Shown: positions 1-60,982 of the stretch, in pieces
Numbering within the stretch: position 1 is the stretch's first letter
Layout: each line of letters starts with the position of its first letter
DNA from: an uncultured archaeon
Lineage (GTDB): Archaea > Asgardarchaeota > Thorarchaeia > Thorarchaeales > Thorarchaeaceae
NCBI GenBank assembly: GCA_964610875.1
Contig: CAZSWP010000022.1
Span: 1 to 60,982, forward strand
Length of the DNA: 60,982 bases
Reading direction: 5' to 3'
Position numbers and translations under genes: made by a program
Notes under the pieces: generated by a model
The model's database searches: none
Told to the model about the DNA's origin: nothing
Seen by the model: the letters and a program-made list of their open reading frames with translations, nothing else

Positions 1-223
1 GTATTGTTCCTGCTGTTGGCTTATCAAGTGCTCCTAGCATTTTTAACAATGTAGACTTGCCTGAACCACTAGGTCCTACAATAGACAGAAACTCGCCGCT
101 TCCTACCTCGAAGTCAATCCCTCTCAGGGCTATGACCTCTTTCATTCCACGTTTGTAGACTTTCATCAAGTCTCTGACGACAATTTTGTATTGTTCTCCA
201 AGTTGTTCAAGATTTTCTGCCAT
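1..223 (-). CDS. ABC transporter ATP-binding protein (LolD/MacB type), N-terminal part, runs off window start
   Basis: Manual translation from ATG at 223: [72 protein letters not shown]; Walker A GPSGSGKS; not in ORF track. Confidence 0.92.
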
Positions 224-228
224 TCCTA

Positions 229-3072
229 TCACTCCATGTATTGTATTTCTTCTGCAATATTTCTTCCAAGTACTCTTCTTGTCACCATGAATGTAGCAAT
301 TAACGAAAACATAATAGTAACACCAATGATTGCCATCAATGTCATGTAAGGCACGTATATCATGACAGGTAAACGTAACCAGAGTCGGCTACTTGTACCA
401 CCCATATAAACTAGAGGAATGTTCACGGCAAATGCACTGAGTCCTAGTCCAAGTGCGCCTCCAATTCCTGCTGCAATTAGCAGACTGATTAGCGTGTCTA
501 TCAATGCCGCTGAGGTTATCGATCCGCTTTCAGCTCCTAGCGCTCTCATAACAGAATATTGCTTCTTTAGAGAACGTGTCCGAACCGTAGTAACAGTGAC
601 CATTCCCAATGTTAGATAGATAATTGAGAAGATCACATTCAATGTATAGACACCATATATCGACTGTCCCGCTCGTGATTGAGTACTCTCGTTGATATTC
701 GTGTAAGGAGATTCCATCGATTCAAATGAAAATGGTGCAATATCATTAATTGCCCTCATGATATCAAGATAGTTGTTTGTATCGTCTATCGAAACCAAAA
801 ATCGGTTTACATGAGTTGTATTGAGGACTTCATGAATCCAGTCCAGGTTCATTACAACAAATCTCTCTTGATTTGGTTCACCAGGCAAATATTTCGCACT
901 GTATTGTTCTTCACTATCTGCCAAGACATCTACAATCGTACAATCGGTGTGATTTATTCCATCTGGGTCATGTAGATACACATCAATATCATCTCCATAT
1001 ACAGGTGTCCGTGCCCAACCAGAGCCAGTATAATGATCAATCGGTTTGAATGATGCAAGAACGTTGGTATGATCATCTACAAGCAATTGTAATGCCTCTG
1101 ATGGATACATCTCATATGTGAAATAGGGGAGCCAGAAACCTGCTTCTAACCAACTCATCGGATCTACCGCATAGATAGTCATAGTTGTATTGACACGATT
1201 CAAGTATCCCCAATCATCAGTTATGTAGCGTACATTCCCTCCAAATTTCAGTACTGGGGCAACTGCTAAAACACCGTCGACTGCAGTAATATTCTCAATC
1301 AAATCAGTAGTGACATTGCTCATAGATGATTTCACATCTATTGTGATATCCGCACCAGTCTGGAATTTATAGAGCTCGGTCATGTGTTGATATCCGGTAT
1401 CTGCTGAAATCGATGCAAAGACACTTGCAGTGAAAACCATGGCAATGAACATGACTCCCAATGCTTCACTTTTTTTGTAGAGACCTACATTACGGGCTAT
1501 CACTCTCGTTCCAACACTAAGAGGAATACGTTTGAAACGAGCCATCAAAGCTGATTTTATCTGTGAGGCTGGTCGTGATGTCAATCTCGTTGCTGATATG
1601 ATTAGTGCAGCAAAAATAGGAATCAGCATGATTAGGAATGGTGCTGCCATCATACCATATGCGCCCATATATGCCATAGCCTGTAGAATTGGTAGAGCTA
1701 TATATGCAGAAATACCTAGTACGGCAAGGTCTACTAATGGATTGCCCATTGTTTCTTTCTCTACAAGTATGTTTCTTTCTAATTCCGCATGAGCTTCAGT
1801 TGCACTCATTAGATATACCTTAACTGCAACTGGAATTGCTACTAAGAGTCCAACACCAAACGAGAACGCAAAAACACTGATGACTGCAATTGGTTGTAAA
1901 AGCAACGTGAATTCTGCAAGTTGTTCCAAACTGAAAGTCAAGAAGGTTTTTACGGAACTTGAAAGGTATGTTGCCAAAATCCCAACGAATACCGCTCCCA
2001 GACTTCCTATTCCACCAGTCAAGAGTGCACTACTAATTATCCATTTGAATGCTTGAACTCCAGATGCACCTCTTGTTTTCAGAGTACCAACATCTCTTCT
2101 TCTTTCATCGCTTAGTAATGTTGAATTATAGTAAACAAGAAGTATTCCCATGAATATGGTTGGAATTGAAAACGCCACTGCTATTCCGGTGAGTCCAATT
2201 GCCCAAGATGTATATTGAAGAACTGATTCTCTGAGACTAAATTGCGAAACCATACCATATGGTAACGCGTCTTGTTCGATTCTTCGCTTCACATCATCTA
2301 AGTCATCAAGTATTTGAGTTGTGTCCGTCTGTAGAATCTGAGTTTCATCCAGATTAACCCAGACTCGTTCACTGATTCTTTCCCAATACCCAAAGCCAAC
2401 TTCTCCCAGACCATCCAGAATTCCATCTCTGGTTGTAATCATCTTCAATGTCGTTTGTTCTTCTGTGGGTCCATAATAATACCATATCTGTTCCATAAAG
2501 ATATTAGATTCAAAAGTACCCACAATCTCGTACGTATGATTCACTTCATTGTATTCGTAGGTTTCTTCATCCCATGTTTCTACTATGACCGTAAAATCGT
2601 CACCAATTGAATACCCCTGTTCTTGGAGGAAATCATTTTCCATGTAACAGGTGTCATCTGTCAAAGCAGGAAGCCCACTCTCAGTTTCAACAGCTAGTGG
2701 GAACTTATTAAAGAAACCATCTTCGACTCCTAGGTATGTATGTTGTCCTGAATAGTAATGTCCCTCGTCTTCATCATAATAGTGGGCCCAAGTAGATAAT
2801 GTAGCTATCCACTCGTATTCGTTTACAAGATCTTGCTGTGAAATCGCTTCAATTATGTCTTGATGCGTAGTTTGATTTTGATTATAGAAACTACTTGTCA
2901 CACTTACTTCCATATCATAATAGGTTTCACTCGTGAAGTCTTCCAAAACAGTTGGACCTGCACTGTCCATATAGAAAAGTATACTCCCTAGAACTCCAGC
3001 TGAGAGTGAGAATACTAGCAGTGTCACAACCACTTGAGGTGCATTTGCAGTCAAACGTGAGAAAAGGAACAT
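229..3072 (-). CDS. Large ABC permease, tandem MacB/FtsX domains
   Basis: Two FtsX signatures ([15 protein letters not shown]; [13 protein letters not shown]), two extracytoplasmic domains, multiple TM helices; flanked by ABC ATPases. Confidence 0.88.
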
Positions 3073-5880
3073 CTATAGATCCCCTCCATATGGTCCGGAT
3101 TCAGCCCAGGTTGCATTAAGACTCGTTGATAGACTGATTCTTGTACTTAGGGATGCAACAACCAAGATGAATATGGATATTGCACCAATAAAGAAAATCA
3201 GAACAGCAATCATTGTACTATATGGAAATACTGGGAATATCGATACTGGGAATATGTATGTAGAAGTGTTGTAGATAAGAAGTGCATTTGTGATATGAAT
3301 TGGTGAATATATCAATAGTAATCCTAGACCTATTACCATCAACACAGCCATCTCCGCAACCTGTGCTTTGATAACATGGTTTCTTTCTGCACCCATTGCT
3401 CTTAGTAAAGCAATCTCTCGTTTCCTTGCTGTCACACCTTCAAATGCATAGATTGCGAAGGCTCCAAAGATGATTGCTACTGTGGTGATTGTCAACATGG
3501 TGTCTACTGCTCTATCTATCTGGTATGATGTCTGTCCTAGGAAACCTTCAACATCATAACTTACGGAAGCCCATCCTTCAGAAGAGTAAATGACCGTATT
3601 TCCTCCTGCATTGATTATATCTTCCACAAGTTCTGTTGAATTGGCCCCTTCTTGAGTACGGACACATAGTATGCTTTCGGAATTGTTCACTAGGGTTAGT
3701 TGTTCATTGAGATAATCCTTGTTTACCCACATTGTGTTAAGACCAATATACCTATACCACCACCAACTGTCACTTTCCCAACCTGTGTCTGTATAGCTTG
3801 CATCGGACAATGCTTCAACAATACCAATTATACTGAATGCAAAAACCTGTTCAACATCTTCGCCTGCATATGCGAATGCGCGCAATGAGTCGCCAACAGA
3901 TACATCATATGAATCTGCTATGTCACTTGTAAGAATGATTCCAGTGGGATTGCTTTCCATGGAATCCAACATGGACCCAATCGCCGAGCTGTCCAAAGGG
4001 ATTCCTCGATAGTCATATCCAACGCGTTGATACTCTGTTGGATTCATAGCAAGCACTGATACTTGCCCTCGGTATCCTGCACTTAGATACAGATTCAATC
4101 GAGATACAAGTGTCGAGTATTCATGTATTGCATGGGATGTTACATTAGTCGTGAAGTTTGTCCAATGTTCATTAGTCAAAGGTTCCAGATGAAATGCAAC
4201 ATCTCCACCAAAGGCAAACCGTGCTTGGTTAACTTTAGTCTGAGGTAGTGAAGCATCAATTGTTGCATTTGTCCAAGCTAAGCTCATTGCTAAAACCAAT
4301 ACAATAATAGCTGGTCCTGCCGAAGATGCACTTTTTCCTATCCTACGAACTCCCACCGAAGCGGGCATTTCTCCAACCACTCTAGAGATCTTTTCGGCAA
4401 TTGGATTGGCTGTTCTTCTAATGAATTTGACAGTCAGACTTGCGAGAGCTATGAATGTAGCTAATGGTGTTAAACCTACTATCATTCCCAGAAATGGTAT
4501 AGCTTGAAGAATTGTCCCAGCACCACTCATCAATATAAGAATAAGAATGGATAGTCCCAGTACAAGAATATCCCATCTTATGAAGGCGAGACCTCGTGCC
4601 AATTTGGAAAGTCTTCCAGTTCCTTCTTCGGCTCTTCTTTTCGTTGAAAAAATTGCGTTATATGATAAGAAACTGAGAACAGGAAGTAGAAAGCCTACAA
4701 GGATTGCCATTATAATGGATTCCAAGCTGACAAGTAATGGTTCGGTATATATCAGAGTTAGATCGAACTCAAAGAAACCCGTTGAAGCAATTGCGAACCT
4801 GCTGAACAATATTCCTAGACCAAGTCCAATAATAGAGCCCAGAACTGAGAGCGTTACAATCTCCTTAAAAATTCGTTTTTCTACATCTCCTTTAGAAGCA
4901 CCTCTTGCCATCAACATATTGTTCTCATATCGCCTCTCATTTACATTGTGTCGAATTGCAAGGAACATAACAAGAACTACAAGGAGTAGTGCACCGCTGG
5001 CTCTCAGAACCTGACTGATTCTCATATTGGTTTGCCAGTACATATATTGCCGTACTTTGTTGCCAATGATATTTTGAACGTAGTATCTTGAGTAACCATA
5101 TGGGGAATTGTAGTTGTGATCTAGCGCTCTGATTGATTCTTCAATCTCAGTCAGGTAGGTATAGCTACCTCGGGAGTCAAATGGAGTTAGTGGTGAACGA
5201 TCAACATCGATATGTATTTCATGTCTTATATCATCATCATACAACAATGATTCATTAACAATTGCTTCTATATAGGAATAATAGTAATAGTATTGATTTG
5301 AGTATTCATACGGATTGTACATTGTGAAACTGCCAACAACTGTGAGTAATACAGATTCCTGTTCCCATTCATTCCAACCGGTTGTATAGTTGACTATATC
5401 TCCTATTTCGATATCCGCCCATTGCATCATTTGTACATTTATCATTATCTCGCTTTCATTCTCGGGAAATGTTCCAGAAGCAAGTTGGAAATATCCTGGG
5501 AATGCTTCGTAGTACTCTTCATTATTGGCCATCACTGAGATATGATGGTACTCATTTTCGAATTCGGAGATTGGATTATAGATTTGTGCGTAACTTGTCT
5601 GTATTGAAGCAACCTTTGTTACACCATCAATATTCTCCACTCTAGATGTAATTGATGATAAATCTTGTATTTCCCAGCTTTCAACAATCATTGCAATGGG
5701 TCCTACAGTTGATAATTGGTTATCCCATTCGTGCACCGAATATGAATCAACATATACAAGTAATCCCATAGCCATGGAACTCGCTAGGAGAATGCATAAC
5801 AGAGTGACTCCCTTTCTGCGAAGGCTTTGAACACCTTCATATCCTACCGGAATAGCTGACATTCTAAACCCCTCACGCAA
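3073..5880 (-). CDS. Large ABC permease, tandem MacB/FtsX domains
   Basis: ERRYENNMLMARGAS and RKREIALLRAMGAE FtsX motifs; same architecture as its neighbour; true start may be the second Met (MSAIP). Confidence 0.88.
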   Translation of the reverse strand: MREGFRMSAIPVGYEGVQSLRRKGVTLLCILLASSMAMGLLVYVDSYSVHEWDNQLSTVGPIAMIVESWEIQDLSSITSRVENIDGVTKVASIQTSYAQIYNPISEFENEYHHISVMANNEEYYEAFPGYFQLASGTFPENESEIMINVQMMQWADIEIGDIVNYTTGWNEWEQESVLLTVVGSFTMYNPYEYSNQYYYYYSYIEAIVNESLLYDDDIRHEIHIDVDRSPLTPFDSRGSYTYLTEIEESIRALDHNYNSPYGYSRYYVQNIIGNKVRQYMYWQTNMRISQVLRASGALLLVVLVMFLAIRHNVNERRYENNMLMARGASKGDVEKRIFKEIVTLSVLGSIIGLGLGILFSRFAIASTGFFEFDLTLIYTEPLLVSLESIIMAILVGFLLPVLSFLSYNAIFSTKRRAEEGTGRLSKLARGLAFIRWDILVLGLSILILILMSGAGTILQAIPFLGMIVGLTPLATFIALASLTVKFIRRTANPIAEKISRVVGEMPASVGVRRIGKSASSAGPAIIVLVLAMSLAWTNATIDASLPQTKVNQARFAFGGDVAFHLEPLTNEHWTNFTTNVTSHAIHEYSTLVSRLNLYLSAGYRGQVSVLAMNPTEYQRVGYDYRGIPLDSSAIGSMLDSMESNPTGIILTSDIADSYDVSVGDSLRAFAYAGEDVEQVFAFSIIGIVEALSDASYTDTGWESDSWWWYRYIGLNTMWVNKDYLNEQLTLVNNSESILCVRTQEGANSTELVEDIINAGGNTVIYSSEGWASVSYDVEGFLGQTSYQIDRAVDTMLTITTVAIIFGAFAIYAFEGVTARKREIALLRAMGAERNHVIKAQVAEMAVLMVIGLGLLLIYSPIHITNALLIYNTSTYIFPVSIFPVFPYSTMIAVLIFFIGAISIFILVVASLSTRISLSTSLNATWAESGPYGGDL

Positions 5881-6583
5881 CTCCCTCGATTAAGCCGTCT
5901 CGCATCTTGTAGACTTTGTCCATTTTCTTACCAACTTCAGGATCGTGTGTTACAACAATCAGCGTACCACCTTCTCCTTTTGTGAGTTTGATTAGAACCT
6001 CCATAATCTCTTCACCAGTGTGTGTATCGAGATCTCCTGTTGGCTCATCAGCTAACACCACAACTGATTTTGTTGCTTCGGGGGCTTTCGCTAGAGCACG
6101 TGCTATTGCCACTCGTTGCTGTTCACCACCACTCAATTCATCTGGACGGTGTTCAGCTCTATCCATAAGACCGACTAAACCAAGCAAGTATTCGACCCGT
6201 TCTCTTCTTGATTCCTCGTCAATTCCTGCAATAAGAAGAGGTAGCTCTACATTCTCATAAGCTGAGAGCACTGGTAGTAGGTTGAAAAACTGGAAGACAA
6301 AACTAATCTTATCCCTTCTAATTTTCGTTAGCTCACTCTCAGGCATATTCGTGATATTGACACCGTCAATTACAACCTGCCCGTTTGTTGGTTTGTCGAG
6401 TGCTCCAATTAGATTCAACAATGTGGTCTTTCCAGATCCACTAGGACCCATTATTCCAATAGCTTCTCCCTTTGTGACTTGCAAAGATACATCACGGAGT
6501 GCTGAGACTTGTATATCTCCCATGGAATAGATACGGGACACTGAGGCTAGGTCAACAATTACTTCTTCGGTCATTATTCTCAT
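5873..6583 (-). CDS. ABC transporter ATP-binding protein (LolD/MacB type)
   Basis: GPSGSGKT, FVFQFFNL, LSGGEQQRVAIARAL, LADEPTGDLD, VVTHD. Confidence 0.95.
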   Translation of the reverse strand: MRIMTEEVIVDLASVSRIYSMGDIQVSALRDVSLQVTKGEAIGIMGPSGSGKTTLLNLIGALDKPTNGQVVIDGVNITNMPESELTKIRRDKISFVFQFFNLLPVLSAYENVELPLLIAGIDEESRRERVEYLLGLVGLMDRAEHRPDELSGGEQQRVAIARALAKAPEATKSVVVLADEPTGDLDTHTGEEIMEVLIKLTKGEGGTLIVVTHDPEVGKKMDKVYKMRDGLIEGVA

Positions 6584-6773
6584 CCATCTTCCGAAACAAC
6601 CATCGAATTTATCACGATGTTATGTTATTATGGTTTACTCTTCACGCTTTTCTGAATCCTAATAATGTATTCCCTGAATTGAATAATGTACTAATATTTG
6701 AAAATCATCATATTACTGTTAGACGAAGATTTATCTACATATAGAGCATTTATGTCCATAGAATAGTTGAGAG

Positions 6774-7433
6774 ATGTTGCATATGACAGAGGACATAATG
6801 TCGATGAAGTATGAGTTCTTCAGTTGGAGGGGTTTTGCTGTTGGTGCTTTGGTCATCGGAGCAGCTCTTATTCTTCAGTCTATCATAGGATTCCCACAAA
6901 TATGGATTGAGTCTCCTGTTGCGTATTCATTCTTCATTGCAGTATCTATGTTTATTGTGGGCTTTTCAAGTGGGAGTGTGTTAATCTTTCTCTTTCCTCC
7001 CGATCAAGATGTGATTGGTATTGCTGGACTTGGAAGTGATGATATAACTCAACACATGGCACTCTTCCTTGTCATTCTCGCACTCATTCAACCACTCTTC
7101 TCAGGATTTGTCTTCTTCTTTGATTATTTCGGACAGGACCCATTTGCCGTGATATGGGTTATTGTTGGTTTTGCAGCTCCGAGTGCTGGATTTACTGCTG
7201 CAATGTATGACAGGACCCATGCAATCGCCTCAGATCTCAGAATCTACTTTAGTCATCATAGAACCATGGATTTAGTAACCCTCGATTGGTTACATGGTCT
7301 TGGTCCCCGAACTGCAGTATATAGAATGGGGATGCTGGAAAATGCTGCGCAAAGGATTGATAATGTTAGAATTAGAGGACATGAACTTGTTAGAGAGGCA
7401 GACCCGTACCCGATAAATCCACCGGAAGAATAA
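6774..7433 (+). CDS. Hypothetical membrane protein (~4 TM + soluble C-terminus)
   Basis: 219-aa ORF with four hydrophobic segments. Confidence 0.75.
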   Translation: MLHMTEDIMSMKYEFFSWRGFAVGALVIGAALILQSIIGFPQIWIESPVAYSFFIAVSMFIVGFSSGSVLIFLFPPDQDVIGIAGLGSDDITQHMALFLVILALIQPLFSGFVFFFDYFGQDPFAVIWVIVGFAAPSAGFTAAMYDRTHAIASDLRIYFSHHRTMDLVTLDWLHGLGPRTAVYRMGMLENAAQRIDNVRIRGHELVREADPYPINPPEE

Positions 7434-7438
7434 ACGAA

Positions 7439-7750
7439 TCAATGACGTTTTCTTATATGAGCTGCTAGCCCCTCTTCAGTCCATGCGACCCAGTCACATT
7501 TCAAGCAGGTTAGTTTTTTACTTCCCGTACCAAAACGAGGAGGAGGTTTCTCTTCAAGCTCGTAAATTGTACCTCCGTAACCACTGCGTTTCTTGGTTGT
7601 AATCTTGAATCTTTTCTTGAAACAATCTTCACATATTCCTAGACGTTTCATTTCGTCAACCGCAAATTGCTCTTCTAGCGTTTTAGCTAATCTAGGCATT
7701 TCAAATGTATTGCCACAGCTTTCGCAGTATTCGACTATATTTACCACCAC
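7439..7750 (-). CDS. Small zinc-finger protein (CxxC...CxxC plus C-terminal C2H2)
   Basis: CESC...CEDC and CLKCDWVAWTEEGLAAHIRKRH. Confidence 0.75.
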   Translation of the reverse strand: MVVNIVEYCESCGNTFEMPRLAKTLEEQFAVDEMKRLGICEDCFKKRFKITTKKRSGYGGTIYELEEKPPPRFGTGSKKLTCLKCDWVAWTEEGLAAHIRKRH

Positions 7751-7887
7751 TTAGTATAGAAGCATTGAATGGTTTCTAATGATATAGATTCTAGATACTT
7801 AATGCACCTTATTTCTTTTATCACGATAACCCCATAATGCACTATGTACTGCTGATGCATAAGATACACGGCGCTATGTAAAGGTGT

Positions 7888-9312
7888 CTACAATGTCTTA
7901 GAAAAGAACTCCGCAGCCGTCATAAAGACTGCTTCAACTCCTTCACCTGTTTTGCATGAAGTTTCAATAAACCCAACAGGATGAATTTGTTCTTCCGTGC
8001 CTAACGCATTAGCAATCCTCTCTGCGAGTTTGAAACCTTCATCACTAGTAACGCAAGGTTCTAGTGGGTCTGAATCCGTGCTTTCTCTGGCATCTTTTTT
8101 GTTCGCTACAATAATGATTGGTGGTGGTTTATCTGAAAGTACGGTAGATTCTTTGAGCCAAAAGTCTACACTTTCAAAACTCCATCGGTCTTCTATACTA
8201 TATACTATAATTGCAACATCAACATCACTATAGTATGTCTGTCTGTTTATTTTAGCATCAACTGCAGCGTCGAAATCCCAGACATGGAGATCTACTCTAT
8301 GAGTTGGTGTCTTTTGAACTCCAATAAAGCAGAACGTTTCTGTTTCTGAAAACTCATCTTCTGTTCGTAGATTTGCAGATTTAATAAGTGATGATTTTCC
8401 AACTCCCACTTCTCCTACAATAATTACCTTTGCTTGGATGAGTGGTTTTACTGCGTGAGAGGGTTGCGCTATTAGTTCTTTAATAACAGGTTCCGGTTCA
8501 GCGGGTTCTTCCATTATTGTTGTATCTTTTATTTCTGGTTGTGTTTCTTCTAATAATTCATCAGCCAACTCAACTTCTTCAGAAGCCATATGCACGTCTT
8601 CTGAATCAGGTGTTTCATGTATTGCTTCCTCAATATCCGGTGGAGGCAACTCTTCTAGCTCGATTTCTTTTGGAACATTGTTAGGAACTGTCGGTTGTGA
8701 TTTTGTAGAGGCAACTATCTCCTCTGAACCTGAGAGAGAGATTGATATCTTTGCAGGTGGCGATGGAGGTTGCTCTTCTTGCCTAGTTCTTGGTGCCATA
8801 AATGAATCACTTATTGATTCGACAACAGAAAGGGCTTCTTCGATGTCTGGTAAGTCATCTTTCGAAAGTGAATCTTTTTTTGGTGTTTCAATTGTTGTTA
8901 CTGGACTATCCTCATTTTTCACCACTTCATGTGTTCTTACCACGGGGTGCTCTAGAGTTTCTACTATTTCTTCATCTTGTATTTCGACTACCACTTTTTC
9001 TGAATGTGATTTTGCCACCTCCTTCTCATCTTCCATCATAGAATCAGGAGCAAGAATCATTTTTGCCTGTGGTACTCCTATGCTCACTATAGTATCTCTT
9101 AGCACTCCCGGAGGGAGAATCTTTCCTCGGTTTTTGAAATATGAATCAACTTCTTCGAGAACATCATCAAAAGAACGAGCTTTCACTTTGATTTTTTTCT
9201 TAACAAGTCCTCTATCACGTAGCTCAACGTATCCGGGTAATAGTGCAAGAGCAACTGTTGTACCTGGTACTCTCACGTAGGCTCGCGTCTCCAAAATGGC
9301 TTTGATAGTCAA
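7888..9312 (-). CDS. Rab/Ras-like small GTPase domain with N-terminal domain and long acidic linker
   Basis: G1 GEVGVGKSS, degenerate G3 WDFDA, G4 ANKKD, G5 ETSCKTG; Rab-like VYSIEDRWSFESVDFW. Confidence 0.85.
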   Translation of the reverse strand: MTIKAILETRAYVRVPGTTVALALLPGYVELRDRGLVKKKIKVKARSFDDVLEEVDSYFKNRGKILPPGVLRDTIVSIGVPQAKMILAPDSMMEDEKEVAKSHSEKVVVEIQDEEIVETLEHPVVRTHEVVKNEDSPVTTIETPKKDSLSKDDLPDIEEALSVVESISDSFMAPRTRQEEQPPSPPAKISISLSGSEEIVASTKSQPTVPNNVPKEIELEELPPPDIEEAIHETPDSEDVHMASEEVELADELLEETQPEIKDTTIMEEPAEPEPVIKELIAQPSHAVKPLIQAKVIIVGEVGVGKSSLIKSANLRTEDEFSETETFCFIGVQKTPTHRVDLHVWDFDAAVDAKINRQTYYSDVDVAIIVYSIEDRWSFESVDFWLKESTVLSDKPPPIIIVANKKDARESTDSDPLEPCVTSDEGFKLAERIANALGTEEQIHPVGFIETSCKTGEGVEAVFMTAAEFFSKTL

Positions 9313-9421
9313 GAGTGATTTGCGAGTCTTAACTGTTTCGGGACTGAATATAAATTAGACTCTATTGTTCCATAGAAAGAAATATCTCTGATTATTCCTG
9401 TCAATGAATTAGGTTGTTACT

Positions 9422-9982
9422 GTGGCTGAGGTAAATTTCATAGATTATGTAGAGGTCATCGAGGATTGGCCAGAGCCGGGAAAAGCTGTCTGTGATATAA
9501 GCAGACTGCTTGAGCATCCCAATGTATTTCATGAAGCTGTAGTTGCATTAGCAAAACCCTTCGTAGAAGTACAACCAAACAAAGTCATCGGAATAGAACA
9601 GAGAGGTCTGGCTCTAGGCAGCGCTATCGCATACTACTTAGGCTGCGGTATTGTGCCAGCTAGATCTATCGCCTACATGCCTGATGATTATAGCAGACCT
9701 GTTGAGTTTCTACCATCTAGTAGATTGGCAGATAGAAGGCTAGCACTCGTTTCTGAGTCAATTGATCCTGGGGATCGAGTTGCGATTGTTGATGACTGGG
9801 TTGTAAAGGGGACATCAGTTCTTGCTGTGAAGAACATAGTAGAGAAGTTAGACGCTCAGGTTGTTGGATTAGCTTGTGTGATCAATAATCTAAGTGAAAC
9901 CAGACTGAAACTCCTCGGTAGAATTGAAGTATATTCTCTGATAGAGAATCTGCAATCAGATGTCCTCAATCCTGGTGATTAA
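9422..9982 (+). CDS. apt: Adenine phosphoribosyltransferase-like (type I PRTase)
   Basis: DWPEPGKAVCDISRLL, GIEQRGLALG, RVAIVDDWVVKGTS (divergent PRPP loop). Confidence 0.75.
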   Translation: MAEVNFIDYVEVIEDWPEPGKAVCDISRLLEHPNVFHEAVVALAKPFVEVQPNKVIGIEQRGLALGSAIAYYLGCGIVPARSIAYMPDDYSRPVEFLPSSRLADRRLALVSESIDPGDRVAIVDDWVVKGTSVLAVKNIVEKLDAQVVGLACVINNLSETRLKLLGRIEVYSLIENLQSDVLNPGD

Positions 9983-10015
9983 TCGCCAAAAAATAGTTTA
10001 CCAAAATAAAATGCA

Positions 10016-10058
10016 GGAGACCCAGATTTTCTGGGGTCTCCTCATTATGTTATTTTTT
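10016..10058. terminator. Hairpin between convergent genes, probable bidirectional terminator
   Basis: ggagacccaga-ttt-tctggggtctcc with A-rich left flank and T-tract right flank. Confidence 0.6.
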
Positions 10059-11737
10059 CTAGTCTTCCTGTTCTCGCAATTCCCTGCGTAAGACCTTTCC
10101 TACCATTGTCTTTGGTAGAGTGTCTACAAATTCCACATCTGTTGGAACTTTATAGACAGACATCTTTTCCTTGCAGAATGACCGAATCTCATCAACAGTA
10201 GATGTTTGACCAGATTCTAAAACGATGAAAGCTTTTACAGTTTCTCCACGCTTTTCGTCGGGGATTCCTATGACAGCTGCTTCCATTACTTTTGGATGCT
10301 CAAAGAGAACCTCTTCTACTTCATTAGGCCATACCTTGTATCCTGAAGCATTGATTAGATCCTTTTTACGATCTACAATGTATGTCCAACCATCAGGATC
10401 CATTTTGGCAATGTCTCCAGTAATGAGCCATCCATCACTTGTCAATACATCTGTCGTTTCATCAGGACGATTATGATAACCTTTCATCACCTGTGGTCCT
10501 TTCACTGCAAGCTCTCCAACCTCACCTGGTGAAAGCACTTTCGTTTTATCGTCCAAGTCAACGATTTTGCAATCAGTGCTTGGGAAGGGTAACCCAATAG
10601 ATCCTACCTTTCTGAGTTCCTTATCTAGAGGATTTGCGTGAGTTACTGGTGATGCCTCACTGAGGCCATATCCTTCAATGATTATTGAATTAGTTGCTGC
10701 TTCAAATCTACGGGTGACTTCAGGAGGAAGTGCCATTGCTCCGGCTATGGATAATTTTAGTGATGTGATGTCGTATTTTGCAACCTCTGGATGTGAGTAG
10801 ATTGCTATTGCCATAGTTGCAACGATTGGGAAGAAAGTAGGTTTGAGGTCATCAATAGATTCTTGATATCTCTAGCATTTGGGATAAGTATGATACCACA
10901 TCCCCAAGAGATTGCAAGATTCATTGAAACAGTTTGACCAAAGATGTGCTGAATTGGCAGTGCTGCTACAAACTTTTCTTTACCTCTATCTGCCATCCAT
11001 GACATCCAAGACGCACACTGTTCACAGTTTGCCTTCAGATTGTTATGAGTCAACATTGCTGCTTTCGGTATCCCAGTTGTGCCCCCGGTAAATTGATAAA
11101 CTGCAAGATCATTGTCGGCATCTATCTCAACTGTAGGGCATTCGGGAATTAGAGAATCTATCCAATCGTTCCATTCGAGATCTCCTTCTTGTAATGACGG
11201 GACTTCTTTCATCTCTTTTCGGTATACTAGCATTGGAGCAAGAATCTGCTTCAATTTGCTCATGGGGTCCCATGCAGCTGTAACAATTACGTTTTCCAAG
11301 CTAGTTTCTTCTCTCACTGCTTGAACACTCTTGTAGAAGAAATTCAGCGTGACGATAGTCTTTGCTTTTGTATCCTGAAGATAGATTCGTAATTCCTTTG
11401 GCATTGCCAAGGGATTCACGGGTACTATTGTTGCCCCACATTTCAGTGCTGCGTAGTATGATATCACAAACTGCGGACAGTTTGGCAGCATTATAGCTAC
11501 AGCATCTCCCTTCTTTACTCCTAATTTAGAAAACCCACAAGCAGCTTTGTCAACAAGTTCTCCAAGTTCCTGATAAGTAATTTCAACTCCTTCATAGTAG
11601 AGTGCAATATTTTCAGGGAACTCTGCTATGGCTCTATCCAGATACCCATATAATGGTCCATCTGGTAGAGTGATTTCTTTGGGAGTGTCTCCCACATAAT
11701 GTTTGTACCATGGTCGATCCAAATGTTCTCTCTCCAT
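10059..11737 (-). pseudogene. fadD: Long-chain fatty acid--CoA ligase split by one frameshift (~10855); pseudogene or assembly error
   Basis: ORF 10805-11767 has FTGGTTGIPKAAMLTH; ORF 10059-10814 has EGYGLSEASP, GELAVKGPQVMKGY, TGDIA, LPKTMVGK; the -1 frame continues IDDLKPTFFPIVATMAIAI; likely start ATG 11737. Confidence 0.85.
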
Positions 11738-11814
11738 AATCCAAGCGATTATTCGTAATACTATCACGATTTATTGTGTAACATAAATCCTTTCCGATAC
11801 CCTAAAAAATTCAA

Positions 11815-13011
11815 CTAGAGATGAAAAGCTTCTCTTAAACAGACATATAGGGTGCGGAGTAAAATCCCCCTCTTGTCGAGTTTGTCATCAGATGATTCTG
11901 CCATTGCTTGTGAAACCATGCTTTGGAGTTTTTCATCTCGCTGACCTATTTCGAAAAGAGTCGATGCTATAGGACTGGTGAATATTTTTTGTATCCTGAC
12001 AAGAGGTCCGAATTCATATCCAAAATCATTCCGCCAAGCCCTTTCATATTTTTGCAAGTCTTTACTAGATAATCTGTCCTCTTGGATAAAATCGTTCAAC
12101 ACCTTAGCAGCAATTTTAGAAGCTTGCATAGCATAAGCAATTCCCCCACCTGTCATGGGATTTACCATACCCGCTGAGTCCCCAATCAGTATACACCTAT
12201 CACTGATGGTTTTTTCCAATGCTCCTCCGGTTGGTACGAGCGCACCTCTTACATCCATCAAGGTTATTGAATCTGGGAGGAGTGAATCTTTCTTGACAAC
12301 TCTTACAAAGCTATCAAATAACTTTGGCAAACCCATTGCATGTGTACCTACAAAGCCTATTCCAACATTTACAGTCATTCTCTTTGGAAATAACCAACCA
12401 TAACCTGGTAGTCCAAATGGATTTGCATAGAAATGATATTCCAATTCTTCACCATACGTTTCCTTAATGAACTCTGGATTTAGGGGAACTTCCATAACCC
12501 TACATGCTGTAATGGAATTGCTTGCCCAACGAGTATTCAGCTCTGTTTTTCTTGCAACAATGCTGTTTGAACCATCTGCTCCTATAATTATCCTTGCACG
12601 AGTTTCATTTCCATGATTTGTCATGACCGAAACAAATTCCTGGGTAAATGAAATTTCTTTTACTCTTGTATTTTGGATAACATTTGCTCCAGCATCGCAC
12701 GCTTCTTCATAGAGAACATTATCAAACACTTCTCTAAGAGTAACTGCCATGTCTACTTGACCTTTCAAAATCGTCATTCTATTCGGAGAATGTAAAACTC
12801 CTGTACGGCAAATGCCTTCAAGAAATTCACACTCTCTCTTTCTAAGATAGGGAAATTCTCTAATCAGGTTATAAGAGAATCCTCCACCACATGGCTTATC
12901 TCTTGGAAAAACATCCTTCTCAAACACAAGTACATCATGTCCAAGTTTAGCTAGATATCTAGCAACTGTTGCTCCAGCTGGACCACAACCTACAATAACT
13001 ACATCATGCAT
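11815..13011 (-). CDS. Geranylgeranyl reductase family FAD oxidoreductase
   Basis: DVVIVGCGPAG, PRDKPCGGG, IIGADG, GYGWLFPK, GDSAGMVNPMTGGGI. Confidence 0.9.
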   Translation of the reverse strand: MHDVVIVGCGPAGATVARYLAKLGHDVLVFEKDVFPRDKPCGGGFSYNLIREFPYLRKRECEFLEGICRTGVLHSPNRMTILKGQVDMAVTLREVFDNVLYEEACDAGANVIQNTRVKEISFTQEFVSVMTNHGNETRARIIIGADGSNSIVARKTELNTRWASNSITACRVMEVPLNPEFIKETYGEELEYHFYANPFGLPGYGWLFPKRMTVNVGIGFVGTHAMGLPKLFDSFVRVVKKDSLLPDSITLMDVRGALVPTGGALEKTISDRCILIGDSAGMVNPMTGGGIAYAMQASKIAAKVLNDFIQEDRLSSKDLQKYERAWRNDFGYEFGPLVRIQKIFTSPIASTLFEIGQRDEKLQSMVSQAMAESSDDKLDKRGILLRTLYVCLREAFHL

Positions 13012-13038
13012 TGTTTCACTTCTTTCACTATTGGTCTT

Positions 13039-13959
13039 TCACGTTTCTTTAGGTGACTTCAGATAAACTTCAAAAATGCCCTGCCAAATATCACTTCCTT
13101 CAGCAAGTTTGATGAGCATGTCTCCACCCATATTCACAGCTACTGCTTGATTTTTCTTCTTCTTCCATATATCACTAAAAATAAGTGAATGCATATTGTT
13201 TTGGAAATCACTAGTGACTCGTGAAATATTATTTTCAACATAGGCTTCATCAATACCTAGAGGTGACATGTCTCTAGTACTCTTGAACATTCGTTCTTCA
13301 CTTACTGCTCCTATCTTCTTATCAAATGTATATCCCAAGCCTCCAACAAAATGAAATATTCCTAATGGAACAAATGGGCTATCTCCAACCACAATCATAC
13401 TACCATCTTTCAAAACAATATACTCAGGAGATGCAACATTGAAGGGAAGTGCAGCAGCTTCTGCGGAGACTTCATCCAGTTTTAGCTGTTTGGAAAGGAA
13501 ATAATCCAATGTATGAATCTTCCCTGCAAATAGGAATGGAGTGAATAGACCCAAGTGGATGATATTCTTTGCTTTGCGTAAAACAACTTCAATTATCTGT
13601 TGACATCTTTTCAGAAAGACAACTCGTTCATCTTTTGTTTCTAAGATTCCTCTAGCATTGATCACAACTTTGAGATAATCTAGATTTTTCATTTTCTCAA
13701 TAATGCATCGAGATAGAAAGGTCGTGTCTGACGTTTCAAGAAAACCTTCGGTTTTCGCTAACTCGGAGGGAATTGGATTTCCAAGATATACTTGTCTTGG
13801 GTCGCGAATACCCTTTTCTTTGAAGAACAATCCTACATCTAATCCTTGACGCCTAATGTCTGCAAGCTGCCGAACGAAGACACCAATAGGAATGACCTCT
13901 TTTGTTCTTACCTTTTGATATATCTGTGAATATCTTGAGAATATGTCTTTTCTTGACAT
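13039..13959 (-). CDS. Hypothetical protein
   Basis: 306-aa ORF co-oriented with neighbours; no recognised motif. Confidence 0.7.
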   Translation of the reverse strand: MSRKDIFSRYSQIYQKVRTKEVIPIGVFVRQLADIRRQGLDVGLFFKEKGIRDPRQVYLGNPIPSELAKTEGFLETSDTTFLSRCIIEKMKNLDYLKVVINARGILETKDERVVFLKRCQQIIEVVLRKAKNIIHLGLFTPFLFAGKIHTLDYFLSKQLKLDEVSAEAAALPFNVASPEYIVLKDGSMIVVGDSPFVPLGIFHFVGGLGYTFDKKIGAVSEERMFKSTRDMSPLGIDEAYVENNISRVTSDFQNNMHSLIFSDIWKKKKNQAVAVNMGGDMLIKLAEGSDIWQGIFEVYLKSPKET

Positions 13960-14110
13960 TAATCCACATCCCTATATAGTATCAGAAGATAATCGTGGTT
14001 CTTATCTGTTGTTCTTGAGTAACATTATGCAAGCCGTAAACTATTAAGGCGGTATGTAAACGCCTGTGGCAGACCACCATCAAAGACAGTCTGACATATG
14101 GTGAAACTGA

Positions 14111-14419
14111 ATGGAACGAAAAAATTTGGGCATATTATTCGCATTGATTGGGATAGGAATTTTTCTTGTTTCGCTATTTGTCTTCTTACCTATAACGGAG
14201 TTCTACTTACTTGCTCTCATTCTATTGTTTATTTCAGTAGTGCTTATTGGGGTTGGGGGTGCACTAGTGAAGGAATTTGATGGGAATGGCACTCTTGAGA
14301 TTGCTTCTGATGAATGCCATTATTGTAATGGTTCGGGGCTAGTGGGCAATTCTGAAGATAGACAGAAATGTCCAAGATGTGGTGGCACGGGTCTTGCCCG
14401 TCCAGAGGATTATCAATAG
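14111..14419 (+). CDS. 2-TM protein with DnaJ-type zinc-finger repeats
   Basis: Two hydrophobic helices followed by CHYCNGSG and CPRCGGTG (CxxCxGxG). Confidence 0.75.
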   Translation: MERKNLGILFALIGIGIFLVSLFVFLPITEFYLLALILLFISVVLIGVGGALVKEFDGNGTLEIASDECHYCNGSGLVGNSEDRQKCPRCGGTGLARPEDYQ

Positions 14420-14446
14420 TCAAATTCGAAAAATGAGGACTTTTCA

Positions 14447-15142
14447 ATGATGCCAATTGTTGTTGGACATCGTGGAGCCTCAGGATTAGTACTAGAAAAT
14501 ACAATTCTATCCTTTCAGAAAGCTATTGCATTGGATATTGAAATGGTGGAATTAGATGTCCAAGATACTTCTGATGGTGAGATTGTAGTATTTCATGATT
14601 TTGATCTATCTCGCCTAACCGGAGAACCATTTCTTATTAATGACCTAGAACTACGAGAAATCTCAGAGATAAAACTTGCAGGTGGACTCTCTATTCCCAC
14701 GTTAAAGGAAGTCTTAGAGTTATGCCATGGAAGAATAGATGTCAATATAGAAATAAAGAAGCCCGGTATTGAAAACGAGTGTCTAGAAATTGTAAGGTCT
14801 AAGGGAATGATGGATCATGTTATCTTCTCATCTTTCTTCCAAGCATCTCTAAATGATATTAGAGCCTATGACTCTGATATTGCGATTGGTGTTCTTATCC
14901 AAAAAATTGATGAGAGCTATTTAGATTACTGTAGAGAAATTCATGCGACATCAATCAATCCACCTCACGACATACTAGATGAAGAGAATCTCTCACGATT
15001 GCTTTCTCTTGGTATTCAGGTTTTACCATGGACCGTGAATGAACCTGAGAGAATCGAATACCTTTACAAATCTGGTGTGCATGGTATTATTTCTGATTAT
15101 CCTGATGTAACAAAAACAATCCGGGACGCTCTATTTCGATGA
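14447..15142 (+). CDS. Glycerophosphodiester phosphodiesterase
   Basis: GHRGASG, ENT, VELDVQ..SDG..VVFHD, NIEIK, WTVN, GIISDYP. Confidence 0.93.
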   Translation: MMPIVVGHRGASGLVLENTILSFQKAIALDIEMVELDVQDTSDGEIVVFHDFDLSRLTGEPFLINDLELREISEIKLAGGLSIPTLKEVLELCHGRIDVNIEIKKPGIENECLEIVRSKGMMDHVIFSSFFQASLNDIRAYDSDIAIGVLIQKIDESYLDYCREIHATSINPPHDILDEENLSRLLSLGIQVLPWTVNEPERIEYLYKSGVHGIISDYPDVTKTIRDALFR

Positions 15143-15892
15143 TTGACTAGTTATGTTCGAAATGAAACTAAGAATATACGGAAACATCTCGTATCTTTTA
15201 GGATGACATGTAATAACATGTTCTGCATCCTCAATAACACGAAGTTCTTTTTGTATTGATGAAATTCCTTCAAATACGATTTTTCCACTCTTGGGATTTA
15301 TTGTCTTATCAGCCCCTGATTGAATAATTAGAGTTGGAACAGTAACTTCATCAAGTCTCTTTTTTGCTTCTTTTGATATTTTCAGCAATTGTTGAATGGC
15401 ACTAAGCGGCTCTCGGTCATACTTAGTCCGAGATAAATCGTATAACTCAGGTATGTATGAGAGGTCTATTGTTCTATACTTTTTGAATATTTTAATCAAA
15501 GGCAACAAAGGCGCTAGCGGATTACTAATTTCAATTGCTGGTGATAGTACAATGAGACCATCTATATCATTATGCTCTGCAGCAAGAAGTAACGATAGTG
15601 CCCCGCCTAAAGAAATGCCTGCTACAAAATTGTATTCCGTGTCCCAGCTGCGAATTATCTGGAGCCCTTGTTTCAAAGCATTTTTCCAGTCTTCTCCTGA
15701 AACATGCTCCAAATTTTCGGGGATTGTGCCATGTCCTGGCAGTCGCAGGTTGAAAGAGCTGATTCCCTGTTCTTCAAGAAATTCAGCAACACTTCTCATT
15801 TCGTCTATATCTGCACCGAATCCATGAACCAAAAGAAAAGAAACATTAGCATCTTCGAGCTGTCGTACATAACCGTCAACTCGAAGAGCCAA
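15131..15892 (-). CDS. Alpha/beta hydrolase (carboxylesterase/monoacylglycerol lipase family)
   Basis: LVHGF, LPGHG, GISLGG nucleophile elbow, ADKTI acid, AEH histidine. Confidence 0.9.
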   Translation of the reverse strand: MALRVDGYVRQLEDANVSFLLVHGFGADIDEMRSVAEFLEEQGISSFNLRLPGHGTIPENLEHVSGEDWKNALKQGLQIIRSWDTEYNFVAGISLGGALSLLLAAEHNDIDGLIVLSPAIEISNPLAPLLPLIKIFKKYRTIDLSYIPELYDLSRTKYDREPLSAIQQLLKISKEAKKRLDEVTVPTLIIQSGADKTINPKSGKIVFEGISSIQKELRVIEDAEHVITCHPKRYEMFPYILSFISNITSQSSK

Positions 15893-15913
15893 TGTAGCCC
15901 ACCCAAAGTGAAT

Positions 15914-17887
15914 TTACTGGTGAATTGGAGCTACTACTTCTTCAGGTACTTCTACGACTTCATCAGAAGCTCTTTTGAAGCTGAAACCACTACTTAGCAT
16001 TCCAAGTCTTATTCCAGCTGAGAGCCATCCGATGAATGTTAAGATCTCTAGTCCGGTAACCAAGATTACTAGAAGTGTTATTGCACCTGACACTTGGAGT
16101 GCAGATGGAAAGCCTGAGAAAACAGTCAAGGTATACACAGCAACAATAGCACCAAGAACAATGGCCGTTATAGCTGTCATCCTGATCAGCATTCCTTCAA
16201 TTGGGTTTCCAGTGTCTTCTACTTTTTCTGCAAGATTGAGATTGAGGGAAAGCACCAATACGAAGCTCATGGCATAAAGTGCCAGCATGATAGATGCTGC
16301 TGTCAACGCTTGGTGTGTAACTCCTTTGAATGCAGAAGCTATAATTGGAATTAATAATGCAAATAGCATGCTTATTCCCGCCAAGATATCCTTACCAGTG
16401 ATACCTCTACCATATGCATATCCAACCAAAGCGACATTCCTAACTAATAGGACCATTATTGGAAGTACCATTATAGTGGGTGCCTGTATAACCCTTGAAA
16501 AATCACTGAATAAATCTATGTTAAACCATCTATTTGTAGGCCAAAGCGCAGATGGACCACTTCCAAGTCCTCCTAGCATAATCCAGACAAACAAAGCAGA
16601 AAATGCTAGAGTGACAATCACCGAGAGGGTACCCTGCTGGAAATAAGTAAATCCACGTATTTTAGTTTCCAACATCAAAAAGAACTGTGAAACAATGACA
16701 AGTATGTAGGGTATGATAACAAATTGGGATAGAGAATATGGATGCACGAGTATAAATATAGAAGCAATGACAAGAGGTAGTCCTGTCACAATATCCGTTC
16801 TACCGGCGTATATACCTCCAGCTATGAACATTACTCCCGCTGGACACCAAGTAAGAAATAGTGCCCATCCAGCTACTGATAAACCGAAGTTCGTACCTAC
16901 CATTGCTGCAGTAAAGATGCCTAATGAGGCCAAGAATATCATAAAGAACTTGGAACCACCTTTGATAATATCATCACTCACGTGAGCAACTTTTAGTTCC
17001 TTTTTGCCAAGTCTTGGACCTAATAGAATCCAGAATAGTAAGGCACCACAGAATGCCCATATCAAGGCGGGATTTGTAAGATATTCATAGTTTTCTGCGT
17101 GGGTTGTCCATGGGTACCAAAGAGATACTCCTTCTTGTTCTCCAAGTGCACCATTAAATATTGCAAGAGCACCAATCAGGAAGGTAAGAAAGCCGGTGAC
17201 ACCAAAGGCAAATTTCGCTTTTTCTGGACTTCTTGCAAAGATTCTGATAGATGAAAGTGGGCTCCACCAAAAGAACATTGCAGACAATTGACCTACAGCT
17301 AGAAGGATATAAGCAATGAATACAAAAAGGCTACCAAGAGCTTGTCCAATGCCTAGAAATAGTAAAGCCATTCCATTGAAAATTCCTGCAAAGAATCCTA
17401 TCCATGACTCACTCGCATCAACATAAACTGATGAGAAGAATTGCCATAAAATCAAGAAAATGGCAGTCACGATTGCCAAGTTTTGCACATATGATGCAAC
17501 TTCTGCTGAGTTGTTCCAGTACAATCCACCGTACATAGTTATACCTGCTAATAAGAAACCTACTAGAGCTGTCAGATATCCTACTGATGGGAAGCTGGTT
17601 CCCAATCTTCTTTTTAATTCTGAAGAACCTCTCATCTGAATAAGCAGTCCTAGTGAAAGTAGTCCAATGAATATAGCAGAATTTGTGTAATGAACTGAAT
17701 CTTTCAACAAAGGAGCAAGCATTGAGGGTACTGGAATCAGTGGGTTGCCAGCACCGAACACAAGGCCAAAAGCTGCGGCCGCGAGCCCAATAAGACTGCC
17801 AAAGCCGGCGAGTCTTCCCACGGGTTCGTATTGGTCACCACTTTCTGTAGTTTGGGTGAACATTGATTTTACCGAGACCTGAGACAT
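15914..17887 (-). CDS. Polytopic membrane protein of unknown function (roughly 18-20 TM)
   Basis: 657 aa, almost entirely hydrophobic helices. Confidence 0.8.
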   Translation of the reverse strand: MSQVSVKSMFTQTTESGDQYEPVGRLAGFGSLIGLAAAAFGLVFGAGNPLIPVPSMLAPLLKDSVHYTNSAIFIGLLSLGLLIQMRGSSELKRRLGTSFPSVGYLTALVGFLLAGITMYGGLYWNNSAEVASYVQNLAIVTAIFLILWQFFSSVYVDASESWIGFFAGIFNGMALLFLGIGQALGSLFVFIAYILLAVGQLSAMFFWWSPLSSIRIFARSPEKAKFAFGVTGFLTFLIGALAIFNGALGEQEGVSLWYPWTTHAENYEYLTNPALIWAFCGALLFWILLGPRLGKKELKVAHVSDDIIKGGSKFFMIFLASLGIFTAAMVGTNFGLSVAGWALFLTWCPAGVMFIAGGIYAGRTDIVTGLPLVIASIFILVHPYSLSQFVIIPYILVIVSQFFLMLETKIRGFTYFQQGTLSVIVTLAFSALFVWIMLGGLGSGPSALWPTNRWFNIDLFSDFSRVIQAPTIMVLPIMVLLVRNVALVGYAYGRGITGKDILAGISMLFALLIPIIASAFKGVTHQALTAASIMLALYAMSFVLVLSLNLNLAEKVEDTGNPIEGMLIRMTAITAIVLGAIVAVYTLTVFSGFPSALQVSGAITLLVILVTGLEILTFIGWLSAGIRLGMLSSGFSFKRASDEVVEVPEEVVAPIHQ

Positions 17888-18072
17888 ATCTCATTTCCTC
17901 ACTTTTTGGATGGTCGCCATCTAAACCGGCTACGATAGAATAGTGTATATATCCCTATCGGAGCACGCTGTACATCGTTTTCACTGAAATTTCCTATCTA
18001 AGTACGTTTCGTTTTGTGCGTAACCGTTACTGGTATAAGTATGACCGCCTATAATGTGTGTCGGTGAAAAAC

Positions 18073-18222
18073 ATGGTTGCTGATTTTGATCTTATAATTA
18101 ATGGAAAAAAAATAGCCATGAATGAGTTTGTGAGTGATGTTATCCATGATATTATGGTAGCTCTATTATCAAAACTACACAATGTAGAGCTTGAAAAGAT
18201 AAGAAAGATTGAAGTTGAGTAG
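18073..18222 (+). CDS. 49-aa protein resembling the C-terminal domain of archaeal MobB proteins
   Basis: Manual translation MVADFDLIINGKKIAMNEFVSDVIHDIMVALLSKLHNVELEKIRKIEVE; ggtga RBS-like element upstream; precedes an AOR gene. Confidence 0.65.
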   Translation: MVADFDLIINGKKIAMNEFVSDVIHDIMVALLSKLHNVELEKIRKIEVE

Positions 18223-18255
18223 TTCTTCCAGAAAGTAGCTATAGGAGTACAACTC

Positions 18256-20082
18256 ATGACACACGAATGCTGGCAAAAGAAGATATTATGGATAGATCTC
18301 TCAAATAAAACAGAGTGCGTCGAGGAGATATCCGATGACATCCTTGAGCAGTTCATTGGTGGGAAAGGACTAGGTGCGTATTATCTATATAGAGAGTTGG
18401 ACAAAAATGTAGATCCCCTATCAAAAAGAAATATTCTTCTTTTTCTATCTGGACCTCTCCAAGGACTACCAGCTCCAAATGTAGGAAGATGGAGCGTTGT
18501 TACGAAATCCCCGCTCACCGGACTATTTTTGGATTCGCATTGTGGTGGTGCTGTAGGACGTGAGATTAAACGTAGCGGCTATGATATTCTTGGGGTTCGA
18601 AACCAATCTTCCACTCCTATCATTCTTCGTATTGAAGATGATAACGTCTACTACGATGATGCTAGTGATTTATGGGGTAAGGGTGTATATCAAACCACCA
18701 AATTACTTCACGAAACGTACAGTGACTCACATGTAGTTTATGTTATTGGTCCTGCGGGAGAAAATGAGGTTCGCTTTGCTACTGGTTGTTGTGAGGTCGC
18801 TCATCAGACAGGGAGAGGTGGTGTTGGTGCAGTCATGGGGGCAAAAGGTATCAAAGCTCTCGTAGTGAAAGGTACAAAGAAAATTTCCTCTTTTGATTCC
18901 AAAGGTATTCGAAAAGTCAATAAAGAGTTTGTCGAAAAATGGCAGTCTCTGGATTTTGATTTCAAATATTATGGGACTAGGCATCTGGTCGAAGTTGCAA
19001 ATGCAGTTGGGCAGTTTCCGGCCTATAACTACCGAAGTGGCTATTTCGATAAATATGAGGAACTTGACCATGTTATGATGGAAGAGAAATATGGCTTAGG
19101 AAATCATCATTCTTGTCCTCATTGTATAATGCGATGTACTCATGCTCTTGAAACTGAGAATCCTGAAGATAAAGCAGAAAAAGTAGAATCAATGATTGAG
19201 TATGAAACGCTTGGATTGCTTGGTGGAAATTTGGGTATCAGTGATCCGCAAGGAGTGCTTCAATTAAACTATCTGTGTGACGATCTCGGTCTTGATACAA
19301 TTAGTACAGGTGGAGTTATTGGATTTGCAATGGACCTCTATCAACAAGGTATATTGACTCAACATGATATTGGCTTCTCATTGGAATTTGGAGATATTGA
19401 GGCGGCTATAAAATTAATCAAGTTGATTGCACTAAAGAAGGGTATTGGTGAAACACTATCTCATGGAGTAAAAGTAGCTGCCAATAAGATTGGAGATAAT
19501 TTGGAACAATATGCAGTCCATGTCAAAGGACTTGAAGTTCCTGCTTGGGACCCAAGAGGTCGACTGGGTATGGGTCTACTGTACGCTACTGGAGATATTG
19601 GTGCGAGTCACCTTAGAGGATGGCCGCCGACTTCAGAAGCTCCAGACAAGTCCGTAGTTCCAATAATAGAAGGAATATTGGAGAGCAGAATCGACAAGAC
19701 TCTAAAAGACTGTCTTGTAGTCTGTCATTTCACAAATAGATTGCCCTTGACATTTGACCAAATGATTCGGATGTTGAATTCCGCTTCTGGAATGGATTAT
19801 GATATGGAATCAATAATGGAATTTGGCAAACGTGTTGAAACAATGACGAGAATGTTCAATGTCAGAGAAGGGATTAGTCGGAATGATGATACTCTTCCCA
19901 AGAGATTTTGGGAACCTCAAAAGGATGGGCCTAGGAAGGGAAATGTTTCTTTTAAAAACCAAGAGGATTTTGAAGATAGCCTCTCTAGGTATTATGAACT
20001 TCTCGGCTGGAATGATGATGGAGTCCCCACAAAAAATACACTATCGAACTTGGGATTGTCCAAAATAATTGAAAAGCAATGA
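18256..20082 (+). CDS. aor: Tungsten-dependent aldehyde:ferredoxin oxidoreductase family
   Basis: FIGGKGLG, KSPLTG, GRGGVGAVMGAKGIKA, CPHCIMRC, EYET, CDDLGLDTIS, VKGLEVPAWDPRG. Confidence 0.93.
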   Translation: MTHECWQKKILWIDLSNKTECVEEISDDILEQFIGGKGLGAYYLYRELDKNVDPLSKRNILLFLSGPLQGLPAPNVGRWSVVTKSPLTGLFLDSHCGGAVGREIKRSGYDILGVRNQSSTPIILRIEDDNVYYDDASDLWGKGVYQTTKLLHETYSDSHVVYVIGPAGENEVRFATGCCEVAHQTGRGGVGAVMGAKGIKALVVKGTKKISSFDSKGIRKVNKEFVEKWQSLDFDFKYYGTRHLVEVANAVGQFPAYNYRSGYFDKYEELDHVMMEEKYGLGNHHSCPHCIMRCTHALETENPEDKAEKVESMIEYETLGLLGGNLGISDPQGVLQLNYLCDDLGLDTISTGGVIGFAMDLYQQGILTQHDIGFSLEFGDIEAAIKLIKLIALKKGIGETLSHGVKVAANKIGDNLEQYAVHVKGLEVPAWDPRGRLGMGLLYATGDIGASHLRGWPPTSEAPDKSVVPIIEGILESRIDKTLKDCLVVCHFTNRLPLTFDQMIRMLNSASGMDYDMESIMEFGKRVETMTRMFNVREGISRNDDTLPKRFWEPQKDGPRKGNVSFKNQEDFEDSLSRYYELLGWNDDGVPTKNTLSNLGLSKIIEKQ

Positions 20083-20086
20083 TTCC

Positions 20087-20533
20087 TCAAAACGGGCGTA
20101 GTCTGAAATTTTTACGAAGATACACTTCTTTATGGTGTTCCTCAAATCCAGATTCAGAATATAACTCGATTACATTCATCCGTTTCTCAGTCACCATTGC
20201 ATCAAGAGCGCGTACACCTTTTTCTTCTGCAAGCTCTATGGTCTTTTTCAGCATTTTTTCACCTAAATCTGTTGACTCGAGTTCATCCTCGATTTCAAAA
20301 TGTTGAATGTATCCAATGAGACCTAGTGAAGGATCATTTCCAATGTCGAGTTTTAAAGATGCACAAACCATACTATCAGTAACAGCTACAATGAACATAG
20401 ACTCACGAGCGGTTCCAATGGGCAAAGTTGTAGATGGCTGAATTAATCGTTGAAATCTCATACCTTCTCTAGAATAGAATTCGGAAAGTGCTTTTCTATC
20501 CTTAGCGGTTGCTAGTCTAACCTCGATTGCCAC
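20087..20533 (-). CDS. GNAT family acetyltransferase-like
   Basis: IEVRLATAKD start, GEKMLKKTIELAEEKG, NVIELYSESGF; acetyl-CoA loop degenerate (ESTDLG). Confidence 0.75.
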   Translation of the reverse strand: MAIEVRLATAKDRKALSEFYSREGMRFQRLIQPSTTLPIGTARESMFIVAVTDSMVCASLKLDIGNDPSLGLIGYIQHFEIEDELESTDLGEKMLKKTIELAEEKGVRALDAMVTEKRMNVIELYSESGFEEHHKEVYLRKNFRLRPF

Positions 20534-20616
20534 CGTTCATCCTCCTTAGAGCAACAAAGGAGAGTAAGTGCCGGTTACAAGTCTTTTGCTTGTGTATAAT
20601 GTTGAAAAACTCAAAA

Positions 20617-21381
20617 TTATTGCTGCATGTGTCTATAGAGATCCTTCATGCACTCTGTGAATTTACTATCTGGATGTCGTAGAGTTACAACATATCTACT
20701 TCCTGCCTCAATCAACAAAGGCAGTAGAGGTATTATTGTTGCCACTTTAGTCTTGAACTTTGTTTCTATCTGTTGAACGATATCCTTGTCCTCGTATATG
20801 CTTGGTTTCTTATTGACAACAATATTAATTGCTGGAACTTGAAGTCTTCTTGCTACACTCAATGTTGCTGCAGTTCCTAGTAAATCCTGTTCATCAATAC
20901 GTGCAACTACAAAGAGATAGTCTGCTGTTGCCATGGACAGTAAGGTTTCTCTGTCCAGACCTGGGTGTGTATCAATGATTAGATAATCCAAGTCTTTCTG
21001 TTCAATGACCTCATTGAATCCATTTCTTAAGTCACTTACTTCATAGCCTTCTCTTAAAATGCGTGTGATATCAGTTGCACTCATAGAGCTGGGAATCAAG
21101 AATAGTTTTCCTTGTTTAATGCCGGAAGCCTTCGTAAGATCAATACAAGTGTCTCCTATGTTACATTCTCCCCTCAGATAATCATTTAGAGTATATTTGA
21201 GCTTCTTTCTACCTTGTCCAAAGATAATATGAATTCCCGGTGATGCCATATCTGTGTCCATTACTGCTACTCTCTTGCCATCTAAAGCGACGATAGCTGC
21301 TAGATTCGCAGCAATGTTCGATTTTCCCGTGCCGCCACGGAATGAATGTATACTCACAATTTGTCCAGACATGTTATTCAC
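20617..21381 (-). CDS. MinD/ParA family ATPase
   Basis: Deviant Walker A SFRGGTGKS, DTDMASPG, YLIIDTHPG, VVNK; no obvious C-terminal amphipathic helix. Confidence 0.9.
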   Translation of the reverse strand: MNNMSGQIVSIHSFRGGTGKSNIAANLAAIVALDGKRVAVMDTDMASPGIHIIFGQGRKKLKYTLNDYLRGECNIGDTCIDLTKASGIKQGKLFLIPSSMSATDITRILREGYEVSDLRNGFNEVIEQKDLDYLIIDTHPGLDRETLLSMATADYLFVVARIDEQDLLGTAATLSVARRLQVPAINIVVNKKPSIYEDKDIVQQIETKFKTKVATIIPLLPLLIEAGSRYVVTLRHPDSKFTECMKDLYRHMQQ

Positions 21382-22667
21382 CGTACCTTTTGTAGCACTC
21401 TCTCATTCAACCATTCTACATGATTCCCTAATTTTCCAAGCACATCTAGTATTCTTTTTGCTGCAATTTCAGTTTTCTCTGACATTTCCTTAATGGAATA
21501 AGCACCATTGCAATATTGCCAACATTCATTGACAATGTCAAAGCTCTTCTTAGGTATTCCTATGACTTCAAGATATGCTGCAAAACGCTCATCACGCTCT
21601 CCAAGAACGGGGTATAATTTGCATACTTTTACATAGCCTCGAGCAATTAGATGTGCAATCGCTTCAGTGATTTTTGTTTTTGAAAGTCCTGTAGTTTCTT
21701 GAATTTCAAGAATCGTCCTTTTATTGTTGATGAGTTTTGTTACTTCAACAATACTCGAACTAATGTCATCAGTTACATCAGTGAAGTTCGCTCGTGTATC
21801 AGATAATATCTCAGAGATATCCGCTAACGCAACAAGAATATCATAGTCATAGAACCCTGTTACCTCTTCTGTTCCAATTGGGTTGATACGTTTTATTGCA
21901 GTGAAATCAGCACCATCCACGTGTTTCAACAATGGTTGAACATCTTTCAAATGTTCTTCATTATCCTTGCCTGCACGAACGATGAATATGACATACCCTA
22001 TTTCAGGCTTTGGAACAATGAAGAATGATGTGACTGGATCTAGACTAGTATGTACTACTTTGAAAGGTTCTGCTTTGTTACGATCACTTACCATTTTTAT
22101 TTGATCTAAAACTGCTTCCAACTCGTATGCTCTCAGATTCGATGCAACAATGTAACCATCATTTGTAAGAAGAGCAGATCTGAATACATCATGATTTGAC
22201 TCAGTGGCCGCCATTGCCACTTTCAATTCATTAAGTTTGACCAATGGAATGAGAGCTGTTTCATATCTTCGTGCTAATCCTGGTATGCCATTGAATTTTT
22301 GCAAAGTTGTTTCTACTATATCTGTGAATGAATAGAAATCTCTAGGGGTTACAACATTCTTCATCAATTCTGAATAAAATCTACCCACAAATTGGTCTGA
22401 TAATTCTCGTAAGATGGCTTTGTATATTTCAGGACTATCCTCTTTTGCAACAAGTGCAATAAAAAACAAGTCACCTTTTGTTTCCCAAACGAATTTGCTA
22501 TTTGCAAAAGACATTCCTCGAATTTGTTGATCTGAAACTTGCTGTGCCATTGAACCCATGGCTGAAAGAAATCCTGCAACAAGCTCGTCAAGTTTCTTCT
22601 CTCCACTAACACTGTAGTGGTAGAGAGGAAGACCTGAGTCTCTCATAATTACGATTTCTTTTACCAA
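21378..22667 (-). CDS. Longin + roadblock-like + tandem winged-helix protein (NPRL2-like)
   Basis: Longin start IVIMRDSGLPLYHY...LVAGFLSAM; central SALLTNDGYIVASNL (roadblock-type); two C-terminal wHTH-like repeats; 4-nt overlap with MinD. Confidence 0.75.
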   Translation of the reverse strand: MVKEIVIMRDSGLPLYHYSVSGEKKLDELVAGFLSAMGSMAQQVSDQQIRGMSFANSKFVWETKGDLFFIALVAKEDSPEIYKAILRELSDQFVGRFYSELMKNVVTPRDFYSFTDIVETTLQKFNGIPGLARRYETALIPLVKLNELKVAMAATESNHDVFRSALLTNDGYIVASNLRAYELEAVLDQIKMVSDRNKAEPFKVVHTSLDPVTSFFIVPKPEIGYVIFIVRAGKDNEEHLKDVQPLLKHVDGADFTAIKRINPIGTEEVTGFYDYDILVALADISEILSDTRANFTDVTDDISSSIVEVTKLINNKRTILEIQETTGLSKTKITEAIAHLIARGYVKVCKLYPVLGERDERFAAYLEVIGIPKKSFDIVNECWQYCNGAYSIKEMSEKTEIAAKRILDVLGKLGNHVEWLNERVLQKVR

Positions 22668-22762
22668 GTGATGACACCCCTGGAATTAGCACTCAGAGCA
22701 TTGAATATCTGTACCAAGATTGCCTCTTATACCTTCACTCTGTGCGATATTGTTGTGTATGA

Positions 22763-23689
22763 CTAAAATGATGTGACCTTTTGTAGTTGCCACTCTACCT
22801 CATCACCAAGCTTTACTAGAACCTCATATAATCGATCTGCAGTAACATTGATTCTCTCACTGATAGCAATGACTGAATTTGAACCATTACATAATAGTTT
22901 AGCTCGTTCCAAAAGCTGGTAATCCTTTTGGGGTAGTCCAATTATATCAAGAAATGCATCAAACCTTGCATCGTTTTCTTTTAAGACCGGACACAGCTTA
23001 GCGATCTCTAGCACTCCCCATATCGCTAGATATTCAATTATTTCCGATATCTCATCAACTTCGAGCCCAAGGTCTTCACTCATTTTTGTAATGGAGGAAT
23101 TACCATCAATGGCTTCTAAAACTCTATTCCCTGGTCCTCCGAAATCTCTATGAAATTCATCTATGAGCCCTTCTGATTTCACTGCTATGTCCATTAGTTC
23201 TTTATTAAGAATTGGTACAACATATGCACTGAGGTTTGATGTAATCATCATCACACCTTCGTAGTAATTAAAAGCACGTTCTACTTCAAAGGCAAAATCC
23301 TTGAAGTCTTCTTCAACTAAAATTGATGATTTCAGTTGACGATCATACCGCAGAAGGAACTTTCGACTTAGATCCTTGAGAACAGCTCTCAGCACTTTCT
23401 TTTGAGTACCAGTGTCCACAAGGAAGATGAATATAGCTTCTTCTTCGGTCTGCTCATAAAGAAGCTCACTTCCCTCAAAAGATAAGCTTTGAATACTACG
23501 TTCACCAAATTCCGATGCAAAACTTGTAATCGCTGTAAGAAAGCCGCTGAGCAATTCATCTAGTTTACGAGTGTGTTCTCGTGAATAGTGGAATATGGGT
23601 ACACCTCCACTACTGAGAACCATGAATTCCTGGACACGAAGTCTATTTCTCAAACTAGATTTCTCCGATTTAGGTTCGGAATATTTCAC
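22763..23689 (-). CDS. Longin + tandem winged-helix protein (NPRL2-like), paralogue of 21378-22667
   Basis: VLSSGGVPIFHYS...LLSGFLTAITSFA longin motif; VLEAIDGNSSITKMS and LCNGSNSVIAIS wHTH repeats. Confidence 0.78.
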   Translation of the reverse strand: MKYSEPKSEKSSLRNRLRVQEFMVLSSGGVPIFHYSREHTRKLDELLSGFLTAITSFASEFGERSIQSLSFEGSELLYEQTEEEAIFIFLVDTGTQKKVLRAVLKDLSRKFLLRYDRQLKSSILVEEDFKDFAFEVERAFNYYEGVMMITSNLSAYVVPILNKELMDIAVKSEGLIDEFHRDFGGPGNRVLEAIDGNSSITKMSEDLGLEVDEISEIIEYLAIWGVLEIAKLCPVLKENDARFDAFLDIIGLPQKDYQLLERAKLLCNGSNSVIAISERINVTADRLYEVLVKLGDEVEWQLQKVTSF

Positions 23690-23738
23690 AATTTAACCTT
23701 GTAGTAGCTTTATCCTCATTGTTTTATATACAAACGAA

Positions 23739-25379
23739 ATGTCCATATTGGAATTAGGTCGAGTCAAGACCTGTCAGGTGTTCGCATTGCTGGAGTATAG
23801 AGAATTTCCAATCAAAACAGCAGTATTTTATCTCTTGCAGGCTTTTTCATTGGCTTATTATCTTCGTGTTATATTTCAGATGATTAGGGGTGAAATAGTA
23901 TCTGAGAGTTTGGGCAGTATAGGTTTGCTTGGACTCGGGTTTGCTACTGCTGCAGTTCTGGTATTTGTATCTGGATTTGTGGCTGATCGACTTAGAAAAA
24001 ATGAAATAATCATACTTCTTTGTGGAATTGTTCCACCTTTACTAGGACTTCTGGTCCAAATCTTGGGGTCGCCTAGTTTTCTATCTCCGTATATCGAAAT
24101 GATATGGATTTTCTCCGTAACCTGTGGTCTTGTATTCTTGATTATCAATTGGACCGTGATGTTGAATAGAACGGTTGTTGTGAGATTTCGTGGTAGAATT
24201 TCAGCTATTTTCATTGTTCTAATTTTATCCATATTCACATTGTATAATCTTATTGAAAACGCAGGACTGTTATCAGTAGGTATTTTTAGATTTCTACCAG
24301 AACTTCTAACAATAATGATTGTCTCATCTACTGCCAGCTTCAGGTCTTGGAGATGGGGCCGATATCCTCTAGCTGTTCATGGCAACTTCAAAGGTTACTT
24401 TGTACCTCTATTCTTTTTGCTCGCTGCTCACATACTTTGGTTCTATGGAACATATCTTGATATCCTAGCTGAGTTCATAGTAGCTGGTAGAGGTGGCGAA
24501 TTTATTTCTCTTGGTCAGTATACTGGCCTGACATTATATGAACCAATATTTCTGGCGATTGGTGCTCTATTCTCTGGTTCACTCTCAGATATCCGAGGAA
24601 GAAAAACCGTTTTCAGTTCGTCTGTTTTCATGCTAGGAATGTTAGCAATCTTTTCATCAACTCTATATGGTACATATGCTGGTTCATTCTACTTCTATGC
24701 AGAACTACTTCTTTTCTTTGAACGATTTGTTGAAGGATTCATACTCGGTTTCGCTGTCCTCTTGATTTGGACGGAACTAGGTAGTCCGAAAGACAAAGGG
24801 AAACGTATGGCATTTGTACTTCTCTTCTTCATGGGCTATGCTATCTTATTCATAGGATTGGAATTACGAGTCTTTGGTCTCTTTCCTCCTGAAGAGATTG
24901 TTTTATTCGGCTCACAGGTGGCCGTTGTATTATCTCTGGTTGCACTATATCTTAGTGGCAATGTCCCTGAAATTCTAGGAAGAGAGATTGAAATGGAAGA
25001 ACTCGAACTTGAGTTCGATGAAAAACTTGTTGAAGAAACAGTAGATGCATTTGTTGGACAAGAAGATTTCGATTCAATAAAGAGTCAAGTGGATATTATC
25101 GACACCACTCAAGATCTAAGTGACAAGGATTTGAGCGATATACTTGGTGAAGACTTTCAAGAGATGCTTCCTATGAGAAGAATTCCTGGAATAGGTCCCA
25201 AGTTGGAAGAGAGTCTCAAAAAAGCGGGTTACAAATCTGCAGCTCAACTTGCTGGTGAAAATGCTGCAAGATTGTCTTCTAAGATAGATGGTCTCAGTAA
25301 GCAACGTGCTGAAAAAATTCTAGCTGATGCACGTGAACTTGTGAAACAGACTCTAAAAAAGGGAACATCTCAATCCTAA
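23739..25379 (+). CDS. MFS-like transporter fused to C-terminal helix-hairpin-helix domain
   Basis: MFS motif A-like SGFVADRLRK and GSLSDIRGRK; C-terminal IPGIGPKLEESLKKAGY...IDGLSKQRAEKI. Confidence 0.78.
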   Translation: MSILELGRVKTCQVFALLEYREFPIKTAVFYLLQAFSLAYYLRVIFQMIRGEIVSESLGSIGLLGLGFATAAVLVFVSGFVADRLRKNEIIILLCGIVPPLLGLLVQILGSPSFLSPYIEMIWIFSVTCGLVFLIINWTVMLNRTVVVRFRGRISAIFIVLILSIFTLYNLIENAGLLSVGIFRFLPELLTIMIVSSTASFRSWRWGRYPLAVHGNFKGYFVPLFFLLAAHILWFYGTYLDILAEFIVAGRGGEFISLGQYTGLTLYEPIFLAIGALFSGSLSDIRGRKTVFSSSVFMLGMLAIFSSTLYGTYAGSFYFYAELLLFFERFVEGFILGFAVLLIWTELGSPKDKGKRMAFVLLFFMGYAILFIGLELRVFGLFPPEEIVLFGSQVAVVLSLVALYLSGNVPEILGREIEMEELELEFDEKLVEETVDAFVGQEDFDSIKSQVDIIDTTQDLSDKDLSDILGEDFQEMLPMRRIPGIGPKLEESLKKAGYKSAAQLAGENAARLSSKIDGLSKQRAEKILADARELVKQTLKKGTSQS

Positions 25380-26236
25380 TATTCGTCGCTGAGATGTTTC
25401 ATTACCTTTAGTTTGCCGTCTGAACTATGTGGAGTCCTAAGCACTGTATCGTTGGATTTTTCTATCTCACGTGCTCTGTCTGCAAGCTTAGACGCTGCGC
25501 GAATCATCTCGTGTGCTGCTGAAACTAATTTCATATAACGTGCAGGATTGGCTTCTTTAAAACAAGCTTCTGTAGTTATCGAGCTCACATTCTCAGCTAT
25601 TCTTGCAGCTGCATAGGCTTTTGCTTCTGCATAGGGATTTGAGAATTCAGCAGCAGCTATCGCTGTATCTACATCAAGAATGACTTTCGGAAGGGTGAGT
25701 GCATTTCCTATCTTCAATTCATCTAATACAAGATCTATGGTTGTGTGCATGTATCTGATAAACCCACATGTTGATAAGACGGAGAGTACATGGCTATTGA
25801 AGATAACCATCTCTGTGGGATCAAGGAATGCTTTTCTAGCACCAATCATTGGATCTGCTGAAACTAGAATGAACCCAAGCTTCTCCTCAGTGTTTGTGGT
25901 TTTATCCTTATTGAAAAACGCCTTCTTTGCAGGTATATCACTGATGACAATAGTTGGCACATATGCATCAAGTATTCTATTTCTTACTAAAGTTGGTCCT
26001 GGTAATGATGCATTGGGTGAAATAACCAATGCAATGTCACAATCTTGTTCTAAGACAATGTCTCCAATCTTTGAACAGGTCTTTTCGTCTAGTTTGGAAC
26101 CTGAACCAAATGTTCTAACAGTAATATCTGAACGACTAGCTCTCTCATCTAGAATGAATTCAAATAATGGACTGCTTCCAATACATCCTAGTTTGATTAT
26201 TGCTATACAGAGATGTTCCTTTTCCATGCAAACCAC
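25376..26236 (-). CDS. mtd: F420-dependent methylene-H4MPT dehydrogenase
   Basis: KLGCIG, LDERA, SPNASLPGP, DPMIGAR..FLDPTEM, FSNPYA.AKA, AHEM, EIEKSNDTVLRTPH. Confidence 0.93.
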   Translation of the reverse strand: MVCMEKEHLCIAIIKLGCIGSSPLFEFILDERASRSDITVRTFGSGSKLDEKTCSKIGDIVLEQDCDIALVISPNASLPGPTLVRNRILDAYVPTIVISDIPAKKAFFNKDKTTNTEEKLGFILVSADPMIGARKAFLDPTEMVIFNSHVLSVLSTCGFIRYMHTTIDLVLDELKIGNALTLPKVILDVDTAIAAAEFSNPYAEAKAYAAARIAENVSSITTEACFKEANPARYMKLVSAAHEMIRAASKLADRAREIEKSNDTVLRTPHSSDGKLKVMKHLSDEY

Positions 26237-26266
26237 TTCGGTTGGTGAATAAGTAGTTAGTGAAAA

Positions 26267-27211
26267 TCATTTTGGTTTTTTGAAATCCTTTTTTCTTTCT
26301 TCAATTGCTTCATAAGCAATTCCTGTTCCTGCCAGAAGATCTGTTCCTATTAGATACTTTCCACACATACCACATGTTAGAACGATTTTTGGTTGTTCAC
26401 TAGCCAGTCCACAATCATTACACAACATCTCTATGGCTGTAACAGAAAGATCCGATACTTTTAGAGAGCTTTTACAATGTTGACATGACACCTCTGTCAA
26501 ATTGTCTACCAATACTGCATGGAATTGATGACTACACTCAGGACAGAACAAAGTGTAAACTTTGTGGATATTATCGGACTTACATTCATTGCATTGAAGG
26601 CCTATTATAACGTCTGATGAACCACATTGCCTACATTCAATTCTTCTTCCATACGTCTTTGCTGATATCATACCAACATTCTCAAGGTCCTGTAGAATCC
26701 TCTTGACTTCATTTCTGTCGGAACCTAGATACTGGGAGGCATCTGGATAGAAATCAGTACCCTCGAGTAGATATTTGGGCGCTAATCTTTCGATTCTCCC
26801 ATCATAGAGGTCTTGAAGTAGTCGTTTTATGTTCGGATTCGTAAGAAGGCTTTCACCCGTGGTTTCATCAATCAATTCGACTAGCGCTTCGTATGCTTTC
26901 TTGATCTCTTCATCCCATGATTGTGAGTTAAAATCAATAGCTTCAGCAATTCTGACTATGTTTCTTTCAATCACTTTCGGGTCTTCGTCATCATGAAGAA
27001 GTACAGCTATACAATTAGGTCGTTCCATTATTGAAACAATCAAACCAATAGGTATCTTTGTGTATCCAATTTTTGCCTTCTGTTTAGAACCATGACTCAT
27101 GAAAATTGTCAATGCATCTGATTCTGAGAGTTGAATAGATTCTGGATATGCACGTCCAACTAGTGGTCCTAATCTATCATCCCACCAGATGGCAAACATT
27201 GCTTGTGGCAT
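26267..27211 (-). CDS. uDENN/longin-like domain fused to wHTH + multi-CxxC zinc-ribbon (TackOD1-like) domain
   Basis: WWDDRLGPLVGRAYPE at N-terminus; six CxxC pairs after VKRILQDLENVGMI. Confidence 0.7.
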   Translation of the reverse strand: MPQAMFAIWWDDRLGPLVGRAYPESIQLSESDALTIFMSHGSKQKAKIGYTKIPIGLIVSIMERPNCIAVLLHDDEDPKVIERNIVRIAEAIDFNSQSWDEEIKKAYEALVELIDETTGESLLTNPNIKRLLQDLYDGRIERLAPKYLLEGTDFYPDASQYLGSDRNEVKRILQDLENVGMISAKTYGRRIECRQCGSSDVIIGLQCNECKSDNIHKVYTLFCPECSHQFHAVLVDNLTEVSCQHCKSSLKVSDLSVTAIEMLCNDCGLASEQPKIVLTCGMCGKYLIGTDLLAGTGIAYEAIEERKKDFKKPK

Positions 27212-27415
27212 TGTTACTATCCCTCGGGAGTATTAGGTATCAAAATATCTATTCTACTTAATAGGATTCGTCTGATGAATGAGAATCATATGTATATATC
27301 CTCTACTACAGAGTCTACAAAATCGTCATTTATGGGTCAACCGTTCATGCACCGAAGAGTATAAAACCGTGATTCAAAGTTCGAGCGGCTAAGAGCATAG
27401 CTTTGATGCCGTAGG

Positions 27416-29173
27416 GTGCATGGAATGGTCTCACATCAAAAGAAACGCATCATGTTTGGAATACTAATTGTCTGGTTAGTCCTCTCTCCAATAACAGCAA
27501 ATTTGTTGGATATGAATTCTATACCGGCAAGAAGTGATGATTTTGTTATTGCTGAAATATCAATAACCAGTCCAGATGACATAACATTTGAAAATGGTTC
27601 TCTGGGAGAAGAAATAACATGGAACGCTACAACCGCTGATCCCAAGAATTACACAATAACACGCAACAGTGAGACCTACAGATCTAGCTCTTGGGATGGG
27701 AGTCTTCTCACGGTCAATTTGAATCACCTATATTCAGAAAACCTTACTCACACATTGCCTGTGACATTCACATTTGTTTGCACTGTATTCAATGAACTTA
27801 ATGAATCTGTATTTGACTCTGTTGAAGTCGAGGTGATTGCAGATGACAACCCACCAATTTTTGAGAATGTTTCTTATGATGCCGAGTATGAAGTTGGCAG
27901 TTTCGGACACACAGTCACATGGAATATTACTGAAACAAATCCCGATTTCTATAATATAACACGTACATCTAACGAAACAACAAGTAATGACACAATCATT
28001 GAATTTGGCGATTGGGATGGTTCAAACATCACTATTAATGTGGACGGCTTGAATGCCTCACATTGGTATGCATTTACGCTATTTCTAAACGATACATTAG
28101 GTCATAACGCAACAAATACTGTAAACATCAGCGTCTATCAAGACCTCACTGTACCTACTATCACATCTCCGGATGACGTTTTCTATGAGTTTGGGGCTGA
28201 TGACAACCAAATCATATGGACAGTTTATGATAGCAATCCTGCCAACTATAGTCTTGAAGTGTTGATTCTTTACAATGACACAACCTACGGAAATCTTTCT
28301 ACGGTGCATGCACCTCCAGGTAACATAACCCAAACAGAATGGTCTCTTACTAATCCTAAAGGAGATAACATTACTTTCATCGTTGATGATCTCTATCTAG
28401 GTAACTATACTTTTACTCTCATATTATTCGATCAATTTGGATACAATGCGAGTGATAGTGTGAATGTGTCTATTTATCGTGACGAGAGAGCTCCAGTGAT
28501 TACAGGTCTAGACGAATTCTCCTACGAAGAGGGTTACACTAGTTACTCATTAAATTGGTCAGCAGAAGAAAATAACCCCATGTTCTACAATCTCACTCGT
28601 GATGGAGAACAGTTGATGAATGGGACATGGAGAGGAGAAAACATCACAATCGTAGTTGATGGTCTTGCAGTGGGGGACTATCTATACAACATTTCATTCA
28701 CTGACTTTTTCAATCAATCGAGTTATCTGGTCACAACACTCACTGTCACTCCTGATACTCATAATCCGATAGTAAATGAAGTCCATGTCCTTCAATCATA
28801 TACAACTGTTATCACGAATAATCTGTCTGTGAGTGCATATGTATGGGATTTGAACAACCTCTCAAGCATTACCATCGAATGGTATGTAAATAATGAAACT
28901 GAAATTCAAGAGATGAATATGACTGCTCAAGGTAGTGACCTATATTTAACGGCAATAGGTGAATTTCAACATAATGATGTTGTCAATTACAGAGTGATTG
29001 CTGTAGATAATTCCTCTGTCAATCTTGTGACGACAACCGAGTGGTTTGAGTATAGAGTGTCACCTATGAGAACTGAAGGTACTCCTGCATGGTTATGGGG
29101 ATTGACACTGGTGGTAGGTGCTCTTGCATCACTGGTTCTTTTAGTTCTGTACTTCAGAACCAGAACCAAGTAA
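27416..29173 (+). CDS. Surface glycoprotein with tandem Ig-like repeats and C-terminal membrane anchor
   Basis: Signal peptide; about 4 repeats of P.I..PDD..YE.G....I.W...D.NP..Y; many N-x-S/T sequons; C-terminal TM + RTRTK. Confidence 0.85.
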   Translation: MHGMVSHQKKRIMFGILIVWLVLSPITANLLDMNSIPARSDDFVIAEISITSPDDITFENGSLGEEITWNATTADPKNYTITRNSETYRSSSWDGSLLTVNLNHLYSENLTHTLPVTFTFVCTVFNELNESVFDSVEVEVIADDNPPIFENVSYDAEYEVGSFGHTVTWNITETNPDFYNITRTSNETTSNDTIIEFGDWDGSNITINVDGLNASHWYAFTLFLNDTLGHNATNTVNISVYQDLTVPTITSPDDVFYEFGADDNQIIWTVYDSNPANYSLEVLILYNDTTYGNLSTVHAPPGNITQTEWSLTNPKGDNITFIVDDLYLGNYTFTLILFDQFGYNASDSVNVSIYRDERAPVITGLDEFSYEEGYTSYSLNWSAEENNPMFYNLTRDGEQLMNGTWRGENITIVVDGLAVGDYLYNISFTDFFNQSSYLVTTLTVTPDTHNPIVNEVHVLQSYTTVITNNLSVSAYVWDLNNLSSITIEWYVNNETEIQEMNMTAQGSDLYLTAIGEFQHNDVVNYRVIAVDNSSVNLVTTTEWFEYRVSPMRTEGTPAWLWGLTLVVGALASLVLLVLYFRTRTK

Positions 29174-29184
29174 ATTTGGAAGTA

Positions 29185-29697
29185 TCACTGCTCAAGCAGA
29201 GTGGCTGATACTTCTTCATGTATTTTCTCTCTATTTTCATAAGTAAGATGAACTAATCTGACATCGTTACGTTCTCTTATTCTATTCAAGAATGGTATAT
29301 TTCTCATCTGAATCGTGCCAAGTACACGTTTTACATCCAAGCACTTGATAACTTCATCTTTGAATCTGGGTGATTTGAGTTCCATTGCGGCGATTTCATC
29401 TATCACGATGATACCTGGCTTTTTCTTTGCAAGTTGGAGTGATGATACCGCGTAACTATCAATATTTTCAACACTTACTCCGTATTTTCCAACTCTATGC
29501 TGTTTGGGTAAGTCAACATGGGCAAGGATACCTTCTCTATTGTCAAGTGTTATCAACATGAAACCTACTCGTCTTCCCGCTTCTCTAATCTCTCTTGAGA
29601 AGAACCCTCCTGCACATTTATCTCCCAATCGTTGAATGATTTTATGGATTGCGGTTGTCTTTCCGATTCCTGGTGAACCAGTAAGTAAGAAATTCAT
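29185..29697 (-). CDS. THEP1/NTPase_1 family nucleoside triphosphatase
   Basis: LTGSPGIGKTT, GFFSREIRE.GRRVGF, VGKYGV, VIDEIAAME. Confidence 0.9.
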   Translation of the reverse strand: MNFLLTGSPGIGKTTAIHKIIQRLGDKCAGGFFSREIREAGRRVGFMLITLDNREGILAHVDLPKQHRVGKYGVSVENIDSYAVSSLQLAKKKPGIIVIDEIAAMELKSPRFKDEVIKCLDVKRVLGTIQMRNIPFLNRIRERNDVRLVHLTYENREKIHEEVSATLLEQ

Positions 29698-29721
29698 AAT
29701 CCTCTCTCTGTTTGAAGTTTA

Positions 29722-30783
29722 CTATCGATCTCTATAATGTTTAGTGGCTTTCAATCTAGCAATATTGTCTATTCGACGGATAGATTTCTCATCTAGCTCT
29801 TCTGCGATAATATATCCGTTCTTTAGTGCCATGTCAAACAGATTCTCTCCAAGAGAAGTCCTAACAATAGTTGTCGTCCAATCGTCATCTGAACCAATAT
29901 TCCCAAGGGATATGTCAGCAGACTTGCAAGTCAAATCATAACATGTAGCACATGAAGATGCTGCACAATTATCAAGATCTGATATAGGACATGTGCGGTC
30001 TTCACTATCCAATTTTACAGTGAACTCTCCTCCAGAGATTGCCATATGTGTCACATCGGAGATATCTATTTCATGGGACTTCAAGAAACTCTCTAATTTG
30101 ATATAATCAAATGACTCCATGCAGAAGAGACCTAACTTAGCAACTGTGATTCCATCTGCCAAATTAAGAAAACCAGCTGGATGGTTTTGTAATCTTTGTA
30201 TAGCATCAATGTTGCATGAAGTACCTGTCACAGCTAATGAGTTGAAATCTTGTTTAATTCCCCTTAGGACTTCTTCAACAATAGGCGCATGTGTGTATAC
30301 GGTTCCCCCAGACGACTCAATCTGCTCTTTCGTCTTAGCAATTGATGCTCTGGGTAGCCACCTTTTTTCTTGATCATGATGAACTACAACTGCACCTTCG
30401 ATCATATCTTGTTCAATCGCAGCAATAAGAAGAGCTGTAGCCACACCTCCATCTTGCTTCCTACCTCCAACTATCTTTGATTTTGCCTTGTATATTTTCA
30501 GGTACTTGCCAATCAAGTCTTCACGCAGTGACAGTGTTCTTGGACACATAGCGTAACATGTTCCACATGCAATACATTTTCCAACAAGAATCGGGATATA
30601 CTTCTCCGAGTTATCCTTGGGTGCAAGTACTTGAACTGGGCAACTGGAAACACAAGTTCCACATTCTGTGCAAACACCAGTTGAAATTATCTCCTTCTCG
30701 AGACGTTTGAATGCGTATCTTCGAGTATTCTCTTTAAGCCATTCTTGTGACATATTTTGAATTGCTTGAACATCACGCTTCAT
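29722..30783 (-). CDS. F420 hydrogenase/dehydrogenase beta-subunit family (FrhB/FdhB-like) with N-terminal 2x[4Fe-4S]
   Basis: CTECGTCVSSCP, CIACGTCYAMCP, QDGGVATALL, GLFCMESF, CATC.D....ADISLGNIGS. Confidence 0.9.
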   Translation of the reverse strand: MKRDVQAIQNMSQEWLKENTRRYAFKRLEKEIISTGVCTECGTCVSSCPVQVLAPKDNSEKYIPILVGKCIACGTCYAMCPRTLSLREDLIGKYLKIYKAKSKIVGGRKQDGGVATALLIAAIEQDMIEGAVVVHHDQEKRWLPRASIAKTKEQIESSGGTVYTHAPIVEEVLRGIKQDFNSLAVTGTSCNIDAIQRLQNHPAGFLNLADGITVAKLGLFCMESFDYIKLESFLKSHEIDISDVTHMAISGGEFTVKLDSEDRTCPISDLDNCAASSCATCYDLTCKSADISLGNIGSDDDWTTTIVRTSLGENLFDMALKNGYIIAEELDEKSIRRIDNIARLKATKHYRDR

Positions 30784-30902
30784 TGAGGTTCACAACTAAC
30801 ACTCAATTCTCCACTATTTAGTAATACCGACTAAAAGCAAAGCTATATCATATCGCATCCTAGTTTCATTAAGAGTTACAGAGAGAAGATTTGGTGAGAT
30901 GA

Positions 30903-31619
30903 GTGAAGTTATCTGAAGAGAAAATTGAGATGCTTATTGATGCCAGTTCTGAACATAGATGCGAGCCTTACGATTGTTGTGTTCAGCTTGTTGCTATAGC
31001 AGACCTACCAAGTAGGTTTGGTGAATTTCAAATCTGTGGTTTAGTTAGTCCTTGTGATGGAAAAGAACATACTGCTATCATTAAAGGCGACATAGTGGGG
31101 AAGGAGAATGTGCTTTGTCGAGTTCATTCAGAGTGCCTTACAGGTGATGTAATGGGCAGTAAAAGATGTGATTGCAGGGATCAACTACTTGAATCTCTAA
31201 AAAGAATTGAAGCAAATGGTTCAGGAGTTTTGCTTTATTTGCGGCAAGAGGGTCGGAACATTGGCCTCACTGAGAAATTGAAGGCATATGCACTACAGGA
31301 CCAAGGACTTGATACCGTTGATGCTAATCTCGCGTTGGGATGGCAACCTGATGAACGTGATTATGGTATTGCTGCTCATATTCTTCGAACATTAGAAGTG
31401 AAGTCAATTCGATTGTTAACTAATAATCCTGAAAAACTACAACAACTTAAGAATCACGGAACCAAAATAACTGAGAGAGTCCCGTTAATCATTGAACCCA
31501 CTGATGAGAATGAATGGTATCTAAAAACAAAGCAAAAACGTTCTGGCCATCTTTTAGGTGAACTCTCAGAAATCACTGACGTTGAAAAAGCTATAGAAAC
31601 ATTTGGTGGTCATTCATAG
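30903..31619 (+). CDS. ribA: GTP cyclohydrolase II
   Basis: RVHSECLTGDVMGSKRCDCRDQL, QEGRNIGL, LLTNNPEK, YLKTK..RSGH. Confidence 0.95.
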   Translation: MKLSEEKIEMLIDASSEHRCEPYDCCVQLVAIADLPSRFGEFQICGLVSPCDGKEHTAIIKGDIVGKENVLCRVHSECLTGDVMGSKRCDCRDQLLESLKRIEANGSGVLLYLRQEGRNIGLTEKLKAYALQDQGLDTVDANLALGWQPDERDYGIAAHILRTLEVKSIRLLTNNPEKLQQLKNHGTKITERVPLIIEPTDENEWYLKTKQKRSGHLLGELSEITDVEKAIETFGGHS

Positions 31620-31620
31620 T

Positions 31621-32883
31621 CTATTCAGGGGACGTACTAATCTCCTGTTTCTCATAGTTTCCAATATTTTTGAGGACCAATCCTAAAATAACTATAAATG
31701 TTAATCCTAGGAATCCAGAGAAAACAAAGAGATATCGAAGACTTCCAGAGAATGTCCAAATCCATGCGCCTATGTTAGAAGCAAGTACACTGAACATACT
31801 CATGATGAATGAGAATGTGCCAAGAGCTCTGCCCTTTTTCTCTTCGCTGACTTCTGATACAATTAGAGTCCTTTCAGACCCAATCCAAAATACTACAAAT
31901 GGCGACCAGATTATCATCAGGAAGTATAGAATGAAAATTCCTTCAAAAACGCCAAATCCAAAAATGATAGACACATATCCAAGTGCGCCAATGATAGATG
32001 CTGTTCGTATTTTTTTGTCAGCATAAGTTCCAGCATAAAAGGTAATTATAGCAATACATAGTGAAGATATTCCCCAAGAAATTCCATAATCCCAGAGATT
32101 TATTCCCCAGTCATCGACCACAAGATTTCCAAGATATGGGAATGCTAATCCTGTAGCAAAATATAGACCTAGGAATCCAACTGTTACTTTCCAAAAATCA
32201 GTGCCCAAGCCTCTTATGGCAATCTTTGGACCAGCTCTTGCTTTCTTTTGTATCTCTGTATCCAGCGTTTCTCTTAGTATCCCATAGGTTATAACTAATG
32301 CAAAAGCCGCACCGAGTCCTCCTAGGAGGAGTAGAATTCTTGCTTCATATCCAGAATATAATAATGCTGATGCAATGAACGGGCTGATTCCATCGACAAG
32401 AAATGCAGGTAGGAGAACCATCGCAAATGTACGAGCTGAATCCTTCCCTTCATCTATTGCGATTTGGTCTGCTGCACCTGCTCGAGAGATTAGGACAACA
32501 AACGACCAACCGAATGATAAGGTGAAATTACTGAGTGGGAATAACGGCCAAATTGGAAAGAAGTATAGCATTAGACCCCCAACTACCATAGGGATATATC
32601 CTACAACAAGGGTCTTCCTCCTTCCTATGAAATCTGATACTATCCCGCAGACAAATGAACCAACTATATGCGCAAAAGTCCCTGCAGAGAATGTTAGACC
32701 CATCTGCCAAGGCTCTATTATTGTGGCCATGAATACTCCGAATTGCCAGTACCAAATACTGATCGAAAACTGTCCAATTCCGACAACAAATGCTAGGCGC
32801 CATAGATTCTTCGTCAGACCACCATACCTTCTAGAGCCTGCAAGCACATCTGCTGGAATATCAGGCATAATGGGGTCTGTCAA
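31621..32883 (-). CDS. MFS transporter
   Basis: About 12 TM; GIVSDFIGRRK motif A; KKGRALG. Confidence 0.88.
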   Translation of the reverse strand: MTDPIMPDIPADVLAGSRRYGGLTKNLWRLAFVVGIGQFSISIWYWQFGVFMATIIEPWQMGLTFSAGTFAHIVGSFVCGIVSDFIGRRKTLVVGYIPMVVGGLMLYFFPIWPLFPLSNFTLSFGWSFVVLISRAGAADQIAIDEGKDSARTFAMVLLPAFLVDGISPFIASALLYSGYEARILLLLGGLGAAFALVITYGILRETLDTEIQKKARAGPKIAIRGLGTDFWKVTVGFLGLYFATGLAFPYLGNLVVDDWGINLWDYGISWGISSLCIAIITFYAGTYADKKIRTASIIGALGYVSIIFGFGVFEGIFILYFLMIIWSPFVVFWIGSERTLIVSEVSEEKKGRALGTFSFIMSMFSVLASNIGAWIWTFSGSLRYLFVFSGFLGLTFIVILGLVLKNIGNYEKQEISTSPE

Positions 32884-33086
32884 TTTCTTTTAACCTCACT
32901 TAGTATAATCCGTTCAAAATGTGTAGTATAATAAACCGCCGTTTAAAGCCATCATATATACCATATCATTGTGACTAACATGAATTACATACAAGTATTA
33001 GGTTTGAGATTCTTCATGTATCACACAACGCTTAAAGTGCGGCTGTATTTTGTCACAGTCGTATTAATTGAAATGAGTGAAATGAA

Positions 33087-35105
33087 TTGATAATTCTAGA
33101 GGGGAATGATCTAAGGCTCAATCGTGCAGTCACTTTTGAGTGGCTATACACAAATGGTCTTGGAGGATATGCCTCTTCAACTGTAGTTGGATTGAACACA
33201 CGTGGTCATCATGGTCTCTTAGTTTCATCCCTTAGTCCTCCTGTCGATAGGTGGCTTACTCTCTCTAGATTGGACGAAGTTCTTGCAACATCTTCAGAAC
33301 CCTGTAATCTGACAACCGAACATGCAAAGAAGGGAGTCACTCAGCGAGGATACAGAAATATCAAGAGATTTCTATTGAACCCACTACCTCAATTTACTTA
33401 TGCTACTGATTGTGTCAATGTTGAAAAGACGATATTCATGGCCTACAGAAGAAATCTTACAGTTGTAAACTACGAGTTAAAAAATACTAAAGAAACGATA
33501 CTAACTGTCACACCTGTTCAGACTTGCCGTCCGTTAGCAAATAGACACAAAAAACTTGATTTCACTCCAGAAGTTGAAGCAATGGATGAGCATTCGTACT
33601 TGGCTTTTGATGGGCGTGAGAATAGTCCCTGGATGTATGCTTATACTCCTGACGCTGAGTTCATGCCTTCAAAAATCAAAATCACAGAGCCTCAAATTTA
33701 TCGCAAGGACAAGGCAAAGGGTCATCCACATACTGAAGAATTGTATGTTCCCGGTGTGTTTCACACGGTATTGGAGCCTGGCGAGCATTTTCTCTCGTTT
33801 CTCTTTGCAGTGGATTCATCAAGAAAGAAACTAATGCGTGAACTGGGTAATCTTGCTCGAGCAACAAGAAAGGATTTTGCAAAACTTAGATTCGAAGAAT
33901 TACGTAGAAGGAAGATTCTCAATGATAGAGCCTACAGTCTCTCATTACAAGCAAGAGATGAAGATATAGAATGGTTAGTTTATAATGCTGATAGTTTCAT
34001 TGTTGACCGTGCAACCACAAAGAGAAAATCTGTAATTGCGGGATACCATGAACTTGTCGACATTGGTCTGGATGCCATGATTGCCCATACTGGTCTTACA
34101 GTCGCCATTGGTCGCTTTCAGGATGCTCGTGAGATTCTTACGACATATGCTCGTTATTCCAGATACGGATTAATTGCCAATGACTTTCCAGACAAAGGAA
34201 TACAGCCTGAATACGATAGTGTTGATGCATCATTGTGGTTCATCATATCTGTTAAGAGATACATCGATGCTACAAATGATGTTGAATTCTTGAGAGGAAT
34301 TATCTGGGAATCAATGGAATCAATCATCAATTCATTCCGAATAGGTACCAAGTTCAATATCCATGAGGACCATGATGGTCTAATCTTTTCTGGAATTGAA
34401 GGAGTCGAGGTTTCTTGGATGAACGAACGTGTTGGGAATTGGTGTGCAACACCACGAATTGGTAAATGTGTTGAAACTAATGCGCTCTGGTACAATGCTC
34501 TTATGGCGATGGGCGACATGTCTGAAATGATCGGAAGAGACCCCTATGAATATCGAGCTGTAGCATCTTGGATAAAAGAAGCCTTCGTTCAAACATTTTG
34601 GGATGAGAAGGTTGGTTATCTTTACGATTTGGTCACTGATGATGAAAATGACGCTTCGTTACGACCTAATCAAATATTTGCAGTTTCTTTGCCATACACC
34701 TTACTAGACAAAGACCAGGCAAAATCGGTGCTCAAAGTTATAACTAGTGAACTCCTGACACCATTTGGTCTTAGAACTCTAGATAAGAAGGATAAACGTT
34801 TTTCAAGAGCAATGACTGGTGGCCCAAAGAGTAGGGCTGGGGCAGCTCACCAAGGAACTGTCCATCCTTGGTTAATAGGTCCCTTCATTTCCGCATGGTT
34901 AACAGTAAAAGGAAGAACTCCTGGTAATCAGGAAATTGCCGAACGGAAATTCTTCAGACCTGTGCTGGATACAATAAGAAAAGGGTCTCTCGGAACAGTG
35001 TCCGATATGTTCGACGGAACGAAGCCATTCCGTGATCGGGGTGTTGTGTCTAGAGCTAGGAATGTGGCAGAGCTTTTGCGGGTATACTTCCAGGAGATCG
35101 AGTGA
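33087..35105 (+). CDS. Glycogen debranching enzyme (amylo-alpha-1,6-glucosidase, archaeal type) homologue, active site substituted
   Basis: EWLYTNGLGGYASST, SVIAGY, DASLWF, TPRIGKCVETNALWYNAL, LRPNQIFA, LLTPFGLRTL, HQGTVHPWL. Confidence 0.88.
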   Translation: MIILEGNDLRLNRAVTFEWLYTNGLGGYASSTVVGLNTRGHHGLLVSSLSPPVDRWLTLSRLDEVLATSSEPCNLTTEHAKKGVTQRGYRNIKRFLLNPLPQFTYATDCVNVEKTIFMAYRRNLTVVNYELKNTKETILTVTPVQTCRPLANRHKKLDFTPEVEAMDEHSYLAFDGRENSPWMYAYTPDAEFMPSKIKITEPQIYRKDKAKGHPHTEELYVPGVFHTVLEPGEHFLSFLFAVDSSRKKLMRELGNLARATRKDFAKLRFEELRRRKILNDRAYSLSLQARDEDIEWLVYNADSFIVDRATTKRKSVIAGYHELVDIGLDAMIAHTGLTVAIGRFQDAREILTTYARYSRYGLIANDFPDKGIQPEYDSVDASLWFIISVKRYIDATNDVEFLRGIIWESMESIINSFRIGTKFNIHEDHDGLIFSGIEGVEVSWMNERVGNWCATPRIGKCVETNALWYNALMAMGDMSEMIGRDPYEYRAVASWIKEAFVQTFWDEKVGYLYDLVTDDENDASLRPNQIFAVSLPYTLLDKDQAKSVLKVITSELLTPFGLRTLDKKDKRFSRAMTGGPKSRAGAAHQGTVHPWLIGPFISAWLTVKGRTPGNQEIAERKFFRPVLDTIRKGSLGTVSDMFDGTKPFRDRGVVSRARNVAELLRVYFQEIE

Positions 35106-36076
35106 TGTCACTACCAGAAGGTGTGCATCTCATAGAGGTACCAACTCCTTTTCCTGTCGGTAATGTGAATTGTTATCTCATTGATGGTGAACCCCTTACT
35201 CTTATCGATACAGGACTTCGTTCAAGTAAATCAGAGAAGGCACTCAGACAAGGTCTAGAAAAGAGAGGAGCACTATTTGCTGATATTGAACAAATCCTTC
35301 TTACACATGGTCACATTGATCACACTGGTCTGGCAGGACAGATCGCACGTGAGAGTAACGGGGCATGTGGCGTCTTTGTGCATGAAAAAGATGCTTTCAG
35401 AATCATAAACCATGAAAAGTATATGAACGAGCGACTCGCTGAATATTTGAGGTTGGGGAGAATTTCTGGAGTTCCACAAACGAAAGAACTTGATGAATAT
35501 GTGAAAGTGATAGAGCCTCTGTTTTTGAAATATGGTGAATCGGTGTCGAATGTGACTACATTCAATGAGGATGTTTCCCTTAAAACAGGATTTGGTGACC
35601 TCCATACTATTTGGGTTCCAGGCCATTCACTAGGCTCGGTGTCTTATCTTAGTCACAAACATCAAGTGGCATTTACAGGTGATCATATTCTAGGAAATAT
35701 CAGCTCTAATCCAAGTCTCGATTTTGAGGAAACAATGGGAATCTCAATGCTCAGATATTTAGACTCTCTTGATGTCATTGAACAATTCTCCGATTATGTT
35801 GCGTTACCCGGACATCGCGGTATTATTCCTTCACTTGGAGAAAGAGTATCGAACTTGAAAGAAGATTATGTCACAAAGATTAGACATGCTAAGACAGTTC
35901 TTACTAATGAACCGCTGTCATTTTACGAGATTTCACGACTGATATTTCATGATTATCCTGTTGAATCCATGATACTAGCTCTAGCTGAAACAAAGGACCT
36001 GATGAGAATCCTCGAGTCAAGGTCTCTCTGTAGAATCCAAAAGAAGGATGGAGTGTATCTCGCTTCCTTGCGATGA
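35102..36076 (+). CDS. Metallo-beta-lactamase fold hydrolase with C-terminal wHTH
   Basis: LIDTG, THGHIDHTG, PGHS, FTGDH, LPGH. Confidence 0.9.
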   Translation: MMSLPEGVHLIEVPTPFPVGNVNCYLIDGEPLTLIDTGLRSSKSEKALRQGLEKRGALFADIEQILLTHGHIDHTGLAGQIARESNGACGVFVHEKDAFRIINHEKYMNERLAEYLRLGRISGVPQTKELDEYVKVIEPLFLKYGESVSNVTTFNEDVSLKTGFGDLHTIWVPGHSLGSVSYLSHKHQVAFTGDHILGNISSNPSLDFEETMGISMLRYLDSLDVIEQFSDYVALPGHRGIIPSLGERVSNLKEDYVTKIRHAKTVLTNEPLSFYEISRLIFHDYPVESMILALAETKDLMRILESRSLCRIQKKDGVYLASLR

Positions 36077-36316
36077 TTTGTCTATATGATTCATCCAGTG
36101 TAGTTTAATATGCAAAGTGTACTATCATACAATGCAGTTCGCGGGTCTATTCCATCAGAGGACGTAAGGAACTGATCCTTTGATGAAAAAACACTCTGGA
36201 GAAATCTCAAAGCACCATTCGAATTTCTTTGCATATGACAACTACTATTCTAGTCGAAACAATGCAAAGTATGATGGTCTTTTTATGAGAAACACCAGAA
36301 GTGAGGGAATGTAATA

Positions 36317-39300
36317 ATGAAAAAACCGTTAAGCATACTATTAATCGCGATAATGTTAATTGGTTTTACATCTACAATTGGTTTAGTAACAGCTCAAACA
36401 GCTGACCCCTACACCCGAGTTGGATGGCAAGTAGTAGATAAAACCGAAGACATTTCGCACAGCGAGCAAAATTCAGAATGGATTTTCGGTCCACAACCGG
36501 ACATCTGGATTAGCTACGCTGCTAATGGAACCGATATTGCTGAGAATGGTTACGAGATTGCGGTTGGGGAAGAGCTCCTCATTAATATCACAATACCGAA
36601 ATCATTTCTTGGTGATGATGTAACACTTGATGTTGCCAAATTCTGGGGTGCTGCTGGACAGGAACCTGGAGAGAGAGCAATATTTCTTGTGGAATATAAT
36701 GCAACAGCTGATGAATTTGCTCCAGTAGTAACTGTACATTATGAACCTGGACAACAAACACCATCGATGAGCAATTTCCTTGATTTGATTGAGGATGACT
36801 GTGAATATACAGCAACTACTACATATTATCAAGTAGTATTTGCAGTGAATTTCACCGAAGCCGTTATGGATGCAGTCTTTTGGACTGGCATGCAGGCAAT
36901 TGATAATCTTGGTCGACCAGTATCACCATCATGGCTTTCTATGATTCAATCAGGTGGATTTGTGACTCCACCGATGGCACTTGGTGTTGTTGTAGATCCA
37001 AGAGACTTCTCATTGCCTCAGTATTACTATGGAGATATTGTTGACACCAATGGTGAGATTATACACTATGTATCCAACAATGACACTTTCATTGTAAGAC
37101 TTCGTGCAAATCAGGAGTTTGGTGAAATAGTCATACCATTTACTACTCTGACATGGAATGCATCATATCAACAATGGGTTAACTTCACACAACCAGTGAA
37201 TTGGCCTGACTCAATGTATATTGAGAATCCGCCAACAGAGAAGGTCAACTATTCACTAGGTCCTCAGTTATTCCTTGTCCATAATGAGACCGGTACTTTT
37301 GCAGTTGCAGGGTATCCAGAGATATCATTCTATTGGGCGGAAATTGCAGAGGGTATTGGTGCCTGGTTACTAAACTACACTATGACAGAAAACTCAACCA
37401 TCGATGTAGATCAATTCTTTGTACTCAGTGGCACTTACACAGGAGAGTTCAATGATGGCACGAGTGTCCATTGGGGTGGTTACTTCACAAATAGCACTGA
37501 TATGGATCCACATCCATTCAAAGAAGGTGCTGTAATCAGACCGAGTGAAATGCTATACTGGTCCGTTGTTGAGGATGTCGAAGGAAACAAACTCTATCCT
37601 AGACCTGAAATAACAACACTTGAAACTATGAAATTGGCATATAAAGCGGAGTTCATTGAAGCCTTTATTTTCGACGCTGAAGGTAACTTGGCTCAAAAGG
37701 GTGACCAGGGTGAAGAACTCAACATGACCTTCTTTATCCATAAACCCGAGAACCTAGTAAATGGTTCAGCTGAATACTATTGGCAGGACAACCTGTGGCA
37801 AGTAACACAGGAACTTGTCAACATGTCATTGCAGATCTCTGGTTCAGGAAGTGGTGAGAACGAAACTTACTATTGGCGCACAGCCGCAACGTACAACATA
37901 ACTCTGGACTTTGAAAATGATATCTGGCAAGTTTGGTCAGTTTGGGTGAAACAAGCCTATTTCAAAGCAAATGGTTCTGAAGCTGGTGATGTAGAGGTTC
38001 ACATTGGATACAATATGGATGGCTATGTTGTTGTCAATGATTTCAATCTTACAATTGAAGAGGATATGACCACTTTGTATCTTAACATCACATTTGATGA
38101 AGATGCACCATCGATGGTTCTTAATGAAGCTCATATGACAGTAGGTCAAATAGAGAATCTTAGAATATGGAATGGAACTCATTTCACTCTTCCATGGTGG
38201 ACATCTAATCCAGATGATTATGCTGATTGGATTGATCAATACAAACGACATGATGTAAGTGGTGAGATAGTCTGGAGTCCTAATAATTTCCGACTTGGGA
38301 ATGTACCTGTTTGGAAACCACCAATTTGGACGGTGACTGATGAAGGTGCAATAGATCTTGATGGCAATACCTATACAACCGAGGACCAGTATTTCGTTAA
38401 GAGAACTGGTTATTGGGAAGACTGGGGTAATATCACTATCGAAGGAATGCATGTCAATACTACATTTGATCCATCACCTGGAGAACCGGGTGACGAGTTC
38501 TTCTCTGATACTTACATGGGTGTAGTACAACTGATCATGGAGTTTGAAGCCAACGAGACTTTCTACTGGTACAAAGCCTCAGATATGTCTCCTGTGCCTG
38601 ACGAAGAACTGGATGACATTCGCGAGATAATGTGGGCAGATGAAACCGAGGATATACCTTCACCGGGTTATGTCTATGTTGCATGGCTCTCCAAGAATCG
38701 AACTATTGACACTTCCCAAATACCTGGCCTAGAAGCTGGTGTCTGGAAGAATACATGGTTTGCTTGGGGTACAACTCAGATATTTCAGGTTTCAACTTCA
38801 GAAGCAAGGCGGACTTGGGCAGTATTTAGGTCTGAATACGCTGGAATGCTACTATACAACGACCCAGCTGAGGTCAGTGCACCTGATTTCACTGTCGAAG
38901 ATGGTGGAATTCAAAGCGACGAACTAACACATCTTGTATTGATTGAAGACATAGATACCATCGAATTAAGACAACCATTTGGAGCAACCAATGGAAGTGG
39001 ACTAGTCACAGTATCACCTGATACCGATGTTGAATTCGGAGTGTCTATCAAGGGAATCGATGTTGTCATCTATCCACTACAGATCGAAAATGGTGAGGGA
39101 CTCAGAAGTCCTTGGGACCTACGTCAATCATATGAAGGTGGGATGGGTCTAAATTCATCCAACTTCGACTACTGGATCACAACAGCCACGATTGACGAAA
39201 TGGCATTCGATGTCACATTCAGTGTTGACATGGTTGCGTACAATGCATCTGACCCTACAACATGGAACCATGCTGCGTCATTCAAGATAGACCAAGTGAT

Positions 39301-39922
39301 TGGAAATTGGACTCTGAATGAGTTTGACAATAGTGTACTTGATGAAAGGTCACTTGCTGTGAACTTCTTTGGTATCTTAGGTACTGTATCTAGAACTCAA
39401 TATCAAGCAGGTTCTGAACCTGTCACGGATACCAACGGCGGAAGTGTTGATGCCAACTATTATGAGTTTGGTGCTGAGAACACAGTCTTTGCTAACGTTA
39501 GTATGGGCGGTCTTCCTTATACTTGGGGCGGAGATGGCTTCACTACAGAATACATGTCAGGCTCCTCAACAGCTCCAATCGGTGCATTCAGTGCTATGTT
39601 CCAATCTAAGTCAGGTCAATCGATAACGCAGTGGAATATCGATGCTTCAATGCTCTTTATGACTGCTGGCTATGCTAACTGGGGTGGACATGCTGTACAC
39701 GTTGACCCAGTATTTGTTTCATATTCCAGTGCTCATCAGACACCTGCTCCAGCAACTACAACTAGCACAACTTCCACAACGACTGGTACAACCACTGGTA
39801 CGACCACTGGTACAGTAATACCTCCAAATGGTGGTGTTGGCAACTTGGGCGTGCTGGTTTTAATTGGTGGCGGACTTATGGTTCTTGTAGTTATTTGTAC
39901 ACTAGCTCGCAGACGTCGTTAG
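36317..39922 (+). CDS. Large cell-surface (S-layer-like) glycoprotein
   Basis: Signal peptide MKKPLSILLIAIMLIGF; acidic/aromatic body with many sequons; Thr-rich linker; C-terminal TM + RRRR. Confidence 0.85.
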   Translation: MKKPLSILLIAIMLIGFTSTIGLVTAQTADPYTRVGWQVVDKTEDISHSEQNSEWIFGPQPDIWISYAANGTDIAENGYEIAVGEELLINITIPKSFLGDDVTLDVAKFWGAAGQEPGERAIFLVEYNATADEFAPVVTVHYEPGQQTPSMSNFLDLIEDDCEYTATTTYYQVVFAVNFTEAVMDAVFWTGMQAIDNLGRPVSPSWLSMIQSGGFVTPPMALGVVVDPRDFSLPQYYYGDIVDTNGEIIHYVSNNDTFIVRLRANQEFGEIVIPFTTLTWNASYQQWVNFTQPVNWPDSMYIENPPTEKVNYSLGPQLFLVHNETGTFAVAGYPEISFYWAEIAEGIGAWLLNYTMTENSTIDVDQFFVLSGTYTGEFNDGTSVHWGGYFTNSTDMDPHPFKEGAVIRPSEMLYWSVVEDVEGNKLYPRPEITTLETMKLAYKAEFIEAFIFDAEGNLAQKGDQGEELNMTFFIHKPENLVNGSAEYYWQDNLWQVTQELVNMSLQISGSGSGENETYYWRTAATYNITLDFENDIWQVWSVWVKQAYFKANGSEAGDVEVHIGYNMDGYVVVNDFNLTIEEDMTTLYLNITFDEDAPSMVLNEAHMTVGQIENLRIWNGTHFTLPWWTSNPDDYADWIDQYKRHDVSGEIVWSPNNFRLGNVPVWKPPIWTVTDEGAIDLDGNTYTTEDQYFVKRTGYWEDWGNITIEGMHVNTTFDPSPGEPGDEFFSDTYMGVVQLIMEFEANETFYWYKASDMSPVPDEELDDIREIMWADETEDIPSPGYVYVAWLSKNRTIDTSQIPGLEAGVWKNTWFAWGTTQIFQVSTSEARRTWAVFRSEYAGMLLYNDPAEVSAPDFTVEDGGIQSDELTHLVLIEDIDTIELRQPFGATNGSGLVTVSPDTDVEFGVSIKGIDVVIYPLQIENGEGLRSPWDLRQSYEGGMGLNSSNFDYWITTATIDEMAFDVTFSVDMVAYNASDPTTWNHAASFKIDQVIGNWTLNEFDNSVLDERSLAVNFFGILGTVSRTQYQAGSEPVTDTNGGSVDANYYEFGAENTVFANVSMGGLPYTWGGDGFTTEYMSGSSTAPIGAFSAMFQSKSGQSITQWNIDASMLFMTAGYANWGGHAVHVDPVFVSYSSAHQTPAPATTTSTTSTTTGTTTGTTTGTVIPPNGGVGNLGVLVLIGGGLMVLVVICTLARRRR
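39777..39814 (+). repeat. 12-bp tandem repeat (acNacNactggt x3) encoding TTTG
   Basis: acaacgactggt acaaccactggt acgaccactggt. Confidence 0.7.
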
Positions 39923-39932
39923 AATATGATAA

Positions 39933-39969
39933 GAGGGATATTTACTATCCCTCCCTTTCTTTATTTTTT
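39933..39969 (+). terminator. Hairpin + T-tract terminator after surface protein gene
   Basis: gagggata-tttac-tatccctc followed by ctttctttatttttt. Confidence 0.65.
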
Positions 39970-39974
39970 GAAAC

Positions 39975-40619
39975 TTAGAATAAACCTGGCGGCAACCCAT
40001 CCGCTATTTTTGCTGGGCTACTCAGAAAACTATCATCGAATGGCATTACCAAAGTCCATCCATCTTTCGAATACTCATAGGTTGCACAAGATGCATGACC
40101 AAGATAGAGCCAGTCCTCCACTCTTGGTGGTCCACCAACAACAAGGAGATTGAAAAGAACAGCAACTAAGGGGTGCGTAACAACAGCAATGACATCTCCC
40201 GAATTTCTCTTAGCTAAATTCATTATGCAGTCTCTCATTCTTTTTTGTGCAGCTAGTAGAGATTCGCCATTTGGAGCAGGCTGGGATTCATCCTTCCAGA
40301 GTTCGCTGATGATTTCATATGCCTTTTCATCGTCTAACTTGACTCCAATATCAATCTCTGATAGACATTCTATAGTTTCCATACGTGAACCGAATTCTTT
40401 CTGTAGCATCATTGCAGTTTGTTTACACACATCTGATTTTGCAGAGTATAAGGTCTTAACAACAGGAATCAACCGGGACCGTGCTAATTCCATGACTTGG
40501 TTCCTGCCCCTTTCAGAGAGACCTGTATGATTATAGTTATGCTCAGCGTGAACAAGAAGGTAGATCATTGTCCGTGTTAGTGTTCCACCAATCTCCCGTT
40601 CTTGGACAAGGTCAAACAT
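39975..40619 (-). CDS. Histidine phosphatase (phosphoglycerate mutase) fold protein with degenerate RHG motif
   Basis: YLLVHAEH, GLSERGRNQ, LSEIDIG, PNGES, VVTH; probable start at MIYLLV (~40568). Confidence 0.78.
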   Translation of the reverse strand: MFDLVQEREIGGTLTRTMIYLLVHAEHNYNHTGLSERGRNQVMELARSRLIPVVKTLYSAKSDVCKQTAMMLQKEFGSRMETIECLSEIDIGVKLDDEKAYEIISELWKDESQPAPNGESLLAAQKRMRDCIMNLAKRNSGDVIAVVTHPLVAVLFNLLVVGGPPRVEDWLYLGHASCATYEYSKDGWTLVMPFDDSFLSSPAKIADGLPPGLF

Positions 40620-40763
40620 TGTTTTGTCACAAGATTCTAGAAGAATTAGTCCATATTAAGGCTACTCGAAGTGGTAGAATTAATACTGACAGAATATCAC
40701 TAATTTGGCGGTGCCAGAATATCTTTAAACGTTCACGATTCTGCTTACTTTGAGGGATGATAT

Positions 40764-41450
40764 TTGAAAGTGTCTCCAAACCGAATTGGTGCCTTTGATG
40801 GTAAGACATGCTTCATATGTGGAAGATATCTACTCAATAACACTCCTGCAGATTTAGCGTATCTTCCTGTACATACTGGACGTTCAGTAAAAGCAAAGCC
40901 TGACAAGTACTATCTCTTTCAGTGTCCTAATTGCAAAATGATTGGCCACAAACGATGTTGGTACAAACACGGTGAGAAAAAGAGTAGGAAAGGATTTTTT
41001 GGTAGCGAATGGCAACTAATTTGCCCTAGCTGTGGTCAAGTACTTTCTAAAAAGAGAGATGACCGAGTAGACTGGAGAAAGGGTTACCAAATTCCAGGAC
41101 ATCCTGACAATGAACTCATTGAATTACATACAAGTGATGTTCTAGCATGGAAAGCAGGATCACTGTTTAGTAAGATTGGCAAAGCAATCAACAATTTCTT
41201 TATTGCAGTTGGATTAGGTTCACTGACAGCTGATGAAACAAGTGCCGTTGCAGTTGCAGCAAACCGCATTGGTAAGACAATTCATGATGTTGCTGAGAAA
41301 GTGTTCAAACTTGAGATACCCGAAGGACAACGTGCAGATTTGACGGCACTGAAGTGCCAAAATTGCTCTGCACCTTTGCCTTTACCTGACCCTTGGGTTG
41401 AAGCAGTGGTGTGTGAGCATTGTGGGACGGCACACCTTTTACCCAATTAA
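40764..41450 (+). CDS. C4HC3 (PHD/RINGv-like) finger plus C-terminal zinc ribbon protein
   Basis: CFIC...CPNC...HKRC...CPSC; CQNC...CEHC. Confidence 0.72.
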   Translation: MKVSPNRIGAFDGKTCFICGRYLLNNTPADLAYLPVHTGRSVKAKPDKYYLFQCPNCKMIGHKRCWYKHGEKKSRKGFFGSEWQLICPSCGQVLSKKRDDRVDWRKGYQIPGHPDNELIELHTSDVLAWKAGSLFSKIGKAINNFFIAVGLGSLTADETSAVAVAANRIGKTIHDVAEKVFKLEIPEGQRADLTALKCQNCSAPLPLPDPWVEAVVCEHCGTAHLLPN

Positions 41451-41477
41451 GACCTCCATTGGGTTGCTAGCAGCTCC

Positions 41478-41645
41478 AAAAATCCTAGACAAAGCTAGAC
41501 ATGTTTCACTGGGAGCTTATACACTTCAGGACGGAATCAATTCACAGGTCACCTGACACCGTTGTGTTGACCCCACGGAGTGACGTTCCAGTGCCGTCCC
41601 TGGACAGACAAAGCTCCGGTGTCCAGATTTGTCTAGCTTACAATG
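41478..41645 (-). ncRNA. Candidate structured non-coding RNA (~150-165 nt rod), family unknown
   Basis: Nested complementary arms (aagctagaca/tgtctagctt; cactgggagctt/aagctccggtg; caggacgg/ccgtccctg; ggtca/tgacc); TATATAA on minus strand ~25 nt upstream; T-tract downstream; strand inferred. Confidence 0.5.
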
Positions 41646-41661
41646 AACGGTACAAGATTTA

Positions 41662-41670
41662 GTTATATAG
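41662..41670. promoter_or_regulatory. Archaeal TATA box (ttatatag / ctatataa), possibly bidirectional
   Basis: Lies between the ncRNA candidate and ORF 41721, which has a ggag RBS at ~41705. Confidence 0.45.
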
Positions 41671-41720
41671 AAGACTGTAGATGCTAACTGAGAAATCTAC
41701 CCTAGGAGATGGTTTCTTAA

Positions 41721-42023
41721 ATGCCTGTGTATCTTGAGTTCAATTCATCAGCTTCACAATTTCAGGAAACTACCATTACTGAGTCGAATGACGCAATTCT
41801 ACTTGTAATGGATGATTCAGCAAAGAAGCTACTTATGACCGTACCATCTAGTATTGGTATGATTGCGAAGAGAGCAGCTGAAAGACAAGCTCGTGGTATA
41901 ACTAAATCAGGTTATCAACTGAGATCAGGTAGCAGAGTAGGTAGAACCTACGAACTTGAAATTTTAGGCGAAGGCGGACAGCTACCAGAACGGCTGAAGC
42001 AAAGCCCTCGTGAAGTTTACTAA
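41721..42023 (+). CDS. Small single-domain protein, gelsolin/cofilin-like fold suspected
   Basis: SNDAILLVMDD..KKLLMTV....MIAKRAAERQARGI...LEILGEG matches the gelsolin-domain pattern by eye; RBS and terminator present. Confidence 0.55.
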   Translation: MPVYLEFNSSASQFQETTITESNDAILLVMDDSAKKLLMTVPSSIGMIAKRAAERQARGITKSGYQLRSGSRVGRTYELEILGEGGQLPERLKQSPREVY

Positions 42024-42032
42024 ATCACAAAA

Positions 42033-42070
42033 GAGGCCTCACAAGGCCTCATCTAAGTTTATTTTCATTT
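42033..42070 (+). terminator. Hairpin terminator
   Basis: gaggcct-caca-aggcctc then T-rich tract. Confidence 0.55.
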
Positions 42071-42166
42071 ATCGACATTTAGAAAGAGCCTTATGAGGAA
42101 AGTACTTATCATTACTGTACATATCAATGTATAACTATTGTTAATAGATAGGGAGAATGGAATCAA

Positions 42167-42841
42167 ATGTATCAATGCTGTGGCTTGCATTTTAGCCAGT
42201 TGAAGAACAAAGAAGTTGTAGATGCGAATAATGAGAAAGTTGGCACTGTTGACGATTTTGTAATAACATATTCTGTTGATAGTATAGAATTGAAATCCCT
42301 TGTCCTCGGTGGTGGACGAGTCGAGGAGTTACTTGAGTCAATAGGACTTAAACCTGATATTGATCCTGTCTTTCAATTTGACTGCATTTCAAATATCGCG
42401 GATAAACTTCATCTATCAGTTGCAAAAGACACACTCAAGACAACCTTAGATGAGGGTTCCATTGGTGAGAACGATATGCGACTTTCCGATTTCTCGAAAC
42501 TCATGGTGACTGATGCTGATGGATTCAAAATCGGAAAGGTCATTGATGTTTGGTTTGATGTGGAGGGTTCTCCATGGCTCCTTCTAGGTGGAGGTTTCAT
42601 TGAAGAAACTCTCGAGAAAATCGGAGTACAACCAGATGTTGATTTGCTAGTTCCAATGCCTTTCATTCATGACATATCAAAAGATGGAATATGTCTGAAG
42701 TATACAAAATTTCAGCTTGAGTCAAATGCTCAAAAGGAGTTTGACCGTTACAAACGCGAAGTGTCATCACAGCATGAGCCTGGTGATGCTCAGTACGAAA
42801 GCATGCGACTCAGTGGTCGTCCTCAGAGAGGAATGGCATAA
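42167..42841 (+). CDS. Tandem PRC-barrel domain protein
   Basis: Two repeats: SQLKNKEVVDANNEKVGTVDD and SDFSKLMVTDADGFKIGKVIDV. Confidence 0.85.
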   Translation: MYQCCGLHFSQLKNKEVVDANNEKVGTVDDFVITYSVDSIELKSLVLGGGRVEELLESIGLKPDIDPVFQFDCISNIADKLHLSVAKDTLKTTLDEGSIGENDMRLSDFSKLMVTDADGFKIGKVIDVWFDVEGSPWLLLGGGFIEETLEKIGVQPDVDLLVPMPFIHDISKDGICLKYTKFQLESNAQKEFDRYKREVSSQHEPGDAQYESMRLSGRPQRGMA

Positions 42842-42843
42842 AG

Positions 42844-42878
42844 GTTGAATGGGGCTAAGAGATGCCCCCTCATTTAAC
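42844..42878. terminator. Hairpin between convergent genes
   Basis: gttgaatggggc...gccccctcatttaac imperfect inverted repeat. Confidence 0.45.
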
Positions 42879-42882
42879 TCAA

Positions 42883-44098
42883 TCAGAAAAACTCTGTCAA
42901 CTAGGGTAGTTCAGGTGCAAAACATCTATCCAATAAATCGGGTTTATTCCCTGAAAGCCAGTTTGCAGCTATCACAGTTTCTAGAGACCCCGTTCCATTA
43001 ACCAAAGAACTAAGCCCTTCGATAGTCATTTTCGTGTGCACACTTTTGTCATTTGTTTTCACTGCTTCGAGAACTTTTCAATTTGATTCTAGATTATAGC
43101 ATCCATTATTCCACTCACAAAAGTCATCTATAACATGAATTGAAATCTTACCTTCCACGCGTGCGGGAATGCCTGTAATGCAATCTTCAACGTTAACAAC
43201 ACGTCCCATATGAATACCTCTTGAGAGTAATTTTGTTTCTGCGATATTATACCGCTTTGTCAAATGCCAGTATTCTTGCTTGCTCGGTCGTAGTGGAATT
43301 TCAACTGTAACAATCTGATCTGCATGTACATAGATATAATTCAAGAGAGAATTATGTGCATCAATATTGGAAGAGAATATTTCTTTTACAAACATCTTTC
43401 CATCCTTATCTCCTCCTTGGAATGGTCCAAATCCTTCAATTGAATATCTCACATATGCCATTGGAGTTTTATCCCTGAGTGCAAATGCTCACTCTCTCAT
43501 CAAACATGAGATGTTCATTCCAATCTTCATCACTTCGTTGAACAGTACCATGAAAATTACTTGTAGCATTAGAGTGAATTTCTTTCGTATAATGTAATCC
43601 CTCCTTCAACGGGAGATGGATAACATGGTAATCATAAGATACATCCCATGTCCACATTGTATCTGCTTTGATTTGAATTCGTGAATTTGGTTGAGAGGAA
43701 ACATATCCGAATTTGGCATAGAATTCATCCTTGAATGGATAGAGCGCACTAAATGGTATATTCTCTTCATTCATTTCCTTCAACATACAGTGCACAAGTT
43801 TACGAATGTGTCCCCCACGTTTCTTTTCTGGAGCACTAGCAACAGAAGCAATACCTCTCATCTTCTTCAGAACACCACGCAGATTCTGTTCAAAAGGAAT
43901 GAAACGTGCACGAGCAATGACTCTTTCATCTTCTTCAACAGAATAGAATTGATCGAGATATTGTTCAAATTTCTTGTCTATTTTCTCCTTATACCTTTCA
44001 GGAGCACTGAATGCATACATCGTCATTCTGGTGTGGGTTTCTTTGTCCTGAATCTTAGATCCACGAACTGTCATTTTTTTCAGCATGAGTGAATACAA
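42883..44098 (-). pseudogene. Eis-like GNAT acetyltransferase with SCP2-like tail; one frameshift and two premature stops
   Basis: GIASVASAPEKKRGGH, SALYPF..EFYAKFGY, MGRVVNVE, DDFCEWNNG; frameshift ~43490; in-frame TGA at 43078-43080 and TAG at 42901-42903; frame continues MTIEGLSSLVNG...LTEFF to 42883. Confidence 0.85.
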
Positions 44099-44136
44099 GT
44101 ACTCTCCTTAGGTTAACCACTAAAAAAAATACATTT

Positions 44137-46869
44137 TTATTCCCAACGACTCACACGGTCTGTAGAGGGCCTGAAACCTGCTGAAAGAGAATTATTTCTA
44201 GCTTTCAAGAGTGCCATTCTCCCTTCTCTAGTGCGTGTGTATATCAGTTCCATGTCTCCAACGCGTTTTGACCAAGCATTAGCAAAGGATTCTGCATAAT
44301 CCTTGCGGACCCCCAATAGAGCTGGTACACTATGATAATCTCTTCTAATAATTGAGCCAAAGAACTTTGATTTTCTCACAAGTATGTATCTTGGATTCTT
44401 TATCGGTTCCAGTACTTCCTTGAGCGCTTGAAGATATAATGAGGTCTCTCGGCTTGATGCGCCTTTTAGATGGCAAAATATCTCTCCTTTCTTATCTTCT
44501 CTGGCGATGACTTCTAAATCATCTCGTTGTGTTTTGATATAGCTAGTTAGACAAAGGCTGTCAACAAGTGCTTCTCCGATCTGTTGCATGTTTCCTTTAA
44601 CTGGCCCATTTTGAATCAGAATTCTCAGTGCTGTGTATGCTTTTGGAAGAAACTTGATTGCAAATATCAGAAATCCAATCATTGGCAAATATGCAAGCAG
44701 CCATAGATCTGGTAGCCCTGCGTTAATCACAAATCCCGGTAATTGTCGAGCCAAGTAAACACCCAAGATTAGTAGTGTTTGCCAAAGAAGGGTTCCAAGT
44801 GTGTTAGTGAACACGAAGCCTCTTGGTAGATGGACTCGTTTGGCTTTTACTTGTTCGACTAGACGGACCCCTTCAGCTCCTCGTGCAAGAGACCTCTCCC
44901 AGCGAGATTTTAGCTCATACCTCTTCACTGCAATCTTACTCATCCGTTGATTGATCTCACGTATTGATTCTTCAGTGAAGGGTGGCGGAGGAATTCCAAG
45001 TCTACCAAATCCATTCTCGATTGAATCCTCTTGAAAAGAGACCCCTACGAACGCTCTGAATCTCCTTAAGATGGTATCATAATCATCCCCTGGCTCATCG
45101 ATATTGGGTTCAACGCATACAATATGCCAAATGTTTGAGGTCTTGTCTGGTTGTTCTTTGTATGTTCTGATGGCTCTACCTCGCATTTGATTTGATAGCA
45201 TGTATGAGCCAACAAAACTAGCGAGAATTAGCGAATTGATAGATGGCGCATCCCATCCCTCTCCTAGAAGGGATTTAGTCCCGACCAAGACTGTTACTCC
45301 ACCTTTGCCAAATAGCTTGGTGATTAACTTCACAATGTGTTCTCTATCTGATCCTGAGATTGATATTCTTGAGTATTCGCTATCATGGAGAAGTGGATTA
45401 GCCTTGATAATTTCTGAACTCAATCCTTCTTCCAATGCACAGTTTTCTAACATTTCAACTGATGATGTGGGTATAATCACAAGACTCCCACTCAATACAC
45501 CTAGCTTACATTCATCAAGATTCAATCTCCTGATTGACTCAAAGATAGGTACGACACCCATCTTGTCTAGAGGTCTTCTATCATCGGGAGAAGATGGTAG
45601 CAGGGCTTTGCGGATAAAATCGGTGAGTATGACCATCCGGAGATTGGACTTCATCGCACTCTGTTCTAGCATTACAATAGCTATGATTGCTTTGAGTTTT
45701 GACATGCTTCGTTTTAGAGTCTTCTCAAGTTTGCTTGAATTTTGAAATCTGATTGTTCTGTTTTCTAATGCTCCAATCTTCCTTAATCTTGTTCTAATGG
45801 GTCGTAAAACAGGAGCTATCTTTCTTGAATCAATGCCTGAAGGGTACAGTAATCCTTCAAGGAGTCGCTGTATCCACTTATCATCAAGGGAAGGAATCCA
45901 TGCCGCTGAGTCTGCAATTAATTGAATGTGCGCCTTGGTAATTTGTGACCCTATATGTCTTAGAAACACCAGCATACCAGAGAACACTTCCGGATGGTCG
46001 AAGATTTCCTCAAGGTGATCATCAGGATTGAGATACCAAGGATGATTCAGAAGATATTTGATGAAATCTTGATTGGCAATAAGATCACTTTTGAATTGTT
46101 CAACATCTTCTCGGAATTCTTGGATGTCTGTATTTTCAACAAAGGTTGGTGTAGTAAAGAGTACAAGATCTTGATGAGGACATAGATTCCCTTCATCTAC
46201 GAGCTCAGGGACTGATACTTCTGCATCGATAGGACCACACAGTTCAAGATATCTTTCCCACTCATACATAGAGACATCATATGGGGGAGTTGCTGTAAGT
46301 GCAACAGTCATTTCACTCTCAATATTATCTAGGAGAAATGTGAGACTCTGCCACCATGCTGCACGAAGATGATGTGCTTCGTCAAGAACAATTGTCTTGA
46401 CACCAATATTGTTTATCCTGTTGATTATATCTTCACTATTCGGAATTTTAGTGTCAGTTTCATTGTCATCATCATTTCCACCTTCATCTTCTTCGGATTC
46501 TACGGGTTCATCTTCTCCTGAGAGCGCACAGTGAAGACTCTGATAAGTACATGCTGTGAAGAATTCAGGATTACGAATGTCTGTAGATATCCAGCTATAA
46601 TCTCGCATATGTTCAGGGAGAAAAAGGTCCTTCATCCGTTCTACCCATTGGTCTCTAATTGCCAGAGTCGGGGCCAGCACTAGAGTTGGTTGATTTAATC
46701 TCTTAGCTACTTCAAGTCCTAGGACAGTCTTTCCAGACCCTGGTGCTGCAACAACATGTAATCGTTCATCATCGAAATACTGTTCAAGTTCCTCAAGAAC
46801 TCGCGCCTGATAGGGTCTCCACTTATACATAAATTTCATTGAATCTGGGAATGTGGACATTTGTTTCAA
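44137..46869 (-). CDS. Superfamily 2 (ResIII-like DEAH) helicase/ATPase with C-terminal TM hairpin
   Basis: RPYQ, AAPGSGKT, DEAHH, LTATP, LGEGWDAP, QMRGRAIR; two hydrophobic helices near the C-terminus. Confidence 0.9.
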   Translation of the reverse strand: MKQMSTFPDSMKFMYKWRPYQARVLEELEQYFDDERLHVVAAPGSGKTVLGLEVAKRLNQPTLVLAPTLAIRDQWVERMKDLFLPEHMRDYSWISTDIRNPEFFTACTYQSLHCALSGEDEPVESEEDEGGNDDDNETDTKIPNSEDIINRINNIGVKTIVLDEAHHLRAAWWQSLTFLLDNIESEMTVALTATPPYDVSMYEWERYLELCGPIDAEVSVPELVDEGNLCPHQDLVLFTTPTFVENTDIQEFREDVEQFKSDLIANQDFIKYLLNHPWYLNPDDHLEEIFDHPEVFSGMLVFLRHIGSQITKAHIQLIADSAAWIPSLDDKWIQRLLEGLLYPSGIDSRKIAPVLRPIRTRLRKIGALENRTIRFQNSSKLEKTLKRSMSKLKAIIAIVMLEQSAMKSNLRMVILTDFIRKALLPSSPDDRRPLDKMGVVPIFESIRRLNLDECKLGVLSGSLVIIPTSSVEMLENCALEEGLSSEIIKANPLLHDSEYSRISISGSDREHIVKLITKLFGKGGVTVLVGTKSLLGEGWDAPSINSLILASFVGSYMLSNQMRGRAIRTYKEQPDKTSNIWHIVCVEPNIDEPGDDYDTILRRFRAFVGVSFQEDSIENGFGRLGIPPPPFTEESIREINQRMSKIAVKRYELKSRWERSLARGAEGVRLVEQVKAKRVHLPRGFVFTNTLGTLLWQTLLILGVYLARQLPGFVINAGLPDLWLLAYLPMIGFLIFAIKFLPKAYTALRILIQNGPVKGNMQQIGEALVDSLCLTSYIKTQRDDLEVIAREDKKGEIFCHLKGASSRETSLYLQALKEVLEPIKNPRYILVRKSKFFGSIIRRDYHSVPALLGVRKDYAESFANAWSKRVGDMELIYTRTREGRMALLKARNNSLSAGFRPSTDRVSRWE

Positions 46870-47008
46870 TTACTTAGACTCCCAACAAAGACAATGTATG
46901 TAAATCAATTTGCATAAGCTGTTACAAACTTGTTTTTCCTTTGAGGGATATCTACTTCATCTATAAAGGATTTCTTACAATAAATGACATTTCCTATTTT
47001 CAATAGAT

Positions 47009-49366
47009 GTGTATAAAAGAAATAAAAGAGTGTTTAATGTATGTTATAACGAGTTGTGTGCTTTGGACCTAGGATTCGTGAATCTCTCATTTCTATTTCC
47101 GAGTTGTCTATCGATTATGCAATTTGGTATCAATACTATAATTCTTATAATTTCCAAGTTAGTAATGTTTTTCTTCGGAATGAGTCATAGAAACCCCTCT
47201 GACTTGGAATGGTCACTTGATGAACGCATGAATGAAACATGTGATTCTCGTCCCAAAGAGACTCCAATATTATCAGTTAATCCGGAAATTAACAACCTGT
47301 TGAAAGAAATACAACAGCATATTTTAAACATACAATTAGTAGCCTTGGAAATTCATTCAGGCTGGGATCATGGAGCAGGTCTCAACACTGTATTTCATGA
47401 GAATCATCATGCAAAGGAAAAAATCCAAATTGCAGAGGAGATTGCAAAAAGCTGTACGAATAAAGAAGTTCTTGAACACATATGGAACATAGATTCCCTT
47501 CGTGCGAGTTCCAGTATCTCTGCATGGGATAGAATTCGCCGTGGAAAAAAGAAGATCATGATTGATGTGATGAGAACTGATGATGATAGTATCGCTAAAC
47601 CCGGTCTGGTTGCTTTCTCACGTGTTGAGATGATTGGTGGTCGTTTTCTTTACAAGATTATGATAAAGAACATCAGTGAGTATGTCGTCACTGATGTTAC
47701 TACAACACTTGTTAGTTACCCGAACGAATGCATGGACCTTACTGGAGATGCAATTCATATATGCAGGCGTTTGGAGGGTGGCGGATTCATAAACACAGCG
47801 TTTGTATTGACACCAAAAAAAGACTGCGTGGAAGGCAGCATATTATCCAACATCGCATACGTGGACTACAAAGATAAACTGTCCATACTGCCTGTTGAAC
47901 CTGCAATTATTCGATCAATTTGTGATCTACTGAAACCTTTAGAATCATCCACTGATTCATTAAACAAAACACTCACTAAATTATTAGCAAAAACTCAAAC
48001 AAAGAAATTGGAATGGAATCCAAGAATACTCTTCAAGAAGACTATTGCTCTACTCCCAAAGTTGAATTTTTACATCGTGGATGACAGTGAATATGAAAGC
48101 GAAAATAAATTCAAAGGGAAAATACGTGGGCTAGCAATTGGAAAATATACCGAGAAGAAGATAGCCGTAGTGCTTCACTTCGAGGGCGAAGTTAATGGTA
48201 AATCAACTGATGTCTGTGTAGAGATGTTTGGTGATGATGAAGCTATGCTACCGAATACAATTGAAGAATTGTCGGGTATGATGAATGCATGGCTATGTCT
48301 CAGTTGTGGTGGAGAGCTCAATGTAGATCATATAATGCAATTAGCAACAGGTAGTGTAATCCAATGTCCCTATTGTGGACATTCATTATCTGCAGATCTA
48401 TACGAACGAGAGAAAAAGACTATCAAACCACAATTAATGAAAAGCAATCTTTCGTCAGCACTAATTGCTGAATCGGAAATTATGGAAGGACAGGATCTAA
48501 TCTTCGAAAGTCAACAACAAACAGTAGAGGCAATAGAACTCAGTTCTAAGCCTAGAGATTATAGCATTTTAAGAGGTCATGAGATTATAGGCGGGAAATT
48601 TCATTACAAAGTCAAAATTATAAATAATACCAATTATGTCATCACAAATGTAGTTACTACAATTGTATCTTATCCACGGGATTGTTTAATACTAGAATCA
48701 GATGTATCAAGATTCATTTTACGCATTGAAGGTGGGGGTTTCAGATCATTTGAATTTGTTTTCCATCCTACAAAAGATTGTGTAGAGGGAAAAATAATTT
48801 CTACAGTTTCAATTGTTGATATGAAAGACAATCTTCATTCATTTCCAGTGAGGGAAGTAACACTCAAGTCTGTTTGTGATTTACTGAAGCCGCTCGAAAC
48901 CTCAGTGAAATCAATGGAACTTTTACTACCTGATTTTACATCAGCATCTGAAGAAGTTGTATTGGATTGGAATTCAAGAGTCCTCTACATAAAAGTAAAA
49001 CATCTACTTCCAAGTTCGAATTTCTTCATTGTGGATGAAAGTACTGAATCAAAGAATGGTCAGTTTGAAGCTGTAATCAGAGGTTTTGCTGAAGGCAAAT
49101 ATACCAAGAAACGTATTGCCTCAGTTATTCATATTAGTGGTCATCAAGATGAAGTAAAATCAACTGTAAAGATTGACGTTATCGGTGAAGATATCACTAT
49201 GTTGCCAACTGCAGTGATTGAATTGAAGGAATCATTGAACTCTTGGATATGTCTATGCTGTGGTGGAAAGATATCAGGGAGTCAAGTACTGAAAATCAAG
49301 GGATCCTACGTTGTTTCCTGTGAGTTTTGCGGTGAATCACTAAGCAAGGAACTATATTCTATTTAA
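47009..49366 (+). CDS. Protein with two tandem coatomer/adaptin appendage-like modules, each ending in a zinc ribbon
   Basis: Clear internal duplication (GGRFLYKIMIKN/GGKFHYKVKIIN, SYP, P.KDCVEG, CDLLKPLE, GKYT.K.IA, CxxC-x19-CxxC); fold assignment is inference; true start probably ~47180. Confidence 0.75.
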   Translation: MYKRNKRVFNVCYNELCALDLGFVNLSFLFPSCLSIMQFGINTIILIISKLVMFFFGMSHRNPSDLEWSLDERMNETCDSRPKETPILSVNPEINNLLKEIQQHILNIQLVALEIHSGWDHGAGLNTVFHENHHAKEKIQIAEEIAKSCTNKEVLEHIWNIDSLRASSSISAWDRIRRGKKKIMIDVMRTDDDSIAKPGLVAFSRVEMIGGRFLYKIMIKNISEYVVTDVTTTLVSYPNECMDLTGDAIHICRRLEGGGFINTAFVLTPKKDCVEGSILSNIAYVDYKDKLSILPVEPAIIRSICDLLKPLESSTDSLNKTLTKLLAKTQTKKLEWNPRILFKKTIALLPKLNFYIVDDSEYESENKFKGKIRGLAIGKYTEKKIAVVLHFEGEVNGKSTDVCVEMFGDDEAMLPNTIEELSGMMNAWLCLSCGGELNVDHIMQLATGSVIQCPYCGHSLSADLYEREKKTIKPQLMKSNLSSALIAESEIMEGQDLIFESQQQTVEAIELSSKPRDYSILRGHEIIGGKFHYKVKIINNTNYVITNVVTTIVSYPRDCLILESDVSRFILRIEGGGFRSFEFVFHPTKDCVEGKIISTVSIVDMKDNLHSFPVREVTLKSVCDLLKPLETSVKSMELLLPDFTSASEEVVLDWNSRVLYIKVKHLLPSSNFFIVDESTESKNGQFEAVIRGFAEGKYTKKRIASVIHISGHQDEVKSTVKIDVIGEDITMLPTAVIELKESLNSWICLCCGGKISGSQVLKIKGSYVVSCEFCGESLSKELYSI

Positions 49367-49452
49367 AAGAAAACTAATTGGCATATAGTTTCATCACCAT
49401 TAGAATTAATATAGTGGAATGATTTGCATATTTGATAAGGGGTTGAAGAGAT

Positions 49453-52400
49453 GTGGTAAGTAAATGCGGGTTCCGTATCTTGATATTTGCTATTTTTTCG
49501 ATTATGGTGTCTATCGCCGGGACTTTGTATATTTCCTATAATTCTGCGTTTTTGACTCCAAATCGAATTAATTCAAATACTGACATTAATACCAAATTGA
49601 TAGGAAGTTGGAAGGAAACCGGAGCTGTTGATTTTTTTGATTATACCGATTATGGGATACTTGCTGCGGGTGAGTCATTATTTTGTGTTCACTATAGCTC
49701 AGAAGATGACCTCTCTCTTTCCTCTGAATTAGATATTGGGTATGAGCTTATTGATATGGACATTCAAGGTAAGTATGCCTATATCATTGATAAATCAGAG
49801 TCTCTTAATATTGTGAACATTTCTAATATTTGCAATTTTCAGTTAATTACTAGGTATACTGGATTAAATACAGCAAAGAAAATCACAGTTAATGGTTCTA
49901 ATGCGTACATAGCATCGTATAGAAATGGGCTGAAAATCCTTGATATTTCAAATAGTACGGAACCTAAATTATGCAGTGGCATTAATTTTGAAGGAGAAGC
50001 TAGAGATTCAGAAGCAATAGGAAAGAATCTTCTAATTGCATCTGATGAAGGTCTTAAGATTTATGATTTATCAAATGCAAGTGAACCAGTAGAAATATCG
50101 ACAATGTCTAGTGTTGGCATTGCTCGAGGAATTACCATCAGAAGCAATACTGCGTACGTTGCATGTGATAGGGGTCTTAGAACGATTGACATTACGAATA
50201 TTTCAGATGCATCAATCTTGGATTATGTAATGACTGGTCACAATCCTTCTGATGTATTTCTTAATGAGGAAATTGCTTATGTGCCATCACCATCATCTGG
50301 TGTTGCTATTGTGAATATCAAGCATCCTGATGATCTAAATGTTCTTGGATCATTTGGAACGCTAGTTCCGGTTGTAGCAAAATCCTGGAATAACATAATG
50401 TGTGTTTGTGATTCAGTCTATGGATTTTTCTTATACATCATTGATTCAGATGGCGATGGTATTTCAGATATTGATGAAGCCGAGTATGGTACAAATCCTA
50501 CACTCTCAGATTCCGATGCTGATTTACTGTCTGACTACACAGAGATATTTGAAACTCAAACGGACCCTCTGAATCCAGATTCTGATTCAGATACATGTAC
50601 TGATGGCTGGGAGGTCCAATGGGGGTTTGATCCACTGCTTTTTGATTCTGATTTGGATCCTGATGATGATGACTTAACTAATGAGCAAGAATTTTTGCTC
50701 GGAACGAATCCGACCAATTGGGATTCTGACAACGATTCATTACCTGATTCAGAGATCTATGACTACGGTACTAATCCATTAAGCAGTGATTCTGACAATG
50801 ATACATTACCTGATGGTTATGAAGTAATGTTCGGATTAGATCCATTGGTTAATGATGCACAATCAGACAAAGACAATGATGGTTTAAGTAACATTCTTGA
50901 ATTCAACTTGGGAACAAATCCATCATCAATTGATACCGATAATGATGGTTTCTCCGATTATTACGAATATATGCATGACATGGATCCGTTGACCCCCAAT
51001 TTCTCATCCATATTATTTCCTGTTGCAGTGACTTTGCTTTTTTCAGCTATATCAATTGCTCCTTTTTTTGCCAAAAAAAGAAAATTTTCCATTTTTCAAA
51101 ACCACTTTAAGCGACCCCAATATGTAACAGAACAGGATACATTGGAACGGGTTGAAAATATTCTTCCCAAATTTGACTATTTGATACTTGAAGAAGATTT
51201 TGACTTGATTTCTAGCATCTATGATTACCTTTCTGATGTACTTGACAAATTCTTGAATATACACTATGATTTGGACAGTAAAGAATTTCATTCATTAAAG
51301 AAAAGGATAGCAGCAAGATACATGGCTTTACCGAATCTGCATCATTTAAAAACTAGGTCCTTAATCGTGTCCATTCTTGTCATCATTTCTTTGATACCTA
51401 GTATATTATTACGATACTTGCCAGCAGGTCTAACCTACTTTGTGTACACATACCCACTTTTCATAGCAATCACTGTTGGCTACTTCGAAAACAGAAAAAT
51501 AACATTGTTCTCATCTCTAAGTTCTTTATTCATAATGATGTTTACGAACCTATACTACCAAATTAATATCAACAGTATATTATCATTCTTGTACGCGACG
51601 GAATTCTTGATTCTACTTGTACTATCTGCAGTTATAATAGTGCTCACAGTAGCAATATCCAAAATAAAGCAGTTCCAAGAATTCAATTCAAGGATTGAGA
51701 GATACGTGTCAGCCGCTGATTACGCATTAGACTATGATAGGAATCTTGCATCTCTGCTTTATGAAAGAGTATTTGCGACTCTGAATGAAAGATCCAATTA
51801 CAATTACAGAAACCTTCCTGAATATCAAATATCACAATACAAACATGTAGTAATGCAGCTATCAAAACTGGAACCTGACAAGTATGACGAATCCATTTTG
51901 GATACACCTGACTCCTTTGATTCAATTTTGGAGGAAATGAAAGCACCTGCATATTCAACAACGGGTGATGTGAAGTCACTAAGAGGATGTGAACTCGTTG
52001 GCGGACATTTTGAATACAAAGTAAAGGTGGATAATGACTCAGGGTTTGTTATCACCAATGTGAGAGTTACAATCGTGTCCTATCCTGAGGAATCACTAAA
52101 TCTTACAGGGGATAGAATGAGGTCTGTAAACAGAATTGAAGTTGGTGGTTTCCGTTCACTACAATTTCTATTTGGTCCAACAAAAGACTGTGTAGAGGGT
52201 ACCATTCAGGCTTTGGTGTCATATACAAATCCTGAAAATGTGACCCAGAATATTGAGGTTCAGCCTTATACAATAAAATCTGTATGTGATTTACTGAAGA
52301 AGAAGGAGATTTCACTCGAAGGATTCATTGATGTTCAAAAAGACATGAATAAATCAAGCAAGGAGTTCTCTATTGATTGGAACTCTATTATTGCTTTCAA

Positions 52401-52788
52401 TAAAATCCAGCAAAATCTAACATCTAAGAATTTCCACATAGTAAGTCTTGAATCTGAAAGTGCAGGTGGTCAATTTATTGGTTCCATCCGAGGATTTGCT
52501 GAAGGAAAATATACGGGAAAAAGAATAGCTGTTATGATTTCTGTAACAGGATTTGAAGAAGGTGCTTCATCTCGAGTCCGAATAGATATACTCGGAGATG
52601 ATGTATCAATGCTACCAACAATCCTTTCAGAACTAGCAGATACCATAGATTCTTGGAATTGTATTAATTGTGGTGCGGCGTTTGACACTGCTGATGTCAT
52701 TATTCTAAAAACTGGAGGAACCGTAATATGTAGATTTTGTGAAACGGAAAATAGTGTTGAAAACCTTTCAGAGTTGAAATCAGAATAA
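49453..52788 (+). CDS. Receptor-like membrane protein: LVIVD propeller, TSP3-like Ca-binding repeats, 5 TM, cytoplasmic appendage-like module + zinc ribbon
   Basis: AYIASYRNGLKILDISNSTEP-type repeats; DSDGDGISDIDE...GTNP..DSD repeats; C-terminus homologous to the repeats of 47009-49366. Confidence 0.82.
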   Translation: MVSKCGFRILIFAIFSIMVSIAGTLYISYNSAFLTPNRINSNTDINTKLIGSWKETGAVDFFDYTDYGILAAGESLFCVHYSSEDDLSLSSELDIGYELIDMDIQGKYAYIIDKSESLNIVNISNICNFQLITRYTGLNTAKKITVNGSNAYIASYRNGLKILDISNSTEPKLCSGINFEGEARDSEAIGKNLLIASDEGLKIYDLSNASEPVEISTMSSVGIARGITIRSNTAYVACDRGLRTIDITNISDASILDYVMTGHNPSDVFLNEEIAYVPSPSSGVAIVNIKHPDDLNVLGSFGTLVPVVAKSWNNIMCVCDSVYGFFLYIIDSDGDGISDIDEAEYGTNPTLSDSDADLLSDYTEIFETQTDPLNPDSDSDTCTDGWEVQWGFDPLLFDSDLDPDDDDLTNEQEFLLGTNPTNWDSDNDSLPDSEIYDYGTNPLSSDSDNDTLPDGYEVMFGLDPLVNDAQSDKDNDGLSNILEFNLGTNPSSIDTDNDGFSDYYEYMHDMDPLTPNFSSILFPVAVTLLFSAISIAPFFAKKRKFSIFQNHFKRPQYVTEQDTLERVENILPKFDYLILEEDFDLISSIYDYLSDVLDKFLNIHYDLDSKEFHSLKKRIAARYMALPNLHHLKTRSLIVSILVIISLIPSILLRYLPAGLTYFVYTYPLFIAITVGYFENRKITLFSSLSSLFIMMFTNLYYQININSILSFLYATEFLILLVLSAVIIVLTVAISKIKQFQEFNSRIERYVSAADYALDYDRNLASLLYERVFATLNERSNYNYRNLPEYQISQYKHVVMQLSKLEPDKYDESILDTPDSFDSILEEMKAPAYSTTGDVKSLRGCELVGGHFEYKVKVDNDSGFVITNVRVTIVSYPEESLNLTGDRMRSVNRIEVGGFRSLQFLFGPTKDCVEGTIQALVSYTNPENVTQNIEVQPYTIKSVCDLLKKKEISLEGFIDVQKDMNKSSKEFSIDWNSIIAFNKIQQNLTSKNFHIVSLESESAGGQFIGSIRGFAEGKYTGKRIAVMISVTGFEEGASSRVRIDILGDDVSMLPTILSELADTIDSWNCINCGAAFDTADVIILKTGGTVICRFCETENSVENLSELKSE

Positions 52789-52814
52789 CTAGGAATTTGA
52801 AGGCATAACTACTA

Positions 52815-53300
52815 TCATATCATCCATTTCGGAACTTCTTCTTTGTATTGTAGAAATTCATCTCCAAATTTCTCTTCAAGAAGCATTTCTTCATAGTTTG
52901 CAAATTTCTTGTAAGCAATTGACAGGATTAGACAGAACCCCAGCGATATAAAGGACAGGGTTTGAAATGCTAGCCCAGTATAAAACAGCACTGTTCCTAA
53001 ATACATAGGATGCCTTGTCTTTGAAAATATGCCCTCAGTAACAAGAACTGGTTCATAGACATGGAAGAGATCTTTATGTGATCTGTCCATCAAGTATGCT
53101 CCAAATGCGAGGATTATTACTGCTGGTGGAATCGTTACCCAAAATGGGATACATGGTGCCGCAAAGATTGTCCAACGAATGAGAAAAGAATCCAATATCC
53201 AGATTATAAAAAAGACAATCATCAATATCATCTGGTACTCATGATTTCTAGGCATCTCACCTGAGAGATGTTCATGTCCTTCGCGTGGCATATTGTTCAC
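52815..53300 (-). CDS. Isoprenylcysteine carboxyl methyltransferase / PEMT family
   Basis: LVTEGIFSKTRHPMYLG, EEMLLEEKFGDEFLQYKEEVPKW. Confidence 0.88.
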   Translation of the reverse strand: MNNMPREGHEHLSGEMPRNHEYQMILMIVFFIIWILDSFLIRWTIFAAPCIPFWVTIPPAVIILAFGAYLMDRSHKDLFHVYEPVLVTEGIFSKTRHPMYLGTVLFYTGLAFQTLSFISLGFCLILSIAYKKFANYEEMLLEEKFGDEFLQYKEEVPKWMI

Positions 53301-53399
53301 ATGCTGGTAACATCAAGAACTGGAAAATTTGTTTGAAAGAATGAATTATCATTTGTGGGGTTTTTATTACTCTACTTAGACTAATTCTGGGTGGGATAA

Positions 53400-54536
53400 G
53401 TGAATAATGAGGAACAAATTCTAAACGCAATAAAGTGGCGACAGTATGATTACTTGGATAGACTTGTATCCTATGAGCTCAAGGAATGGGGCTGGTCATG
53501 TTTGAGGAAGACCCTTTGTACTAAGACTGAAAAAGCGATAACAGCAAGACTGAGAGACGGTCTTTTACACATCATGGGATTTAGTACGATACGGGGAATC
53601 GATGCTGACCCTCTCGAAATTGTAAAAGGAATGAAAACTGAAGTTGATTCTCTTTCAGAGCTTCGCGGCTTGTGTTTCAGGATAGGTGAGAGCATCCTAT
53701 CAGATATGATTGAATCAAGAAATACATTCTTTCTTGACCACGAGAGGATGGCTTCCGGTCCATTTGCAGGAATGATACCTCGAATACTAGAAGTGCGGAC
53801 GAGTGAGATTCATGAACTAGAATCTACTGTATCCAAGTGGGATATAGTACAGACTGCTTACGGGTTCTCTATTATAGCAACTGGGGGAGTCTTAACAGAC
53901 AGTAGAAGCCCTGACCATCAGAGATTAGGTGATGCTCTATTGAAGGTGGCTGGATCTCTTGGAAAAAGAATTGTAGTAACTTCAAGTCCACTTCGCTTAG
54001 GTTCTGAAATTCGTGGCTTTGAGAATTGTAGTGAAGCAACTCGGGAGTTACTTTGGCACATCTTACGATTCAAAACCTACAGAGGTAAGCAGAAGATTCG
54101 TCAGTCGGCAAAATACATTGAGAAACATGGGGATTCACGCATTGTTCATTTACTACATAATTACCTCTCAAACTCCAGATACTACTATACTGCTGTCAAG
54201 ATTATGAGAGCTCTAGGCAATATTGGTATGCCAGAGTCTGCAGAGTACTTGTCGCCTTTCCTAGAACGAACTGGTAATTGGCGGACCAGTGCATTTAGAG
54301 CTATATCCTCCATTCCTGGTGAAAGTGTAACTGACATGCTGGTTGAACGATATAAGACGGGTGCTCGATATAGATATCAGATCTTACGTACACTTTGGTC
54401 AAGACCGCCTCAAGAGATAATCAAGCATATTGATACACTAAAGAGAATCACAGACGGGTGGCAGAGAAGGAGAATTGATAATCTCGAATCACGAGCACTC
54501 AAGCACATTGAGAAACTTGTTGCAATTGAGTCCTAA
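53400..54536 (+). CDS. HEAT-repeat (PBS lyase-like) protein
   Basis: RALGNIGMPESAEYLSPFL, WRTSAFRAISSIPGESVTDML helical repeats. Confidence 0.7.
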   Translation: MNNEEQILNAIKWRQYDYLDRLVSYELKEWGWSCLRKTLCTKTEKAITARLRDGLLHIMGFSTIRGIDADPLEIVKGMKTEVDSLSELRGLCFRIGESILSDMIESRNTFFLDHERMASGPFAGMIPRILEVRTSEIHELESTVSKWDIVQTAYGFSIIATGGVLTDSRSPDHQRLGDALLKVAGSLGKRIVVTSSPLRLGSEIRGFENCSEATRELLWHILRFKTYRGKQKIRQSAKYIEKHGDSRIVHLLHNYLSNSRYYYTAVKIMRALGNIGMPESAEYLSPFLERTGNWRTSAFRAISSIPGESVTDMLVERYKTGARYRYQILRTLWSRPPQEIIKHIDTLKRITDGWQRRRIDNLESRALKHIEKLVAIES

Positions 54537-54949
54537 GCACTTCCTATAGTTGCACCACAGAATGAACAAAGTATTCTCTCCCCCTTTGACATACTCTTGA
54601 GTTCTGAATCTGGTATCATTGCTCCACAAGTTGGACATCGATATGAAACAAGCTGTGAGTGATGTGCAGATAATTCTGACCATTGAGGGGTTAACACTAT
54701 CTCCTCACTCTTTGACACTCCCACAATAGATGAAGGAATACCATCTACTCTTTTTATTGTGACAATTGGATGATATCTTCCGCCGCTATCGAGCTCGCTT
54801 TCCTTTTTCTCGACATCTCTCTTTGCTATGAAATAAAGAGCTGCAAAGATAAGAAAAATGAAGCAAATGATAAAATCGTAAAAAGCCGTATTGTCTAATT
54901 GCAATAGTAGAGCGAACACGATACTCCCTTCAAGCTTGTTATTACTCAA
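54533..54949 (-). CDS. Single-TM protein with C-terminal CxxCG-x18-CxxC zinc ribbon
   Basis: FIICFIFLIFAALYFIAKR; CPTCGAMIPDSELKSMSKGERILCSFC. Confidence 0.7.
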   Translation of the reverse strand: MSNNKLEGSIVFALLLQLDNTAFYDFIICFIFLIFAALYFIAKRDVEKKESELDSGGRYHPIVTIKRVDGIPSSIVGVSKSEEIVLTPQWSELSAHHSQLVSYRCPTCGAMIPDSELKSMSKGERILCSFCGATIGSA

Positions 54950-55009
54950 GACAAAATAATGTTTTCAAACATACTCACAATTCTGTGCAATACCATAAAT
55001 AGATAGGTT

Positions 55010-55046
55010 TCAAAAAGAAGAGAATAGAGGGCTGATGTGGCCCTCT
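55010..55046 (-). terminator. Hairpin + T-tract terminator of AOR gene
   Basis: agagggc...gccctct; T-rich tract follows on the minus strand. Confidence 0.55.
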
Positions 55047-55058
55047 CATGTAGACAAT

Positions 55059-57245
55059 TTATGCCCAAGCTTCATCGCTTTCTGGAAGCGTGTCCTTTGG
55101 AGGATCAGAGCTTTCGAATTTCTTGACTATCTCAACCACTTCAGGTATCCAATCAAGATCCAGATTCTTTATCTTCTCCATACTGGGAACACCATTTCGA
55201 GTCCAGCCACGTCTCTTGTAAGCCGCATCTGTGAGAAGTCTATAGCGTTCCTCTCGATACTCGCGAAGTCGCTTGTTCTTCTCAGTTGTTGACATCCCAT
55301 TGATATCAACACCCAGCTCCTTCAGTTGCTCATCATAGCGATCCTGACGTGATTCGTATTCCCAATCTGTCACAGGACCTGCACTTCTGTAAGGAATAAA
55401 AGAATCATGTAATCGTAGACCCTTGCCCTGACGTATGTTGAAGATTCGCTGGAAATTGTAGACCTTTTCAGAGTCATGAATGAGGTCTTCTCCTTTTGTA
55501 GGTCTTCCAGTTACTGCTTCGAAAAATTGTGCGTAGAACTCGACATGCTTTGGTACTTTTGCTGGTTCGTCAGTCTCTTTGTTGTTAGCGGGTACTACAT
55601 CGTTCCACGGCAACTTACACAGTCCATTCAGCCCAAACCATGTTCTCCACATTGGGAAGTAGTGTAATGCCTCGGCCTTGTCTTCGAATGTTGGCATGTA
55701 GTTGTGTACCATGTCAAGGAAGATAAGCCATGCTTCATCATGCTGAGGTCCTTTGAGCGTAAGTCCATAACCACCCTGTTGAGCAAGACTCTCCTTGGTG
55801 ACATATTCAGAGTACTCGAGTCCTTTGTGTTGCATACCTATGTCGTGCATGTGTTTTTCATCAATACCAAACTCTTTAGCAAAGTATCCCTGCAAATAGG
55901 CAACACCTTTACCAAAGTGCTTTCCACCGAAGCCTTTGCCTTCAGCCATCTCATGAAGTACTGCAAGTGCTTCTTCTGCGGCTCCCCACTTGAGTTTATG
56001 ACCACCAGTGGCTTTTTGATCAATGTAGCCTTCTTCAAATAACTCCATCACAAAACCCATTGTTGTGCCAAAGCTAATAGTGTCGATTCCGTAAGCATCA
56101 CAGTAGAAATTTAACTCAGCAACCTCATACGGATTAAAGACACCTATGTTTGAACCACAACCAGCTATGGTTTCATACTCTGGACCATCAACAACTACGG
56201 TCTTACCTTTGAATGGACCCGTCTTTGGCTCAAAGCCTTCAATACAGTGTGAGCAGTTGATTGCACACGGTCTCCAGCAACCATCCCAACCCTTTCCACA
56301 GTTTGTGAAAATATCTTCCCAGACATCACCGTAGAGATTCTTGGCTTCTGGATCACTTCCGGTTCGAAAGTTTCTGGTCGGCAGTAGGTCAAACTCATCC
56401 ATAATCGATGGTAAGTGACCTGTTCCAATGACACGCATTCTGTTTTGTTTGGGGTCAAGTTGCAGAATCTCCCGTGAATGTTCCCGACCAACCTCTTTGA
56501 CAGCATCCAAGTCTGCAGGATTTATCATCTCAAGTCGTATTCTCTCAAATTTACAGACAAGTGCCTTGATTTTCTTGTTACGGAAGACTGAACCAATTCC
56601 ACCTCTTCCAGCCTGTTTGTACCGTGGCATGTCTCTACGCATATCCCACCATGAGAAGTTCAGACAACCCATGTAAGCATGTTCAGCAGCAGGTCCTGCA
56701 GTAACCACTGACATATCCTTTCCCTCTTTCTCGGTGTGTCGATCACTAAGGACTCTGGTAATCTCATATGCCGTATCCGGTAGGTCTGTGGCATCATGAA
56801 TCTCGATTATTCCCTTATCTCCGTCAATGAATACATAGATGTCTTTATCGGCCTTTCCCTGAATCTCCAAGGCATCGAATCCTGCCATCTTGAGATTTGG
56901 TCCAAAATATCCCCCCACATTACTATCAATCGGGATTCCTGTCGCAGGGGAGATTGATGTGACAATTGATTTTCCTGCACCGGGATATTGAGTCACTCCA
57001 CCGAGAGGTCCTGTTCCGATACAGATTTCATTCTCAGGGTCATCCCACTTGATAATGCGATCTTTTGGTAGACCATTCCACATAAGCCAAAGATCAAAAC
57101 CCTTGCCTCCTGTGAATGTGTCTTTCATTTTCTCGTCAACAGGTTTAATCTTAATCTCATTAGTTCCAACATTGATATAGAGGGTCTGGTTTGTATACCC
57201 CTTTTCTAATGTTGGAATATCATACTTGAACTCCTTCAGTGCCAT
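55059..57245 (-). CDS. aor: Aldehyde:ferredoxin oxidoreductase family (second, longer paralogue)
   Basis: FTGGKGF, DSNVGGYFG, QAGRGGIG, CWRPCAINC, DGPEYET, CDAYGIDTIS, KGLE. Confidence 0.92.
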   Translation of the reverse strand: MALKEFKYDIPTLEKGYTNQTLYINVGTNEIKIKPVDEKMKDTFTGGKGFDLWLMWNGLPKDRIIKWDDPENEICIGTGPLGGVTQYPGAGKSIVTSISPATGIPIDSNVGGYFGPNLKMAGFDALEIQGKADKDIYVFIDGDKGIIEIHDATDLPDTAYEITRVLSDRHTEKEGKDMSVVTAGPAAEHAYMGCLNFSWWDMRRDMPRYKQAGRGGIGSVFRNKKIKALVCKFERIRLEMINPADLDAVKEVGREHSREILQLDPKQNRMRVIGTGHLPSIMDEFDLLPTRNFRTGSDPEAKNLYGDVWEDIFTNCGKGWDGCWRPCAINCSHCIEGFEPKTGPFKGKTVVVDGPEYETIAGCGSNIGVFNPYEVAELNFYCDAYGIDTISFGTTMGFVMELFEEGYIDQKATGGHKLKWGAAEEALAVLHEMAEGKGFGGKHFGKGVAYLQGYFAKEFGIDEKHMHDIGMQHKGLEYSEYVTKESLAQQGGYGLTLKGPQHDEAWLIFLDMVHNYMPTFEDKAEALHYFPMWRTWFGLNGLCKLPWNDVVPANNKETDEPAKVPKHVEFYAQFFEAVTGRPTKGEDLIHDSEKVYNFQRIFNIRQGKGLRLHDSFIPYRSAGPVTDWEYESRQDRYDEQLKELGVDINGMSTTEKNKRLREYREERYRLLTDAAYKRRGWTRNGVPSMEKIKNLDLDWIPEVVEIVKKFESSDPPKDTLPESDEAWA

Positions 57246-57493
57246 GATTACTCACCATCAAATTCAAACTAATTCACTACATTATCTACTGCTCATAGTG
57301 CTATGTTGCCTTTGCGGTCTTAGGACACATTTGAGTCTTATCGTAGCCGACTTGTACAGCTGTGCATATTGCTTCCAAGGTCAGTGCTAGAATTATTGTT
57401 TTTCCAGAGTTTTTACGAAAACAATTATTTATCCTAATGTTGCCTCTGACGTTGATATTATTAGGACTACCTGATGGACAGTATTCCCAGTAA

Positions 57494-59416
57494 TTGCGGC
57501 ATAGGAAGGAGCCACTCTTGAATAACTATATTTCCATCTTAGAAGAAGCACTAACAGATGTCAACTTCAGAAAATTGTTGGCGATTCCAAATAGACGTGT
57601 CCATAGGTTCGTAGCTGAAGCAATACACCTCTGCAAACCAATGAAAGTTTTCGTTTGCAATGATTCAAAGATGGACACGGAATATATTCGCAGAACTGCT
57701 ATTGCAAGAGGAGAAGAGACCCCATTAGCGAATCCCTATCATACTGTTCACTATGATGGGTTCTATGATCAAGCCAGAGACAAAGAACATACAATCTATC
57801 TAGTACCTGAGGAGGATACCCTTGGAGAGAACCTAGCACAGATGGAACGCCAAAAAGGATTAGATATTGTTCGTAAAAGACTTGATGGAAGTATGGAAAA
57901 CAAAAAGATGGTTGTAAGATTCTTCTGTCTTGGTCCTCTTGATTCCCCATTTTCAATACCCTGTATACAGATCACAGACTCATTCTATGTCGCTCACAGT
58001 GAGGATTTATTATACAGACGAGGATATGACTATTTCCGAAGATTACCCGAGAACCGAGAAATCTTATGGATGCTTCACTCATCTGGAAAACTTGCTCATG
58101 CTGTCAGCTGGGACTGGAAGAAACGTGGCGTCATGATTGATTATAAGGAAAATACCGTATACAGTGTTAATACCCAATATGCTGGCAATACCATTGGTCT
58201 AAAGAAACTTGCATTACGATTAGCGATACGAAAAGCAGACAGAGAAGGTTGGCTTGCAGAACATATGTTCCTTATGGCTATGAAAGGCCCTCAACAGAGA
58301 AAGACATACTTCACTGGAGCTTTTCCCTCCGGATGTGGAAAGACTAGCACATCCATGGTCAGAGGTACAAATATCGTGGGTGACGACCTCGCTTACATCC
58401 GCGAAATTGACGGTAAAGCAAGAGCGGTGAATGTTGAGAGAGGAATATTCGGCATCATTCGGTCTGTTTCAGAACGCGACGATCCTCTCATTTGGGATGT
58501 ACTGCATTCAACACAGCCTGCAATTTTCTCAAATGTACTAATCAATGAGGATGCTGAACCCCGTTGGTTAGAAGATGGTCGAGAGGCTCCTACGAAGGGT
58601 GTAAACTTCTCTGGTGAATGGTGGGAAGGCAAGAAAGATCAAGATGGAAATGAAATACCATTTGCCCACAAGAATGCTCGCTATACAATCAGTCTTGTTG
58701 GTCTGCCGAATCTTGATGATTCACTTGAGGATCCAAGAGGTGTTGAAGTTGGTGGTATCATATATGGTGGTCGGGATGCTGATACTTGGGTTCCTGTTCA
58801 GGAAGCGTTTGGATGGGACCATGGAGTCATTACTATGGGTGCAAGTCTTGAATCTGAAACCACGGCAGCTACACTTGGACCTAGTGGAGTACGCAAATTT
58901 CAACCTTTCTCAAATATGGATTTCGTGTCAATATCACTTGGCAAGTACATTCAGAATCATCTTGATTTTGCTAAACAATTGCAAGAAATACCAAAGATAT
59001 TCAGTGTCAACTATTTCCTGAAGAATGCCGATGGAGATTATATTAGTGATAGGCAGGATAAGAGAGTCTGGTTACAATGGATGGAAAAACGCGTTCATGG
59101 TGATGTTGACGCAATAAGTACACCAACAGGTTTCATTCCAAAGTTTGATGATATTGAAAACATGTTTGAGGAGTATCTGGATAAGGAGTATACCAAAGAG
59201 GAGTATGTTCAGCAATTCACTCTTCGCGTTCCTGAGCATTTGGCGAAGATAGAGCGTATTGAACAAATCTATAGGACAACTGTACCAGATACGCCTGAGA
59301 TGCTCTTTATCCTATTAGAAGAACAACGGCAACGTATCATTCAAGCTAGGGCTGAACATGGGGATAGGATATCTCCCAAGAAACTGCTCGAAATAGATGC
59401 TGCACCTGTTCAATAA
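57494..59416 (+). CDS. pckG: Phosphoenolpyruvate carboxykinase (GTP)
   Basis: YAGNTIGLKKLALR, WLAEHM, AFPSGCGKTS, VGDDLAY, HKNARY, IIYGGRD, ESETTAA. Confidence 0.95.
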   Translation: MRHRKEPLLNNYISILEEALTDVNFRKLLAIPNRRVHRFVAEAIHLCKPMKVFVCNDSKMDTEYIRRTAIARGEETPLANPYHTVHYDGFYDQARDKEHTIYLVPEEDTLGENLAQMERQKGLDIVRKRLDGSMENKKMVVRFFCLGPLDSPFSIPCIQITDSFYVAHSEDLLYRRGYDYFRRLPENREILWMLHSSGKLAHAVSWDWKKRGVMIDYKENTVYSVNTQYAGNTIGLKKLALRLAIRKADREGWLAEHMFLMAMKGPQQRKTYFTGAFPSGCGKTSTSMVRGTNIVGDDLAYIREIDGKARAVNVERGIFGIIRSVSERDDPLIWDVLHSTQPAIFSNVLINEDAEPRWLEDGREAPTKGVNFSGEWWEGKKDQDGNEIPFAHKNARYTISLVGLPNLDDSLEDPRGVEVGGIIYGGRDADTWVPVQEAFGWDHGVITMGASLESETTAATLGPSGVRKFQPFSNMDFVSISLGKYIQNHLDFAKQLQEIPKIFSVNYFLKNADGDYISDRQDKRVWLQWMEKRVHGDVDAISTPTGFIPKFDDIENMFEEYLDKEYTKEEYVQQFTLRVPEHLAKIERIEQIYRTTVPDTPEMLFILLEEQRQRIIQARAEHGDRISPKKLLEIDAAPVQ

Positions 59417-60981
59417 TTTAGTTCGCCTTCGAATTCCTGTGTCCATTTACTCTCATCTCTACCTGATTTCATAATCTTGAAAGCAACACCAATAATTATT
59501 ACAAGTGATGTAATAGTGATGATTAGACTCAGCGTTGTCAGCATATCAAATGGTTGTGTGGTGGCAACATCAGTTGTATCTGTGGGTAATACCTCGCTTG
59601 TTACTTCTACAAATACCTCATCTCGATTCCAAAATCCATATGTATTATTGACGAACAGCGTGAAATTGTATGTACCTACTGATAGCCCTCCAACATTGAT
59701 TGATACATTATTGCCATCCCAGACTCCATTAGCTACAGCTTCTGAGTCACGATATATTACATAGTGTGATGGGCTCGGGTCTCTGGGAGCCCACATTAAT
59801 ATCACATCAGTTTCACCCTCAACATAAGAGATGTCTTCTGGATGATCTATAACTGGATCATAAACTCCTACAGCTATCATGCTTACATGTGTACTGCGAA
59901 CACCATTCGCATCAATTGCTTCTAAAGTATAATTATACAAGTCCGTATCGAGACCATCTAAATCCACAACTATCTCTTCAACAATATCTGACCATGTATA
60001 GCTAGTTGTGAGTATATCATCCACCCATAATCTAATTTCACCTGGATAAAGATCAGAAACATACCATGCGATTTGATGTCCTATCTCTCCGCGCTCAAAT
60101 GTTTGATCTCCTCCTCCAAAAATAAAGGGAGCTACTTCAGGAGCTGAAACTACACCAGCTTCAAAAGATGCATCAGATGCATCATAGTTGAACATACCTC
60201 TATCTTCAACTTCTACAATTATTCTATAGGAACTCAAATCCTGCAAAATATCGAATTCGAAATTATATGAATCAGCAATCAGATTCTTTGCTAGGAGCTC
60301 ATAGCTTTCACCGTTGTCAGAGGAGATGAATATTGAGTACGATGGGAAAAAGTCATTGGGATTTTTCGAACTTGCTGTCCATTGAATTGAATAGTCACTT
60401 GTAATTATTTCTCCGCCGTTTGGTGAAGTCAGCTGGATATCCGGAACGAAATAGTTGTTAATAGTAATGTCTGAAAGAGAGGCTGTAAAGTAGATATTTG
60501 TATCAGTATATGCTCTCAAAGATAGGTCTCTTGTGGTGTTCATTCCTAGTTCATAAGAGTCATACTCAATTACATTCGTCACTGTCGAACTTTCAACAGT
60601 GTTTGACACCAATGTATCAACAGTCAATGTGTATGTATGCCCTGGAGCATAGGCAAATGCCCACTCAAAGACTCTAATTGCAATATCCATATCATATTCT
60701 GGAATAAAACTGCCTGATTCAGTGTATCCGCTACCTCCATTATCAACACTCAGTAACGAAAAGGAACCAATCTCATCTAATCCTACTTGACCATCTGCGT
60801 TCGCATCATCCCATTCATAGACATCAAATGATGGGTCACCATCCTGGTCAGGCTGTAATGTAATAGTGACTTCTATTGCTTCTTTAATTCCTTTTACAGT
60901 TTCCCAAACGTAATTATCTGTGAGACTCAGTGCAATTGGCCAATTATCTATGCCTTGTGGATCTGCACTGGTACCAGTTAA
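59410..60981 (-). CDS. Large surface protein, C-terminal part (runs off window end): Ig-like repeats + membrane anchor
   Basis: Frame is open upstream of 60690 to the window end (LTGTSADPQGIDNWPIAL...); LTSPNGGE; repeats of the same type as 27416-29173; C-terminal TM. Confidence 0.85.
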   Translation of the reverse strand, partial: LTGTSADPQGIDNWPIALSLTDNYVWETVKGIKEAIEVTITLQPDQDGDPSFDVYEWDDANADGQVGLDEIGSFSLLSVDNGGSGYTESGSFIPEYDMDIAIRVFEWAFAYAPGHTYTLTVDTLVSNTVESSTVTNVIEYDSYELGMNTTRDLSLRAYTDTNIYFTASLSDITINNYFVPDIQLTSPNGGEIITSDYSIQWTASSKNPNDFFPSYSIFISSDNGESYELLAKNLIADSYNFEFDILQDLSSYRIIVEVEDRGMFNYDASDASFEAGVVSAPEVAPFIFGGGDQTFERGEIGHQIAWYVSDLYPGEIRLWVDDILTTSYTWSDIVEEIVVDLDGLDTDLYNYTLEAIDANGVRSTHVSMIAVGVYDPVIDHPEDISYVEGETDVILMWAPRDPSPSHYVIYRDSEAVANGVWDGNNVSINVGGLSVGTYNFTLFVNNTYGFWNRDEVFVEVTSEVLPTDTTDVATTQPFDMLTTLSLIITITSLVIIIGVAFKIMKSGRDESKWTQEFEGELNY

Positions 60982-60982
60982 T

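Follow-up and report, generated by a model that had tools for sequence, protein, structure and literature searches.

Two adjoining genes from an uncultured archaeon of the Thorarchaeaceae carry the same domain three times, which raises the question of what this domain is and whether the two proteins form an archaeal forerunner of a vesicle coat, as had been suggested by a sequence-only reading of this DNA. The window analysed here is the whole stretch of 60,982 nucleotides, in which the two genes are co-directed and lie 86 nt apart. With moderate confidence, we propose that the three repeats are archaeal adaptin/COPI-appendage-like domains with a C4 zinc ribbon, which would act as a cytoplasmic protein-docking hub on varied proteins. 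The features of the locus are as follows:

47009..49366, + strand: ORF A (P0001), 785 aa at the longest start; open frame
47270..47593, + strand: N-terminal helical domain of ORF A (aa 88-195), predicted three-helix bundle with a basic last helix, from alignment and AF2
47615..48403, + strand: ear module 1 (ORF A aa 203-465), sandwich, platform and Zn ribbon; HMM domain E 4.9e-97
48563..49357, + strand: ear module 2 (ORF A aa 519-783), the copy modelled with AF2; HMM domain E 2.5e-102
49453..52788, + strand: ORF B (P0002), 1111 aa, receptor-like membrane protein; open frame
49534..51009, + strand: ORF B aa 28-519, predicted ectodomain; LVIVD beta-propeller repeats come first, then acidic calcium-binding repeats of the TSP3 type
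51010..51660, + strand: membrane region of ORF B from a hydropathy scan, with TM helix aa 520-538, a K/R-rich stretch, a loop and a hydrophobic cluster aa 633-736
51967..52758, + strand: ear module 3 (ORF B aa 839-1102), sandwich, platform and Zn ribbon; HMM domain E 5.7e-104
54533..54949, - strand: small ORF of 138 aa; hydrophobic segment near the N-terminus, helix and Zn ribbon at the C-terminus

The sequence-only reading had placed a module of about 260 aa at three positions, and the family HMM, the alignment and BLASTP bear this out. The module measures about 265 aa (a domain of about 270 residues), and its borders, which were set by the family HMM, lie within about 10-30 nt of those given earlier. 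Pairwise identity between the three copies is 34-45% (34-42% for module 1 against the other two, 45% for modules 2 and 3), and their alignment contains 76 invariant columns without large gaps. Even the weakest pair, modules 1 and 3, gives a BLASTP E-value of 2e-63 with 37% identity over 250 gap-free residues, which excludes a chance resemblance. All motifs quoted earlier were found in the copies, namely the RG.E..GG.F.YKV block, P.KDCVEG, SVCDLLK, G.A.GKYT.K.IA, GDD..MLP and EGGGF, the last of which reads EVGGF in copy 3, together with the terminal zinc ribbon of the form CxxCG-x18/19-CxxC. The ribbon cysteines are located at aa 430, 433, 453 and 456 of ORF A in ear module 1 and at aa 1070-1096 of ORF B in ear module 3. 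In a quick tree, the first modules of the two-ear orthologues all cluster with ear module 1, and ear module 3 clusters with a 517-aa protein of the closest relative, L009 (SH-aLRT 99 in each case).

ORF A is composed of an N-terminal three-helix bundle, ear 1 with its zinc ribbon, a linker, and ear 2 with its zinc ribbon. Six Thorarchaeota loci (L013-L016, L019, L037) encode orthologues 723-783 aa long in which the two modules are placed alike. Because these orthologues start at about aa 88-95 of ORF A, the true start may be the ATG at 47228 (M74). The longest start adds a hydrophobic stretch at aa 39-57, which is missing from the orthologues; of the earlier description as a soluble double-module protein, the two modules hold and the solubility is uncertain on account of this stretch. 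The AF2 model of the N-terminal domain (pLDDT 85.5) contains helices at residues 5-23, 34-61 and 65-108. The HMM of this domain matches the two-ear orthologues, P0040 and P0021 only, and its conservation is confined to the two-ear orthologue group. A fold search with the bundle model returned nothing at E <= 0.001, the best rows being designed bundles, and a weak cullin winged-helix row (E 0.008) was all that the profile search against the PDB yielded. Neither the profile nor the fold search linked the bundle to Vps28-C, SB or MIT.

ORF B starts with GTG, preceded by a GGGG motif, and from the N-terminus it is predicted to run through a signal/anchor (aa 9-27), the ectodomain, a TM helix, a loop in the cytoplasm, a four-helix TM cluster and a linker to ear 3 with its zinc ribbon. 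In the ectodomain, Pfam identified LVIVD in four stretches (E 1.7e-18, 66.1 bits against a cut-off of 20.2) and TSP3_bac in three (E 5.2e-11, 42.6 bits against a cut-off of 25), and NCBIfam showed a weak similarity to the adhesion proteins CglD and MtsD. The topology is taken from hydropathy and sequence reading only, according to which the hydrophobic cluster would consist of four helices and the C-terminus would be cytoplasmic. Cues for this side are the four cysteines of the zinc ribbon, the K/R-rich stretch after the TM helix and the even helix count, so that the module is most likely cytoplasmic.

The AF2 model of ear module 2 reached a pLDDT of 94.5 and a pTM of 0.78, with residues 1-117 forming a beta-sandwich, residues 118-235 an alpha/beta platform and residues 236-274 the zinc ribbon. 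The module is thus confidently predicted to fold as an Ig-type beta-sandwich followed by a TBP-like alpha/beta platform, like the ear of COPI and AP-2. In a Foldseek search of this model against the PDB, rows 1-14 consisted exclusively of appendages from COPI or AP-2 (best E 9.9e-10, TM 0.61/0.67). VIA-align gave a Z of 17.8 for 9qpq_H, a COPI-leaf chain (226 aligned, rmsd 3.8), 16.5-17.0 for the alpha-adaptin appendage (213 aligned), 14.4-14.9 for the beta2-adaptin appendage (208-209 aligned) and 13.3 for that of gamma-COP, while the AP-4 beta platform alone reached 13.1 (114 aligned, rmsd 2.4). Chain H of 9qpq is probably beta-COP, judging from its residue numbers 720-953 and the Atlas matches, in which beta-COP clusters of the ESM Atlas matched the module with TM 0.63-0.67 across 222-225 residues. 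Matches that span both subdomains were exclusively appendages or BBSome subunits, whereas single-domain Ig or TRAP-beta matches stayed at Z <= 12.4; the sandwich subdomain alone is a common fold. Language-model features, which are a lead only, lie nearest to the eukaryotic clusters Alpha_adaptin_C, Alpha_adaptinC2 and B2-adapt-app_C (0.75-0.78). The layout of ear plus platform that had been read from the sequence is therefore upheld by the model and its matches to COPI beta and gamma, alpha- and beta2-adaptin and the BBSome GAE-platform, with appendage families at the top of both the Foldseek and VIA comparisons, and not with a generic Ig domain joined to an unrelated fold.

In terms of sequence, the identity of the module to eukaryotic appendages is 7-13%. 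Pfam returned no coatomer or adaptin model for ORF A and ORF B at E <= 1, and for the module all Pfam and NCBIfam families stayed below their cut-offs. Alpha_adaptinC2, Alpha_adaptin_C, B2-adapt-app_C, Coatamer_beta_C, Coatomer_b_Cpla and COP-gamma_platf are absent from the 25 most frequent families of 91 members, and PF02883, PF09066 and PF02296 gave no match across the genome. GAE_BBS1 matched faintly in nine of the 91 members (best E 0.0094), and the module sequence searched against PDB chains retrieved only non-significant zinc-ribbon, Sir2 and arrestin rows (E >= 0.15). Given this low identity and the lack of a Pfam adaptin or coatomer match, homology with the eukaryotic appendages rests on predicted structure, from which we infer a common ancestry.

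For the comparison with known systems, the reference structures were PDB 9qpq_H, 5nzr_B, 1pzd/1r4x, 1w80/1b9k and 1e42/3h1z, and the reference Pfam pairs Coatamer_beta_C with Coatomer_b_Cpla and Alpha_adaptinC2 with Alpha_adaptin_C or B2-adapt-app_C. The predicted module shares with the appendages of COPI beta-/gamma-COP and AP-2 alpha/beta2 the order of sandwich then platform (Z 13-18 across 208-226 residues) and the position at the C-terminal end after a linker. In addition to the divergent sequence, it differs from them in the added C4 zinc ribbon, in the lack of a HEAT/ARM (Adaptin_N) trunk or heterotetramer context, Adaptin_N not being detected by Pfam in ORF A or ORF B, and in its mostly membrane-protein carriers. 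Eukaryotic appendages are recruitment hubs of vesicle coats, with the ear on a soluble adaptor and not on a membrane protein, and their peptide pockets bind FxDxF and DP[FW] at the platform and WxxF-acidic motifs at the sandwich. By analogy, the module is probably a protein-interaction hub, but owing to this different placement of the ear the comparison may not hold. The BBSome subunits BBS2/7/9 (GAE plus platform) and FANCB/FAAP100 likewise match in sandwich and platform together, with a Z of 11.5 for BBS9 (189 aligned) and a Foldseek E of 2e-6 for 7kzp, both below the adaptin and COPI scores. However, in the BBSome a beta-propeller and a coiled coil precede GAE and platform within a single cytosolic polypeptide, whereas ORF B is predicted to expose its propeller outside the cell.

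Appendage-like domains have already been published in archaea, Asgard included (Liu et al., 2021, 10.1101/2020.10.19.343400; Eme et al., 2023, PMC10307638; Makarova et al., 2024, PMC11188069), and the module is a further, unannotated member of this kind. Eme et al. reported stand-alone B2-adapt-app_C or Alpha_adaptinC2 Pfam matches in Asgard, which are sparse and represent single subdomains (Eme et al., 2023). As in those proteins, the appendage subdomains are not fused to Adaptin_N here, but the present family is invisible to the Pfam models by which they were found and carries both subdomains. Makarova et al. read the archaeal IG plus TBP-like appendage regions as interaction hubs and described Meth_adaptin loci with appendage plus Zn ribbon and GOLD-TM-appendage proteins, as well as Asgard Vps28-C/longin/appendage fusions (Makarova et al., 2024). 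The present proteins are similar in the IG plus TBP-like region, the optional Zn ribbon, the extracellular domain connected to the ear by a transmembrane linker, and the fusions to TPR or Ig repeats; this likeness concerns described features. They differ in that there is no ESCRT neighbourhood and no fusion to Vps28-C, SB, longin or UFM1-ligase, and in that the present family is greatly expanded and includes two-ear proteins.

The module family comprises 562 representative clusters at 50% identity and has so far been found in Thorarchaeota and unclassified Asgard genomes. A near-length homologue search of the module proteins, limited by the word index, returned 39 proteins, and members are labelled in databases as "hypothetical" or, mislabelled, as RNA polymerase subunit RpoP. 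Since a TM segment is predicted upstream of the module in 105 of 150 members (about 70%), typically a single one 50-70 aa before it, the ear gives the impression of a cytoplasmic tail that is reused on surface proteins of various kinds. The Zn ribbon is kept in 100 of the 150. Domains fused to the module include SBP_bac_5, Beta_helix/NosD, SBBP, TSP3, LVIVD, FG-GAP/Big, LRR and TPR, and tandem arrays of small membrane-anchored members also occur. The 138-aa ORF of the window is homologous in its C-terminal part to the last ~55 residues of the module (HMM positions 209-264, E 1.5e-6), and in BLASTP it aligns with the C-terminal ends of numerous family proteins (best E 9e-8). The stretch is also present in two DNA runs from microbial mats, both of a single study, which may be its source sample; no RNA runs containing it are listed.

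The sequence-only reading suggested an archaeal proto-coat or adaptor system for the gene pair. In such a system, the two-ear protein, taken as soluble, and the membrane protein encoded next to it, with its own ear, would form a dedicated pair that bends or sorts membrane. This agrees with the predicted coat-appendage fold, with the arrangement of the co-directed genes, which also adjoin in L009, and with family members in which a soluble solenoid is fused to the ear, namely TPR in L033 and HEAT_2 in a Thorarchaeota cluster seen only in the Atlas. However, the adjacency is kept in this one relative only, no ear gene follows the six other two-ear orthologues, the ear is found mainly on membrane proteins, and the Pfam adaptin appendage models match nothing in the genome. 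No adaptin trunk, sigma/mu-type subunit, ESCRT, GTPase, scaffold or coat gene lies beside ORF A and ORF B, none of the classes searched recurs among 92 neighbours of 29 related loci collected with a 20-row module alignment, and no conserved neighbours surround the pair, the paralogue on contig C8 or the 29 loci, so that we consider such a pair very unlikely. The HEAT-like downstream gene (53400-54536) was rejected as a "trunk" in view of its weak HEAT_2 match, the lack of a homologue beside other ear genes and its generic bacterial HEAT Atlas clusters. A complex prediction for ear 2 of ORF A and the ear of ORF B, run without controls, gave 0.00 in both runs and is no evidence either way. Makarova et al. 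proposed archaeal appendage proteins as functional analogues of ESCRT-0 (Makarova et al., 2024), and the ears could accordingly hand membrane proteins to ESCRT-I/II/III. Appendage regions are contextually linked to ESCRT in Meth_adaptin loci and to Vps28-C in Asgard proteins (Makarova et al., 2024). The genome does contain ESCRT-III (Snf7) genes, but on contigs C5 and C1 and not on C22 or C8; no ESCRT families were found among the 92 neighbours or around the C8 paralogue, and the N-terminal bundle of ORF A lacks the Vps28-C, SB or MIT match noted above. A genome search for VPS28 was also without a match, but was equally empty in control genomes and is uninformative. We regard this ESCRT link as unlikely.

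The receptor-like architecture, with a solute-binding protein, propellers or LRR upstream of the module, would also suit transmembrane signalling, with the ectodomain as ligand sensor and the TBP-like platform plus Zn ribbon as the part that binds nucleic acid or a regulator. Nucleic-acid binding is frequent among Zn ribbons, and the RpoP-like labels of some members point in the same direction. Nevertheless, we judge this highly improbable: the module has an acidic pI (median 5.6 across the family, 4.9 for the platform), the platform is matched best by the AP-4 beta appendage and not by TBP, no known signalling domain is fused to it, and the Zn-ribbon matches are all non-significant. A likeness of fold without common descent or shared function, with a generic Ig plus helix-grip domain as an anchor or oligomerisation unit under the membrane, would account for the low identity and the missing sequence-model match, as each subdomain fold is common by itself. 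However, the two subdomains are matched as a unit across 208-226 residues by appendage and BBSome families only, these matches lie 4-5 Z units above the single-domain ones, and the independent language-model features indicate the same families, which leaves little probability for this explanation.

In the preferred reading, that of an appendage-like docking hub, ORF B would be a receptor- or adhesin-like surface protein with the propeller and calcium-binding repeats outside and the ear as its inner tail, and ORF A a conserved protein of the cytoplasm whose two ears follow a small three-helix bundle. Because the ear recurs on many unrelated ectodomains, on multi-pass membrane proteins and on soluble proteins with LRR or TPR repeats, it may act as a common handle by which one cytoplasmic partner or machine recognises many membrane proteins for clustering, sorting or turnover. 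A more far-reaching version, in which the ear is a universal cytoplasmic sorting handle, ORF A a soluble bivalent adaptor, and dozens of surface proteins are gathered, internalised or trafficked by one machine, is improbable. If true, it would represent a working cargo-adaptor system older than the eukaryotic coats and reversed, with the ear on the cargo and not on the coat. Without a common ear partner the finding is a structural annotation; if one is found, adaptor-like sorting of membrane proteins in Asgard would become directly testable. The locus adds a well-modelled example of a large unannotated family in which the ear forms, for the most part, the inner tail of membrane proteins with a receptor-like build, and such archaeal relatives of the appendages bear on the origin of the trafficking machinery.

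The region 47009-52788 is filled by two co-directed open reading frames separated by a gap of 86 nt, which together carry three copies of a module of about 265 residues, referred to here as the ear, consisting of an Ig-like beta-sandwich, an alpha/beta platform and a zinc ribbon. The modules were placed with the family HMM.

47009-49366, + strand: ORF A, the two-ear protein, 785 aa when the longest frame is taken
ORF A aa 203-465, + strand: ear module 1
ORF A aa 519-783 (nt 48563-49357), + strand: ear module 2
49453-52788, + strand: ORF B, the membrane protein, 1111 aa
ORF B aa 839-1102, + strand: ear module 3

The identity among the three copies is 34-45%, with 76 invariant columns in the alignment, and every copy is closed by a C-terminal zinc ribbon of the form CxxCG-x18/19-CxxC. 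The three-fold repeat described in the sequence-only reading is real and far beyond chance, since all of the motifs quoted there were found and even the weakest pair matches without gaps at E 2e-63 in BLASTP.

No Pfam or NCBIfam model reached its cut-off on the module, and a sequence search against PDB chains returned zinc-ribbon and arrestin rows alone, none of which was significant. The fold was predicted with AlphaFold2 for ORF A aa 512-785, using an alignment of 91 family representatives, and the mean pLDDT of the model is 94.5. Its segments and the structural matches obtained with VIA-align are as follows.

Model residues 1-117: beta-sandwich
Model residues 118-235: alpha/beta platform
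Model residues 236-274: zinc ribbon
9qpq_H (residues 720-953): Z 17.8, 226 aligned, rmsd 3.8
Alpha-adaptin appendage: Z 16.5-17.0, 213 aligned, rmsd 3.9-4.3
Beta2-adaptin appendage: Z 14.4-14.9, 208-209 aligned
Gamma-COP appendage: Z 13.3, 214 aligned
AP-4 beta appendage, platform only: Z 13.1, 114 aligned, rmsd 2.4
BBS9: Z 11.5, 189 aligned

In Foldseek, all of the first 14 PDB rows are coat appendages (COPI leaf, AP-2 alpha, AP-2 beta2 and gamma-COP), with the COPI leaf 9qpq_H matched at E 9.9e-10 and TM 0.61/0.67; from the residue numbering, we infer that chain H of this entry is beta-COP. Matches to the sandwich only, such as TRAP-beta, transglutaminase and complement MG domains, reached a Z no higher than 12.4 in VIA-align. 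Beta-COP clusters were also recovered at TM 0.63-0.67 in a fold search of the ESM Atlas, and language-model features independently pointed to eukaryotic appendage clusters at 0.75-0.78, a result to be read as a lead only. The appendage-like ear and platform fold suggested in the sequence-only reading thus holds up, for the predicted structure, in the kind of structural comparison that it had proposed. The identity between the module and the eukaryotic ears is 7-13%, and their probable homology is indicated by the predicted structure, with no confirmation from sequence models. In the sandwich, near the platform junction, two cysteines that hardly vary and have aspartates next to them lie in the motifs KDC (model residues 79-80) and VCD (112-113), in the same columns of all copies; they could possibly form a second metal or redox site.

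Orthologues of ORF A with 723-783 aa and two modules at matching positions occur at six Thorarchaeota loci. The first modules of the two-ear proteins form one group in a quick tree (SH-aLRT 99), which indicates that the module duplication is old. The ears are preceded by a three-helix bundle of 100 aa with a basic last helix (model pLDDT 85.5), for which structure and sequence searches gave no specific match. As the orthologues begin near aa 88-95 of ORF A, its real start may be ATG 47228. The preceding part of the longest frame, 47009-47227 (aa 1-73), contains a hydrophobic stretch at aa 39-57 and is not conserved among the orthologues, and a TATA-like CTATAAAG element is present at ~46951, upstream of the longest frame. 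ORF A is likely soluble, its membrane anchoring depending on the start codon.

The sequence of ORF B suggests a receptor- or adhesin-like membrane protein with weak similarity to CglD/MtsD and the following parts, from the N-terminus.

N-terminus: signal or anchor
LVIVD beta-propeller repeats: Pfam E 1.7e-18
TSP3 calcium-binding repeats: Pfam E 5.2e-11
aa 520-538: TM helix
After the TM helix: K/R-rich stretch, then a loop
aa 633-736: hydrophobic cluster, read as four helices
C-terminal part: linker, then ear

The predicted topology and the four-cysteine ribbon place the ear of ORF B presumably on the cytoplasmic side.

A profile of the three copies matched 562 clusters, each taken by its representative at 50% identity, and in 153 cases the match had E <= 1e-30. 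Every named related locus belongs to a MAG of either Candidatus Thorarchaeota or unclassified Asgard ('Promethearchaeota'), and the cluster names and Atlas taxa are concordant with this origin. Ear matches were obtained in 153 of 301 sampled genomes of the phylum, including 71 of 76 genomes of the family to which the present genome belongs and genomes of three other families (65/68, 5/5 and 6/7), with no match in the sampled genomes of several further families (0/28, 0/21 and 0/19). In some genomes at least eight scored copies are present, among them paralogues of 360-500 aa in tandem arrays. Such arrays, in other Thorarchaeota genomes (for example G254:C20:11533-19171, G251:C51:20904-27424 and G215:C15:4398-11266), comprise at least four adjacent genes for proteins of ~350-510 aa, all with a C-terminal ear, and suggest rapid paralogue diversification; in most family representatives of similar length, one or two TM helices are located at the N-terminus.

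A TM segment is predicted upstream of the ear in 105 of 150 representatives, typically a single one 50-70 aa before it, while 33/150 appear soluble; the zinc ribbon is kept in 100/150. The upstream domains include solute-binding protein, beta-helix/NosD, SBBP, LVIVD propellers, TSP3, FG-GAP/Ig, LRR and TPR. Considering these varied domains and the frequent TM segment, the ear is a reusable module, mostly forming a predicted cytoplasmic tail. In a 414-aa protein from a Thorarchaeota MAG (L033:1830-3074), an ear that lacks the ribbon comes immediately after TPR at aa ~12-166, and in an ESM Atlas Thorarchaeota cluster of 407 aa, HEAT_2 precedes the ear in 80% of the members (TM 0.81, rmsd 1.7). 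The layout of such soluble alpha-solenoid and ear fusions resembles a miniature trunk-plus-appendage.

The genome itself has no more than four full ears, of which the window contains three and contig C8 the fourth, in addition to partial copies.

C8:8607-10892 (L004:31-2316, L038): fourth full ear, at the C-terminal end of a 761-aa protein
C48:7374-7751 (L005:1468-1848): half copy, 126-aa ORF, HMM positions 156-265
Window 54533-54949, - strand: ribbon-only ORF, 138 aa, N-terminal hydrophobic segment

Among the ear proteins, the C8 protein shows the strongest conservation across Thorarchaeota genomes (with E about 1e-118 for many of them); several CxxC pairs lie within its N-terminal 490 aa, and its neighbours are housekeeping genes. 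The C48 copy comprises the second half of the platform and the zinc ribbon alone and represents either a relic of truncation or an independent half-module. Ribbon-only ORFs occur several times in the genome; in the one inside the window, the last ~55 residues, a helix and a CxxC...CxxC ribbon, share homology with the C-terminal part of the ear, which together with the hydrophobic segment indicates that the ribbon unit also occurs alone, as a small membrane-anchored protein.

Around the two ear genes, the window contains genes for a ResIII helicase and an aldehyde:ferredoxin oxidoreductase, the small ribbon ORF and the following two genes.

52815-53300, - strand: membrane methyltransferase, 161 aa, PEMT / isoprenylcysteine carboxyl methyltransferase type (PEMT E 2.1e-10)
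53400-54536, + strand: HEAT-like protein, 378 aa, weak HEAT_2 at aa 252-327 (E 6.6e-4)

The methyltransferase is convergent with ORF B, and no tie to the ear genes was found. The HEAT-like protein, directly downstream of the ear genes, has Atlas features of generic bacterial HEAT-repeat clusters; as a trunk-like partner it is unsupported, no homologue adjoining ear genes elsewhere. Pfam appendage models gave no match in the genome, whose ESCRT-III genes are located on contigs other than that of the window, and among 92 neighbours of 29 related loci no trafficking, GTPase, ubiquitin or ESCRT family recurs. The adjacency of ORF A and ORF B is kept only in the closest relative (L009). A dedicated coat, such as the archaeal proto-coat or adaptor system suggested from the sequence, therefore finds no support in the genomic context of this locus, and neither does an ESCRT link.

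In Asgard archaea, proteins in which Vps28/Vps23 is fused to C-terminal domains of adaptin/COPI were reported by Liu et al. (10.1101/2020.10.19.343400). According to Makarova et al. (PMC11188069), several archaeal ESCRT systems contain 'adaptin appendage regions' (IG + TBP), of which one carries a zinc ribbon and another is tied to a GOLD domain via a transmembrane linker; the authors proposed that such regions are interaction hubs. This kind of domain is thus already known, and the present proteins are unannotated members of it, with architectures of their own and no ESCRT context. The public records of family members contain no ear annotation; the names given are 'hypothetical protein', 'zinc ribbon domain-containing protein' or 'DNA-directed RNA polymerase subunit RPC12/RpoP', the last of which is wrong and stems from the terminal ribbon.

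The module is mildly acidic, with a family median pI of 5.6, which weakly argues against nucleic-acid binding. The appendages of AP-2 and COPI are hubs for short linear motifs. Because of the predicted fold and this established role, the ear would, on the reading with the strongest support, act as a cytoplasmic protein-docking hub common to many membrane proteins, and ORF A may combine two such hubs within one cytoplasmic chain.
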